Of a DNA stretch of 64,000 nucleotides, positions 1-64,000 are shown piece after piece; positions within the stretch are counted from its first letter, which is position 1, and every line of letters begins with the position of its first letter. A program made the translations under genes and the position numbers. The DNA is from a virus. Below the pieces are notes generated by a model, which was not told the DNA's origin, did no database searches, and was given only the letters and a program-made list of their open reading frames with translations. The stretch is from positions 22,772-86,771 of IMG/VR virus record IMGVR_UViG_3300025154_000065. One strand, given 5' to 3'.

Positions 1-297
1 CCAAGCTTTTGAACTTAATTCACGTTGAGTCAAATAATCAGTTTTTAAGAAATATTTACAAATTTTTATTGTAAATTTACATGTTATTTTTGCACCTAAT
101 TCCCAATGACCTTTCTTGGCATTATCATCGCTTAAATATTGTTTTCCCCAAACACCAATATCATGTAAAAATATTCCAATTATTTGCCACCATTCAGGCC
201 ATGATCCATATTCTAATTTCCACGCTCTTAATACTGCCAAACCATGCATAACGGGATTATGGCATCCAAATAAAACAGACTTAGTTCCTTCTATCAT
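1..297 (-). CDS. HD-domain-like protein, runs off the window start
   Basis: Manual translation MIEGTKSVLFGCHNPVMHG...IFLHDIGVWGK...GHW shows an H...HD pattern; AGGA RBS upstream. Confidence 0.5.
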   Translation of the reverse strand, partial: MIEGTKSVLFGCHNPVMHGLAVLRAWKLEYGSWPEWWQIIGIFLHDIGVWGKQYLSDDNAKKGHWELGAKITCKFTIKICKYFLKTDYLTQRELSSKAW

Positions 298-307
298 TTT
301 ACCATCC

Positions 308-1255
308 TTATTTTGCTACAGTGCAGGCATTTATCAACTGCATTATCAAGCCCGGTTTGCCGTTGTAGTGTAGCACTTCACGGAAGGAATCGCATATGAG
401 CCACATCCTAGAGGCTTTAGAAGGGTCATTAATTGCCACTCTTGCCATATAACCCATAATGCTTAATCGACAAGTTTCTGGTTCAATCTTAACTTTATCA
501 ATCATGGGAGCCAATTTTACCCAAAGGTCATTCCCCCCCTTCACAAGCAATCTACATACTTCCAAAATGTCTACATTTTCAATTCCACTATCCACAAGGT
601 CAATTGCTAGACTAATATCCTTAATGTCTATAATAGTTTCTAATGCAACCAAAGCATTTCTAGAACTTCCTTTACTATTGATCACAATCTTACTTTGAAC
701 CTTTCTATCAATTTCTTTTCCTTCTGCTTCAAGAATACAATCTATTAATTCGTTCATCTCTCTAGGTGCAAGAGGCTTTGTCTCATATCTTGCACATCTT
801 GATTGTATTGTATCAATAACTTTTCTTTGTTCTGTTGTAGACAAGAACCAATAAATAAAATCAGGTGGTTCTTCAAGAGGTTTTAAAAGACAGTCTTGTG
901 CTTGTGGAGTTGCTCGATGGAATTCATCAAGTATATAAACTTTTAATTTTTTGCCACCACGTTCTACTACTGGAGAAAGATACATTGTACTAACAATCTT
1001 TCTCATATCTTCGACACCATTTGTATCAGACATATTATATTCAAATATATTTTGTTCTGTACATCCAAGACTTTTCGCCATAAGTCTGCTAACACTTGTT
1101 TTGCCTGTGCCTTTTTCTCCAATTAAAAGTATAGCATGTGGCAATGCATCATCTTCTAGTTTTTGTTTAATCATAGAAACAAGTGCTTCATTGCCAAATA
1201 CTTCATCCCAATTTTGAGGGCGATATTTTCTTGCTAATGCATCAGTTGCAGCCAT
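308..1255 (-). CDS. dnaX: DNA polymerase III gamma/tau-like clamp loader ATPase
   Basis: LARKYRPQ, Walker A GEKGTGKT, ILDEFH, LLKPLEEP, TIQSRC, GSSRNAL. Confidence 0.92.
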   Translation of the reverse strand: MAATDALARKYRPQNWDEVFGNEALVSMIKQKLEDDALPHAILLIGEKGTGKTSVSRLMAKSLGCTEQNIFEYNMSDTNGVEDMRKIVSTMYLSPVVERGGKKLKVYILDEFHRATPQAQDCLLKPLEEPPDFIYWFLSTTEQRKVIDTIQSRCARYETKPLAPREMNELIDCILEAEGKEIDRKVQSKIVINSKGSSRNALVALETIIDIKDISLAIDLVDSGIENVDILEVCRLLVKGGNDLWVKLAPMIDKVKIEPETCRLSIMGYMARVAINDPSKASRMWLICDSFREVLHYNGKPGLIMQLINACTVAK

Positions 1256-1258
1256 ATA

Positions 1259-1480
1259 TTATTCTCCATTTAGAATTTCTTCTTTTAGGTTATTAAATGC
1301 TCTGATTAAATCTTCAAATTCATACTCTAGAATTTCTAGATTGGTTGGAGAATCTTTATCTGGATATTTATTTTGCCAACCAAATCTGTCCCCCTTACAT
1401 ACAGCTTGTATTAATTCACCGCATTCTTCTATCAATTTTATAGTATTAGAACCAATATTTACATAATTTGGATCGGCCAT
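1259..1480 (-). CDS. small MazG-like nucleotide pyrophosphohydrolase
   Basis: KLIEECGELIQAVCK...EFED acidic pattern. Confidence 0.5.
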   Translation of the reverse strand: MADPNYVNIGSNTIKLIEECGELIQAVCKGDRFGWQNKYPDKDSPTNLEILEYEFEDLIRAFNNLKEEILNGE

Positions 1481-2089
1481 TATTCTTTTCCCTCCAATTT
1501 TCTAACTCTATTTTTAAGACTAGCAAGATCTATAAATATACAGATTATTACAAAAAGTAATGATATCAATACTGGAAATAAATCCCCAACTGTAACCATT
1601 TCAATCATCGGTCTAAAATCAAACCATAACCAAATTCTTTCCATATTTAACTCCTATTCACAATCAGGCCATATCTTTTTATTCTTTTCAATTATGTCAC
1701 ATTCTGTTGCCAATTTATCCATCAAATCTTCACGAAGAGATTTATAACATGCTTCTTTCTCTTTTATCGAACATTTTTGAGTAATTCCAATATCAATCCT
1801 GACAAATTCAAAACTCCCTTTGCCTAGAGAGATAGTTTTACCTATAGACATCCTTATTTCTAAATTATTTTCTTCCATGAAATATTTCTTTCTTTGTTGC
1901 GTATCTTACAGAAGGTGGGCTTTTTATGAAGAATTTACCATCGTAGGTATAGGTATTCCAATAATTGTTTTCTAACAAATCAATAGAACATCCTACTCCT
2001 ACATCAAATTCGTTTAGGTTAGATTCTTCATACTCTTTAATGATATCTCTGATTCTTGCAAATAATTCTTTATTGGTCATTTTATTTAC

Positions 2090-2770
2090 CTATATTTTAT
2101 ATAACAAGCCTCTAGTTTTTATCTTCACGTCTTCATTGTGTCTTTTTGTTTCTCCTTTTGGATAAGGAAGGATTGAATATTTTAGCTTAGATAACATATC
2201 TTTAATTTGTTTCTTACTTCCTAAAAACTTAAAATATCTATGTTTTGAATCTTCTTCTTTAAATCTTTGTATGTATTCAGGAATTTTGTCTTTATTCCTA
2301 GTCCCATAGGAGTTAAAAACACTTCTTGGATGGATTCTTTTACCAGTTATTATATTGACATAATAATCTTGTGGTTCTGACAATCCAGTATATATCCAAT
2401 TTGTGGCTTGATAGATATATCCTACATGTCCAACTCCTGCATCTGCATAACTTAGAATACAAACAGGCTTTGGTAGCAAAGAAAGACATTTCGCAACAAA
2501 GAAAGATGATGAATTTTTTGGTAATCCTTCTGCCACACATAACCTATTCAATTCTAAGGTATTTATCTCCAATTTGTTATCAAATATTTCACCACCATTA
2601 TTAAATTTTCTGCATGGAGTAGAACCAAACGTACAAACACCCATAATTTCTTGATCTAAAGAGAATAATCCATAAGCAAATGTTATTAGTGGAATTGTTT
2701 TAGCATAGTGTCTATATAATAGCCAAGATTTACACCATTTATTAGAAATTTGTCTTACTTCAAATTCCAT
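2090..2770 (-). CDS. Mom-like GNAT-fold DNA modification protein
   Basis: RHY, GVCTFG, ELNRL, NSSSFFV, SYAD.GVGHVGYIYQATNWIYTG, KHRY match Mu Mom-family motifs. Confidence 0.8.
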   Translation of the reverse strand: MEFEVRQISNKWCKSWLLYRHYAKTIPLITFAYGLFSLDQEIMGVCTFGSTPCRKFNNGGEIFDNKLEINTLELNRLCVAEGLPKNSSSFFVAKCLSLLPKPVCILSYADAGVGHVGYIYQATNWIYTGLSEPQDYYVNIITGKRIHPRSVFNSYGTRNKDKIPEYIQRFKEEDSKHRYFKFLGSKKQIKDMLSKLKYSILPYPKGETKRHNEDVKIKTRGLLYKI

Positions 2771-2774
2771 AATA

Positions 2775-3833
2775 TCACCATTTTGACATAAGGTGTCGAA
2801 ACGCTTTCGTTTTAAAAATCATAACACTTTCATCAGCTATAGAAAAATTACGAGTGATTGAAAGGATAGTTTTAAGGAATGTGGGTGATATTTTAAAACT
2901 CATACCTTCTTCAAACATTTCTCCATCAATTTCAACACTATCTTCAACACGACCATTTGAGTTTTGTCCTTTAACAAAAAGTCTCTTACCTTTTCTATAA
3001 ATCTCTACATTCAATACAGGATCATCTTTGTCGAGAACACTGGCAAGAATACCTGCTACATCAAGACATTCTTCCAGATCTTTAGGAAATTGGTATTCTT
3101 TAAACTCTTCATCATATGAGTTGAAGATTTTGATAAGGTTTGAGATTGGAAATGATTTCATCAATTCATTGGTGCTAAATACAATACCATTGTCACACTT
3201 AAAATGTATCCATCCATCACCAACTGCATATGAGATTGGTGGATAAACCATTTTAAGAAGAGTGGTAATAGAACTTGCTGGTATTGTAAAATCAAAATCT
3301 ATAGATTCATCAAATTTATAACGAGAATTACGATAGATATCTGTAGACCATGCACAATCTTCTTTAATTGCTATTCCATTGATTTCTATTACATTTGGAT
3401 CAAGACTCATTGAATACGAACAAAGTCTAATTCCTTCCATAAAGTCCTTTGGTAGATCATGGAATATCAGATCATCAATATTGAATGAATTTACAAGTTT
3501 ACGGATTCCATCATCTTCTTGAATCAATACCATTTTAAGAGTAGTATTATCTCCAGATATCTCAAGATTGTCTGGATTTTGTTTCAGTGTAACATCTTCA
3601 GATTTCATCTTTTCAAGAATCTTTAGAGTCTCAGTAGCTTTTACTGTACAATTTACTCCTGTCTTTATTGGATATGAGAATGACATTCTATTAGAATAAG
3701 TATGTACATATTCATCAGCAAAGATAAAACTATCTGCGCCAATAAGAAGTTGATCTTTGATATCAATTGCACTAATTACAGTTTTCAATGCTGAGACAAT
3801 ATTTTTACGCTTTTGAAGAAAACCTTTTGCCAT
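2775..3833 (-). CDS. DNA polymerase sliding clamp (beta/DnaN-like)
   Basis: 352 aa with a three-domain alternating helix/strand pattern, FTIP..SI and FP motifs, next to the clamp loader. Confidence 0.7.
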   Translation of the reverse strand: MAKGFLQKRKNIVSALKTVISAIDIKDQLLIGADSFIFADEYVHTYSNRMSFSYPIKTGVNCTVKATETLKILEKMKSEDVTLKQNPDNLEISGDNTTLKMVLIQEDDGIRKLVNSFNIDDLIFHDLPKDFMEGIRLCSYSMSLDPNVIEINGIAIKEDCAWSTDIYRNSRYKFDESIDFDFTIPASSITTLLKMVYPPISYAVGDGWIHFKCDNGIVFSTNELMKSFPISNLIKIFNSYDEEFKEYQFPKDLEECLDVAGILASVLDKDDPVLNVEIYRKGKRLFVKGQNSNGRVEDSVEIDGEMFEEGMSFKISPTFLKTILSITRNFSIADESVMIFKTKAFRHLMSKW

Positions 3834-4247
3834 TATTTTATATCTCCTTAATTAAGGAATTTAAGAACGTAAAATAATATCCATGCAATACCTAAAGAAA
3901 GATGTGTTATAATTTGAACTAAAATATATGATTCCCAAAAATTCATTATATCTCCTTAATCTGCTGGTTCAAATTCAATAATGCCATTAACAACTTGTTT
4001 TGGTTTGAGGATGATAATATTATCACAATCTAATGAAGTATATATAATATTTCCTACTAATAAATCAACACTAAAGAATTTTTCATTTAATTGTTGTTTA
4101 TTAAAAATACTATCAAAAATATCTCTTCCTGGAGAATCAGAAATTCTCATATAAATTGTATTATTGTATGTATTTTTATATTTCCACACTTCTCCAACTT
4201 CAGGAATTCTGTTTTTAGATTTTGTTTCAACTGATCTACATTTCATC

Positions 4248-5366
4248 TTATATCTCCTTAGATTTAAAATCTTCATATTTAAGATCAATGTAATGATTGA
4301 TATCTATATGTTGTAGAACATCAAATAATATTTTATTATGTTTCCATTTTTCAAAGTATTCTCGAATACTTAGTTTCTTGTAATTGCCAGGATTCATACA
4401 CCACTTAGTAAGCAATGTATAAAAATATCCCCAAGGACAATCTTTGTATTTTTCATATCTCATAAAGTATGGAATACATTGAAATTGCATCAATACTTTC
4501 ATTCTTTCAAGAGTTTCAACCAAGTCGGTTTTCCAAAAACTTAAATCATAATTACCAGTTCTATCAAATGCACATAGAACATAAAGTTTTGTACTGGATT
4601 TATTATATTCTCTCCATAGTGCTAGTTTTTTAACAATCATATTCTTGTCTTTTATATTATCAAACGCAAAGATATAATCTCCATAGTATTTTACATCAGA
4701 TAATAATTTTACATTTTCCTTATTAAGGAGGCGAATGTCTAATCCTTGTTTAAATTGGATTCGTTTACCGAAATCATACAATTCTTTGAGAATACCAATA
4801 GATCCTTTATATCCAAGAAAGTTATCATCGAGGAAACAAGAGTATTTATTTTTTGGATCATAGAATTCCATGTGTGAAGAATGTAGCTTGACTACTTTAC
4901 AATTTCTATTCACACAGAATTCACAACCTCTAAAACATCCAGTTGTCAATTTACCAATATTTACTTGATTGTAAATCTCAAAAGTATCTCTTCGATCATG
5001 ATCTATTAGATCCTGAGATGCAACAAAATCATCATAGAGATGATAATCTGGCATTATATGTTCTATTTCATCTGGTAATTGAGGAGATTTATCATAGAAA
5101 AATCCAGTACCACCATATTCTACATGTTTGAGTTGAAGTACATTCTCAGGAAATAAAGTATCTGTAAATACCTTTGTCACATATACTTTATCATATGAGT
5201 AGATATTATTGTAGTTGAGTTTAGACATGAGGTTTCGGATATCTAATTTAAGAGTGATTATATCCCCTTTTTGTTTATGATATGAAGAGATTTTCATAGC
5301 AGCAAGATTTGGGAAACGATGCCGCTTTTTATTAGTTAAATCAGCATCTATAATACATATATTCAT
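4248..5366 (-). CDS. radical SAM protein
   Basis: CFRGCEFC (CxxxCxxC); FPNLAAMKIS, GGTG, PDY, LDDNFL, QGLDIRL. Confidence 0.88.
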   Translation of the reverse strand: MNICIIDADLTNKKRHRFPNLAAMKISSYHKQKGDIITLKLDIRNLMSKLNYNNIYSYDKVYVTKVFTDTLFPENVLQLKHVEYGGTGFFYDKSPQLPDEIEHIMPDYHLYDDFVASQDLIDHDRRDTFEIYNQVNIGKLTTGCFRGCEFCVNRNCKVVKLHSSHMEFYDPKNKYSCFLDDNFLGYKGSIGILKELYDFGKRIQFKQGLDIRLLNKENVKLLSDVKYYGDYIFAFDNIKDKNMIVKKLALWREYNKSSTKLYVLCAFDRTGNYDLSFWKTDLVETLERMKVLMQFQCIPYFMRYEKYKDCPWGYFYTLLTKWCMNPGNYKKLSIREYFEKWKHNKILFDVLQHIDINHYIDLKYEDFKSKEI

Positions 5367-5378
5367 TTTTGTTCTTTC

Positions 5379-5578
5379 TTATATATTACTATTATAAGTC
5401 TGTTTATAGATATTATGTATGATTTCTTCTGGATCTATTATATATTCATTCTCGTTATGAGTAAAAATCACTAAATTTCTTGTTTTTATGGCATAAATTA
5501 TTGATTCAGAAAATCCTTTATTTAAATGAGATCCGGGTATTGCATCAATACGGATTCTTTAATTTTTATTGATTCCAT
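5379..5578 (-). pseudogene. small gene broken by a 1-nt frameshift near 5560
   Basis: MESIKIK continues in another frame as RIRIDAIPGSHLNKGF...SNI*, which fills the gap up to the radical SAM RBS; end coordinate approximate. Confidence 0.45.
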
Positions 5579-5609
5579 TATATGATCCTTATGGTTATTT
5601 TGAGGAAGG

Positions 5610-5636
5610 AACTACCCCCCATTATGGGGGGTAGTT
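5610..5636 (-). terminator. GC-rich hairpin, probable terminator
   Basis: AACTACCCCCC-ATTAT-GGGGGGTAGTT just downstream of 5652..6266. Confidence 0.55.
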
Positions 5637-5651
5637 TATGTAGAAATGGAA

Positions 5652-6266
5652 TTAAATTACAGGTTTTATAACAAGTTGATAATTGCCAACTTCATCAATC
5701 TTCAGATATCCAAAAGGCACAAGCCAACGGATACATTGTTCAACCCAAAGTTGGGCAGCAGAAGTAGAATCATTGGCTCCAGGATTATGTTCAAGATACA
5801 ACTGATTTGACCTAAAACTAATTGCCTCAATAGTTTCATTGCCTTCGATCATTGCATCTCGCACAGAGACAGCCCGACCATAAGATTCCTTCTTCTCTTT
5901 CTTAACCTTTTCCTTCTTGGGCTTTGCTTCACCGGGTTCCTTGGGCTTCCTTCCTCTCTTTGCACCTTCCGGCTTTTCTACTTCTTCCGGAATTGTAGTA
6001 AGACTAGCATATGTTTCAATGACAAGAGAACTAAGAGCATTAGCCACTGCATCATCATCGCCAGGAACAGAATTAACAGCCGCAACAAAACAAGCCGCCA
6101 TCTCATCCTTATTCTTCAACTTTTTAACGTCAATCTTAATAACCTTATCTTCGCCATCCTTAATCTCCAGCTTATTGAAATCGTTAATAACTTCAGTAAA
6201 CTTCTTGATGGACATTTCATTAACAACTGCCTTATTCAATGCGCCCATAAAAATTAATCCTTTCAC
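5652..6266 (-). CDS. hypothetical protein with Lys-rich linker, possibly DNA binding
   Basis: 204-aa ORF; AT-hook-like KRGRKPK followed by KEKVKKEKK. Confidence 0.6.
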   Translation of the reverse strand: MKGLIFMGALNKAVVNEMSIKKFTEVINDFNKLEIKDGEDKVIKIDVKKLKNKDEMAACFVAAVNSVPGDDDAVANALSSLVIETYASLTTIPEEVEKPEGAKRGRKPKEPGEAKPKKEKVKKEKKESYGRAVSVRDAMIEGNETIEAISFRSNQLYLEHNPGANDSTSAAQLWVEQCIRWLVPFGYLKIDEVGNYQLVIKPVI

Positions 6267-6850
6267 TATTGTTTTTGATTAGAAGCGACATACCAATTAT
6301 GTCACTATTGAAGACAAACACATTCTAGCATACTTTGATTGATATGGTATAAAAATCTTCATTGATACTCAAAATAAATTGCTTGTTTTTAGGACTTGGT
6401 AAAAACTGGCTTATCTGCTGGTCCTTGTTCTCCATTTGCAATAGATATAGTATCAAATGGCTGATTCATTACAGGATAATCACTAATTACTTTCAAACGA
6501 TTTATATCAAACCAGCATTGATCCATCAATTTTCCATCTCTATCCATTCCTGGATGAACAATTGCCTGAATACATCCATAAAGATCAAAACTGATTGATG
6601 CAACAATTCCTTTAAATCCTGTTACTTTATCTTCAACTTTCATACCCAATAGACTTAGATGTTCTTCTACTTTTGTCATTTATTTCTCCTTATATATTAT
6701 GTTCTTTTCTAATCATTTCAAAATAAGAAATTGCGAAACTATAACCTTTCCATTTGTCAACACCTTGTTCTTCTAATGCCATTAATTTATAATAAGCAAT
6801 TTGCAATTTTTCATATTCAATCTTTGTAATTGTTACAGTTTCCATAACTT

Positions 6851-7765
6851 TTATCTCCCAAATACCTCGATCCTAACTTGTCTTGCATCTTCTATTGATA
6901 ATGATCCAGGATCACTATAGCAATTTAATTCTAATCTTTCTACATGATCAAAGGAAGATGCAAGACACATTATGCTAGCTAATTTCTGTGCTTGTTCCTG
7001 TGCTGGATTCTCTGGATCATATAAAACAAATAGATTTTTAATTCCTTTCTTTAATAAAAGAAGTAATTGTGCATTAGTAAATTTTGTTGATAATGTAGCT
7101 ACAGCTCCATCACCTATTTTCCATACATCTATTGGTCCTTCAACAATTAATACAGTATCTCCTTCTAAATGGTTAAGATTGTACACTAGCCTATCTCTAG
7201 GAATCAGATTCTCATTATCAGATGGAGAATCATATTTATTAATTGCTTGTCCTGTTATATCTCTAGCTGAGAATGATACTATTTGATTATCCATAAAGAT
7301 AGGAATGATGATTCTGAATTTGAATTTTGTCATATTGCCGCATGATATCACTCCATAGTGTTCTTGTAGATAATAAGGGTCAAATCCTCTCTTTGCAAGA
7401 TAATTAAAGTATGGTTCTGGAAGATCTTTATTGAAGAATTTGAAGTATTGTTCTAATGCTCCTTTTACTGGTTTATGTATTTTCTCTTCTGGAAAACCTA
7501 CATGGAATTTACTAATTATTTCTCTGATTTCAGAATATGGAAGTTTTGTTAGAATTTCAAGAGTTTTGATTAGAGAATGACCACCACATTTATAACAACT
7601 CGTTTTATGTGATTGTTTATGAATTCCTAAATGATTTGACCTATCCCCACAGTATGGACATTGTATATTGACGTATCCTCTAGCAACATTTTTACCACGT
7701 TCCCAATATGGTATATTATACTCTTTGAGGAATTCTTGAATTGAATTCATATTTTGGTTAAACAT
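6851..7765 (-). CDS. DNA primase (Zn finger plus TOPRIM)
   Basis: CPYC...CYKC, RIIIPI, SARDI, KY, IVEGPIDV, YDPE, DPG. Confidence 0.9.
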   Translation of the reverse strand: MFNQNMNSIQEFLKEYNIPYWERGKNVARGYVNIQCPYCGDRSNHLGIHKQSHKTSCYKCGGHSLIKTLEILTKLPYSEIREIISKFHVGFPEEKIHKPVKGALEQYFKFFNKDLPEPYFNYLAKRGFDPYYLQEHYGVISCGNMTKFKFRIIIPIFMDNQIVSFSARDITGQAINKYDSPSDNENLIPRDRLVYNLNHLEGDTVLIVEGPIDVWKIGDGAVATLSTKFTNAQLLLLLKKGIKNLFVLYDPENPAQEQAQKLASIMCLASSFDHVERLELNCYSDPGSLSIEDARQVRIEVFGR

Positions 7766-8414
7766 TTTAGGAGTTGATATAGTTGTTGTTGGAATGCAGA
7801 TGCCACCATGTCAAGTTCTTTTTCTGTAACTTCGCTATCTGATGATATTGTTTCAATAGTAACAGGTTTATGTTCGATAGCAATTGTATTTCTATCACTA
7901 GAAACCATAATTTTTAATGAATAGATCATTTTATTCTACCTTTCTTTACGCTATATTTTTGTTATATTCATTCAATGCTTTTTCTACCAAAATTCCCCAT
8001 GGTTCATTTCTATTGTGATAAATTTCCAAATGATTCAATTCTTTTGGTTTTCTAAATCTATACAAATGTTTACCGTCTTCTATATGGCCGGTATTAATCA
8101 ATGCAATTGAATCTATTTCTCTTTCATTTAAAAATACTTTTACAATCAACATGATATTATCCTTCCCATTTCATCATTAATGGATGAGAATTTATATGAT
8201 ATGGTTCAAGACATACTGCCCACATCCCTTTCAATCTATTGGGAGAATTTTTAAAATGTTCTAACAGAGATTCTCTAAATACATCATAAATTAAGTTTTT
8301 ACTTTCCCAATCAAGCCACTTAACTGCTTCGGTTGTATACCATTTACCTGATCCTCTAAAGAAATCAACTCTTACCATTGAAGGATCTTCAATATATCCC
8401 ATATATTATTCTCC

Positions 8415-8618
8415 TTAAAAATTAACAGAACATTTCACATCTGAAACAAAATGTTTTCTATTTTTATCTCCAATTGTTGTCATTTCTGTAAGTTTAATAT
8501 CTATATTTGAAATGCCTACATCTGTTTTTGTTTCAAAAATAGCAATTTTTGCATTAATTACAGATAGTAAATCTTCCTCAAGTTGTTTTATTTCTTTTTT
8601 TAATTGTTTAATATCCAT
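8415..8618 (-). CDS. small hypothetical protein (start reassigned to MDIKQ)
   Basis: GGAG RBS before ATG at 8618; the longer ORF would run through a terminator. Confidence 0.6.
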   Translation of the reverse strand: MDIKQLKKEIKQLEEDLLSVINAKIAIFETKTDVGISNIDIKLTEMTTIGDKNRKHFVSDVKCSVNF

Positions 8619-8633
8619 TTGAACTCCGTAAGT

Positions 8634-8662
8634 AAAATGGCGATACCTTTTGAGTATCGCCA
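8634..8662 (-). terminator. intrinsic terminator closing the TROVE/RNA operon
   Basis: Minus strand TGGCGATAC-TCAAAAG-GTATCGCCA-TTTT, about 20 nt after the stop of 8682..9017. Confidence 0.75.
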
Positions 8663-8681
8663 AGGAAGAGAAGTTGTGTTA

Positions 8682-9017
8682 TTAGTTTATTTTAGCCTCA
8701 AGTTCGGTGATCTCCCTATCAAGATCACCACGTTTTTCATCGGCAGTCCTAAGAGCCGACCTTCTTGCCTTAGCTTGCCGTAAACGCCTCATTAATTCAC
8801 CCCTCATTCTAGTATTGATTTCATGATCTACTTCAGAAATCTTATCAGTAACCCATTCAGGCGTATCAGTCTTTAATTCTTGAAACCCATTATCAATGGT
8901 ACGAAGTTGCGACTGAATCAAAATCAATTCCTCAATAGAACCAATTTTTTCTACATCAACATCTATAGTAATTGTTAATACTCTCATTTTACTTCCTTTC
9001 GTAAGATTTAAAAACAT
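8682..9017 (-). CDS. coiled-coil protein coupled to the TROVE-vWA gene
   Basis: Heptad-like basic C-terminus RRLRQAKARRSALRTADEKRGDLDREITELEAKI; likely start MRVL at about 8987. Confidence 0.7.
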   Translation of the reverse strand: MFLNLTKGSKMRVLTITIDVDVEKIGSIEELILIQSQLRTIDNGFQELKTDTPEWVTDKISEVDHEINTRMRGELMRRLRQAKARRSALRTADEKRGDLDREITELEAKIN

Positions 9018-10464
9018 CCTTAAATGTCATCAATGGAGTTTCCATGATCTCATCAATAAATGAATACCGATTTGTTCTAAGTGTTCTAATTACATTAGGT
9101 AAAGAATAGTAATCAACTCTTTTACCCAACTCTTGTTCTTCAATTTGGATATTGGAGATTTTACAGTTGTAAGAAAGTCTATTAGTTTCTCCTGGTACAT
9201 GAAGTAAATATACAGTTGGTTCTATGTCAAATTTCTTTGCATATTTTGCATATGCAGTATGAAATAAAGGATTGGTATTATCTCCTCCGTCAGAACAAAT
9301 CACTATTCCATTTACAACAATACTCTTTTCAGAAATATAATCAAGTCCACAACCTACTGAAGTACCACCGACTGCATTCAACCTTTTGGTCATATCCTTG
9401 ATCTCTTCTAATGTTTTACCTGTTACATCAAAATAAGTAGGTTGAACATTAAAAAATACAAGGTAAACTTTACCTTTTACCTGTTGTGCAATCAGAGCAG
9501 CTATATTTCTCGCAACTTCTATAGAAGTTTGCATACTTCCACTTCTATCTCCAAGGACAAGCCAATCGCCTTCAATTCCTCCTAGTTTCTCAAGTCTTTG
9601 TTCCTGAACGTTCTCAAGTTTTGAAGCCGTTTTTATATCTGTCCTTTTCAATACTTCTGCCGCTTTGCCAGCTTTTAATGTACTTACATTTTTCTTACTA
9701 GTCTTCATTCTTTCAACTGCTTTGTCGTAAGCAGCTTTAAGAGTTGGATTTTCAAAAACTCCATATTTCTTTAGCATATTGGTGTTATTGATTAATTCAT
9801 TCCCACTCATTCTTTCAATTAAAGCAAGAATAAGATCCGTTTTACCTTTTATTCCACCTAATGCACCAACAGCTATGAGAAATGGAATCTCATAATTCAA
9901 AATTGTACCAGCAGCCTCTTCTGCATTCATATTTTTCAATTGTCTGATTGCAGCAAAAGGGCTATTTACTGGATATTCTTTTTTAAAGAGAATTGAATTT
10001 GCATAATCAGATGGTTTTATATGATACATGGCATAAAGAGATTTAAGACTTTCTCTATGTTGCATAGCAGTTTTATTCCACCATCTTTTATTCTTCTCTC
10101 TTTCTCTCAAATAAAGATTTACTGCTTGTTTCAGAAATTTTGACCCGCCATCATAAGATATAGGAAGAGATTTAGAAAATCTACTTGCTCTTAGAAAATC
10201 TCTCATGTCAAGGAGGCAGAGATTGGCTGCAGAATTCTCAAATAATTCATCATCGCCTTTTGATTTCAAGGCGATGATTGGCAATGCCACTTTGCTATCT
10301 CTAACTTCGCCTTTTTTTGAATTCCATGCAATAATATGAGCAAATAATTCAGGTTCTTGATTTGCAGCTTGGAATCCAATATCTTGATAAATAGTTAGAT
10401 CTTTGTGTCCAATTTTGATGAGTTGAGAAACAAGTTGGGATTTAGAAATCCCGGTGTTTTCCAT
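8989..10464 (-). CDS. TROVE/Ro60-like RNA-binding protein with C-terminal vWA domain
   Basis: vWA MIDAS DRSGS, GGT, SDG; helical N-terminal region with EPELFAH..W...G..RD and HIKP resembling TROVE motifs; adjacent to tRNA-like RNAs. Confidence 0.75.
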   Translation of the reverse strand: MENTGISKSQLVSQLIKIGHKDLTIYQDIGFQAANQEPELFAHIIAWNSKKGEVRDSKVALPIIALKSKGDDELFENSAANLCLLDMRDFLRASRFSKSLPISYDGGSKFLKQAVNLYLREREKNKRWWNKTAMQHRESLKSLYAMYHIKPSDYANSILFKKEYPVNSPFAAIRQLKNMNAEEAAGTILNYEIPFLIAVGALGGIKGKTDLILALIERMSGNELINNTNMLKKYGVFENPTLKAAYDKAVERMKTSKKNVSTLKAGKAAEVLKRTDIKTASKLENVQEQRLEKLGGIEGDWLVLGDRSGSMQTSIEVARNIAALIAQQVKGKVYLVFFNVQPTYFDVTGKTLEEIKDMTKRLNAVGGTSVGCGLDYISEKSIVVNGIVICSDGGDNTNPLFHTAYAKYAKKFDIEPTVYLLHVPGETNRLSYNCKISNIQIEEQELGKRVDYYSLPNVIRTLRTNRYSFIDEIMETPLMTFKDVFKSYERK

Positions 10465-10491
10465 GATTTACTCCTTTGGTTTGAGTTAAAT

Positions 10492-10568
10492 TGGTCTGGA
10501 TAGAAGGATTTGAACCTCCGATCCCTTGCTCCCAAAGCAAGTGCGATACCCGACTTCGCTATATCCAT
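10492..10568 (-). tRNA. tRNA-Pro(UGG) with encoded CCA and an A1:G72 mismatch
   Basis: Full cloverleaf: GCGA/TCGC D-stem, CTTGC-TTTGGGA-GCAAG, GGAGG-TTCAAAT-CCTTC, TATCCAG-A-CCA. Confidence 0.88.
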
Positions 10569-10583
10569 ATTTAATTGAAAAGA

Positions 10584-10723
10584 TTAGGGTAAGTTATTTG
10601 AGGCATTCATTTGTAAAGTCTGATTATGAGTCAGATGCGTTTACCAATTCCGCCGTATAGTCCGAAGACTACAGAAGGACTCGAACCTTCAATTTTGCAT
10701 GTATCCTCAAAAAGTAACCCTAA
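10584..10723 (-). ncRNA. motif RNA A: terminal motif stem enclosing a circularly permuted tRNA (anticodon CAT)
   Basis: TTAGGGT-TACT-TTTTGAGG-ATACATGC, then T-arm, acceptor closed by a TTCG loop, D-arm, TCTGA-CTCATAA-TCAGA, then AATGAATG-CCTCAAAT-AACTT-ACCCTAA. Confidence 0.85.
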
Positions 10724-10730
10724 ATTGAAA

Positions 10731-10801
10731 AATGGGATAAATCAAAAAGGCTTTATTGTTTTCTCCGATGATAACATGTATGCCTTCTTAGTAATCCCAT
10801 T
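10731..10801 (-). ncRNA. motif RNA B: minimal motif hairpin without tRNA part
   Basis: AATGGGAT-TACT-AAGAAGGC-ATACATG...ATAAA-GCCTTTTT-GATTT-ATCCCATT. Confidence 0.78.
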
Positions 10802-10808
10802 TGTTTAC

Positions 10809-10915
10809 TGGTGGGGAATGTTGTTCCATTGCAATTTTAGATCCTAAATCTAACGCATGTATGATTACTTTGTGCCATTTCTGGAAGTCAAATAACCTTT
10901 TAATGGCATTCCCCA
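10809..10915 (-). ncRNA. motif RNA C: tRNA acceptor with CCA and Leu(TAG) anticodon arm carrying the permuted motif
   Basis: GGGGAATG/CATTCCCC-A-CCA; GGTTATTT-GACTT-CCAGAAATGG-CACA-AAGTAATC-ATACATGC; TTAGA-TTTAGGA-TCTAA. Confidence 0.75.
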
Positions 10916-10924
10916 TAAATAAAT

Positions 10925-11506
10925 CTATCTTGATTTCTTATTAATTTTTAGAGGAATCGAAGATAGAGTTGAAGCCAAATATTCGTTTTTTCTTACTATA
11001 TCAATTGGCAAATTCTTTGAAATCTGTATATAGTAATCAGAATCAAGCCAATTAGTATATTCCATTCTTCCTCTAGTTTTATTACATTTTTTACATGCAG
11101 TCAAGAGATTTTCTTCTATGCTTGGACCACCATTTTCCCATAAAATTAAATGATCAACCGTTAGAGGAATTCCTGTTTTATTACAATATCTACATGAATA
11201 ATGATCCCGTTGAAAAACTCTCCAGCTTACAAATTGGTCAATTTGTCTTTCGCATTTCCTTACAATAGTTTTTATAAATTGACCATCATTTTGGGAGAAT
11301 ACTTCTGTTTTCAATGTATCTGTTTGACGAAAGAATTTCTTCCAATCTTCTAAATTCATATTTAAGTATATTTCGTTATGCAAATCTTCTACATAATCTG
11401 GAAGATAACAATAATAATCTTTTTCATTTCCAGATATAATAATTCCTGATATTTGGATGGTATTTCCAAGATCATAAATTTCAATATCATCAAGAGTTAT
11501 TTCCAT
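10925..11506 (-). CDS. HNH endonuclease inside the RNA array
   Basis: RDHYSCRYC, TVDHL, GG...ENLLTACKKCN. Confidence 0.88.
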   Translation of the reverse strand: MEITLDDIEIYDLGNTIQISGIIISGNEKDYYCYLPDYVEDLHNEIYLNMNLEDWKKFFRQTDTLKTEVFSQNDGQFIKTIVRKCERQIDQFVSWRVFQRDHYSCRYCNKTGIPLTVDHLILWENGGPSIEENLLTACKKCNKTRGRMEYTNWLDSDYYIQISKNLPIDIVRKNEYLASTLSSIPLKINKKSR

Positions 11507-11523
11507 ATTCTTCCTTTAAAAGA

Positions 11524-11617
11524 TGGCGGGGGAGGGTGGGGCGAACCACCGTTTGCATGTAAGATTTTACAATTAGCTTTTTAGCAAGTCTGAAAACCTT
11601 TCATCAATTCTCCCCCA
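11524..11617 (-). ncRNA. motif RNA D: acceptor with CCA and T-arm, with the D and anticodon arms replaced by the permuted motif
   Basis: GGGGGAG/CTCCCCC-G-CCA; GGTGG-TTCGCC-CCACC; GATGAAA-GGTTTTCA-GACTT-GCTAAAAAGC-TAAT-TGTAAAATC-TTACATGC. Confidence 0.78.
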
Positions 11618-11624
11618 TAAAAGA

Positions 11625-11749
11625 TGGGTTGTAAATCTGCTGTACTATTTAGGTTACGCTCGTGGGAATCGAACCCACAACACTCGGCTTTCAAGGCTGA
11701 TGCTCTACCAATTGAGCTAAAGCATGTAAGCACAGCAAGTAACAACCCA
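11625..11749 (-). ncRNA. motif RNA E: motif stem extending the acceptor of a whole tRNA body (anticodon TGA, no CCA)
   Basis: TGGGTTGT-TACT-TGCTGTGC-TTACATGC, D-arm GCTCAATTGGTAGAGC, CTTGAAA loop, GTGGG-TTCGATT-CCCAC, GTACAGCA-GATTT-ACAACCCA. Confidence 0.82.
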
Positions 11750-11758
11750 AGCAATAGC

Positions 11759-11767
11759 AATATAGCA
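11759..11767 (-). promoter_or_regulatory. extended -10 promoter for the RNA/TROVE operon
   Basis: TGCTATATT (TGn-TATAAT-like) about 10 nt upstream of RNA E; no clear -35. Confidence 0.5.
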
Positions 11768-12640
11768 TGGTTTTTGAAGAGGCATAAAATATTATTGATT
11801 GATACAATAAATTACTTTTTAAATTTGTTATTTATATGCAATACCAAATCACCAAATATCTCCTTGTCCATCAAAAATGGTCCCTGTATTGGACTTTTTA
11901 AATACTTCGATTGATACCAAATCCATATTCCATATTCTGGCAATTGGCCTTCTTTGCCAAATACAGGACCAACACGAAATCTCAACAATTGTTCATCATC
12001 TAATATTGCAAAAGTTGAATCATCTTCTATAATTTCATTAGTTTCCATGAGGTTCTCTCCCTTCAAAAAATTGAAACCAACATTCTTTACAAAAATCTTT
12101 TGTGTATATTAGTTTTCTATCAGAATCAAAAGCTAATAAGTAGCCAAATTCTTCATTTAATTCTTCTCCACATAATAATTGTTTATATTCAAAATTGTTT
12201 TTAATAATATGAATTTTATTATTTTGAAAATAAACTGTTTTTGTCATTCCTTAATCCTTTTGAATATCAATTTTGAATTATCTATATAAATTAATTCCCA
12301 TCCGTTATTACCATATTCATTTAAATTCTCTTCAAAATTATCAAAGCTAAATGGAAAACATCCACTATATTCAAAATATCTTATTTTGTATTCATATTTT
12401 ATTATTCCCATATCCACTCCCACTCTTTTTCATTGTCAATTCTTTTCTGAATACTTTCTGGGATTCCATTAGGAAACCAACATTTTAGACATATATCTTT
12501 AGAAGATATATGTCTTTCACAAGAATCAAAAGTTATTATCTTACAGTGATATATGTCAATCTCTTCACAACATATAAAATATTGTGTTATATTTTTAGAT
12601 GAAATAAAATGTATTTTACCATTTTGAATATATCCTGTTA

Positions 12641-14173
12641 TTACCATTTTTCCTCTCTTTCACTATCTAGAAATGCTTGACCAACTTCAAGTTGTCTCAG
12701 AACTCTCACTTCTTCCAGTTCGTTAAATTGTTCATCTCTACCTTTGATTTTGCTAACTCTAATATATCTCATTTGTTTTTCTTCTGGAGTTTGATGTATT
12801 CCAAATGCAATATCTGGATGTCCATATTTAGCTCTAGCAGAACCAGAAGCATCACCCATCTTTGATTTTCTTTTATTTAATGCAGCGGTTTTTATTTGTG
12901 TTGCAGTTATAACAAGAGTATGTCTCTCTCCTGCTATTCTCGCAAGACTTTTCCATATGTCATCAATTTTTTGTTCATCATTGCCATCTTTTAATTCAGG
13001 AACTACAATATCAGCATAATCAACTATGATTATGTCAGGGATAAATCCTTCAAGATATTCTGCAATATCTAATTGTCGTTCCATGTCTGATAATGTAGCT
13101 GAAAATCTAGGAAAGCATTTTAATCTCCAATTATCTCCATAAGTTCTTGTTACCGCTTGAGTCTTACTTAGAATTTTCTCTGTTGAGATAGCTGGTCTTT
13201 CGATTTCAATAAACCAACTGTCCATTTTATAATCTCTTTTAAACGATTCATGATTTCTACAAAATGTACATGGTTTATAACCTTTTGGCTGATATTCAAT
13301 TGAATGTGGTTTTGTCCCTGTTTCTGGATCGTAAAGACCTATTTCATTTGTTCTAAAATGCTTATTGCATAAATTATGTTGATTCAATATACAATCAAAT
13401 GATGGATAAATAAATTTACCACCTTGTTCCATTTGTGCAGTTATTCTCTTATAATATCTTTGTGCTAATCTTTTATCATTCATTTCAAAATTAAACTCAA
13501 AGACATTTAAACCTGCAAAAATACCCAACATTCTACATTCTGATAGTATCCATGACTTCCCGATTCCGTAACCACCTTGTACTGAAACAAGCATCCCTCT
13601 ACAGAACCAGTCAAGCAAATCTCCTAACGCTCCTCTAAATCGTATAAGTTTATCATCTTCTGCTTCATTCATTACTTTCTTGATAAACTCTGGATCATTG
13701 GGATTTACGTATGTTCCCATTACTTTTGCTACTTTATTGAATCCTGCAACTTCCTTCTCTGCTTCATCAATCTTATCTAATTTGATTAATCCGTCAAGAC
13801 GTTCTTTGTGTACTTCAAGAGAACGCTTTCTAAAATAAGCAATGGCTTTATCTATTGCAAATGGTTTATTGAAATTTTGTTCGTATTGTGCTGAAAGATT
13901 TTGGAGGAATATTTCTATAAGATCAGCTTCATCAGAGTTTAGAGATAAACTCTCTGCTGCAAAGATATCTGTGATTTCTTCTTTTGGAGCAGCTTCATAT
14001 TGATTATAATGATTTAGAATCCACTTTGATACTTTTCTAGCTAAAGGAGTTTGCCAGTAATCAGATTTTACTAAAGGAACAATCTCCTTTAGAAAATCAC
14101 TATTTGTTATCATGTTTGTTATTATTTGTTTTTCTACTGTTAAATCGACTTCATTTCTTCTCAATAAAGCCAT
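12641..14173 (-). CDS. DnaB-like replicative helicase with Cys-rich insertion
   Basis: Walker A GGYGIGKS, FEM, IIVDYAD, TATQ, KGR; DnaB-like N-terminal domain. Confidence 0.88.
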   Translation of the reverse strand: MALLRRNEVDLTVEKQIITNMITNSDFLKEIVPLVKSDYWQTPLARKVSKWILNHYNQYEAAPKEEITDIFAAESLSLNSDEADLIEIFLQNLSAQYEQNFNKPFAIDKAIAYFRKRSLEVHKERLDGLIKLDKIDEAEKEVAGFNKVAKVMGTYVNPNDPEFIKKVMNEAEDDKLIRFRGALGDLLDWFCRGMLVSVQGGYGIGKSWILSECRMLGIFAGLNVFEFNFEMNDKRLAQRYYKRITAQMEQGGKFIYPSFDCILNQHNLCNKHFRTNEIGLYDPETGTKPHSIEYQPKGYKPCTFCRNHESFKRDYKMDSWFIEIERPAISTEKILSKTQAVTRTYGDNWRLKCFPRFSATLSDMERQLDIAEYLEGFIPDIIIVDYADIVVPELKDGNDEQKIDDIWKSLARIAGERHTLVITATQIKTAALNKRKSKMGDASGSARAKYGHPDIAFGIHQTPEEKQMRYIRVSKIKGRDEQFNELEEVRVLRQLEVGQAFLDSEREEKW

Positions 14174-14191
14174 TATTAATAAATCCCTCCA

Positions 14192-14989
14192 TTAATCAAA
14201 TATCTTAAAACCTCTTTTACTTTTTATTTTATCTGGATCAAATGATTGAACATCATCATAAATTCTTCTCTCTGCAATCTTTACATATTCTTCTTCTTTT
14301 TCTATGAGAATGAAATTTCTATTTGATTTTTTAGCAGCAACGCCAGTAGTGCCAGAACCAGCGCAATTATCCAAAATCAAAGCATTTTCGTTTGTATATG
14401 TTTTTATTAGATATTCAAATAAAGGAACAGGTTTTTCCGTTGGATGATTGCTTTTATCCTTATCTCCAAAACAAGCTCTAAATTCTAATATGTCAGATGG
14501 ATAACTTTTATTTATTGATATCTCTCTTGATGATTCCTTTTCCATATCTCCATAAGAGTCTGTATTTTTACGTTTTGTTGTGGCAGGTCTTATGTTTTTA
14601 GGATCTTTCTTTACAAATTGTGGATTATAAGTACAAGAATTACTATAAAATACACTAATTCTTTCTGTTAATCTCATAGGCATTTTCTTTGCGTTTAAAT
14701 GACCAGTTGCTTTATCTTTCTTCCATACCCAATCATATTTATAATTCTCTAAATTAGAGCAACGTAATAGTGAACTAAAAGGTTCTGCTCCAAATAATAC
14801 TATTGCTGAATTATCTTTGATAATTCTTTTATATTGTTTCCATAATGGTTCAAAAGGAATTATTGTATCCCAACAACATTGGGTGGTTCCATATGGGAGA
14901 TCACACAAGATAAGATCAATTGATTTATCATCAATCTCTTTCATTACTTCTAAACAATCACCATGATATATTTTGTTGATTTCCAGCAT
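14192..14989 (-). CDS. N4/N6 DNA methyltransferase (beta class)
   Basis: GDCLEVM, DLPY, HPTEKP, LDNCAGSGTT. Confidence 0.93.
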   Translation of the reverse strand: MLEINKIYHGDCLEVMKEIDDKSIDLILCDLPYGTTQCCWDTIIPFEPLWKQYKRIIKDNSAIVLFGAEPFSSLLRCSNLENYKYDWVWKKDKATGHLNAKKMPMRLTERISVFYSNSCTYNPQFVKKDPKNIRPATTKRKNTDSYGDMEKESSREISINKSYPSDILEFRACFGDKDKSNHPTEKPVPLFEYLIKTYTNENALILDNCAGSGTTGVAAKKSNRNFILIEKEEEYVKIAERRIYDDVQSFDPDKIKSKRGFKIFD

Positions 14990-14992
14990 TAT

Positions 14993-15616
14993 TTATATCC
15001 TACAAAAAGGTACATCGCCTTTAGAAAATGTCTTTTTATCTTCATAGATATCTTCTTTTACTTTTTGGACATATGATCTACTTTGCTCCTCAGTAGTAAG
15101 TCCTTCTTTTATTTCAGTACACCAATCACTTAATTGTAGAATTCTCCAACCTGGGAATGAATGCTTTGCTGCTACATCAAGACATATCTCATATCTTTCT
15201 AAATCCAGATAACTACATGTCGCACAAATCAATTCTCTATCATTATCTGGTGTGATAGTACATTTATTTTCAATTACTCCAACTACTGTAGGTGTTTTGC
15301 AATAGTAATAATCTTTGCATTCTGGATCACTTAATATGACTTTTTTACGACGATTGGATGGAACTAACACAATATTTCTTCTCTCGTAATTAAATATATT
15401 GCCATCAATATGAAGCAGAGTTTTATTTCTTCTGTCTGCATCATTAAACATTGTGCAATGTAAATATTTGCAATTTAACTCATCTGATTTGATAACCATT
15501 CTAGGACCGGCTTTTGTATTTATCTCGCAAGCATAAAATATGTAGTCTTTTACTCTATCATAATCTGCTATGTCGAGCTTGACGTAACCTCCACCCTTGA
15601 GCTTGAGACTTGCCAT
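14993..15616 (-). CDS. hypothetical protein with degenerate HNH-like N-terminus
   Basis: LDIADYDRV...LH...HIDGN..NYERRNI resembles phage HNH_3. Confidence 0.4.
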   Translation of the reverse strand: MASLKLKGGGYVKLDIADYDRVKDYIFYACEINTKAGPRMVIKSDELNCKYLHCTMFNDADRRNKTLLHIDGNIFNYERRNIVLVPSNRRKKVILSDPECKDYYYCKTPTVVGVIENKCTITPDNDRELICATCSYLDLERYEICLDVAAKHSFPGWRILQLSDWCTEIKEGLTTEEQSRSYVQKVKEDIYEDKKTFSKGDVPFCRI

Positions 15617-15995
15617 ACAGACGCCCTCTCTGAAGCCGTATTTTGGCCTTATTTTGCATTATCGCCATGTTTTTGTACTCTGGCACATTGTAGCACAGAA
15701 GTCCAAAAGAAAGGCCAAATTTTAACAATTTAAGGGGTATGTGATTTTATATGGATTAGCCATAAACTCTTCTAGCTTTATGTTCATTGTCATAAAATTT
15801 ACAGCCCCAATATGTTAATCTTTCATAATTAATATATTTTGTTCTTTCATCTGGATTTTCTGAAACCCATTGACGTATAGCATCAATTAGTGAATTTGCT
15901 TCATAAGTTCCGCAGAATGTCGCTCCACAAGATTGTCCTGTTGCAATAAAACCTTCTAGCCATAGAGTTATTGTTTTCATAATTTATTCTCCGCA

Positions 15996-16733
15996 TTAGG
16001 AACACCATCCACAATTACGACATCTATAAATACCAAGTTTTGAATCGTAATATAAATATTTATCATCACATTCACATTTTTTCATTTTATTTTTCTCCAT
16101 AAATTCTAACATTTTCCATGCATATCTAGCCACTGCTGGAACTTGTCCATTTCCAGTGGCTCTAAGTCTGTCCATCCTATAGGCCATCCCATTAGATATT
16201 CTTGATTCTCCGGGATTACTTGTCCAAAAACTTGTACATACGCACGACAGGCAGGATGTTTCTGCATTGATTTTGCTGTATAATTTCCCTTCGTTGTTGG
16301 AGTATGCACGTAACCAATATCTTTCCCGAATGTGGTCTGCACCCAAGTTTCTGAGACATTCTGCAGCATTGTTGATTGAATCATATGTAACATTTTCCGA
16401 AAAAACGTATTTTGGTTTAACTTCTTTGATAATTCTAAGCATTTCCGGCCATAAGTCTTCAGCAATAATTCTACCTGAAGACGCTTTACTGAATGGTTGA
16501 CATGGGAATCCGCCAGAAACCACATCAATAATTCCTTCCCATATGGTTCCGTCAAAGGTATGTACATCGTCCCATATAGGGAATGATGGAAGATATCCTT
16601 CATTTTGTCGCTGCATGAGTCGTCTAATGCAGAAGGGATCGTTTTCAACTGCACAGATTGTTTTCCATCCGAGTAATTGACTTGCAAGAAGTCCTCCTCC
16701 AGCGCCAGCGAAAAGTGCCAACTCATTCATCAT
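15996..16733 (-). CDS. C5 cytosine methyltransferase, alpha polypeptide
   Basis: LFAGAGG (I), GGFPCQPFS (IV), ENV (VI), RER (VIII), GNGQVP (X); lacks motif IX; GAGGAG RBS. Confidence 0.88.
   Translation of the reverse strand: MMNELALFAGAGGGLLASQLLGWKTICAVENDPFCIRRLMQRQNEGYLPSFPIWDDVHTFDGTIWEGIIDVVSGGFPCQPFSKASSGRIIAEDLWPEMLRIIKEVKPKYVFSENVTYDSINNAAECLRNLGADHIRERYWLRAYSNNEGKLYSKINAETSCLSCVCTSFWTSNPGESRISNGMAYRMDRLRATGNGQVPAVARYAWKMLEFMEKNKMKKCECDDKYLYYDSKLGIYRCRNCGWCS
16106..16726 (-). CDS. C5 methyltransferase beta polypeptide, nested in an alternative frame
   Basis: 206-aa ORF wholly inside alpha; PENQEYLMGWPIGWTD is motif IX; its ATG overlaps the upstream TGA (ATGA). Confidence 0.75.
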   Translation of the reverse strand: MSWHFSLALEEDFLQVNYSDGKQSVQLKTIPSALDDSCSDKMKDIFHHSLYGTMYIPLTEPYGKELLMWFLADSHVNHSVKRLQVELLLKTYGRKCLELSKKLNQNTFFRKMLHMIQSTMLQNVSETWVQTTFGKDIGYVHTPTTKGNYTAKSMQKHPACRAYVQVFGQVIPENQEYLMGWPIGWTDLEPLEMDKFQQWLDMHGKC

Positions 16734-17203
16734 TCTCCTCGTATAAGACTTTATGAGTTTTATAATGCCATCCATCAAACCATTTAAGATAAACATAAGA
16801 TACTTTGCCTTTTAATCTTTTATTATAATATTCCTCTGCTTCTTTTATAGTCATGCGCCCTCTTACAACCTTTATTTTATTCTTTGGCATATCTGGAGTT
16901 CTATAACAAAGATTTACATTCATGTTATTTATCCTCAAGATAGATCAATAATCTGCATTTCTTTCTTTGTGAGTTTTATTTCTAATAGATTTGGAACGTA
17001 TTTAATTCCTTCACTTCTAGCCCATTCTTTGGCTTTTTTTACTGCTTCGTTATTTGATTCATAATAATTAATTCCTCGTATAATTAATACATCATGCCTC
17101 CACCCGTATTTATCTTGTAAGATCCCCATTAATGCTGCATAATAACCAAGAATTGAATCAAAATGAATTGTTATATATTTTTTAATATATTGTTCTGGCA
17201 CTT

Positions 17204-18853
17204 TTATTCTCCTTCATAATCTTTTTTGACTTCGCCATAATATTTATTTGTTATTCCTTCTTCATGAAAGAATGTGGGAATTCTTGCAGAAAAGGTTCTA
17301 TCTGATGATAACCATCCAGGTGATATTAATTTAACATCTTCATTTGCAGATATAATAATTGCTTTTATAAGCACTTCTGCCCAATAAGGTTCCTTTTTTA
17401 AGAAGAATCCAGATAATATTTTTGATCTATTTCTTTCAATAAATTCCATATACTTCTTTGAACTTAATCTAAAGCAATTTTCGTCAGACGATGAGAATTT
17501 ACAATCTAATCTACCATTTACTTTCTCGCAATAATACTTTTTGATTTGAATAGTAAGTGCAGGATATTGATCTTCAATTAAACGGATATTACCTTGTGGT
17601 ATAAGTTTTGGAGGATTTTCTAAATTAGAGATAAAATTACTTAAAGGGATTGGATATTCTAATGTTTTGTTTATTTCAATTGCATATGAATTATAAAAGA
17701 AATCTTGCATTTTAAGTTTTGCCATACTACGTTTGGTTGTTTCCTTGGTAGGAGTGTAATTTATATCAAGCGCAGCTTTATGGAAATTTTCTATTGATTG
17801 AACTATTTGTTCTTTAGTATAAATCTTTCCTTTATATGTTTCATTTAAACCTGCTTTATGATCAAAGAATATACCAGACATTATATCTTTTATAATATTT
17901 CTACAAAATTTATAATCTTCTTCTGTAAGGAATTTTAGTTTCTTTAATCTCCAAAATGATATTATTTCATCTATATCATCTTTAATTGGAGTATTGTATT
18001 CTATTCTTTTGCCGCGAGCGCCATTATTAGATTTAGAAGCAGGTTTATCACACTTTGAAAAATCTAACTCGTCCTTGGAAGGGCGTCTAAATGTCTTCCC
18101 TTCCAAGGGAGTGTTATCTTCTTTGCAAGGAGTGTTTAATTTACAAGGAGTTGATTGATTATCTTGAGTTTGATTGATATCTATATTTACTCTCTTAAAT
18201 GTTTTTGTTGTTTTAATGGACGATTCAGCCGACGGCTGTTCCGTCGGCTTTGTATTAGATGATGGAATAGACTGCGAAGCAGGATATTCTTCTTCTAATA
18301 CTGTTTTATTACTACTTGTTATACTTATATCTGTTATACCTTGATCATCCAAGCCTGTACCATCCAAGTTTGCATCATCCATACCTGCATTTGGCACACA
18401 CGGTTTTTCCGTATATGCATTTAGTACACACGGATTTTCTTCAATTAAATCACATACTTTTGTAATCGGCTTATTTCTTTTTCCAAGAGGTATTAATTTA
18501 AATCCTAAATTGGCCTTATTTGCTCTTTCAAGAGCTTCATTTTCTTCAATAGGTCTACTATAAACACAGTATAAATATCCTTCAATTACATTACCTTCTC
18601 CTCTTTTACTAAATCTATAAACATATTTAGCATCTAATAATTCATCAAGAGCAGTTCTAATTGCTCTTTCGCCATCAGTAACTCTTTTTATAATATCTTT
18701 TAAATAAAGTTTCCATCCTTCTTTTCTTGTTGTCATATATGTATGAATATATTTTGCTCTTGCTGATAATGTATGGTCATCATCTAATACATGTAGATCA
18801 AGTATCCTAAATTTTTCCATTTTTTCTTCTTGAATATATCTTAATTCGCTCAT
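17204..18853 (-). CDS. replication initiator-like protein with N-terminal winged HTH
   Basis: LSARAKYIHTYM...W...DGERAIRTALDELLDAKYV, followed by a repeat-encoded linker. Confidence 0.7.
   Translation of the reverse strand: MSELRYIQEEKMEKFRILDLHVLDDDHTLSARAKYIHTYMTTRKEGWKLYLKDIIKRVTDGERAIRTALDELLDAKYVYRFSKRGEGNVIEGYLYCVYSRPIEENEALERANKANLGFKLIPLGKRNKPITKVCDLIEENPCVLNAYTEKPCVPNAGMDDANLDGTGLDDQGITDISITSSNKTVLEEEYPASQSIPSSNTKPTEQPSAESSIKTTKTFKRVNIDINQTQDNQSTPCKLNTPCKEDNTPLEGKTFRRPSKDELDFSKCDKPASKSNNGARGKRIEYNTPIKDDIDEIISFWRLKKLKFLTEEDYKFCRNIIKDIMSGIFFDHKAGLNETYKGKIYTKEQIVQSIENFHKAALDINYTPTKETTKRSMAKLKMQDFFYNSYAIEINKTLEYPIPLSNFISNLENPPKLIPQGNIRLIEDQYPALTIQIKKYYCEKVNGRLDCKFSSSDENCFRLSSKKYMEFIERNRSKILSGFFLKKEPYWAEVLIKAIIISANEDVKLISPGWLSSDRTFSARIPTFFHEEGITNKYYGEVKKDYEGE
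18226..18440. repeat. iteron-like repeats, AT-rich tract and inverted repeat; putative origin
   Basis: CATCC at 18346, 18361, 18376 (15-bp period); TGCATTTRGYACACACGGWTTTTC at 18386 and 18416; AGCCGACGG-N5-CCGTCGGCT at 18227. Confidence 0.55.
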
Positions 18854-19131
18854 TTCAAACCTCCATTCTGTTTTAGAGAATAAGAATATCCTAAGAATTT
18901 TCTACTTGAATCTAGAATTTTTGATCTAGTTATATATCCATTTCTTATTAATTCATTAAGAGTATTTCTAATACTTTTTTCTCCTTCTTTATTTACTTCT
19001 GATAATGATTTGATACTAAATTTAAATCCTTTAGGAAGGGAAGTCATCGTAAGAAATAAACCCTTCCCTTTTAAGGAGATATTTTTATCTGTGGCTATTT
19101 TTTCATATTCAATCATATGATTCTCTTTCAC
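18850..19131 (-). CDS. winged-HTH protein, paralogue of the initiator N-terminal domain
   Basis: ISLKGKGLFLTM.SLP...EGEKSIRNTLNELIRNGYI. Confidence 0.75.
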   Translation of the reverse strand: MKENHMIEYEKIATDKNISLKGKGLFLTMTSLPKGFKFSIKSLSEVNKEGEKSIRNTLNELIRNGYITRSKILDSSRKFLGYSYSLKQNGGLK

Positions 19132-19474
19132 TATATAATTTGTGAGCTTCTTTTATAGCATCTTCTTCATTTGTTGGAGAATCAAAAATAACACATATAT
19201 TGCTATCAAGTTTTATATCATCAATTTTTGTGATAATATATAAATATTTAGATTTGATTAGTTCATTAAATGCTTTTATAATATCTTTCTCTTTATCTGT
19301 TGTTAATTTTGATATGGTTTCAATGCTCCATTTTTGATAACCTTCTCTTGTTTTTATATAGGCATGAATATATTTTGCTAAACCAGATAAATTATTTTCA
19401 TAATCAAAGATCCTAGTATTAATTGCTTTCATTCTAAAAAGAAAATCATATTCTTTATTATGAAAATCTTTCAT
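19109..19474 (-). CDS. winged-HTH protein, paralogue of the initiator N-terminal domain
   Basis: LSGLAKYIHAYIKTREG...W...TDKEKDIIKAFNELIKSKYL. Confidence 0.75.
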   Translation of the reverse strand: MKDFHNKEYDFLFRMKAINTRIFDYENNLSGLAKYIHAYIKTREGYQKWSIETISKLTTDKEKDIIKAFNELIKSKYLYIITKIDDIKLDSNICVIFDSPTNEEDAIKEAHKLYSERESYD

Positions 19475-19620
19475 TTTATTTTATCCTTTCTGAAATAATT
19501 GGTTTTTGGCGTATCCCAATATGCCGACTTACATCTAGGGCATATTCTGACCTCTCTTTTTCTAGGAAGCCATTTATGCCCACATCTTAAACATTCTATG
19601 TAAACCAAATTAACAAGCAT
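19471..19620 (-). CDS. 49-aa zinc-ribbon protein (absent from the ORF track)
   Basis: MLVNLVYIECLRCGHKWLPRKREVRICPRCKSAYWDTPK...; AGGAG RBS; ATGA overlap with the next gene. Confidence 0.8.
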   Translation of the reverse strand: MLVNLVYIECLRCGHKWLPRKREVRICPRCKSAYWDTPKTNYFRKDKIK

Positions 19621-19638
19621 AGAATCTCCTTGTAACGT

Positions 19639-19666
19639 ATTATACATAAGTAAAATGTTTTGTCAA
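19639..19666 (-). promoter_or_regulatory. sigma70-type promoter for the replication operon
   Basis: TTGACA-N16-TATAAT, both hexamers perfect. Confidence 0.85.
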
Positions 19667-19795
19667 TAGGTTAAATGCTAAAAATTACCCAAATTTATGA
19701 AAAATTAGTAAAAGAAAATAAAGGAGATTTTACATTGATTAATAAACTCACCCTAGTAAGAGATTATACCATACTAGGGTGAGTTCTATGAGGGA

Positions 19796-20173
19796 TTATT
19801 TTTTACGTTTAGATTTAATAGCGTTATTTAGATGTTCAGAACCACTGGTAAAATTATCTAAATGCATTTTCAGGAAATATTCACATTTCTCACTACCAGA
19901 CATTGGACCATTACAAAATCTCATATAGTGACCATAGGCAGCCATTGATACATCAAAATCACAGAATGCTTTGAATAGATCAATACTGGATTTCTTTGAC
20001 ATTTCATATTCTGCTTTTGCATCAGCATATAGTTCTGTACTTTTACTATATGAGACGCTATTTTCAACAGCAGATCTGAATTTTATTAGTGATTTAATAG
20101 TTGAATTTTCATCAGCAAAAGCAATTGATGAAGTCAGGATTGTCAAAATAACGATTGATATCCTTAGTTTCAT
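19796..20173 (-). CDS. exported protein
   Basis: Signal peptide MKLRISIVILTILTSSIAFA. Confidence 0.65.
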   Translation of the reverse strand: MKLRISIVILTILTSSIAFADENSTIKSLIKFRSAVENSVSYSKSTELYADAKAEYEMSKKSSIDLFKAFCDFDVSMAAYGHYMRFCNGPMSGSEKCEYFLKMHLDNFTSGSEHLNNAIKSKRKK

Positions 20174-20231
20174 GATTCAACTCCTTTTATCTACCTGATA
20201 GATTAAATCTATCAGGTAGATATCAATACAT

Positions 20232-20816
20232 CTATTTCGTCATAACTGCTTTACTTTTTTCGAGTATTTTGATAGCTTCGTCTGTATTTACAATAGCCAG
20301 TCTAACAACAGGTTTTGCAAAATTCAAAGGTACTGTAGAAACAATATATTTCATATTGGTTTCAATATAAATGTCTTCAGGGGTAAATCCAAAAACACTA
20401 TCACCATTTGAACCATAACTTCCATCTTCTGCTGGCGAAGGCAGCGCAGATGATTCATAATGACCATAATTAGAACTCCATACAATTTGTTCTGTATTTG
20501 TTAGTTGACTATTAATAGAACTAACTTTATTGACCATGTAGTATCCAACAGGATCAGCAACTCCTTCAATAAATACATACATAAAGAAATTTATTGTTCT
20601 GTCATTTTGAAGTTTAAATCTCTTGATAAGATTATCTCTCTCAAGACTCCATGTAATTTTTGGAGGAGGTTGACGTTCAAGAAGTCCTCTCTGATTGTCT
20701 TCTGTCATTGATTGTTCTTGTTTGGCTGTTTTATTCTCATTCTCATCACAGCCTTTATTCCCCATCAAAATAAAGCACATCACAAAGATCAATCCTATTG
20801 AAGATATCTTTCTCAT
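20232..20816 (-). CDS. putative lipoprotein
   Basis: Hydrophobic leader ending ...LMGNKGC; PSPAEDGSYGSN motif. Confidence 0.6.
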   Translation of the reverse strand: MRKISSIGLIFVMCFILMGNKGCDENENKTAKQEQSMTEDNQRGLLERQPPPKITWSLERDNLIKRFKLQNDRTINFFMYVFIEGVADPVGYYMVNKVSSINSQLTNTEQIVWSSNYGHYESSALPSPAEDGSYGSNGDSVFGFTPEDIYIETNMKYIVSTVPLNFAKPVVRLAIVNTDEAIKILEKSKAVMTK

Positions 20817-20827
20817 TTAACTCTCCT

Positions 20828-21259
20828 TTAATAGTTTTCAAAATCATTAGTATTTAGTTGATAAGGAAGTTTGCCTGATTTCCACATAGACCTATTCCAC
20901 ATCTTACTTTTTGCATTGTATTCTTCAATCCACCTAGTCATTTGTTGCTTTTTATTGGTAATAAGAGCTTCTTTGCTGAATTGACTGAACATCTTATCTT
21001 CACTTGGAAGTGATTTAATTGTTGCCAAGTCTGAATTGATCTTAGCACAAGTGTTATAGATTTCTTGGAATTCCTCATATTTAATAATGGCATTGTCTAT
21101 AACAGTTGTTGATCTACTAAAGAACCAACCGATTCCAGACACAACAAATAAAAATGTTACAATCCAAATTAGATTTTTCTTAAAAAAGTTCACTTCTTCT
21201 CTCATTTCTTTGTCATAATTACCTTTGTACATTTGCCTTCCTTTCTTTATAATGGACAA
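20828..21259 (-). CDS. single-pass membrane protein, likely partner of the lipoprotein
   Basis: One TM helix followed by a coiled domain ending YNAKS.M.NR..W...LP. Confidence 0.6.
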   Translation of the reverse strand: MSIIKKGRQMYKGNYDKEMREEVNFFKKNLIWIVTFLFVVSGIGWFFSRSTTVIDNAIIKYEEFQEIYNTCAKINSDLATIKSLPSEDKMFSQFSKEALITNKKQQMTRWIEEYNAKSKMWNRSMWKSGKLPYQLNTNDFENY

Positions 21260-22614
21260 ATAATAGAATTCCTAAAGCACTCAAAATAGTTGTTTTAATT
21301 ATCGCAATAGTTTTCCAGTCAATATCTGATTTCATAAAAAGTAGTAGAATAGGATTTGCTTCCATTAATCCTAATTCAAAAAGAAGTTTTGATTGATATA
21401 CATCTAACAAATTATAGATGCATAGAGTAAAGAATAAGAACCATCCAATAAAGCTGGACATATAATCCTTTCTTTAATTACAATAAAATCTACTTTTAAA
21501 AACATCTTTTCTCTAAACGCTCTAGCAATGTTTCATTTATAAGACTACTCATTTTGAAAATAATGTACATAGCGAAGTCATCACCACCTTTTTTTTGAAT
21601 CATAGCTCCTATTAGCATCAACAAAATAGGAGCAAGAGACGATTCAGTTTCAGCTTGATCGACAATCTTTTCGAGTTCTTTTGCTATTTCAAAATCATTC
21701 ATATACATTCTCCTTTAAACCAATCAGGTTTTGGAAACCTATTTGTAAATATATACTTCTCAACTTCATCATAATCTACATCACTTGCTTCGGGCCAATT
21801 TTCATAGATATGATCTACGCTATCTGCATATGCAATTACAATAGCATAATCATCGCCTTCTCCAGATATCCAATAAGGATGTCTTATAGGCCAATGAATA
21901 GGTCTTGGATCTTCCAAGTTTGCTTTGAATCTTGCTCTAATCATAGATACTCTCCTTCTTCAAGAATTGGCTTAAATGCTTTTGCAATAATAACAATAGG
22001 ATTGTCCCAAGTTTCATCTGGTTCTGTTCTTTTGATTAACGCTTGTTTATACTCAACTTTTCTAATAACAAAATTAAGATTGTAATAGTTTATTCCTTTC
22101 CATCTTTTTAACATTTTAATAGCATCTTTTTTAAGAAAAACTAGACAAAATCCTTGTTTATGTGAAGTTGAATAGTCATTATTCCATTGTATTATATCAT
22201 CATTATCCTGATGATATCTTTCCTTATGATTTAACATTGGACAAAGGATTCCATCAGTATTTTTACTAAATATTTTCCATGCAGTACCACTTTCTTTAAT
22301 AGGAAATTCTTTAAAAGGTTTTTCTGGTCTGATCGCATTACATATATTTATCTCCTTATAGAGAAGCATTAATTACTTCATAATTAGCAAGTCTTGTTTT
22401 ATAAACAGGCCAATATTTTGGATAAACCCTTCTAATAACTCGGACTGCTAGTAAATTTTGTAGGCTATGTATTGCGTCAACAAAATCACGCATTTCATCA
22501 GGATGTTGTCTTTCCATTTCTATAAATACACCATAAGCATCCATTAGATATTGCATACATTTTTCTTCATCTTCTGTAAAACCAGAAATATTATTTATTT
22601 CCATTTATTTTCTC

Positions 22615-24044
22615 CTAAATCCATCCTAAACGAGAATACGTCTGTATTCTCGACACTGTATGTTGAGAAAGATGTGGTCCAATATCAAGACAATCTCCAA
22701 TCATTGCTTGATCCTTTCCTTCAACCTTCCTCAAAGCTCTACCAGCAGCTTGTATCAATGCCATCTCACTTTCACCACCACCTGCAATAAATATTCCTCC
22801 AAGTGTTGGGATGTTAATTCCTTCTCTCCAAATTACAGAAGCAACAACTAAGTCAATATCAAAGTTGTTCAATTTAGCCTTTACTTCATCTCTAGTAACT
22901 TGGAAAGTATCTCCATGTACATATTCAACTAAAAATCCCTCTTCTTTTGCTAATGAGTAAAGTATTTCGCCATGGTCTCTCCTTGTGATAAAAATGATAG
23001 AAGTCAATCCTTTATTTGCCCATTGAATAACCTTTTCAATAATAAGTCGATTCCTTAGTTTGTTTTCAACAATTCCCTGTTGATATTCTTCCTTATAATT
23101 TCTCAATCGACTTATAGCTTTATTCTCGGGGACACAAATTAGTTCTACCCTTGGTTCTGACAAAATCCCCATATCCATTGCCTCATCAAAAGTTATAAGT
23201 GAAATAACAGGACCAAGCAATCCTTCAATGTTCAATAGCTTTGCTTGATCCGTAAAGTAGCTGTAAATCCTAATCGTACAGGCGCAAGACATTTACTGAG
23301 TATCTTTTCATAGGACGAACCTTCATTTGGCATTGATTTTTTTGACTTTGATTTTTGAGGATTGGGAGAAAATGCAAGATGCGCTTCGTCGATAATAACT
23401 ACATCAAAATAATCAGCAAGTTCTATCAAATCCTGTCTAACATAGGTTTGTACATTAGACACAACTATTTTACCATAAATGTTTTTATCTCCACCTGTTA
23501 ATACACAAATGTCTTTAAAAAGGAAGCGTTTTAGCTCAGAATGCCATTGTGAGACAAGTTGAGTATTAGGACAAAGTATAAGAGTTTTATATCCTTCGAA
23601 TGCTTTTATAATAGACATTGCCAAAATTGATTTTCCACTTCCGGTCGGCTGTTGTATCACTCCCCTGATTGGGTCAGAAGTCAACACCCGATTTAAGGCC
23701 ACGAATTGGTCGTTTTGACGGAGGCTCTCGAAGCCGGGTACTTGGGGCAATAAAGCCCCTTTCGTTGGCTTCACGGCCTCATTAACGGCCTTATATGCGG
23801 GATTATAATCTATGCTGACAGTGTGCCCTTCGGCCTCTGCTTTGGCTCGAAGTTTTTGCAATAATCCAGTATAAAATATTCCTCCAGGTTTAACAATTGT
23901 CTTTCTTTTGGTTTCTGCAACTATGCGATATTGCCCTTGCCGAAATATTTCCACGGGATACGACAGGAGGATTTTTGTTTCTGAAAGCCCTTTTAGAATT
24001 TTACATTCTATAGGTGATTTGACATAGATTTTTATTTCTGCCAT
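22615..24044 (-). pseudogene. SF2 (UvsW/Rad25-like) helicase with a 1-nt frameshift near 23251
   Basis: PTGSGKS, DEAH and GFTAT in one frame; EGINIP and QAAGRALR in the other; restoring one C gives TATLPDQAK. Confidence 0.85.
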
Positions 24045-27000
24045 AAGATTCCTTTATTCTGGATCGTATCCATTCGCTAATTTCCTTAATTTTTCTGCCA
24101 AATTTCTATTTTTGTATCTCTCTATTCTTCTTATAATAGATAAACTGATATCTACTATAAGGTTTATCAAGAATCTTTTTGATTCATATATTAGCATTTC
24201 ATTCTCCTTATATCTTCTTTTTGCAACAAGGACAGATATCTGTTTCAGTTGTTATTCTTTTGACTCCGGCACCAAGATTATAAATTTTAAATGGAATTTT
24301 ATATTTATCCAACATAGTAATTAGCCATTGAGATGTTTTATTAAAACTAATTGTTTCATCTATCATTTTTCCTTGGAAAATGTTTCTTTGCATTTTATCA
24401 ACCCATTTTTGATTCACAGTCATCGCCATAATATTCTCCTTTTACATATATGTTAATATATAAATGACTAATAGTTCAATAGCTATTAGTCCAAGTATTA
24501 TCCATAGATAATCTTCAGGTTGAAACATTATAATATTCTCCTTTTACATATCTATTTCATAACAAAAAGATTTAATCTCATTAAAGAGTTTATCTATCTT
24601 ACCGGGTTTTACTTTCAATACATCAACAACTAATTTCTTAATATTCTTTTTTGTTATTCTATGTTTTGTTTTACCAATTCTTGAGTAAAGGATTTTTCCA
24701 TGCTTTCCTTGGCGCCAATCATGAGGTGTTGATTCTAATATAATCATAATGAGTTTTTTAGCATTGTCAGAAAGATTATTCCAGAGTTCTTTTTTGATTA
24801 GAAGTTGATGTTGATTTAATTTATTGCATGGAAGGATATCTATGTTTTCTTCGTTTTCGTCTATGAGTGTTTTACATGAGATGATAGGATCACATAAAGC
24901 AGTCTTCATTTTAAGGAATGGATTTTTGTCATCAGCTTCTCTTATTGTTATAAGCAATTTTTTCCAAGATAGTTCTTGTTTATTTATAAGATCTTCTAAT
25001 TCTTGATCTTCCATAGAACAAAGACGATCTCGTTTTACTCGTCTTATTTCTTGTAAAGATCTTTCCCATGATATTTTACCAGATTGGACCAATCCTTCTA
25101 TTTCGGTATAAAGACACATAGATACCCTCCTATGTATTTATAATTTTTCTTCTTATTTTCTCTAAATTGCCAGAGTAGAGAAATATTATTTTACCATTCT
25201 TTTTAAGAAAATAGTTCAATATATTTTCTCCCCATAAAAAAATTATGATATCTTCAATGTCATTTACTATTTTTACATGATATGATTTTATATTTATAAT
25301 TTCATATATATCTACTTGTTTATTTGTTTGATCCATAGATATCCAGTAATTATTAGATACTTCTCGGTTTTTAACCGTGGTTATTTTAACTTTAAAATCA
25401 TCTGCTGGAGATTTATTAATATTGAAAATAGGATTATGATCAGGATATTTTTTAGTTTTAGTTATTACAATGATATTTCTACCTTTTATTAGATCGGTGA
25501 GTTTTTTAAATTCATCTTCTCGATTCATATTTATCTCCTTGTTATAGGGGAATAATAACAAATTTTGGTCTTTTCCATTTACATATAATAGAGTTATACC
25601 CATGAAATTCCATAACTTCTGCAATCATCCGTTCTGCTTCTTCTCGATCAATATAATCTTTAGGAGAATAGATAGTAGGCATATCTTTATAATCATTGTG
25701 AATATAGATATAGATTTTATTATTATTGATGGATTCCAAAGCATCTTCCGTTTGTTTTAGATAAGAAAGAATTCCATCTTCTTTTAATTCTAATTCAATT
25801 TGATAATTTCTCTCAAGATCATTTTTAGAACATAAACAAGGACTAAGATAGTATTTCTTTCTTCCAGGTTTATCAGTCCATGATAGATAAACATCTTCCC
25901 AAGGAGGTTGATATGTTTTATTAATACCGATAGGACCATAACATTTTACAGTGATTTTCTTAGGCATTTTTATTCCTCTGTTATTGTAATTATTTCACCT
26001 TTAACAGTGGTAGTATCAGGCCATAAAATTCCTGTACATGGAGAGATAAATTTATTCTTGTTGTAACTTATTATATCTTCTCTAAGACATTCAATAGCTT
26101 TGTTTTTATTATTGTAAGATTTTGAAATTATTAAAAGATGTCCATATTGATCATAAATTTCATATTGAAATCCTGAAAAATTATTTGCGTCAATAACTTT
26201 ATAATCTTTTATAGGAATAATTTCTGGAGTTCTAAATTCTCCTTTCCATCCACAATAGCAATATTGTTGAAGTTTGCGATCTTTAACCCATTTATCGAAT
26301 AGACGATCAGAATTACAGATAGGGCATTTATTATACCTCATTTTATTCCTCCGTTATTTGTACTCTTCTAAACGTCTTCTTTGCCAATTCAGCTTTATTT
26401 TTTGCAAAGATAGATTTGAGAGAATGACATTGTGCTTTATGATTCTCGCAATCTTCATATTGTTGCCGGATTTCACACATATTGAATGTAATTCTTTGAC
26501 AACAATTATCGCACCAAAAATATTTAGCTTGTTTAAAAACAATACAAGCAATTGTATCAGGATTAACCTGTTCAATAATCTCAGGACATAAACGCCAATA
26601 TCTAAATTTCTTTTTCTTTTCTTCTGACAAAGAAGGTATTTCTTCCTTTCCTCTCATTATTGCTTCTTCATAATGAAGACAATAACGACATAGTATTGCA
26701 TCAGTATCAATTCCTGTCAATTTATTCTTCGCCATCAGGATTATCCTTTTTTGCTTTTCTTCTAGCTACTTTTTGAATAGCTCTACAAATCATACATAAA
26801 CTTTTTTGATTCTTCTCAAATTTCTTTGGTTCTGTTTCTCCACATTTTTTACATAAGTAAGGTTTGGGTTGTCTACCTCTTTTCTTTTTAATCTGTTCTG
26901 GAATTACAACCTCTATTCCAGAATTAATAGAACCCTGTTTACAATTGAGACATTTGGAATAATCAATTTTAAATCCAAATGAAGATAAAGGATTCGTTCT

Positions 27001-27119
27001 AGGTGGATCTTTTGCGTATGATTGCATTTTAGCACATGTTTCGGGAAGAAGCTTTGCATTTAATTTATCACAATAGAATAATCTATCCACAATTTCTGGA
27101 TTACTCACAGTCATATAGT

Positions 27120-27434
27120 TTACTTTCTATTGATTAATTGTTTATATTCTTCATACATTTTTTGTACAGTTGTATGGCTGATATTCCCAATACAATCGGC
27201 GATAGAATGCCAACTTAAATTATCTTTATCTCTGAACTGAACTATCTTTTTAAGTTGTTGATCCTTTTTGGTTTTAGAGAATCCATTATTGATTAGCCGA
27301 GCCTTTCTGAATGCTCGATTTAAGGATTGTTTGATTTGACCTAGCTGATTGAAAGGAATGCTTTTGTATTTTGATAATTCTTCTTTAAATAATTCTTTGA
27401 TGAGATTTGCTTGTTTATCTGTTATGTTACTCAT
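27120..27434 (-). CDS. HTH DNA-binding protein
   Basis: LSWHSIADCIGNISHTTVQKMY. Confidence 0.55.
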   Translation of the reverse strand: MSNITDKQANLIKELFKEELSKYKSIPFNQLGQIKQSLNRAFRKARLINNGFSKTKKDQQLKKIVQFRDKDNLSWHSIADCIGNISHTTVQKMYEEYKQLINRK

Positions 27435-27900
27435 CCATCTTTCTCTTCCTTTTCTGAGTTCTCAAGGGAATATTCATGAGTTCCATCCAATAAAGTTTGA
27501 AACATATTTATCATGGCTTGGAGATGAGCCTTGGGCCAATCTCGGTATGCCCAACCACAAGTACAAGGGGTGTTCCAACATTTTGGACAATCAGACATTG
27601 ACATTTTCTTTCTCCTCTTTATGAAGAGTCTCGTATTCTGCCATCGTGCCAATTTTATTTCCTGTACCACATTTAATACAAACAAATCCTTTTTGCATTG
27701 CTGTAATATTATCTTGTTTTGTCGGATTCTTTGGATGTAATGCAGATAGTTTTCTAAGATTAATTACTTGAGAGAAATCTTCGCTTCCACAATTTAGACA
27801 AACCAATGCTTCGGTATCTTTTATATCAATCATAATAGTTTGATTTCCTGAATTGTCTTTATGAATTTCATACCCCATCTTCTTAGCAATTGACAAAGGA

Positions 27901-28446
27901 TTATTCTTTGACTGACCCATTATTATTCTCCTTAAATAATTTATAGCGTTCAAGTATTATATTCATAGATTGTGGATATCCATTGTGTAAATGTACTGCC
28001 ACATTATAATTTTGTGAAATTCCAAGAAAAACATCGTTGTGGTTATGCCCATGGACGTTCAAATAGAAATCACCACGGCATGGAACATGACTCAATAAAA
28101 TCTTTTGCTTTTTTCCATCAACTGGCACTTTCAATAGAATAGGATCTTTGACTACTTCATGAAATCCTGCTCGTCTATACCAATTGATTCCATGTTCGTC
28201 ATGATTGCCACATATCAAGATTTTTCTTTTACCTTTCAATCTCCTTAGTATTTTTTGTACAGAATTGATATGAGTATATTGCGATATAAAATCTCCTAAA
28301 TGATAGACTGTATCTTTTGGTTCAATAAGATAATTCCATTTTACTATATAATCATTAACCATTTCTTCCATTGAAGAATAAGGACGTTTATCAATTTTTA
28401 TGATATTCTTTTCTAATAGATGATGATCGCTTGTGAACCAGAGCAT
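27901..28446 (-). CDS. calcineurin-like metallophosphoesterase
   Basis: SDHH, LGD, GNHD, SH, HGHNH. Confidence 0.9.
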   Translation of the reverse strand: MLWFTSDHHLLEKNIIKIDKRPYSSMEEMVNDYIVKWNYLIEPKDTVYHLGDFISQYTHINSVQKILRRLKGKRKILICGNHDEHGINWYRRAGFHEVVKDPILLKVPVDGKKQKILLSHVPCRGDFYLNVHGHNHNDVFLGISQNYNVAVHLHNGYPQSMNIILERYKLFKENNNGSVKE

Positions 28447-29875
28447 GATTTATCCTTATATTAGTATCTCCCTTAGTAAAATCCTCTCGCCATAGATATA
28501 GACGAGAGGATTGATTTAGTCAATTTAATACACAATATTGTGTATTATACCACATTTATTTACATTCTTTAACAATCTTTTTCGTCAACTTCTACTTCGG
28601 CAATAAATGCTATATCTGTCTCTCTTTTAAAGATTTCTTCTTTGCTGTCAAATAAAGACATTTTCATTCCATGACCATGCGCCATTATGACCGAAGGAGA
28701 GTCATAAAATCCAGCTACATATTTCTTTACCTTTCTTTTAGGCATTGGTGGATCTATGTACTCAGGTTTTGACCAGAACAATGTAGGCATACCTTGACCA
28801 TCCAGGGTATGATATCCATCTATAGTAAAAGTAAAAATATTCAGATTGGGACCGTCTGTTATAATTGTTATAGGACATGTATGATATGTATACATAACTT
28901 CAATAATAGCATTTGTTTCTCCTATTTTAACATCAGGTCCAAATGCACAAAATACTCGATCACCAATTTTTGCTTTTGAGAAATCAGCCATTGTATTATT
29001 CCTTTTCTATTTCTTCGTTAATAATTTTGTTAATGATTTTATGACCAAACTTTCTTCCTCTTTCTTCTGCTTCTTCTTTAGCTGTTTCAAAACATGCTTT
29101 TTTATAAGCAATTTTTATCGTTGCAATTTCTCTTTGAGAGAATGCAAAATTATTAATAAATTCTTCATCTATAATCTTTTCAAGAATAGATTGAATGTGA
29201 GGTTGTATTAGTTTGTATAGAGAATTATTTTTATGTTCGTAAGAATACGAAAGTTCAAATTTTTTACCCCAAGTATCATATCTTAACCCTGTTTCTGCGG
29301 CTATAATTTGATTAAGTGCATCAGATCCAATAATTGTTTCCATTTGTTTACTGATTTTATCTTCCGTCATACCTGACAGAATCCTATCCCTATTGCTTTT
29401 TATCCATTTACGAATTTGATCTTCGCTAGGAATATTGCTCATTTTATTCCTCCATCATATTGAGTTCATCAGTTATCTCTCTAAATACCCTAACTTTACG
29501 AATACTAATTTCTTCTAGTGATACCTCATTGAATACATTTGAAGAATAACACAATTTACCTTTACTATTTTTAAATATGTTTTCGACGAAAGTATCAAGG
29601 AAGAAGTTATCTATGAGAATATAAAATCCTCTATCCATTGCATATTGCAATTTTTTGATTTGTTCTTTAGTCATATCAATCCTCCTTCAAAACATCTATA
29701 TCTGTTTTGATGTCTACATACTGTAGTGGTCCATCAAGAAATGTAATTTTTAATCGGTATTCATCTTCTCCGTAATAATTTTCTAATTCTATATGACAGT
29801 GACATAGAATTGGTTCTTTACCTTTAAGTTCGTTAATAGAAATAATAGATATTTCATTAAACATAATTATTTTCC

Positions 29876-31753
29876 TTAATTTATTAATTGTTTGGCATTT
29901 GTTTTTATCTTAGCCGCAAAATCACGACCACCTAAAACTGCCGCAATATCTTTTATATTTGCATTCGCAACTTCTTCAATATTGTGAAAACCAGCATTGT
30001 ATAGTAATTTGGCTCGCTTGCCGCCTATCTTTGGAATCTTTACTAATTGAACCATATTTTCGTCGATCCCATAGATAATGCGATCAGGCAATATTTTCCA
30101 TAAATCATCTTTTCCCCACCTAGAGAAGCGGGAATCTATCATGGAAATTGCTTGGACACAGCGTTCGATATCATATCTCACAGTACGCATCAATGGCGCA
30201 ATTGCTCCTTTCATTTCATCGCCTTTAAGAAGAGAGTAAGTTGCAAGAATAAAATGTCCATTGAATCCATTTGATTCTATCCCTCTATTTCTAAGCTTCC
30301 ATTGTATTTCTGAAACTTCTGCCGACAATTCCTTCGGGGTGTAGTTCCATGTATACTCTGGTCTATTCGCCAATGCCCAAGACAGCGTGTAATCATCAAG
30401 TTCTATTTCATTTTTAAAGATTTTGTTGAAATTGACGTAAAATGCATAAATATCGTAGGGAGATATGTACAACCAAGAACTGATCTGACCTAGATTTGTT
30501 ATATTATAACTAAAATTCCCGTCGGCGCTTTCAACCATTGACATTCTTTCCAAATCCGAAAACAATCCCTCTGCATCATCTAATGTAAAATCTTGATTTT
30601 GAAGGAATGCTAATGATCTTTGATACCATTGTAGCATTTGTTTTGCATTTCTAATATTCCCAGTGCTGATTTCTGCCAAGGTATGGAAGGCAAGTATTCT
30701 ATGATCGTTTAATACAGAATCAACATCTCTAGGATTTTTGAATACTTCTTCCCAATGAGATTTAGAACCATAAGGAATGATAAGATTTACAAATCCAGCA
30801 TCATCAATACCGTAGCGTCCCGCTCTGCCCGAAGCCTGCGCTATATCCATAGAATCTACTTCTTGCATACCTCTGTGAATACCTGTTATAATACAATTGC
30901 GTGCAGGTGTGTTACATCCCCACGCAAGTGTATTCGTGGATACTAATACTCTTAATCCTCCTTGTCTATTTTTAAATGAATCTTCTATTTCTTTACGATC
31001 CTCAAAATCAAGATCGGCATTATGGAATAATGCATCTTCGCCTAATTGTTTTAATTCGTGTACAATCTTTCTTCCTGTTCCTTTGTCCCAAACAAAAATA
31101 AGGTATTTTTCATCAGGTTTTTCCATAGCAGTTTGTACAGCGGTATCAATTTTTATCTTTTGAGTCGCTTGATAGTCCATTCTTCCGTAAGAAGATATTG
31201 CTGTATTATATTGAATATAATTCATTTGAAGTTGAACTGGACGCCAATTGCAATTAATAATTTCTGTCTTCTTCCCATTAAGTCGAGTTGTCCACTCTCC
31301 TAGTTCTGATACATTGGGCATGGTAGCACTGAGAAGTAATATTCTTGCATGTGGATTAATTTGAGAGAAACGCATGATTCCTACTTCTACTGCTGGACCG
31401 CGATCCATTGCAAGGATATGACTCTCATCGACAATCAGTAATCCTACATTGAGAAGCCATGTATATTTCTCTGATTTCATTTTACGAGTTACTGAATCAA
31501 GTAATTCAGATGTGGTAATGATGATATCAGAAGTTGCAGCTTCGGCCATTTGTTTTGCTCTAACTTTTTCATTGTAAAGAGTATCGCCTGTAAGCATAAG
31601 GACTTTGTGATTAGGGAAGCGTTTATCCCATTCTTGTTTCTTCTCGCTCCCGAGTGCTTTCAAAGGAGCCATATATAAACATTTATTTCTAAAATATCCA
31701 TCATCTGGTTTGTATTCTTTGAGATCTTGTTTTATAAATTCTCTTCTACTCAT
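29876..31753 (-). CDS. Hel308/Ski2-like helicase, C-terminal part (motif Ia onward)
   Basis: YMAPLKAL, DESH, LSAT, FHNA, TLAWG.N.PA, QASGRAGRYG, winged helix and C-terminal HhH; no Walker A. Confidence 0.88.
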   Translation of the reverse strand: MSRREFIKQDLKEYKPDDGYFRNKCLYMAPLKALGSEKKQEWDKRFPNHKVLMLTGDTLYNEKVRAKQMAEAATSDIIITTSELLDSVTRKMKSEKYTWLLNVGLLIVDESHILAMDRGPAVEVGIMRFSQINPHARILLLSATMPNVSELGEWTTRLNGKKTEIINCNWRPVQLQMNYIQYNTAISSYGRMDYQATQKIKIDTAVQTAMEKPDEKYLIFVWDKGTGRKIVHELKQLGEDALFHNADLDFEDRKEIEDSFKNRQGGLRVLVSTNTLAWGCNTPARNCIITGIHRGMQEVDSMDIAQASGRAGRYGIDDAGFVNLIIPYGSKSHWEEVFKNPRDVDSVLNDHRILAFHTLAEISTGNIRNAKQMLQWYQRSLAFLQNQDFTLDDAEGLFSDLERMSMVESADGNFSYNITNLGQISSWLYISPYDIYAFYVNFNKIFKNEIELDDYTLSWALANRPEYTWNYTPKELSAEVSEIQWKLRNRGIESNGFNGHFILATYSLLKGDEMKGAIAPLMRTVRYDIERCVQAISMIDSRFSRWGKDDLWKILPDRIIYGIDENMVQLVKIPKIGGKRAKLLYNAGFHNIEEVANANIKDIAAVLGGRDFAAKIKTNAKQLIN

Positions 31754-32593
31754 AAATATCTCCTATTTTCATTAGAGATTTCATTTATAGCATCTTTAAT
31801 TGCATCTGATAAAGACTCCATTACTATTCCTGCAATCCTATTTTTAGATAGGTGTCTTTTATGCATACGCAAATATTTAAGGAATATTGATTTAATGGCA
31901 AGATAAGATTCTTCTTGTAATTGACCCACCAATCCTCTTGATTTTTCCATAGCATCTCCTTATACTTCAATAAATTTAATTTTCTTTCCACACCAAGGAC
32001 AAAAATTAATTTCTGCCGACCAATTAGTTGAAGTAGTCTTACCTCTATTCCCTAGAACTGGAACTTCTTTATGTGCTGAAATATATACGGCATGGTTGTC
32101 AATAGCATTCTTCATCGTTTCACAACATGTTCTCATTGATGAGATGTTGTGGCCGCAGTATCTTATAATAAATTCATCTTCATCTTGATCTTGATCATCA
32201 AGATTGATATAATCATCTGTTCTTTCATGTAGAAGATGACTTTGCAATACTCTTAATCTATCAAGAATAATATTGTATAATTTCCTATAGTTTGAATTAA
32301 CATGATGCTCGGTTCTTTGTATTTCTAATTCATTGATGATTGAATCAAGATTGATATCACCATTAACTTCTTTTTTATAATTATCCTCTACTGATTTATT
32401 CAATTCAGGATCTTTTGCCCAATAAAATCTAATACTATTTCTAGCACACGTCTCAAGGAATTCCAAAAGAGTAACATCTCCAAGTATATTGGCTTTATAG
32501 AAAGAACCACCAGCTTTTTCAAAAGCCTGTCGGAGATTTTCAGTAGTCTCAATATCCTGTTCAAAAAATTTAAGTCTCATTCTGTCATCCATT

Positions 32594-32806
32594 TTATTTC
32601 TCCATTATATCAGTAAGATTAATAATAGATTCTTTCTTCTTCAATCCATTTATTGCAGTAATGATTCCACCTGCTGATATAAATACAGTAGCAATCAACA
32701 AAGCAAGAGTTCCTTCTATCTCATGAATAGCTGATTGCTACTGATAAAGGATTTGAAGTCCCCAATATACGTGTAAAGCACCCAATGCAAAGAATATGTA
32801 GCTCAT
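32594..32806 (-). pseudogene. small two-TM protein with an in-frame TAG at 32738-32740
   Basis: MSYIFFALGALHVYWGLQILYQ*QSAIHEIEGTLALLIATVFISAGG...MEK* exactly fills the intergenic gap. Confidence 0.6.
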
Positions 32807-33075
32807 TTTATATCCTTTCATATTTCTTTACAAATACTCTATTTTGTCCCAAGACATTATCATCAGTAATTTCTTTAATCTCATTCAATTCTACTAAACG
32901 ATCTACACATGCCATTAATAACCAACTATCTCCAGTAGTAGCCTTGAGAGCCTTTCCCATTGTAAAAGCACCAGCAGTTTCAAGAAGATTATGAATAAAA
33001 TCTCTTACTTTAAGGAAGACTTTTTGTCCTTCATCTGTAAATATTTCATGTTTTAATTCTTCATAATTATACATA

Positions 33076-35211
<2,136 letters not shown>

Positions 35212-36110
35212 TTATTCCAGATATTTTAATTGATCCACCTGGAATTTCTCTGACATAAACAGATCTATTCTCATCCAAATTTTTGCACTTACAAAAGGTA
35301 GAATTCATTGTCAGACTCCTTTGTTTTGATTACATTGATTGCTTCAATCTCAAAATTATTGAAATCATTTGTTTGTATTGTTAGAATCTTATGAGTCTCT
35401 TCATTGATTAATCCACCCGGATCATAATCCCATTCTGTACCACCTGGGGCATAATAAGTTCCAGTCTTTACAAAATGTATATTACTAACAAATCCTTCAA
35501 CATCAAGAAATCTTTCAACATATTCTATATAAATTTTTCTTTGCTTTCCTCCAAATCCTGCATTTTTACATTGAACATATGCAATAGCTTTTGCAATCTT
35601 CTCTTCACAAAAAGAATATAACCTAATATCTTCTTCAAATAATGAAAATTCATCTTGGATATTAAAGATATCTTTTAAAAACTTCTGTATATCTTTATGA
35701 TGATCTTTAAGGACTACCTTAGTTTGTTCTTTGAAATCCATAGGATATCCACAGCGAATAAAAACATCAGGTTTGATTATTTTTACATAATCACCTACAC
35801 GAATGATTTTAGGATCTTTTTTCTTAGACATATTATTCTCCATTAATTTGATCAAAAATAAAAACTACGGCAAATATAACAATTGCAAAAAACAGAAAGA
35901 TAATGAAAGTTACAAATAGGGAAGCAATTATTTTTATATGACATATCCAAATAAAGAGATTTGTTGAAAAAGATTTTTCAATATCAAATCTATTCCATAT
36001 CATGCTAATCATTAGCATAAGCCATGAGTATGATACGGCACCTAGATTAATAAGTTGACATACTCCAAGAGATGGATATTTATCGGACAATTCTTTAATT
36101 TTACTCATTT

Positions 36111-37010
36111 TTAAACTCCATATTTTAAAACATGGTCAATTATTAGCTCGGCGCAGATAGTCTTCCCTGCACTGGTCGAAGCTGAAATTATCATATTGCA
36201 GTCTTTATCTCTAAGGGGCATCACAAGGGACTGCACCGGATTAAACTCTAAGAATTTATATTTCCAGTCGGGATATGTTTCTGTTCTGATTCTTTCAACT
36301 TCATCTCCTGTAATTGGCTCGATTTTATCATACCTCGGCCTGTCAGACACTTCTGGAATATCTTTGCCTTCCTCTGCCTTCGATTCATTCCTTTGATCTT
36401 CATTTCCTTCCTCCTCAAATAGTTTGTCAATAAATGATTGAATAGCTTCTGGATCTTCTGCCTTTACCTTTGCTTCAAAGGTAAGATATCCCTTTGGGCT
36501 TTGTTCCCCTAGAACATAAGGAAGTTGATTATCTGTCAGGCGACCAAAGCGATTGAGGTTCTCTAGGAGAGATTGTGCAAAATTACTTCTCTTTAGAACC
36601 TTTGATTCAAGAATGGCTTTTACATAGGCCGGATCAGTTTGACTCCACATTTTTACAGTAGGTTTCTTTTTGATCTCAATGTCTTTTGTATTCTGTAAAA
36701 ACTCGTTAATCCTTTGTTGAATACGATCTTTGATAAGAGTTGCGCCTTCAACTCGATTAATCCTCTTACCTTTGCCGCAGATGTTATCATTGAGTTTATC
36801 ATAGAAACAAACTCTTATTGCGTCAGTACCAATATCCCTTGTTTGATTTGTAAATTTATCAACTGAAGAATAAATACGAACAGCCAGGTTTTCTTTATCT
36901 GTATTGATTTGGTAAATATATTCTTTGCTTCTAAAATCATTAATGACTTCAAAATCTTTCGGAAGCCATTCTTCAAATTCCTGTTTTGTTACAGTGACAA
37001 AATTTGACAT
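36111..37010 (-). CDS. protein ending in the Q-motif and Walker A of a Hel308-like helicase
   Basis: C-terminus FNPVQS...NMIISASTSAGKTICAELII. Confidence 0.8.
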   Translation of the reverse strand: MSNFVTVTKQEFEEWLPKDFEVINDFRSKEYIYQINTDKENLAVRIYSSVDKFTNQTRDIGTDAIRVCFYDKLNDNICGKGKRINRVEGATLIKDRIQQRINEFLQNTKDIEIKKKPTVKMWSQTDPAYVKAILESKVLKRSNFAQSLLENLNRFGRLTDNQLPYVLGEQSPKGYLTFEAKVKAEDPEAIQSFIDKLFEEEGNEDQRNESKAEEGKDIPEVSDRPRYDKIEPITGDEVERIRTETYPDWKYKFLEFNPVQSLVMPLRDKDCNMIISASTSAGKTICAELIIDHVLKYGV

Positions 37011-40000
37011 ATCTATTCCTTTTCTAGGTCAATTTCATCCACTAATTTAATCCAGTGATGAAAATGTTTTGATTCCTTATTTAATTTCAGAATAAATTCA
37101 TCTATTTTAGATTTATCTCCTTTTATAATAGCAAAAGGTTCAGGCCATTCTTGAATTAATGTATAATTCCTTCTCATTATAATGTATTCTGACATATCTA
37201 TTCCTCTGCTATTGTATAGGTTGAATGTGGACAATTACCTATCTTATGTTTTTTGATTGTTCCATCTTCATGCCAACAATAAACATAAGTGATATCTTCA
37301 TCACATGGTCGTGTTGTAAAATGGAAGCAAACTTCTGTATAAGCTTTTTTCTTATCACAAAAACAAATTTTATGACTATATGGATCAAAAAGTTTATTAT
37401 TGGGCGGATAGCTTATATATTTATCACCTGGATTAGTTTTGTTAAATGTAATATTCTTTTCACGGCATTTATCGTAAATTTGTAATCTTAATTCAACATA
37501 TTTTTCGTATAAAGACGGCAAATTATATCTCTTTTGAATCTCTTTTGCCATAGCCAAGGTATTTATTCTCTTGTTCATATCTATCTCCTTTTTAGCATAA
37601 AAGTGATTTTGCCATCTGAAGGAATAATATAAACTTCATAATTATCCTGTTGTGTTTCTAATATGATAATTTCTTCATACTCAGGATTTTTGTTAATCAT
37701 TCTGTCAATTAAATATTCCTTCTCATCATCAATATGTGACCAAGGAACACCTTCGATTGATTCTCTACCAATCAAACTACATTCTTCCCAACACTCCCAT
37801 TCATAAATATTCCCATCTTTGTCAACAGTAATAAAATAATTCGATCTTTCTATTAACATGTTATTCTCCTTTTGATTGTAAGTTCCATTCAATACTTCCA
37901 TACTGTCCTCCATACATAAAAATATGGAGGACAGGAGTAAATATTGATCAGATTACAAAAGTTTCTTTACCTTTCCAATTCCTTCTCATTTCTTTAAGTT
38001 GATCATTTACACATTTCAATCTATCTCCGCTCATTTTGACAAATTTAAGCTGATCCTGAAAGTCATTTTCTTCATAAAAACAATCAACTTCAAAAATACG
38101 TTGCCATACATTCTTTTTTGATCCTGTGAATAATATATCGTCTTTATTACTTAGCCATACATGTTCAGGGAAGTTGAAATATACAAGAGGAAGTTGATCT
38201 TTCTTCAATGCCATTATCTTTTTAATTCTTCTTCCTTCAACTCCGCTTGACAATACTTCTTTTCTAGTCTTTATAATAATACTCATTTTCTTCTCCTTCG
38301 ATATCTACGCTTTTTAGGTTTTGGCCTGCCAAAGAGAAACTCAAAGAATATAGTTATGATTGTAGCAAGAATCATTTTACCTCTTTTCTGACCAGAAGAG
38401 AGAGGATTGTTTAGACTTTGGCTTTGGGCTGATTATATCTCACATAAGCGTCTTTCGGAGATTTCTTATAGGCTACTGATTTGATCTTATCAATTTGTCG
38501 TGCGGTAAGACCAGCACCTACGAGAGCCGCTTCAAGCTTTGCCTTATCAACTGTTACAGACTCAGACTCAGGATAATAAGTGCAAGATCCAAGTTTATCA
38601 TCAACAATTGCATCAAATCCTTGTGCGGTAAGGAAATCAAGAAGTTCTTTGCTAACTTCTTCCTTTTCTACTTCAAGATCAATTTCAATTGTTTTGAGTT
38701 TTCCACGTTGAGTAAGAAGTTCAATAGCCTTCTTCTTCACAGAATTCTTCATATCATCCACTTTTACTTTAACCAATTCGACTTTAGCCATTGTTTTTCT
38801 CCTTCTTAGATTTTTCTGCTAGTTTTGCCTTAATAAATCTTGCAATATTGGTATTCTTTTTGAATATTGTACCATCGCAAGATACTTCGCCATTATCTTT
38901 GACTTCTACTACTAGTACAATCTTATTCTTCACAAATTATATCTCCTTTTCTGTTGCGTCTTTATACCAAAGTTCTACGAATTTAATTAGGCCGAGTTTG
39001 GGGAATGCTTTTTTGAATAGATCAAAACTTTTAACAAATGCCATCAATTCGTCATCATCCACTGTAAATATCTCTTCTTGGTCTTCTTTAACAAGTTGTT
39101 TCTTTGCATTCCTTCTTTTATCCTGGTTAAGATGTCTTTTTGAATCAACACTCATTAAATCATCCTTAGAATCTATAATCATTTCCAACGCTTCGGTATC
39201 ACTGATGACTTCTTTGATAAATGTATTTGGTGGTCGTTCTACTATCAATCCAGATACAAGAAGTAATCCTCTCACTCTACTCGGAGAGGTAAGATATTTT
39301 GATGTAAAATTACTGATATCTTTATTTAAAAATGAGTCTTTGGGCAAAGCCTTATAACATTGCCAAATCTTTTCCATCTTTCCTTTTGCTCGTGGATGCA
39401 AAGAATTGAATTTGTTTTGGTAATCTTCACTTAATCCTTCCATTACCTTTTGAAAAATTTCATTCATACTCAAACTCCTACATGGCAAGATTGGTTGTTC
39501 AGAATACGCATCAATCTTAACCTTGCATGGTTTTTTATATTTTGGTTGATATTTCTCCTCCTGGTAAACAATTCCAATACATGGATCAATTGTATTAATC
39601 GGTTCTTCAATGGTAGAAATAATTAGTGGACTTCCATTTAAATATACTCCATCAACCTTCTTTATATCCTTTCTCATTTTTTTTGTTCTCCACAAATAGG
39701 CAACACGTACACCACCCAATTATTACACCAAGCCAGAAAGCAACTAATATCCAATACATCTTCTTCTATCCTTTCTATAAAGGGTTACAAAATCATTAAC
39801 TGATTGTTCAGTTTCTCTGTAGAGAATTGTTACTTTATCTATTTCTTTCATTTTCTTAATAGCCTCATTGTCATCTTGTGCTTGAAAACATCCATAGGCT
39901 TGTTTATCGGCTTCATAAAAGTAAATCATTTTAACCCTCCCTTTGTTTATGGTATTATACAGGTGTTTTAATGTATCAATCACATAAAACCATACACGAC

Positions 40001-40419
40001 ACAACAAAGCGCACAAAGTCCTTCAGATGGTCTAAAAACGACCTTATACGCTTCGCTTTGGCGTGCTCAGATTGACATTTTGAAGTGTCCGCATGGCCAC
40101 GTTTTTGTGTCTTTATCGAATTCTCCTTTAATCATTTTGTTTTGACATAAGGCATCCTGCTAATGTAGCCTGTAAAATAGTCCCACTCATTTCTTGAGAT
40201 CTTTTTAGTCCCTCAGAAATAGATTTTCCAGTTGCTTGATTTATTTTCTTTGCATTATCTTCTATTATATTAACAAAATTTCCAAGAGTTTTGCCAACAG
40301 ATTCGTTTCCAACAACATAAAAAGAGTAAGACAATTCTTCAAGTCTTCTTGCAACATATCCCAATTCGTTAAGCGAATCATGGATATCTGTCAACCAATC
40401 TATATTTTTCTTTTCCATA

Positions 40420-41148
40420 TCACTCTCCTTTTACCGTGCGATTATATTTTGCAACCATTTTTGTAGAGAAATCCTTTACATGACAGATTTTATGTTCTTT
40501 CTTGTTTTGTGATTCATAAGACCAATCACATCCTGCAATGACATATCCATTACAATTAAGATAGATTGATTCATCCATAATACTAATTGTATCTCCATAA
40601 TGCTCAAATCTAAATTTCTCTTTCCTGTTTTCTTTTTCTCCCCATCCAGCCCTTCCTTCTCTTATAATAAAAGGTTCGTAATTATATTTTTTACTTATTC
40701 TAGGGTGAACCAAATCAGAATTACCCATCTCATATTCGGCCCATTCTTCAAGTTTATAAATATGTTTGTAGATTTGTGTCTCATGGTACTTATCATTTGA
40801 ATAACTGATATTACTTATTTCATTTTCGCTACATTGATTGTAAACATAGGTTAGAGTTTCAAGAAAAGATGGTGTGATTTTCTTTGCATTAGTGGCAATG
40901 TAAAAGTTGCTGATATCAACTCCATAATGATTTGCAGATATCATTACATTTCTGATAATGTGAGGAACAAGTGAAGGTTCACCACCTGTGAATGTTATAC
41001 AGCCAACACTATCAATCTTTGAGAAGAACTCATTTACATATTCTATCTTCATAGATTTGTTTTGCGGTTCTCCACGAAGACAATGTTTACATCTCGTATT
41101 ACATCTCCGTGTTACTTCAACAACTAATGAATCTATGTGAAGATTCAT
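40420..41148 (-). CDS. radical SAM protein
   Basis: VTRRCNTRCKHC, FTGGEP, IATN. Confidence 0.9.
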   Translation of the reverse strand: MNLHIDSLVVEVTRRCNTRCKHCLRGEPQNKSMKIEYVNEFFSKIDSVGCITFTGGEPSLVPHIIRNVMISANHYGVDISNFYIATNAKKITPSFLETLTYVYNQCSENEISNISYSNDKYHETQIYKHIYKLEEWAEYEMGNSDLVHPRISKKYNYEPFIIREGRAGWGEKENRKEKFRFEHYGDTISIMDESIYLNCNGYVIAGCDWSYESQNKKEHKICHVKDFSTKMVAKYNRTVKGE

Positions 41149-41911
41149 AATTCAAACCTCCTATAAGTATTGTTGATCCGTTAAGTGAATATCGAATTGA
41201 TTGTCTCTAAGTAGATCTGTCAATACCGCCCTAATAGATCTTCTTTTGAGACTTTTCTACGATATTTACATGGATTCTGTTCTCGATATAATTTTTTTGC
41301 TGCTAATTCTTTACTAATTATATCGGAAGCCTTTTTGATTAGATTTTTAATTTCAAAATAACTAAGAACAATACCTTTGTCATAAAAAGTTTTAATTCTT
41401 AAAAACAAAAATTCTCCTAGATCATTTTCGTCAAATGGATATCCAAAGGGCTTGTAATGTTTGACATTATATATTTTGCCTTCTTTAAATGTTATTCTTC
41501 CATAGGTAATGCCATCAAGAACAACATGGTATGAAGCATATCCATTTCCAGCTTTGCCCAATCCAAATGTTAGCTTGGAATTAGGGTATAGTGGTTTTAA
41601 AACTGTTTCAAGTTGTTTAATTGCTTCTTTAGACATCTCTATAGATTCATAATAAGTATTCATAATTCAAACCTCCTTCCAATGATAGCGATTTATAATA
41701 CGCAATGCTTGTGTATGAACTTTAATTGCTTGTTTATGGGTTTTACATTCTGCTTCAAAGTAAGGAGAAGCGGCTGGATTGCCAGAAAAACATGCTGAAC
41801 TAATTGGAGTTTTTAGTTTAAGCAATTTTTCTTCTATTTTTTCAATATCTCTCCAATCAGCTTCATAATAGATAATTACTCTGTAAATAGTTTCTATCAT
41901 AATACCCTCCC

Positions 41912-42340
41912 TTATAAATATTTTCTACATTCTGGACCAAATCCGCTCAAAACTGACTCAGGCACGGTAAGTAGTTTTGAACATTTTCCACATCTGCCAT
42001 GATGATAAACTTTTACCTTATCTGGCAATCCTCCATTGTTTATCTTCTTTACCATCCAATCGAAAACTTGGAAACTCTGAGCTTTTTCTGTTACTTGTGA
42101 TTTTGTAGTATGTTTGAACTTGCCATTGATAACGGCGCCAATATACATATAATCCTTAGTATTATCAGGACCACGCAATACATTCACAAAATACACATTC
42201 TTCGTCTCATCTTTTAGACGGACTACTCGGAATGTAAAACGATTACCAGTAGATTCATTTTTGATGGTGAATAAGGCTTTCCCACCAAAAACAAATCCTT
42301 TTATATCAGATATTTCTTTCTCCATCAAAATATCTCCCAT
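41912..42340 (-). CDS. conserved phage protein with C-terminal zinc finger
   Basis: TGNRFTFRV, GPDN..DY.YIG, CGKC..LT.PESV..GFGPEC. Confidence 0.65.
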   Translation of the reverse strand: MGDILMEKEISDIKGFVFGGKALFTIKNESTGNRFTFRVVRLKDETKNVYFVNVLRGPDNTKDYMYIGAVINGKFKHTTKSQVTEKAQSFQVFDWMVKKINNGGLPDKVKVYHHGRCGKCSKLLTVPESVLSGFGPECRKYL

Positions 42341-43354
42341 GAATAGAAGTTACCTGTCAAAAATTTATAGAATTCTTTATTCGGAAGATTTGGATATTGT
42401 TTATAAGTCTCAATTACTTGAGGAAGCATATAAATAAGATTCTTTTTAAATTGACACCTACGGACAGCAGTCAATCCAGTAGGGATATAAGTAAGAGAAT
42501 ATGTTTTTGGATTGCCATTTTCTTCCCAGGTTTTATGAATAGCCCAGTCTCCTTTTGTTTCTGCTTGGATTTCTTTATCTCCATCAGTTGTTTTAATTAC
42601 AATTATTTGTTTCTTCACCTTATTCTCCTTTCATTGGATCAATGGTTTTAACAGATCTAAATTCTACCCAATGTCTTTCATAGAAATGAAGTTTTTTGCC
42701 GTTGTAGTATTCATAATTCCTAAATCCAATTACATAACCAACTCTTTTAGAACCTTCTGGAGAATCTACATACATATTTTGACGTTTTGATTTGCCATAT
42801 TCCTCTCTTAGCCATTCTCTTGCTGCTTTAAGATCAGTGAAGTATTTTGTTACTGTATCATATCTAGTTGGAGTATCATTCTTTCCATAACCACTTGATC
42901 TTTTAGTGATATGAAGTTCTATCATCTTATTCTCCTTCAACTAAATTCTCCGATGATTAAATCCCATGTTCCTTCACCATGACCAATACAATGAATTCCA
43001 TCTATTTTATGTCTTAGTAGATTATTTGGCCCTCTTTCTGTGTATTTGTCCATGTATTCGGTCAAATCAATTCCACCTGGATGAGATCTTTCAGTTATTT
43101 CTGAAATCAACTCAGTCAGCAATATTTCTTCTCTGTATTCATTAAATATCTTTTTATCTTTTAGATAATTTATCCAATCATTAAGGTTATTCAATCCTCT
43201 TTCAGGAATTACATGAAGAGAAAAACACCATCCAGCAGATGATTTCCCTATATGAAGATCTTCATAAAGTCTTCCGCGATATTCATATAATTCTTGTTCT
43301 TCTACATAATAATTTGTACCCATTTTATTCTCCTTTGTTAATTATTTACCTCTC

Positions 43355-43411
43355 TTGATAATCCATTCCTACATACGAATATCCAACTCGCATGTAGGCA
43401 AAGATCATCAA
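43355..43411 (-). repeat. structured intergenic element, family 2 copy 1
   Basis: TTGATAATCCATTCCT-hairpin-AGGCAAA-GATCATCAA. Confidence 0.65.
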
Positions 43412-44433
43412 TAAGAATATAAATCTACCAAATCCAGACAGTGTTCATCAAGATAATCGTAAGTATACAAACCATATTTCAATGGTACGCGAACACGATT
43501 TGGATTTCGTTTCCATGTTTTAACTTTTCCATTGACCTTATATTTCTTTCCACGTCGGTCAATGACATAATCACCATATTGAAGATTCTTAGCTTGTTCT
43601 AGCGTAATCATTCTTCAATCTCCTTCCTTACATAAGCAGTCCAATGAATGTCAAATTGGCCTATATCTGTAATCACAAAGATAATTTTCCAATCCTTTGA
43701 ATCTTTTATGATCTCATCATACACTTTCTTTGGATCATCATTCTGGCCGCGATGAAATCCAATCTCATAAACCTTACAACTATCTCTTTCTTGCCAACAC
43801 ATAAATCCCAAATCATCAAGGAATGTAATGAAGTCAGAATGTAATGCTCTGTTTTTGAATCCATACTTAGTTTCAGAAAGATAATACTCAACAATATCAT
43901 CTATATTATCTTTGTAGCATTCATGACAAACCATTTCTGTGTCAGAAACCCATGCCCATGATGGACTCCATCCATAGGAATCAGGACTGGTACGAACTGC
44001 TTTCCCACAGTCATTACATCTAGCCCATTCATCAGACCATTCAAGAGACACATGTTCAAGTTTATCGATAAGGATGCTAAGTTTTGAAAGACGATTGTGC
44101 TTCAATCCACCTTCTTGGAATTCAAAACTATCTGGATTCCAGTTAGCAGCAATCACAGGTTTATCATCATACCCGTACTCTGCACATCCTGGATAATAAT
44201 CCATATCCAGATTGTGACGATCAGCATAGTCAAGAATTCTACGAACTAATTTCATCTCTTTTTTCTCTTCCATAACTATCTCCTTTCTATAAACATCATA
44301 ACAATAGATGCAATTATTAAGAAAGACCCTGCAACCAATTGTTGTAGAGGAACCGGGTTTATAATTTCAAGATAAGTCATCACGGATACAATGATAGATT
44401 CCGTTCCCATACCAAAAAGGATTTTACTCATTT

Positions 44434-44760
44434 TTATTCCTCCTTTTCTCTTTTCCTGATAAGCATTGCGCTTCCAAGGATTTCTTCACAAAGTTTGATA
44501 CCCGTATCACAAAATCCATCAGGTCAATTATCAATACGACCATATTTATTGACAGATAATATCTGATCTTTGAATTTGAATTGGATTTCAGTATGTTTGA
44601 TCTCTCCTCTCAAAATCAAAACTCTTGCTGCATCAACAGCGATAGCAGATGCTACTTTGACCTCAAAATTCAATGGACATCCTTTGATAAATCTCTGATA
44701 CATTTCAATTTCAAAATCAGAAATTACATGACCTTCTTTACAGTATTCAATTGTAATCAT
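44434..44760 (-). pseudogene. gene with an in-frame TGA at 44524-44526
   Basis: ...GRIDN*PDGFCD...KEE*; the read-through form abuts the next start. Confidence 0.6.
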
Positions 44761-44804
44761 TTCAATCTCCTTTTAATTAAAAGTTTTAAATACCTATCCT
44801 TTGT

Positions 44805-44860
44805 TTGATAATCCATTCCTGGATATGATTTCTCAATCATATCCAGGCAAAAATTATCAA
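44805..44860 (-). repeat. structured intergenic element, family 2 copy 2
   Basis: TTGATAATCCATTCCT-different hairpin-AGGCAAA-AATTATCAA. Confidence 0.65.
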
Positions 44861-45490
44861 CTCTTTATTTAAATGGACAATTCAACATATTTGCAAAAAT
44901 ATTATTACTTTCTTTTATTTCAAATCCCATTTCAAGATCAGGATCAAAATCAATATTTATTAAAACACCTTTTTTGATCATTTCAATAATTTTTGTAAAT
45001 GCTTCATGGTAAATTTTATTTCTGTCCTTCCTGCTTCTAAGAGAACGATTGAAAAGTTCTTTTTTATTTATACAATAAAGAGGACTATCATTGTCATCGT
45101 GGATTGTTATCCCAATCTCGCGATCAACACTTACAACATATCCCGCGTATTTTATTTTATTATCATTAACAATACACTCTACACCTTTGTATTCTTTCAT
45201 TTCTGTATTCATTCTTATTCTCCTTTTATTCTGCCGGCAAACAAGGAACTTTACGGATAGAATCTCTTACATACTGATAAGCTTGGGCGCACGACCACAT
45301 AGGACTTATTCTTTGACCAGATACTAAAGTATATCCATCAGGTTCTTCATTAGTTATCTTAATTCCTCCTCTTTTGAAGTAAAGATAGTAATTCTCAAAT
45401 GGATTATTACATTGGTCGATAAACCATTGTTCGACTGCATCCAAAGATATCTTATGTATCCACAATTCCATTTCTTTAAGATCCATTTTA

Positions 45491-46255
45491 TTACTCCTTT
45501 TCAAAATAGCCAATGATTTTAGATGCCGTTTTAAGGACTCTCTGACCAAATCCTTTCAATATTACAGCATTAACTTTCCATACACCTAGATATAATGCAG
45601 ACTTTTTGTTTTCTATTCCAAAGGTTCTACATACCAGAAACGATACGGCTTCAGCTTCCATTTCCATAATCTCAGGAATAGATCGAGAACCATTTTGGTG
45701 CATTTCGCAATGGGCTATCTCATGAAACAGTGTAGCACACATTGCTGTTTCATTTGGTCGTTTTGCAATATTTATCTTCTTACCATCCGTACTACCATTC
45801 TCAAGACCACCATCTTGGACATTGATAGGATAAGGACATTTATTAGCGAATGACTGAAAACTTGAGTTTCCTTTTACCATCCTACAATGTCCCATGTCAA
45901 TTGGTTCGCCATCTGTTTGAGAGATATCAAAGACCGGAACCAATTTAAATCCAGTTCTTCCAATACTCTTCTCTTCTCCATTTTCATCAACAATTTGTTT
46001 CTTCCATGTGATCGGTGCATATACATAAATTGCCCGTTCGCCCTTCTTTACATTCCTCTTCTCTTTATTCCATTTGTTATAGGACGCTAACATTGAAACA
46101 TCTTTCTTTTGTGTCAATGCTACCATCCAGTTATACATGGAATACCGATGAAATCCTCTCGACCATGAATTAACAAATTCTTCCAATCTCTCAGGATCAG
46201 AGACTATAGAATCTGCTAATTCATCAAGGTTTTGTTTGAGTATCTTCTCGTCCAT
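45491..46255 (-). CDS. ArdC-like anti-restriction protein (ssDNA-binding plus zincin domain)
   Basis: YS.YN, W...R.VKKGERAI, VFDISQT.G, HEIAH, EMEAEAVS. Confidence 0.82.
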   Translation of the reverse strand: MDEKILKQNLDELADSIVSDPERLEEFVNSWSRGFHRYSMYNWMVALTQKKDVSMLASYNKWNKEKRNVKKGERAIYVYAPITWKKQIVDENGEEKSIGRTGFKLVPVFDISQTDGEPIDMGHCRMVKGNSSFQSFANKCPYPINVQDGGLENGSTDGKKINIAKRPNETAMCATLFHEIAHCEMHQNGSRSIPEIMEMEAEAVSFLVCRTFGIENKKSALYLGVWKVNAVILKGFGQRVLKTASKIIGYFEKE

Positions 46256-46781
46256 ATCTACTCCTTTGTTTTAATCCTAATAGAAACATAATACCAAATT
46301 TCGTTATTTTCTCCCATTAACTTGGCAGGGATTTTATCCTTTTTATTAATTCCTCTAGGTCTGGAAGGAAATATTGAAGTATCCCATCCTGACATTGCTA
46401 TTTGATCTAAACAATCTTCATATGCTTCTTTTGCATTAATTCCAATTCCAGTAGAACAAAAATCATACTCTGTAAATGAAACCCCACAACCTTGAAAATA
46501 TTGACTGTGTTCGTAGCCATGATTGATAATCTCATATTTTTCAATTTTCATTTTCATAATCTACTCCTTTCTAAATAAAATCTTTCCACCACGATTTGTT
46601 ACATTGTGAAATGCACAAGATTTACACATGAAATACGATCTATCATCTTTTTTATGATAGATAACAAATGTAGCTTTATCTCCACATGGAAGATATTTTT
46701 CTTTTGAGAATATGGAAGCTTCTTCGCATAATTGATCTTTCCAGATAATTTCTTTCATCTCTCTTTTTTGTCCAATCATAT

Positions 46782-47046
46782 CTATTCCTTTTTAAATAGA
46801 AGACTGAAAGATTCTACATAATCAATGACATTCATACGTTCAGCTATTTTAATTTCAATGAAAGATTCACATTCTTCTAAGGTATCAAAACAGATTCCTT
46901 TGTAACTTTTATGCCAAAATTTTCCCTCACTTGTTTTTTTGAATACCTTTTATTGATAGAATTCTAATGTTTTCAAAATTCTTGATAAATTGCAGAGTTA
47001 CAAGACTTTTGGGACTAAGAAAATCTATCATTCTGTCTTTATTCAT
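46782..47046 (-). pseudogene. small gene frameshifted in a 7-nt homopolymer
   Basis: MNKDRM...KGIQK continues as TSEGKFWHK...KKE* if one A of the run at 46934-46940 is removed. Confidence 0.5.
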
Positions 47047-47218
47047 ATTCTTTCTCCTTTAAATTAATTATTTATAGATAGTATCCCAAGCCAACAACAA
47101 AAGTCATTAATCCAAAATTAAGACTAATGACCTTTGTCCTTGCCTCGTAACATCTATTTTAAGGCCCCTGGAAGGCCCTACAATGCGACGAACCTTCCAG
47201 GGTATGTCTCAATACCTA

Positions 47219-47665
47219 CTAGCTAGCTTTCTTCAGTTTGGCAATAGGCTTGCCCGTTATTGCTTCGATTTTTGCCTTAATCTCATTCACTCTTTCTGTA
47301 GCAATGCGAATGAGATTCTTGGCAACCTCAACGTCATGCTTGGATTCTGCAAGTTGCCGAGTGATTCTTTCAATCAATGGAGCATTCTTTGCCTTCTCTT
47401 GTTCTTCACGTTCTTTTTCTTCCTTTACGGCAGCTTCATATTCTGCTTTAAGTCTTGCAACTTCTGCTTTCTTTTGAGCAAGAGTATCAACTTGGACTCT
47501 CTTGAAAGGAAGCACTTTTACTTCTTCTATCTTACATTCTTCCTTAACTACTTTGGATTCTTCTACTGTTGTTTCCATGACTTCCTCCACCTTGGTTTCT
47601 TCGATTTTAGATTCTTCTACTTTAGCCTTTGCTTTCTTCTTGCTTTTCTTTACTTCTTTTTCCAT
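47219..47665 (-). CDS. charged coiled-coil early protein
   Basis: E/K-rich ORF with AGGAG RBS. Confidence 0.7.
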   Translation of the reverse strand: MEKEVKKSKKKAKAKVEESKIEETKVEEVMETTVEESKVVKEECKIEEVKVLPFKRVQVDTLAQKKAEVARLKAEYEAAVKEEKEREEQEKAKNAPLIERITRQLAESKHDVEVAKNLIRIATERVNEIKAKIEAITGKPIAKLKKAS

Positions 47666-48246
47666 TTGGTTCTCCTTTTAAAAAATGAATGGATCACTGA
47701 TGTTTGGATGAGATTCTTTAATTACTTCAATCATTTCTTGACGACAATATCTATTAAGATCGAGATATTTCCAGATTTTAGCAGCGTCCTCATCGCTTAG
47801 TGATTGAAGGAATTCTCTTAATTCTTTATTCATTTACTTCTCCTTTCAATGTTTAATGTAATCGAGTGCTCTTTCTCTGTCATGTTGAGATAGATCAATA
47901 AATTCCTTCAATTGTCTTGCAAATGTACTCATAATATCTTTTACTATTCCATCTTCCTCATGTTTCAATGAAAGAATCAAATCATCTGGAAGAGATCTTA
48001 TAATTTGATTGATATTCTCCCAAATCCCTTCGTTTACAAAATAAGTAATAGCCTTAGCAATCGCTTCATTCTTATCAATAATAATCCGAGATTCATAATG
48101 TCTTACCAACCGCAATAGAGCATCTTCTAGGGGATCTTTGTCTGTAAATTTATCCTCCTGAATAAACTCTTCAATTATTCTAGCAAGATTCCCATGACAT
48201 TCAGCAATTCTATTCAGCTTTTCTTGTTTGTTCATAATCTCCTCCT

Positions 48247-48453
48247 TTAAATGTTTAATAATGCAATAATATGTTTACATTTTACTTTACGGATACGATG
48301 ATGCTCGCAAGAACATCTATTCTTATCTGGTATTACATGATACGGTTCTTCCTTCGTATTCTCATCCCATAAGGAGTATCCTTCGTCAAATCTTTTAACT
48401 AAGAGATATTCCTTGCCATCAAGAATGAATTCTTTCATCTCTCCTTTCTTCAT
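48247..48453 (-). CDS. SWIM zinc-finger protein
   Basis: YHV...CSC...CKH. Confidence 0.7.
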   Translation of the reverse strand: MKKGEMKEFILDGKEYLLVKRFDEGYSLWDENTKEEPYHVIPDKNRCSCEHHRIRKVKCKHIIALLNI

Positions 48454-48806
48454 GATTTTCCTTCATAGATTTTAAGACATAGATATCCACCGGATTTATG
48501 GTATTGCAAGAAGATATTTGAATTCTTTAAGCATATTCTACAGTAAACGGTCTTAGAAATCTTCCTCTTCTTTCTCTCTGCTGTTCTATCTGACTTTGCG
48601 TTCTCTTAAACAGAGAAATCCTCTCTCTGACCACTATGTCAAGATAATCAAAGCGATTATCTCCTGGAAGAGAGTAGATATCTCTCATTGCAGATTTCGC
48701 CTGTTCTTGAGAGATAGGATAAGGAATACCCTTACTCTCAAACATTTGTTGGATTTCGTTTATACTCATAATAATCTCCTTCTAAGTTAGGTATCAATAC
48801 CAGACT

Positions 48807-48878
48807 TCTACATACACAATTAAGGCTATGATATCTATAAAAGCCTATCATAGCTAAAATTCTACATGTAGATATCTA
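48807..48878 (-). repeat. structured intergenic element, family 1 copy 1
   Basis: TCTACATACAC-hairpin-TCTACATGTAGATATCTA. Confidence 0.75.
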
Positions 48879-49052
48879 TCGCTTAATAAATTGACATATT
48901 TCTGAATTAGGTCCAATCTTTTTGTTAAAGAAAAAACTATCAGGACATGAACATATACACTTTTTGCGTTTATCTTTATTTAATTTCTTAAAGTACTGAC
49001 AGATTTTACATGTAGGATATGTTGTACCATGTTTCTCCATATCTTCTCCTTC

Positions 49053-49463
49053 TTAAATCCGATGATAGGTTACTTTGTTTGTGATAAAACCACTTTTAGA
49101 ATCATATACTTCCATAATCCTATCCCAAGAAGCATATTCAAGATCCCATCCTCCAGGTTTGTGTAGATATCTATCTTTGCTTACACAAACGGCGGTATGG
49201 ATCAGATCCATTCTCTTACTCTTTCCATTAAAGCAGTGGTCATCACCCCACATAGCGACAATATCACCGGGCTGTGGTTCTTCAACTTTTTTAGTCTTCT
49301 TTAGATATCCTTTCATCTCTTCCGAATAAATCCATTGAATTCTATCATACAATCCTGTAGTGTAAGCAGCGAAACAATAACAGTTGTAATCGCCTTGAGG
49401 AAGTTTTCTATTACTAACCTTCCTCATATTCCTAGACAATGTACTGCGATTTTTTGATACCAT
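49053..49463 (-). CDS. papain/NlpC-P60-like cysteine hydrolase
   Basis: YNCYCFA, PQPGDIV, HTAV, HKPG. Confidence 0.55.
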   Translation of the reverse strand: MVSKNRSTLSRNMRKVSNRKLPQGDYNCYCFAAYTTGLYDRIQWIYSEEMKGYLKKTKKVEEPQPGDIVAMWGDDHCFNGKSKRMDLIHTAVCVSKDRYLHKPGGWDLEYASWDRIMEVYDSKSGFITNKVTYHRI

Positions 49464-49825
49464 ATCTTCTCCTTATTTAAATTGTTCAAATGGAATAGAC
49501 GCATAATCCCTATGGAATACTACTTGATCGTACAATTCCAAAACCATCTCTTCAGGAACTTCAAAAGAGACAAGACGGCTTGACTTATCCCATTCAAAGG
49601 AATAACTATTCTCTGAGTCTTTAAGCAGTTGTTCTTTAGTAAATCCAAAATACCACTTGGATGGATATCTATTAATCTCTTCATGGTCTCTGAACTCATC
49701 ATACTCAAATGGTCCGTTCAACAGAGTCACTACTTTATGTTGATATGAACCTTGTAATGTAGCTGCTCTGCCAGTGTAACGATATACCTTCATAAATCAA
49801 ACCTCCTTTCTTTCAGTTGAAGTTC

Positions 49826-49897
49826 TCTACATACACAATTAAAAAGAGGAAGATAATAAATACTCTTCCTCTCTAAAACTCTACATGTAGATATCTA
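49826..49897 (-). repeat. structured intergenic element, family 1 copy 2
   Basis: Same flanks; inner stem AGAGGAAGA/TCTTCCTCT. Confidence 0.75.
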
Positions 49898-50519
49898 TTT
49901 TAAACTCATCCAATGGTCGTACTCTTCCTGAGATATTAAACCTTCATCTAAGGAAACTTTCAATCCAACTTCGGAAAGTTTGTTATTACTCCAAAAGTAA
50001 TACTTTTCAATTTCCGCTTTGAAATTCTCAAATGCCTTATGAGTGTACTCAATAAAAGCATCACTCCTTTCTTTCCCCCAATCATCACCACCGCTCATCT
50101 TAAACAAAGCAGTAAGAACGTTCTCTGCACCATACTCTCGAATCATCTTTTGCATCTCACCATTGATCTTATAATACATATTAATTTCCTTAATCATCTT
50201 TTGCATTTTATCATTGATTTCACACTTCATAACTTTCTCCTTTTAAGTTAGAATTTTACAACAACACACACACTTCATCACACTAGATATCTTAGTGTAT
50301 GCACTATGCCGACAATAAGGACACTCCATAAGAAAGTATCCAGCTTTTAACATCTCCTCCTCTTTTTGGTAAGATTTCTGTTTGATTTTTTCCATAACAA
50401 ATTTTGGAACGTAACGAGAAGGTCTTAAACTTCTTTCTAAAGATCTTCCCTCCTCACAATGCTTACATTTACAATAAGCTTTATGCATTTGTTCATACCT
50501 CCAATTTTAAAAGTTAAAA

Positions 50520-50593
50520 TCTACATACACGATCAATGCTATGAAAGATAATCTCTAAGCCCTCATAGCAAAGACTCTACATGTAGATATCTA
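50520..50593 (-). repeat. structured intergenic element, family 1 copy 3
   Basis: Same flanks; inner stem TGCTATGA/TCATAGCA. Confidence 0.75.
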
Positions 50594-51836
50594 CTCTTCC
50601 TTAAAAGAGCATTTAAAACCCATCGGTCCCCAAAGTCTTTGAATTGCATCAATGAAGTCCTCATGGCAACAACACTCCATTTTAGCAAACCAAAGAGCAT
50701 CAATTGTCTTATCCACATCCTGATAGAGATAATACCATAAAACTTCTACTAAATCCAAACCTTCCAATTTTTCACTTAATCCATTAAATCCATCTTTATG
50801 TTCTTCCAAAATCTTCTCCTTTGGCTATTTGTTCAAACTCATTAATTGTTCAAAAGATATCAAGTCCTTACCATAAAGTTCCAAAATCTTCATTCTTGAC
50901 ATTTTGGAAACGTCAATATTGCTTTTAATCTTTTTAGGACAAAGAAGATTATTTAATTCTTCTTTGGCTTCTTTTATACTATTAACGGGGATTAGTATCC
51001 CATTGCCTATTACATACAAACCATCGCTCTTTCTAACAATTTGAGGTTTACAATCTGTATTAAATTTTACTCCGTCAGTAAATGTAATGTTCATAATCTT
51101 CTCCTATTCAAATAAAAAAGTTCTTCCCTAACTACTCTTTAATCTCCACTATAGAGACAAAAGAACACTACAAGAAAGAACTTTACTTGTATATACAAGT
51201 AAAAAAGTATCTCTTCCTTTGAATAAGACTTCATATAAAGACAGTCCCATTCAAAGGAAGAGATATCAATAACAGTAACACAAAAATCTGTATTCTTATG
51301 ATAACTTTAATCAAAAATTGATCAAAGACTCTCAAGTATTTACTAGGTTTCTCATTAGTGACAAAACATGAGAAAGTCTTCAATACTTCTCAATCCTAAT
51401 AATAGATTGAGACTTTTGAAGTACAAAATTTATAGTCCAATAAAACAAAGTATTAAATTAATACTAATGTTCTCAGATATAAATCTGCTTCAATTGGTGA
51501 GAGATTTTAACACGTATTATCTAGGAAGTGCTAAAACCTAACCTGTAATAAACAACAGGATTTTAGAAGAACAATTTTACCGGAAGTTAATGTGTATAGA
51601 GTGCTAATCTATACTCTGAAGTGAGAACCTTTATTGACCCGGTGATTTGTCAATCTAGATCTTCAGTCTTAAACTTATATAAGCTTTTGTACTCCTTTGC
51701 ATACATGGTGTTAGAAGTCAATGTTAAGGGTTTTTAAGTTTACCAAAGTTTGCTAGACTTTTCTTTGGGTAGCTTTTAGTCTCCAATCGTCTAAGGGTTA
51801 AGTCACTAGGTCAGTATGCAAACTCTACATACTCAG

Positions 51837-52310
51837 CTAATGACTTAAAGAGTAGTGAACCTCACCTGTTTTCTTACATGCTTTAGGTTTACTAGTCTTC
51901 GGTCTACAAACCTGGACATAACTACCATGAGTGCTAAAAGAGACGGTAAAAGGTCTGTATTGCATAGGTACAGTAAGAGCTAATCGTTGAAGGGAGGTTA
52001 GGCAAAAGTCTCTCAAACGGCCAATTTGAGACCTTAAAAGGGCGGGTAACACGTAAGGCTCATGGTAGATGCTAAGGTCTGATTGCACCTCTAAGCTACA
52101 CTCTACAGGACCATGAGGACCAGCAAGGGCAAAGGACAAAACCCTGCCTGCAGTCCGTTGGTCAAGCTGGTATGCAATCGAAGCAAGGTCAAGAGTAGTA
52201 GTAATGCCTTCCAACGTCCATACGTGCCACTCAGAGGCCGGATTTTGGCTCTCATTAGCATGTAAAGGCTTTGGATTGCTAGGAAGTGAAGGTCTGACTA
52301 AACGCCTCAT
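51837..52310 (-). CDS. hypothetical protein in GC-richer island
   Basis: 157-aa ORF with AAGGGG RBS. Confidence 0.5.
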   Translation of the reverse strand: MRRLVRPSLPSNPKPLHANESQNPASEWHVWTLEGITTTLDLASIAYQLDQRTAGRVLSFALAGPHGPVECSLEVQSDLSIYHEPYVLPALLRSQIGRLRDFCLTSLQRLALTVPMQYRPFTVSFSTHGSYVQVCRPKTSKPKACKKTGEVHYSLSH

Positions 52311-52328
52311 AAAACCCCTTCAAAACGC

Positions 52329-52368
52329 AAAAAGGCCGTCAATCCTCAAATTAGAGGACTAACGGCCT
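52329..52368 (-). terminator. intrinsic terminator
   Basis: AGGCCGTTAGTCCTC-TAATTT-GAGGATTGACGGCCT-TTTT. Confidence 0.7.
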
Positions 52369-52418
52369 ATGCAGTGCTTTACTAACCTAGTGAGGGTCAG
52401 CTATGCCATACGGTGGCC

Positions 52419-52595
52419 TTAAATGAGCTTCAAGAGCTTGCCAAAACTGACCACGAGCTTATGGTCAAGTCTCAAACGCTCTTCGATTTGACGGCGTAAC
52501 CTTGCCAAGTCAACAAACGAGTCTGGTATGTTGTCCGATGCAACGTGGACTACCTCACCTGTCTCACGGTCGTAAAAAAGACTAAGCTTCGCCAT
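52419..52595 (-). CDS. 58-aa hypothetical protein (start MAKLSLF)
   Basis: GGGAGG RBS before the ATG at 52595. Confidence 0.6.
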   Translation of the reverse strand: MAKLSLFYDRETGEVVHVASDNIPDSFVDLARLRRQIEERLRLDHKLVVSFGKLLKLI

Positions 52596-52606
52596 TGTTT
52601 GCCTCC

Positions 52607-53236
52607 CTATGCCAAGCTCAAGGTTTTGCCAGTTTTGACCAAAAATCCTGCCAAAATCATGCGCTCCACAAGTCTGTATTGCGGATGTATTTGACCACAA
52701 TCTCTCAATGCCTCTGCCATCGTGCAAGGGCCAATCGAAGCGATGGATTGCATGAAGGCACTCTCGTTACCTACCAGCCCAAACCTGTCTGCATCTTCTT
52801 TGTTACGGGAAGTGGTCCTGGCAATGGTCGTGTTACCCTTGGGAGCCTTTTGTCCCGTCAGTTTAGCAAGCTCGCTCTGAAGGAAGGCAACGTTAGCCAA
52901 AGCATCCTGGAGGACAAGCTGCACAGCCACAAGGTCGGCCTTTGCTACCTCAAGAGCTTGCTGGTATGTCCCAATCAGCGGGTTAACACAAAGTTTGTCC
53001 AGGGAGCGAAGCTCGATTGCTACCCAATGCGCCGTCCGTCGCTCTTCAAGCTCTTCTTTGCGGGCAACGTCAAGGGCCAGTTTGATGCTCTGCACTTTGC
53101 TGAGCTTCACGACCTTGCGCCGGTCAATAACCAGCCCGGTAAAATCAGGGTTGTCAAGAGGATTAAAGGGAGCCTCAACGGTCTGCACTTCAACCGGAGC
53201 CTCGATGATTGCCGTAACTGCCTTTTTGTCCTTCAT
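52607..53236 (-). CDS. hypothetical protein with coiled coil and possible C-terminal winged helix
   Basis: AAGGA RBS; first gene of the leftward early block. Confidence 0.65.
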   Translation of the reverse strand: MKDKKAVTAIIEAPVEVQTVEAPFNPLDNPDFTGLVIDRRKVVKLSKVQSIKLALDVARKEELEERRTAHWVAIELRSLDKLCVNPLIGTYQQALEVAKADLVAVQLVLQDALANVAFLQSELAKLTGQKAPKGNTTIARTTSRNKEDADRFGLVGNESAFMQSIASIGPCTMAEALRDCGQIHPQYRLVERMILAGFLVKTGKTLSLA

Positions 53237-53646
53237 TGTTTCATCCTTCTGTCTAAGGGTTAGCTTCTCCAGGGAGCAACTCGCTCCCTGTCTGTCTTCT
53301 TAGTACCCTTAAATGATGATTGCAAGGACAAAATGCAAAATACCCAATAACATCCCCATTTTGTTTTAGCACTCGCACTAAAGGATACTATTGCAATGAT
53401 TAGGCCATTTTGGTTTATTTTGGGTGTTTTTTAGTCTAATTGGGTGTTTTTGTATATATATGGTTTATTTTGGTAGATCAATGGTTGTTTTGGCTACGTC
53501 AATCAATAAAACCTTTGTGTATATAGGTTTTAATTATACGTCTATAGCAAAGGCTGTATAATAGCTCTGGTAGCCAATCTACAGACTATAGCATTAGTAT
53601 GAGCTAACTATGGATATCCATATGATGCTTTATTAAATAGACAATG

Positions 53647-53774
53647 TTTTATATGGCAATCAATTGTTTTATTAGGAGAACCAATGTTAGGCTAGTTAAA
53701 CTATATTTTATATGGCAATCAATTGTTTTATTAGGAGAACCAATGTTAGGCTAGTTAAACTATATTTTATATGG
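53647..53774. repeat. exact 59-bp tandem repeat, about 2.2 copies
   Basis: TTTTATATGGCAATCAATTG...AAACTATA at 53647 and 53706, partial copy at 53765. Confidence 0.92.
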
Positions 53775-55187
53775 ACTTCCAAACTTAGGCAATGGTATCC
53801 ATAGTATGGAAGGGTAGACTAAGTATGGTATGAAGTGACAAAGTAGGGAGGGGGTATCAAAAGTTAGGGATAGGTTGACTAATTTGTGGTGCGTAGCAAT
53901 CCATAGTATATCTGGAATTCTGATGAAATCACTATTACTTATTGATATCTTAGATTATGTTAATAATAACACAACCAGATAATATATCTATGAAAATTTA
54001 AAGAATGCATAATATTTACAGATATCTATAAATTATAGATATAAAGTGCCAAATAATATATCTGAAATTCAGAGAGAATTGCCTATTGATTGATATCATA
54101 TTTCAATTCAAACCTCTTCTCCACACTCTAATCACTTTTTGCCGTAAGTCGTAACACAAAGAACATTTATACTTTCTATTGCTAATATACTCTACTAATT
54201 CTTCATCAGTCATTTTATAGATATCCTTAAAAATTTAAATTGTTATATTTTATATAAACCATAGAATATATTATCTTCAAAACTCTCTACAAGAAAAGTC
54301 TTATTTTGAAGGATCTTTTGTAGTATTTATAAGGAGGTAGTATTTTACAGATATCATAGTAAATTTACTACTTCCTTATAAATATTGATTAAGATACTTT
54401 TATTGTCTTAATCGCCTACAGGGAGAAGTGATCAATTTATAGATATCTATTATCTAGGTAGAGACTAATTGTTATAGGAATTATTGTTAATACACAAAAG
54501 AAGGGATATAAAAATATTCCTAAATTATTACATTCCTTAGATACTTCTTCTTGATAGAATTCCCTAACTATTCTTAGATTATTTATAAATATAGATATCA
54601 TTAGATTTACTCCTTGCAATAAACACATATTGGATTATCTTTGTCTTCTTGAGAGAACCAAGTAAACATTCCACACTTAATACAACCTAAATAAATTTGA
54701 TTCTTTAGATTGATACATTTAGGATTATTACGATTTCTTTCATTTACTTCATAGATATCTGTTTCTTTGAATATATTAGTATCTTCTTCCATTTATTTTA
54801 TTCCTTATCTAAATAATAATGATATCTTTTTAGATTATTGATATCTACTCTTTTTTGCATTTCTATCTCAAATATAAAAGTAGTCCAATTATTTCTATAT
54901 TTTTATATTTTTGAACATTTCCATCAAACCAATTCCATTCAAAGTCTAACCATATTAATTCTGCTAATCTTATCCAGAACATTTTTAGAACTCCTTATGA
55001 TTTATATTCAAAACATAATCTCAATGCTTGTTCATCATTAAAACCGGCTGCTTTGAATGCATCAAATTTTATCTTTGTTATTTGAGCAGTTACTTTGAAT
55101 AATTCTACTTGATTCTGTAAATTTGCTTTAAATATATTGATATCATCTTGTAATTTATTTGGTCCTTCTGGTGCTTTATTGATATCC

Positions 55188-55379
55188 TTACTTTTGCTCA
55201 TCTTTGAATCCTTTGCAATGAATAAGCCAATAATCTACTGCTTGGATAATAGCGTCGTTGTAAGAAACAATTTCTTTATCTTCTCTTAATTTATCAAATG
55301 CATCTTTATATTCTATAGGAAGTTGTGTCGCATACTTGAATCTAATTTCTGACAATCTTTCATCTTTTCTATTAGCCAT
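55188..55379 (-). CDS. ribbon-helix-helix-like regulator
   Basis: YATQLPIEYKDAFDKLR...SYNDAIIQAV. Confidence 0.5.
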   Translation of the reverse strand: MANRKDERLSEIRFKYATQLPIEYKDAFDKLREDKEIVSYNDAIIQAVDYWLIHCKGFKDEQK

Positions 55380-55430
55380 CTTTATATAATCTCCTATAAT
55401 GTTTTATTATTTTATACAAACTCATAGAAG

Positions 55431-55458
55431 ATTATACAATATTATAAGACCATGTCAA
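55431..55458 (-). promoter_or_regulatory. sigma70-type promoter
   Basis: TTGACA-N16-TATAAT, both hexamers perfect. Confidence 0.82.
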
Positions 55459-57199
55459 TAAAATATTTTATTCATCATCCCAATATTTTTCTATCATATC
55501 ACAAACTTTATTCCTGGCAGATGGTATTAATGAAGCGATGCAAGTTTGATTGATATCACCATCTATAATTGCAATCTCTTCTCTTAGCAAATACCACATC
55601 TCTCCATAGATAATACCATCACAAAAGAATGTCTCTCTTACTGATAGGCAGGTATTGCAAGTTCTATGGACGTTAAATCCTTCAAAGATAAATACTTCTT
55701 TTCTGTAGGATTCTCCTAGATTTATTACTTGTCTACACTCATCACATTTATGATTCTTTCTTGATCTTTTGATAATTTGATCACTGGACACTGTAACAAA
55801 TCCATCTTCTGGTTCAACGTAAATGCAAGAACAGTCCATTATTCAATCCTTCTTTTGTTGAGATTTACTTGAAGTCGTTTTATTGATATCTTTAAGTCTA
55901 TTTCTTTTCTGAACAAATAATATCCGACAATTTCTTCAATAATATTTGGTTCTTCTTTTAAAACATCATTATTTGCATAATAGACAAGTTTTAATATATC
56001 ATTAATATCTTCAATTTTCTTTTCAAATCTTAAAAGAGTATAATTGGTATGGTCTTGATTGATATCTTCGCTAAATACACTACGGCCAACTCCAGTTAAA
56101 AACCAACCATCTTTGAATTCTATTCTACAAAATGGATTATTTGGATGATTTTCAAATTCATCAATATATTTTTGCATTTTTGCCTCATATAAAAGTATAA
56201 AGAATAGTTATATCTTCTTTATACTTTTTTAACTTATTTGTTAAACACGCCTGAGATTCTTCTAATTCTTCAATTTCTCTCAGTAATCTATTAATTTCGA
56301 TATACTTATCTTTAATCCTGTCTTCAAGAATATTAAGATTATCTTCACTTGAATCAATATTGTATTGATAATCTATATCTTCCAATTCTGATGTATAATT
56401 ACCATTTAAAGGACAGAAATGGAACCATAAATCATCATAAAGATCAGTAAAACCACATAAGGGACACATTCTCATCACTTATTCCTTCTTAAACGGGCTT
56501 TAATTTGCCTATTTCTATCTATTCTTCTAAACTCTGCCCATAGTCTAAAATTGAGTGACATCCATACTAGAATAGAACCAATAATCCAGATTGCAAAATC
56601 TACCCAAGTTAATTCTTTCCATCTATCACTTGTGGTTATATTGACTCCTAAAACTGTTAAAGAAAGTACAACGAATAGAAATGTCATTTTATTCTATCCT
56701 TCATGAGTTCTTGAATTCTATCTGCTGCATCATCTATCTCTTTTATATAAAAATTTTCTGGATTTATTTTTATTCTTTGAATTGATTCATTTGATAATGC
56801 AATTCTAACATTATAAGGAAATCCATCTATTTGGATAGTCAATTCTACGTGATCAATTTCATCAAAAGGCTTTGTTTCCTTAAATTGATTACATTTACAA
56901 TCGCCACATTCAATACACCTTCCACACTTATTACAAGCTATACAATCTGAACCATCCCCATATTTTTCATCCATTGTAGTCATTTTAGATTCCTCTATAT
57001 TATCATTACTTAAATCATTCCACATATATAACGCACCATTAATAGCACTATATGGTCTTATTGATTCAGTCATTTCAAACTCTTTAGATTCTAATCTTTC
57101 TATTGTATTAATAAATGATATTATTCCTTTAGGTTCTTTTGTATTAGTTTCCATTTCGTTGATTAAAGGACTTGTCCAATCATTCCAGAATTCAATCAT

Positions 57200-57769
57200 T
57201 TAACAAAACTCCTCATAGAATGCTTTTATTATCAATGCGCCACCAATTTGTTTTGATATGGCAGTCTTTGAAAATTTTCCATCACTTGTGTATTTACCTG
57301 AAGTATAATGATTGCTACCAGACCATAAATAAGGAGATAGAACGTCGGGATGATGCTTTCTATACCCCCATCCGTTGTATTCTTCCAGTTTATAGAGCAT
57401 CCCTGAGATGGTCCAATTTGACCAAGAATCAAGCTTTTTGAGTTGAAGCGCATCTAAGGCCGAATCTTCCCAAGAATACGGAGGATTGCCAATTTTGGGC
57501 CTTCCTTGGGGTACGTGTATGGTTTTTCGGTCTAGCGAGTCGCCATTATGAAGGTGACAATTAAAACTGAGAGATGCTTCCATTGAATGTATTGTTGCTA
57601 TAAAGTACCAAGGAATATTATTTAGTTTTAAAGAGACTTTTAGATATCTATATTTATTTGCTGATATTTTAGCTACTATTTTATTGAGTTCGGAATTGAA
57701 ACTATCTCTTATAATGCAAGAGTCAAATAAAATTTTATATTCTTTTTCTAATTCTTCTGTTAGATTCAT
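57200..57769 (-). CDS. lysozyme-family protein, candidate endolysin
   Basis: IPWYFIATIHSMEA, HLHNGD, YNGWGY, SPYLWSG..Y..GKY..DG, QIG (COG5526-like). Confidence 0.82.
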   Translation of the reverse strand: MNLTEELEKEYKILFDSCIIRDSFNSELNKIVAKISANKYRYLKVSLKLNNIPWYFIATIHSMEASLSFNCHLHNGDSLDRKTIHVPQGRPKIGNPPYSWEDSALDALQLKKLDSWSNWTISGMLYKLEEYNGWGYRKHHPDVLSPYLWSGSNHYTSGKYTSDGKFSKTAISKQIGGALIIKAFYEEFC

Positions 57770-58190
57770 TGATCTATCCTTTTTATATTGTAATCTATTC
57801 CATTAGCAGATACTATTGCATTGAAATCACCAATATTAACCGAGAGATTTGGAGTATTTGAGAAGAATTTGTAAACTGCTTCAACGATTGATCTTGCATT
57901 TGTTTGTCCTAAAATTTTACCATCTGAAGAACATGAGAATAGCATAAAATTTCCTCCTTATTTTTTATATTTTGTTGACTTAATCATCTTTTTAGTATCA
58001 ATTACACAGCAAGAATGACAAACAATTCTTCCATCTTCTAATTCCCATCCATCTAATGGTCCGTTATCTTGACCAATTTTATTACCACAATCAGCGCAAT
58101 ATTTTTGTTCACGACTTTTTACCAAATTCTGATCTAACATTTTATTTTCTCCATCCCTAAAGGATATATTTGCAAATTGTATGCCAAAAA

Positions 58191-58868
58191 TTATTTCCTC
58201 ACAAATTTACTAAAATCTTTGTTTTTATTCAGCCTATTCAAAGCCCTTCTCATCATATGTCTAAAGAATGAATTTTTATTTAATATTCCAAATGTTTCTA
58301 CTATGCCATAAATGTTTGATTCTAAATGGATATTCCATTTTTGTTTTATATTTATATATCGAGGTTTATTTTGGATCCCTGATTTTATTTTTTTCTTTAA
58401 TTCTACTAGAACATCTGGATTCTCTTCAATTTCTTTGATAAATCTAAGTGTCTCTTCTCTTACCATGAGAGAAACACTTTTGATCACTTTTGAATCTCTT
58501 AATTGTAGTGCCTCTTGAAGATCTTTTTGAATAAATAAAATTGTTGACTTCCTTACACTTTTTTTAAATGATTTTCTATGACTTTTTGATATGGTCCTAG
58601 CAAAATCACTTTTTGACGTATTTATAACTCTTTTTTCTAATATAAATGAATCTAATTCTGTTTTTAACAAGAAGCATTTTAATTTTCCATTCTCGTTGCC
58701 GTATACCATTGTCAAATTATTGTTTTTTATATTATTTTTGAATTCTGAGTGTGTTATATCTAAATATGTGGCAGCTTCATCAATAGTTAAAAGATTACCT
58801 TGTTCTTTGTGATATGAATATAAAATTTCATTCTGTTCAAATAGCAAATCTTGATCAAGTTCTTCCAT
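58191..58868 (-). CDS. regulator with excisionase-like HTH
   Basis: LLTIDEAATYLDIT...LDSFI. Confidence 0.6.
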   Translation of the reverse strand: MEELDQDLLFEQNEILYSYHKEQGNLLTIDEAATYLDITHSEFKNNIKNNNLTMVYGNENGKLKCFLLKTELDSFILEKRVINTSKSDFARTISKSHRKSFKKSVRKSTILFIQKDLQEALQLRDSKVIKSVSLMVREETLRFIKEIEENPDVLVELKKKIKSGIQNKPRYINIKQKWNIHLESNIYGIVETFGILNKNSFFRHMMRRALNRLNKNKDFSKFVRK

Positions 58869-58998
58869 TAATATTTCTTCCTTTTGTTGTATTTTTACTA
58901 ATTATACATCAATATTGGCTTTCTGTGTAATTATTTTTGCTAGGATTGGTTGTTTTTATGTTACAATTGCTTTGTTATTAATTAATATAGGAGGAGTC

Positions 58999-59514
58999 AT
59001 GAGGGCTTATCACATAGTTACTGGACGTATTTCTTCAGTAGTATCTATTGATTTTGAACGAGAGACTGCTTTATTAAGATTTAATGAAGATCTTGAAGAC
59101 GTAGATAATGTAAAGAATTTATTTCCATCTCGTGAAAATGTACCATGTAGTAAATTGGTTATTATGAATAAGACGAATTCAGTTGTAATGTGTAGTGGCT
59201 GTAACAAAGAAGTTGAGTTGTATGAATATGATGTATTGAAAATAAAATATCGGGATTATATTACCAACGAAGAAAGAAATGCTTTTGGTATTGTTGCGTT
59301 AGATGAAGTTTATGGAATTTCTTTAGATTTTCCACAATATGAGACTTCCATTTCATTATCAGATGATGAAATTACCGAAATAATACATCTTGGCACGGCA
59401 TTTGATAAAAATGTTATCAAACAAATAAAAGATAAAAAACTTGTAGAAATAATAAAAGAATGGAAGAAGGAAGAAGTTAAAGAGTGTGCAAAAATTCTTC
59501 AATTTTCTAATTAG
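58999..59514 (+). CDS. YopX-like protein
   Basis: GGAGGAG RBS before MRAYH; M..T...ELYEYDVL...IIHLG pattern. Confidence 0.55.
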   Translation: MRAYHIVTGRISSVVSIDFERETALLRFNEDLEDVDNVKNLFPSRENVPCSKLVIMNKTNSVVMCSGCNKEVELYEYDVLKIKYRDYITNEERNAFGIVALDEVYGISLDFPQYETSISLSDDEITEIIHLGTAFDKNVIKQIKDKKLVEIIKEWKKEEVKECAKILQFSN

Positions 59515-59895
59515 GAAAAATTATGGAATTTAAAAGAGTGATTGATTTGCAAGAATTCAAAATAATGGATTTGCAAGAATTTATTGAAATAGGATACCTT
59601 CAAGAAGCAAATAGACAATTCTTTCATCCATTGGGATTAGAACTTTCCATCTGTTTTGATGATAATGAATATGGAGAATTATTTATAATTGATGATAGAA
59701 ATAATCCAGAAGGAAGAAAATATCCAGAACTTTCTGATGAAGATTCGTTTAAAAAGAATGCAAATATTTTGGATATAACACGAAAGAAATTCCCTATAAG
59801 AATTAGAAATATTTGCTATCTTATTCAACCAATTATTCCTCCAATATCAAATCCCATTCCTGAGAAATACAGAGAACTCGTAAAAAGGGTTATGA

Positions 59896-60609
59896 ATGTT
59901 AGTGAATAATTGGAATGGGATAATTGACGAAAAATTAATTACTCTATTGGAAAGATGGATAGAGAGGCGACTTATTAAAATGAATGCAAAGAGTGCATTT
60001 CTACCAAAAGAAGGCACTAGATGTATTTTCAGTAAAAGATATAATAAATTGGGTCAAGCAATATTTAATATTGAAATAAAAGAAGGTCTTGAATTTGGAA
60101 GAAGCACAGCACAACATCAATTGGATAATATTGATGAATTTGGTCATTTATTCATAACAAAAATGACTGATTTTGAACAAACTATAATAATTGCCAATGC
60201 AGATCCAATGGATGAATTCATAGATAGAAATTGTTGGAAGATTTTTTTAAAAGATTTAGGATTTGGCAAGCAGATTCACTTTGAAAAGTCATTATTAGAA
60301 GCTATGTATAAATTACAGACATTGGCTGTTGAAATAGGATTGATAAAAAACATGAAAGAATTAAATAAAGGATTGGTAGAGAATTGGGATAATATTGCTG
60401 AAGAACTTGGAGTTAGTGTTCCTACGGCAGTAAAATGGGCAGAAGATAAAGAATTGAATTTGCCTATTGTTAAGATAAGAGGTAAAGTCTATCTTATTAA
60501 AGGTAAGATGGATGAATTTTGGGAAAAACTCCTTAATACTCATCAATATTCTGGCACTAAGGAGAAGGCAAGAGGAAGTGATGTAAAGTGTGAATGCGGT
60601 GAATTTTAG
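59896..60609 (+). CDS. protein with C-terminal HTH, candidate late regulator
   Basis: WDNIAEELGVSVPTAVKW...LPI. Confidence 0.6.
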   Translation: MLVNNWNGIIDEKLITLLERWIERRLIKMNAKSAFLPKEGTRCIFSKRYNKLGQAIFNIEIKEGLEFGRSTAQHQLDNIDEFGHLFITKMTDFEQTIIIANADPMDEFIDRNCWKIFLKDLGFGKQIHFEKSLLEAMYKLQTLAVEIGLIKNMKELNKGLVENWDNIAEELGVSVPTAVKWAEDKELNLPIVKIRGKVYLIKGKMDEFWEKLLNTHQYSGTKEKARGSDVKCECGEF

Positions 60610-60690
60610 AAGACTATTATGCCTTTGTAGTTTTTGGTTAATTTTTAGTTTTTTTTAGTATTTTTAGGTCAACTTTTTGCATTTCACCTA

Positions 60691-60718
60691 TTGACATCCA
60701 TGAATATCTAGTTAGAAT
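60691..60718 (+). promoter_or_regulatory. late-operon promoter
   Basis: TTGACA-N16-TAGAAT. Confidence 0.75.
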
Positions 60719-60750
60719 CATTACACTTAGTTTTCCTATCTACATTAATC

Positions 60751-60780
60751 AGACGGACCTAAAAAGTCCGTCTTTTTATT
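60751..60780 (+). terminator. intrinsic terminator in the leader of the terminase operon
   Basis: AGACGGAC-CTAAAAA-GTCCGTCT-TTTTATT. Confidence 0.8.
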
Positions 60781-60796
60781 TCTCAGGGAAAGAAAT

Positions 60797-61543
60797 ATGG
60801 AAGAATTTGTTGAAGAACAGGAAGATCAACCTATCTTTAGGAGAAGTTGGGAAGGACAAGATAGGATTGATGTTGCTATTGATGAATGTCCACATCGTCC
60901 TGCCAATCCTGATAAAGTTTTATCTCCTGCCAGAAAGAAATTTGTTCGTAAATATGTAGAACAAATGATGCCAGAAGAACCTGTTCTTGCTGCAAGAGAT
61001 GCTGGTTTTAAAAATCCATATCAAGATGGATATACTCTTCTTAGAAATCCTGATGTAAGATATCAAATAGAACAACAAAGAGAAGAAATTCTTGAAGAAG
61101 TAAATAAACAAATAGGTCCAAATGATGATAGATATGCCGTTAATCAAGCTAATGTAATTCGTGAAATAGCTAGAATGGCATACTCTGATATTACAGATTA
61201 TTATGATTTTGAAACAGGTGAGAGTGCCCTTGGCCCTGGTCAAAAACTCACTAGAGATCAAACTGCCGCAATAAATACCGTCATATTTAAAGAAATAAAA
61301 ATGGCTGACGGTTCTGTCAAAATGAAGCCCACCAAAGTTCAATTGTACGACAAGACAAAAGCACTTGATATGTTAGGAAGATTTCTTGGCATATTTGAGA
61401 AAGATAATAAGCAACGTGCTTATGGTGCAACAATTGAAGATGTCCTTCGTGCATTGCCTCCTGAGATATCAAAGATCGTTCGTGCTGGTTTGACAAGATC
61501 AGCAGGCGAGAAAATTCTTCTTTCAAGAGATACAAAACATTAA
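60797..61543 (+). CDS. terS: terminase small subunit
   Basis: LS..RKKFV..Y, AARDAGF, LLRNPDV, VIREIARMAYSDI, DKTKALDMLGRFLGIF. Confidence 0.88.
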   Translation: MEEFVEEQEDQPIFRRSWEGQDRIDVAIDECPHRPANPDKVLSPARKKFVRKYVEQMMPEEPVLAARDAGFKNPYQDGYTLLRNPDVRYQIEQQREEILEEVNKQIGPNDDRYAVNQANVIREIARMAYSDITDYYDFETGESALGPGQKLTRDQTAAINTVIFKEIKMADGSVKMKPTKVQLYDKTKALDMLGRFLGIFEKDNKQRAYGATIEDVLRALPPEISKIVRAGLTRSAGEKILLSRDTKH

Positions 61544-61546
61544 TAT

Positions 61547-63199
61547 ATGTACGGTGATGATTTAAATCTTGATTTTGATGAGACACAATGCGCTGAAATG
61601 GCTCAATGTGTTCTTGATAGTATTTTAGAAATTTATCCTGAAGATGCTCGTCTTCAATGGATGGACAGATTTAAGTATCTTAGATATCAAGAAGATCCTG
61701 TAGGTTTTGGCGAAGACATCTTAGGTGAATATTATACCGAAGATGTCAAAAAAATGATGGAATCGGTAAGAGATTACCCCGAAACTGTTGCTATTTCATG
61801 CACGGGAAGTGGAAAGTCGTTCAGTTCTGCCTCAATTGCTATCTGGTTCTATAAATGTTTTCCAGAGGCTAAAGTTTATACATTGGCAGCACCACCTGAA
61901 GATAACTTAAAAAATATTCTTTGGGGAGAGTTAAATAAAAAAACAACTAAGAATTCTCAAATATTTGATGGTGATGTTGCAAATGTAATGCATATTAAAA
62001 GAGTAGATGCTCCTTGGTCATTCATTACTGGATTGACTATTCCTCAATCAGGAACAGAAGAAGATCGCAAGAGTAAATTCTCAGGAAAGCATAGTTCCAA
62101 CATGCTTTTCATAGTTGATGAAGGTGATGCCGTTCCTGATGAAGTTTATTCTGGAATAGATGGCTGTATGTCGGGTGGTCATGCTAGAATGCTTATCATG
62201 TTTAATCCAAAGAAACAATCTGGTGCAGTATATAGAAAGATAAGGGATGAACGGGCTAATGTTGTGCATCTCAGTGCTTTCAGCCATCCTAATGTTATTA
62301 CAGGTAGAGAAGTTATACCCGGTGCAGTTGACAGGCAAGTTACAGTAAGACGTATTAATGAAGAAACAGCACCATTACTTCCTGGAGAAGAACCAGATAA
62401 TAATTGTTTTGAAGTTCCTCCATTTTTAGTTGGTGCTATAGCATTAAATAATAAAAAGAAGCCATATCCTCCATTAAGACCTGGGTGGAGGAAGATAAAG
62501 ACAACAGAATTTCACTATAAAGTTCTTGGTAGATATCCACCTAAAGGATCAAATCAACTTATTGAACGAGAATGGGTTGATGCTGCAAGAACTAGATGGG
62601 ATTTATATGTTGCCGCGAATGGTGAAATTCCTCCTGTTGGGGTTCGCCCGATACTTGGATTGGATGTTGCAGACCTCGGAGATGATAGCAATACACTTTG
62701 TTCTCGCTATGGTGGTTGGATACCTCATCTTGATGTATGGAATGGAATAGATACAAATGCAACTGCTGATAGAGTTGCGCCAATAGCATTAAGTCAACGT
62801 GCTTTAGTTGTAAATGTAGATTCAAATGGTGTTGGTGCTGGTGTTGCCCCCGCTCTAAGAAAGCATGGCGTTAAAGCATCACGAATAATGGTTACAGAAA
62901 AACCAACAAAGGAAATAAAAGACGAAGATAAAAAATGTGAGTTTTTAATCCTTCGTGATCAGCTTTGTTGGGAATTTAGAGAATGGCTTCGTCTTGATAA
63001 TACAGCAATGCTTCCTCCTGATGATGATTTGATTGATGAAATTGAAGCGTTCTCTTATGAAGAGATTCGTGGTAAGATATCAGTAACTTCTACACAGGAA
63101 ATAAAAAAGAAGGTTGGTAGATCACCAGATAGATTCATGTCAATTATCTTTACATTTGCTCCTAAAATTCCAGGCCCTCGTGCTAGATCATTAGGATAA
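61547..63199 (+). CDS. terL: terminase large subunit
   Basis: TGSGKS, IVDEGD, FNP, GLDVADLGDD, GRSPDR. Confidence 0.93.
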   Translation: MYGDDLNLDFDETQCAEMAQCVLDSILEIYPEDARLQWMDRFKYLRYQEDPVGFGEDILGEYYTEDVKKMMESVRDYPETVAISCTGSGKSFSSASIAIWFYKCFPEAKVYTLAAPPEDNLKNILWGELNKKTTKNSQIFDGDVANVMHIKRVDAPWSFITGLTIPQSGTEEDRKSKFSGKHSSNMLFIVDEGDAVPDEVYSGIDGCMSGGHARMLIMFNPKKQSGAVYRKIRDERANVVHLSAFSHPNVITGREVIPGAVDRQVTVRRINEETAPLLPGEEPDNNCFEVPPFLVGAIALNNKKKPYPPLRPGWRKIKTTEFHYKVLGRYPPKGSNQLIEREWVDAARTRWDLYVAANGEIPPVGVRPILGLDVADLGDDSNTLCSRYGGWIPHLDVWNGIDTNATADRVAPIALSQRALVVNVDSNGVGAGVAPALRKHGVKASRIMVTEKPTKEIKDEDKKCEFLILRDQLCWEFREWLRLDNTAMLPPDDDLIDEIEAFSYEEIRGKISVTSTQEIKKKVGRSPDRFMSIIFTFAPKIPGPRARSLG

Positions 63200-63226
63200 A
63201 ACTATTTTAATATATAAGGATAGCCA

Positions 63227-63436
63227 TTGGAATGGATAAAACTATTCGAGGTTCCTGGCTTACTTCTGGCTGCCGGTGTAATTTGGATGTTATTCCGATT
63301 ATTATCCCGGATCGTGGATCAGGAATCCGAACGTCTGCATCAACGGACGGAAGAGAGAGCATTGATGGCGGAAATGGCTACAATGCTTCGTCAATTATGC
63401 AGGGCAGATCGGGGGAAAGAGGAGCGAAATCTATGA
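63227..63436 (+). CDS. small single-TM protein, holin-like
   Basis: GLLLAAGVIWMLF followed by a charged coil. Confidence 0.5.
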   Translation: MEWIKLFEVPGLLLAAGVIWMLFRLLSRIVDQESERLHQRTEERALMAEMATMLRQLCRADRGKEERNL

Positions 63437-63624
63437 AATGGATTCGCACCTTTATAGATATATGGAGTGGTGATTTTTGGAAAGAAGAACGTGAAAGATC
63501 TCGTGAAGTTTTAGAAGATACACGAAGAGTTATTAATGAGAGCCGAGCAATGTTAGATGGTGAAGATGATTGGTTGATTCCATTGGAGAGGAGAAGGCGA
63601 TATTGTGACTACCCAAAGAAATAA
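63433..63624 (+). CDS. small hypothetical protein (start MKWIRTF)
   Basis: GAGGAG RBS and ATGA overlap. Confidence 0.55.
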   Translation: MKWIRTFIDIWSGDFWKEERERSREVLEDTRRVINESRAMLDGEDDWLIPLERRRRYCDYPKK

Positions 63625-64000
63625 ATCGGTTTTAAATGGATACCGAATTGCTTTCTTTTGGGCCGTATCCAGTGGGATCGTGGGCGCTATAACAATAATT
63701 GATTATTACAAAATAGCCGACGCGCTTCTGCTTTATCATGGGATCATCGCCGGGATTTGCCTTATTTGCGCCGTCATGTTCGCGGACTGGTGGCGGGTCA
63801 AGGGTTCGGCATCCAGCATCTTCAAGTGGATCACGGTGCTGCTTTTCGCAATCGGCGTCAATCAATGTGTTCGGTTCATTTCTCAGTGGGTGATGATATA
63901 CGAGCCATGCTTCTACGATGAGTTCATCTGTTCCAGGTTCTTGGTTTGGCAGTTGGTCCCGCTCCTCGTGGCGATGGTATACCTGCTCTCGTTCGCCATT
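63605..64000 (+). CDS. multi-pass membrane protein, truncated by the window end
   Basis: GTG start; open for 132 codons: MTTQRNKSVLNGYRIAFFWAVSSGIVGAITII... with about 4 hydrophobic segments. Confidence 0.65.
   Translation, partial: MTTQRNKSVLNGYRIAFFWAVSSGIVGAITIIDYYKIADALLLYHGIIAGICLICAVMFADWWRVKGSASSIFKWITVLLFAIGVNQCVRFISQWVMIYEPCFYDEFICSRFLVWQLVPLLVAMVYLLSFAI

What the first reader, a model, noticed from the sequence alone, without database searches (positions are those of the whole stretch)
10809..11617. The shared motif is itself permuted and grafted inside CCA-ended tRNA halves (RNAs C and D)
Seen: in C and D the two motif strands appear in reversed order, joined by a 3-bp stem with a tetraloop (CCA-GAAA-TGG; GCT-AAAA-AGC), and the RNA ends form a 7-8 bp acceptor plus NCCA. 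D keeps a T-arm with a 6-nt loop and lacks D and anticodon arms. C keeps a Leu(TAG) anticodon arm and lacks D and T arms. Inference: the module works irrespective of strand connectivity, and each RNA presents a different tRNA face. CCA ends could allow RNase P/Z processing or aminoacylation.
Basis: partly seen in the sequence, partly recalled or inferred. Interest (0 to 1): 0.8.

Follow-up and report, generated by a model that had tools for sequence, protein, structure and literature searches.

The report
Ro60 handle inside CCA-ended tRNA scaffolds
Two small RNA genes of an uncultured groundwater phage are tRNA-shaped scaffolds with built-in CCA tails that carry, in place of the D arm, a loop-capped copy of the conserved "handle" found on the other small RNAs beside the phage's Ro60-like protein, and the same design recurs with compensating base changes in many related phages.

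Summary
RNA D (window 11616-11524, minus strand, 93 nt) and RNA C (10914-10809, 106 nt) each have a perfect 7-8 bp acceptor stem followed by N-CCA. Each encloses a handle in the order Y strand, 3-bp tetraloop hairpin, X strand, UACAUGC.

In the neighbouring RNAs E, A and B, and in most related loci, the same two strands come in the opposite order and enclose a tRNA-like body, as in Y RNAs. The adjacent 491-aa protein is a very divergent Ro60: its fold matches Ro60, but Pfam finds only the vWA domain.

C and D are not decayed tRNAs.
- A covariance model built without them finds them as the two best hits in the window.
- The handle helices covary: 85.5% of cells paired, against 47% after shuffling.
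- 28 of 38 loop-capped handles in related phage loci sit in a 7-bp acceptor plus NCCA. The figure for random positions is 1.8-2.1%.

Nine relatives carry G3·U70 plus A73, the alanine identity set. C and D do not.

Binding, processing and charging are all untested, and no RNA data were available. This scan has noted similar handle-tagged tRNA scaffolds beside Ro60-like genes in other phages. I found none in print. Verdict: a new variant of the Ro60/Y-RNA kind.

The parts
11524..11616 (-). RNA D: a tRNA-order scaffold made of a 7-bp acceptor, the loop-capped handle, a T-like arm, and G plus CCA. It has no D arm and no anticodon arm.
   Evidence: Sequence read. MFE fold z = -3.98. 7-bp acceptor plus NCCA found. 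One orthologue is L088 3172-3272.
11555..11602 (-). Handle of D: Y strand 11598-11590, ACUU 11589-11586, hairpin GCU-AAAA-AGC 11585-11576, X strand 11572-11563 with a bulged U, UUACAUGC 11562-11555.
   Evidence: Covariance model hits: R1 39.4 bits, R2 33.9 bits, and the leave-out model R3 31.6 bits, E 1.5e-4, with the alignment shown.
11535..11550 (-). T-like arm of D, GGUGG-UUCGCC-CCACC (5 bp, 6-nt loop). It abuts the 3' acceptor strand directly.
   Evidence: The only alternative is a 4-bp stem with an 8-nt loop.
10809..10914 (-). RNA C: an 8-bp acceptor, a second stem, the loop-capped handle, an anticodon-like arm, and A plus CCA. It has no T arm.
   Evidence: (z = -3.25). Orthologues are L051 2576-2683 and L100 6629-6733. 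The consensus fold has 28 pairs, 14 of them with changes on both sides.
10855..10901 (-). Handle of C: Y strand 10897-10889, ACUU 10888-10885, hairpin CCA-GAAA-UGG 10884-10875, X strand 10871-10863, AUACAUGC 10862-10855.
   Evidence: R1 49.5 bits, R2 45.8 bits, and the leave-out model R3 35.1 bits, E 2.8e-5.
10837..10853 (-). Anticodon-like arm of C, UUAGA-UUUAGGA-UCUAA. The loop pattern NUURGGA is shared with the orthologues.
   Evidence: 5 pairs, 3 of them with changes on both sides. The loops are UUUAGGA, AUUGGGA and CUUGGGA.
10826..10906 (-). Second stem of C, CCAUU (10906-10902) paired with AAUGG (10830-10826). It encloses the handle and the arm and is separated from the acceptor by AACAA on the 3' side.
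   Evidence: The orthologues have CCGUU/GACGG and CGGUU/AGCCG by my reading of the alignment.
10925..11506 (-). HNH endonuclease ORF (193 aa), wedged between D (18 nt after its CCA) and C (10 nt before its G1).
   Evidence: ORF. Pfam HNH at 1.3e-10. Many PHROG HNH families match.
8989..10464 (-). Divergent Ro60 (HEAT-repeat ring plus vWA domain), the presumed protein partner of the handle.
   Evidence: AlphaFold model with pLDDT 85 and pTM 0.75. The top 13 Foldseek PDB hits are Ro60 structures over the full length, TM 0.56-0.66, 13-16% identity. Pfam finds vWA only.
11625..11749 (-). Context, RNA E: usual connectivity. UACU plus X strand plus UUACAUGC, then a cloverleaf body that ARAGORN calls tRNA-Ser(UGA), then Y strand plus GAUUU. 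The outer stem is UGGGUUG/CAACCCA.
   Evidence: X at WIN 1272 with a partner 84 nt downstream, score 15.
10585..10800 (-). Context, RNAs A and B, both in the usual connectivity. A is a mini hairpin (10800-10732). B (10722-10585) is a handle stem enclosing a circularly permuted tRNA-like body.

Best explanation
C and D belong to a conserved class of phage small RNAs. In this class the handle shared by all the RNAs beside a divergent Ro60 gene is closed by a short hairpin and grafted into a tRNA-order scaffold, at the place of the D arm. The RNA's own ends then form a normal acceptor stem with a genomically encoded NCCA.

The handle consists of an 8-9 bp covarying helix, an ACUU/UACU internal loop, and the junction nUACA followed by UGC.

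Proposed working, all steps inferred:
1. The array, the HNH gene and the Ro60 gene are transcribed together on the minus strand.
2. Host tRNA-processing enzymes cut out C and D: RNase P at G1, and 3' trimming back to CCA. This also frees the HNH mRNA.
3. The handle docks on the Ro60-like ring, as Y-RNA stems do on Ro60.
4. The exposed tRNA part acts as an adaptor for tRNA-binding proteins. In D that part is an acceptor/T-arm minihelix. In C it is the acceptor plus a conserved NUURGGA loop.

What is shown: the anatomy, the conservation, the covariation, the Ro60 fold, and the genomic linkage. What is inferred: transcription, processing, binding and adaptor function.
For: Anatomy.

Family membership without circularity: model R3, built from 30 sequences of other loci, ranks C and D first and second in the window.

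Covariation of the loop-capped handle: 35 sequences, 85.5% of cells paired against 47.4% after shuffling (0 of 500 shuffles as high), 30-49% when the partner is slid, and 11 of 12 pairs with changes on both sides.

Scaffold:
- 28 of 38 loop-capped handle hits lie in a 7-bp acceptor (no mismatch, at most one G·U) followed by N-CCA.
- The same criterion is met at 88 of 5000 random positions on the same strand and 105 of 5000 on the opposite strand.
- At least 12 different acceptor sequences occur among them.
- C-type orthologues show 14 of 28 pairs with changes on both sides.
- The fuller 8-member group shows covarying acceptor, anticodon-like arm and canonical T arm, 15 of 21 pairs.

Linkage to the protein:
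- TACATGC occurs 222 times on the protein strand and 35 times on the other strand in 131 distinct loci.
- 88 of 89 model hits are on the protein strand.
- In the phage's own 86.8-kb record, C and D are the only two significant matches; a third, weak one (E 0.8) also lies in this array.

Protein: the fold is Ro60.

Operon: the only clean minus-strand terminator-like site lies downstream of the operon, at 8662-8638.

Precedent: M. smegmatis YrlA is cut by RNase P and gains CCA (Chen 2014, PMC4201824; passages read).
Against: - There are no RNA data. No RNA run holds the locus, so transcription, ends and CCA status are unverified.
- No binding test is possible with these tools.
- The handle lacks the GNCGAA motif through which known bacterial Y RNAs bind Ro60. 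There are 0 matches on the RNA strand in 10450-11800. Binding therefore cannot be transferred from known cases.
- C and D deviate from the UACU loop consensus (CACA and UAAU), and D's helix has a bulge.
- Direct orthologues are few: 2 others for C and 1 for D. A pattern scan of IMG/VR added none.
- The alignment used for the pair counts was fitted to the model.
- C lacks a T arm, which bacterial RNase P normally uses.
Confidence: 0.6

Rival explanations
1. C and D are mainly processing punctuation. On this view they are tRNA-shaped signals that let RNase P and 3' processing enzymes cut the polycistronic transcript, freeing the HNH mRNA and the neighbouring RNAs. The released RNAs themselves would have no role with Ro60.
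For: D ends 18 nt before the HNH start codon, and C begins 10 nt after its stop. The D-type orthologue in L088 is also followed directly by an ORF. tRNA-like structures are known to be used for 3'-end formation, as noted in the introduction of Wang 2018.
Against: Punctuation does not explain why a 47-48 nt handle with covarying helices and invariant loop letters is kept inside the scaffold. Most scaffolded copies in relatives are not next to an ORF. The L088 ORF is unrelated to HNH. Punctuation may well be a side effect of the main explanation.
Confidence: 0.12
2. The handle is real but is not a Ro60 docking site. It could be bound by another factor, such as the 111-aa ORF downstream of Ro60 or a host protein. 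It could also act as RNA alone, for example as a folding or processing element.
For: The handle has no known Ro60-binding motif and does not match Rfam YrlA, scoring 11.5 bits against a cut-off of 69. Linkage to the gene is only genomic.
Against: Strand-specific clustering beside this one protein family is seen across loci whose proteins share only 27-63% identity. The protein has the Ro60 fold, and known Ro60 genes are flanked by their Y RNAs (Chen 2014).
Confidence: 0.15
3. C and D are working tRNAs, or precursors of tRNAs, with an outsized insertion. The module would be tolerated or excised, and the RNAs would decode.
For: They have perfect acceptors with encoded CCA. Relatives keep anticodon-like and T arms and a D-loop-like stretch. 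A subclass has G3·U70/A73.
Against: D has no anticodon arm and C has no T arm. Position 33 of the anticodon-like loops varies among U, C, A and G in the fuller group, by my reading of the alignment. Several relatives have tetraloop-capped stems where the anticodon arm would be. The same handle also occurs on non-tRNA hairpins such as RNA A. I know of no bacterial or phage enzyme that excises such an element. ARAGORN calls none of them among the 90 tRNAs it finds in 12 loci.
Confidence: 0.06
4. C and D are decayed tRNA pseudogenes, and their resemblance to the neighbouring RNAs is chance.
For: Each lacks two of the four tRNA arms. Phage tRNA clusters do contain pseudogenes.
Against: See: compensatory changes, conserved architecture in phages whose Ro60-like proteins share 27-63% identity with this one, and acceptor plus NCCA at 74% of hits against about 2% at random positions.
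Confidence: 0.03

Closest known systems
YrlA-type bacterial and phage Y RNAs with Ro60/Rsr (Rfam RF02553; Chen et al. 2014, PMC4201824; Wang et al. 2018, bioRxiv 10.1101/312249; passages read)
   Same: Small RNAs encoded in tandem next to a Ro60 gene. A protein-docking stem is combined with a tRNA mimic. More than one RNA occurs per locus. The system is present in phages.
   Different: - In YrlA the 5' and 3' ends form the Ro60 stem, the acceptor is a closed loop, and there is no free CCA (Wang 2018). In C and D the connectivity is the reverse: the ends form an acceptor with encoded CCA and the handle is closed by a loop.
- The YrlA motif GNCGAA is absent.
- RF02553 scores 11.5 bits against a cut-off of 69.
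- The protein lacks a detectable TROVE Pfam match.
[quoted passage not shown] 2014)
   Same: A Ro60-associated RNA that ends in an acceptor-like helix with CCA and is made by tRNA-processing enzymes.
   Different: There the CCA-tailed species is a half-molecule, produced by cutting a closed 7-bp acceptor, and CA is added afterwards. Here the RNA is a single chain in tRNA order and the CCA is encoded.
Thermus phage phiLo Ro60 with Yrl1 and Yrl2 (PMC12135203; abstract and passages read). Its structures 9KOP and 9L5Y are the best fold matches.
   Same: A phage-encoded Ro60 with two small RNAs just upstream, and the closest solved fold.
   Different: Yrl1 and Yrl2 were identified through the CGAA motif. 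They are not described as tRNA-order or CCA-ended in the passages I read. Identity to the protein here is 15-16%.
tmRNA tRNA-like domain (as summarised in Wang 2018; the alanine identity rule itself is recalled textbook knowledge)
   Same: A non-decoding RNA with an acceptor, a T arm and free CCA. Nine relatives of C and D carry G3·U70 plus A73.
   Different: C and D themselves have G3-C70. There is no mRNA-like part, no SmpB and no pseudoknots. ARAGORN finds no tmRNA.
Engineered 'tRNA scaffold' for expressing recombinant RNAs
   Same: A foreign structured RNA is inserted into a tRNA body so that cellular tRNA enzymes process and stabilise it.
   Different: That is a laboratory design, as I recall with the insert in the anticodon stem. 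Here the design is natural and the insert is at the D-arm position. One relative, L108, has the insert after an intact D arm.

Membership tests
Y RNA, YrlA subfamily (RF02553) | Encoded next to a Ro60/TROVE gene | tested here: met
   The protein at 8989-10464 has the Ro60 fold: its top 13 PDB fold hits are Ro60. C lies about 345 nt and D about 1060 nt upstream of it on the same strand.
Y RNA, YrlA subfamily (RF02553) | Protein-binding stem formed by the RNA's own 5' and 3' ends, carrying GNCGAAN0-1G | tested here: not met
   The ends of C and D form an acceptor plus CCA. GNCGAA has no match on the RNA strand in 10450-11800.
Y RNA, YrlA subfamily (RF02553) | Match to the Rfam covariance model at its gathering score | tested here: not met
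   The best score in the whole phage record is 11.5 bits against 69, and that hit lies in RNA E, not in C or D. None of the 14 control genomes passed the cut-off either, so the search had no positive control. Rfam scans of the window show only two tRNAs.
Y RNA, YrlA subfamily (RF02553) | Physical binding to Ro60 | not testable with these tools
   There is no RNA-protein docking or expression data. It needs RIP or EMSA.
Canonical tRNA (RF00005) | Cloverleaf with D, anticodon and T arms that is recognised by tRNA finders | tested here: not met
   ARAGORN and Rfam call only tRNA-Pro and RNA E in the window. D lacks the D and anticodon arms, and C lacks the D and T arms.
Canonical tRNA (RF00005) | 7-bp acceptor stem, discriminator base and 3' CCA | tested here: met
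   D has 7 bp, then G, then CCA. C has 7-8 bp, then A, then CCA.
Alanine-chargeable tRNA mimic (tmRNA-like acceptor) | G3·U70 wobble pair with A73 | tested here: not met
   C and D have G3-C70. The feature is met in 9 relatives: 8 listed, and L134 926 by my reading.
Loop-capped handle in a tRNA-order scaffold (the class defined in this report) | Y strand, hairpin, X strand and nUACAUGC, with a covarying X·Y helix | tested here: met
   The leave-out model R3 gives E 2.8e-5 for C and 1.5e-4 for D. Covariation is shown.
Loop-capped handle in a tRNA-order scaffold (the class defined in this report) | Handle enclosed by a 7-bp acceptor followed by NCCA | tested here: met
   Both C and D meet it. 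Across all hits it is 28 of 38, against about 2% at random positions.
Ro60/TROVE protein family (for the partner protein) | HEAT-repeat ring plus C-terminal vWA domain | tested here: met
   The model has helices up to about residue 293 and then an alpha/beta vWA domain. Full-length fold matches to Ro60 have TM 0.56-0.66. By sequence only vWA is detected: 36 of 39 members match VWA_CoxE and 0 of 39 match the Pfam TROVE family.

The most novel reading that the evidence does not exclude
The tRNA-order, CCA-ended handle RNAs are true substrates of the tRNA machinery, including aminoacylation. The G3·U70/A73 subclass in related phages would be charged by AlaRS, and C and D possibly by other routes. 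A Ro60-like ring would then carry a chargeable tRNA mimic. That would couple Ro60-type RNA surveillance to EF-Tu, ribosomes or tRNA-targeting host defences, which has not been described for any Y RNA.
Probability: 0.18. Interest if true: 0.85.

Novelty: new variant of a known kind. Interest (0 to 1): 0.63.

Why it matters
Ro60 with its Y RNAs is a conserved but still poorly understood RNA-surveillance particle. How the tRNA-like part of bacterial Y RNAs is used remains an open question.

- This phage family supplies a natural experiment. One handle is presented in two strand connectivities, on bodies that range from a bare hairpin to whole tRNAs. That gives a direct way to separate the docking function from the adaptor function.
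- The tRNA-order members have free, encoded CCA ends, and some relatives have the alanine identity pair. The long-standing question of whether a Y-like RNA can enter tRNA pathways (RNase P, CCA enzyme, synthetase, EF-Tu) becomes testable with a few in vitro assays.
- The work adds a large, unannotated Ro60 family that sequence profiles miss. It has more than 670 homologues in metagenomes, one match among 50,697 GenBank phage records, and four among 185,579 species genomes.
- It also shows that standard tRNA and Rfam annotation overlooks these RNAs.

Tried and rejected
Searches for orthologues:
- A single-protein scan of viral contigs found no relative. The alignment-based scans worked.
- A PDB sequence search with the protein found nothing. 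Only the fold search identified Ro60.
Fine-scale orthologues of C and D are therefore missing.
- A pattern scan of IMG/VR for C-type RNAs (handle end plus NUURGGA loop plus GCA) returned 35 stretches. Only one held a handle by model R2, and it is the contig already known as L051. The other 34 are taken as chance.
- The genome-contig scan gave only 4 loci, all in metagenome-assembled genomes.

Sequencing runs:
- No RNA holder is listed.
- Contigs of four DNA runs were laid on 10450-11800. Those covering C and D were identical to the window, so they gave no variants for a covariation test. Only the tRNA-like parts attracted contigs of other organisms.

Analyses that did not discriminate:
- The ungapped 8-mer complementarity test did not separate upstream (loop-capped) partners from controls: 9 against 7 at threshold 14. 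These helices often hold an internal purine-purine mismatch or a bulge, so the covariance models were used instead.
- The promoter scan was not above chance: 13 sites found against 16.9 expected.

Ideas considered and set aside:
- The alternative handle spelling TACAGCA, a lead from earlier scan notes, is only mildly strand-biased in these loci: 81 against 46.
- The X strand of C is also perfectly complementary (8 of 8) to GGUUACUU at the 5' end of RNA B, 143 nt downstream. I judged this a by-product of the conserved UACU loop letters rather than a real long-range helix. I did not test it.
- The HNH ORF is unrelated to the ORF after the D-type RNA in L088.

Not done or not available:
- Complex prediction was not used. 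It takes proteins only, and no protein-protein claim is made.
Chen 2014 Supplemental Tables S1 and S2 and the supplementary figures list phage YrlA RNAs and could contain related forms that I could not see.
- Two reviews, asked for as PMC10870794 and PMC6047535, are not held.
- My statement that the tRNA-order, CCA-ended design is not in print rests on searches and on the passages read.

Rows dropped:
- Eleven exact duplicate loci were left out of the model searches.
- In one search I examined 38 hits chosen. I left out near-identical copies (L067 = L051, L093 = L088, L106 = L082).
- I also left out the long-span hits inside tandem arrays (L005, L064, L071, L072, L080, L120, and further hits in L082, L088 and L100). 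One search had shown these without an acceptor plus NCCA.
- One of them, L120 2959, did score a perfect 7-mer plus ACCA. Its 5' strand overlaps a handle loop, so I did not count it.
Full report
**Setting.** The window is part of an 86.8-kb IMG/VR virus record. CheckV estimates it at 66% complete. DNA runs from groundwater and soil metagenomes hold it.

All features discussed lie on the minus strand. Read 5' to 3' on that strand, the order is:
- RNA E, called tRNA-Ser(UGA) by ARAGORN, 11749-11625;
- RNA D, 11616-11524;
- an HNH endonuclease ORF, 11506-10925 (Pfam HNH 1.3e-10);
- RNA C, 10914-10809;
- a mini hairpin A, 10800-10732;
- RNA B, 10722-10585, with a circularly permuted tRNA-like body;
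- tRNA-Pro, 10568-10492;
- a 491-aa ORF, 10464-8989;
- a 111-aa ORF;
- a terminator-like site at 8662-8638.

**The protein.**
- Pfam sees only a weak vWA match.
- PHROGs gives phrog_850 'RNA-binding protein' at 3e-8.
- The PDB sequence search finds nothing.
- An AlphaFold model built from a 39-member alignment (pLDDT 85, pTM 0.75) has Ro60 structures as its 13 best PDB fold matches, over the full length. They include Thermus phage phiLo Ro60, Xenopus and human Ro60, and D. radiodurans Rsr, with TM 0.56-0.66 and 13-16% identity.
- It is therefore a Ro60-type ring plus vWA protein that sequence profiles miss. None of 39 family members matches Pfam's TROVE family, and 36 of 39 match a vWA family.
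- The family is large in metagenomes: 678 proteins at E <= 1e-3 among the 8000 candidates scored.
- It is almost absent from named records: 1 of 50,697 GenBank phage records, and 4 loci in one genome each of 185,579 species.

**The observation.**
Exact coordinates are given in the observation check and in the parts list.
- RNAfold recovers the described folds, with z = -3.25 for C and -3.98 for D. None of 200 shuffles folded as well.
- One addition: C has a second 5-bp stem (CCAUU/AAUGG) just inside the acceptor.

**What the shared motif is.** I fetched 142 loci around homologues of the protein, 131 of them distinct. The heptamer TACATGC occurs 222 times on the protein strand and 35 times on the other strand. 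It clusters mostly within 1.5 kb upstream of the gene and in some loci just downstream.

The handle has two strands:
- X = UACU, then 8-9 nt, then nUACAUGC;
- Y = AA, then 8-9 nt, then GACUU.
The 8-9 nt stretches pair and covary.

In most units X comes first and Y follows after a body:
- At score threshold 14, 51 of 282 X motifs have an ungapped 8-bp partner 12-130 nt downstream. The control with shuffled X gives 8.
- Partner distances, listed at threshold 13, fall into two groups, 23-58 nt (mini hairpins) and 71-118 nt (tRNA-sized bodies).
- This is the Y-RNA/YrlA arrangement, in which the RNA's ends form the stem. RNAs E, A and B of the window follow it.
- In these units the UGC of UACAUGC begins the helix that leads into the body. 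In E that helix is the acceptor stem.

**C and D are the reverse arrangement.** The order is Y, a short hairpin, then X and UACAUGC, all set inside an acceptor stem.
- A covariance model of this loop-capped form (R1, 15 seed sequences) gave 89 hits at E <= 1 in the window plus 131 loci. Of these, 88 are on the protein strand (some are near-identical contig pairs).
- A second round (R2) added no new loci.
- On 35 aligned hits from the window and 20 of those loci, 85.5% of cells form standard pairs, against 47.4% after shuffling (0 of 500 shuffles as high). Sliding the partner by 1-3 columns gives 30-49%. Eleven of 12 pairs show changes on both sides. The caveat is that this alignment was fitted to the model and includes the seeds.
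- To remove circularity for the window, I built R3 from 30 sequences of other loci only. It ranks C (35.1 bits, E 2.8e-5) and D (31.6 bits, E 1.5e-4) first and second in the 64-kb window. The third hit (19.5 bits) is the junction between units A and B.
- In the phage's own record R1 gives three matches, all in this array: C, D, and a weak one (E 0.8) at the junction of units A and B.

**The scaffold is conserved too.**
- Of 38 loop-capped hits examined, 28 lie inside a 7-bp acceptor with no mismatch and at most one G·U, followed by one base and CCA. The dropped rows are listed under Tried and rejected.
- The same criterion is met at 88 of 5000 random positions on the same strand and 105 of 5000 on the other.
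- The acceptors differ widely in sequence, with at least 12 different stems.
- These 28 RNAs come from the window and 18 loci whose proteins are 27-63% identical to the window's.
- Several recurring subtypes exist. The most widespread one (8 loci) has these parts in order: acceptor; a D-loop-like stretch UAGCAAARCGG; the handle; AUACAUGC, whose UGC can pair with the GCA of UAGCA; an anticodon-like arm; a canonical T arm; acceptor; U; CCA. Fifteen of its 21 predicted pairs have changes on both sides.
- The class is therefore best described as a tRNA whose D arm is replaced or extended by the handle.
- C has two orthologues, L051 and L100. The three share the acceptor, second stem, handle, arm and the AACAA/AUAAA spacer, with 14 of 28 pairs changed on both sides. 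Their arm loops read UUUAGGA, AUUGGGA and CUUGGGA. The loop pattern is conserved, not a Leu anticodon.
- D has one clear orthologue, L088 3172-3272, with a 9-bp acceptor, the handle, a non-T-like hairpin and ACCA.
- C and D thus look like trimmed members of the class.
- ARAGORN tRNAs in 12 of these loci and none of the scaffolded RNAs. It does call the bodies of some usual-order units.

- Among the 28 scaffolds there are nine non-Watson-Crick acceptor pairs. Eight of them are G·U at position 3:70, each with discriminator A.
- A ninth RNA, L134 926, shows the same by my reading.
- G3·U70 with A73 is the identity set of alanyl-tRNA synthetase and is also used by tmRNA. This is recalled textbook knowledge; Wang 2018 describes tmRNA charging in general terms.
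- Several of these nine have tetraloop-capped stems instead of anticodon loops, so they are not decoders.
- C and D have G3-C70 and carry no identity set that I can recognise.

**Mechanism.**
- Shown: the anatomy, conservation, covariation, the Ro60 fold, and strand-specific linkage.
- Inferred: the array is co-transcribed with the Ro60-like gene. C and D are released by RNase P and 3' trimming. The handle docks on the ring as Y-RNA stems do. The tRNA part recruits tRNA-binding proteins, in the way Y RNAs tether Ro60 to PNPase in D. radiodurans and, in vitro, in phage phiLo (abstracts and passages).
- D is essentially an acceptor/T-arm minihelix plus the handle. [quoted passage not shown]
- Precedent exists: M. 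smegmatis YrlA is cut by RNase P and receives CCA (Chen 2014).
- A modest further hint that both connectivities serve one partner: in three loci with a minority spelling of the Y-side loop, the loop-capped copy carries the same spelling as the usual-order copies. These are GACAC in L018 and L050, and GAUUU in L044. In the window itself the spellings are mixed: GAUUU in E and A, AACUU in B, and GACUU in C and D.

**Comparison with what is known.** Published YrlA RNAs lack a free CCA end and resemble circularly permuted tRNAs (Wang 2018). They carry GNCGAAN0-1G (Chen 2014).
- Here that motif is absent on the RNA strand.
- RF02553 scores 11.5 bits against a cut-off of 69 (there was no positive control among the 14 control genomes).
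- The connectivity is inverted.
- Five literature searches and the passages read turned up no description of a loop-capped Ro60 handle in a tRNA-order, CCA-ended scaffold. Supplements and two reviews could not be read.
- Earlier notes of this scan report similar 'handle-tagged' tRNA scaffolds beside Ro60-like (DUF2828) genes in other phages. I treat these as leads only. The protein family here shows no DUF2828 match, and the handle spelling differs.

**Verdict.** This is a new variant of the Ro60/Y-RNA kind, of clear interest to the field, and the decisive experiments are simple ones.

Noticed in passing
L028 3154-3204, L038 2873-2923, L026 2957-3005, L015 2814-2863, L032 3030-3080, L112 2664-2712, L136 1650-1700, L129 2172-2220, L134 926-974 (handle coordinates; the scaffolds extend on both sides): Nine loop-capped handle RNAs in related phages have G3·U70 as their only non-Watson-Crick acceptor pair, together with A73 and CCA. 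That is the alanine identity set, as in tmRNA. Several of them have UUCG- or GAAA-capped stems where an anticodon arm would be.
   Followed up: partly
window 11625-11749 (-): RNA E scores as a tRNA (57 bits in Rfam; tRNA-Ser(UGA) in ARAGORN) but has a short variable region. Its leader and trailer form the handle (X at 11737-11730, Y at 11645-11638) and an outer stem. It is a whole tRNA body wearing the handle.
   Followed up: partly
L100 6768-6843; L026 2708-2781; L032 9002-9077: In related phages ARAGORN calls tRNAs with stop-codon-reading anticodons: UUA 'Stop', UCA 'SeC' and CUA 'Pyl'. The L100 one starts 4 nt after a UACAUGC handle motif, so it is the body of a handle-tagged unit.
   Followed up: no
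window 10925-11506 (-): An HNH endonuclease ORF is wedged between D and C with 18-nt and 10-nt spacers. It is likely a free-standing homing endonuclease that inserted into the RNA array. The ORF at the matching place in L088 is unrelated to it.
   Followed up: partly
window 10863-10870 and 10711-10718 (-): The X strand of C (AAGUAAUC) is perfectly complementary to GGUUACUU at the 5' end of RNA B, 143 nt downstream. It may be an alternative pairing, or a by-product of the conserved UACU loop.
   Followed up: no
Handle helix, fifth pair from the open end, in L037, L112, L129, L134 and L028 (alignment A2, columns 9 and 48): One subgroup keeps a purine-purine mismatch (A·A or A·G) in the middle of the otherwise covarying helix. 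This may be a conserved non-canonical pair used for recognition.
   Followed up: no
L108 432-477: In one relative the loop-capped handle sits after an intact D arm, at the anticodon-arm position. It is inside a scaffold with a T arm, a 7-bp acceptor and ACCA. So the graft site is not fixed.
   Followed up: no
L015, L026, L032, L038, L129, L136 (whole loci): In many related phages the Ro60-like gene and its handle RNAs lie in the middle of large tRNA clusters. ARAGORN tRNAs within about 9 kb.
   Followed up: no
window 8638-8662 (-) and 8682-9017 (-): A 111-aa ORF with no family match overlaps the end of the Ro60-like gene. It is followed by the only clean terminator-like hairpin on this strand.
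   Followed up: no
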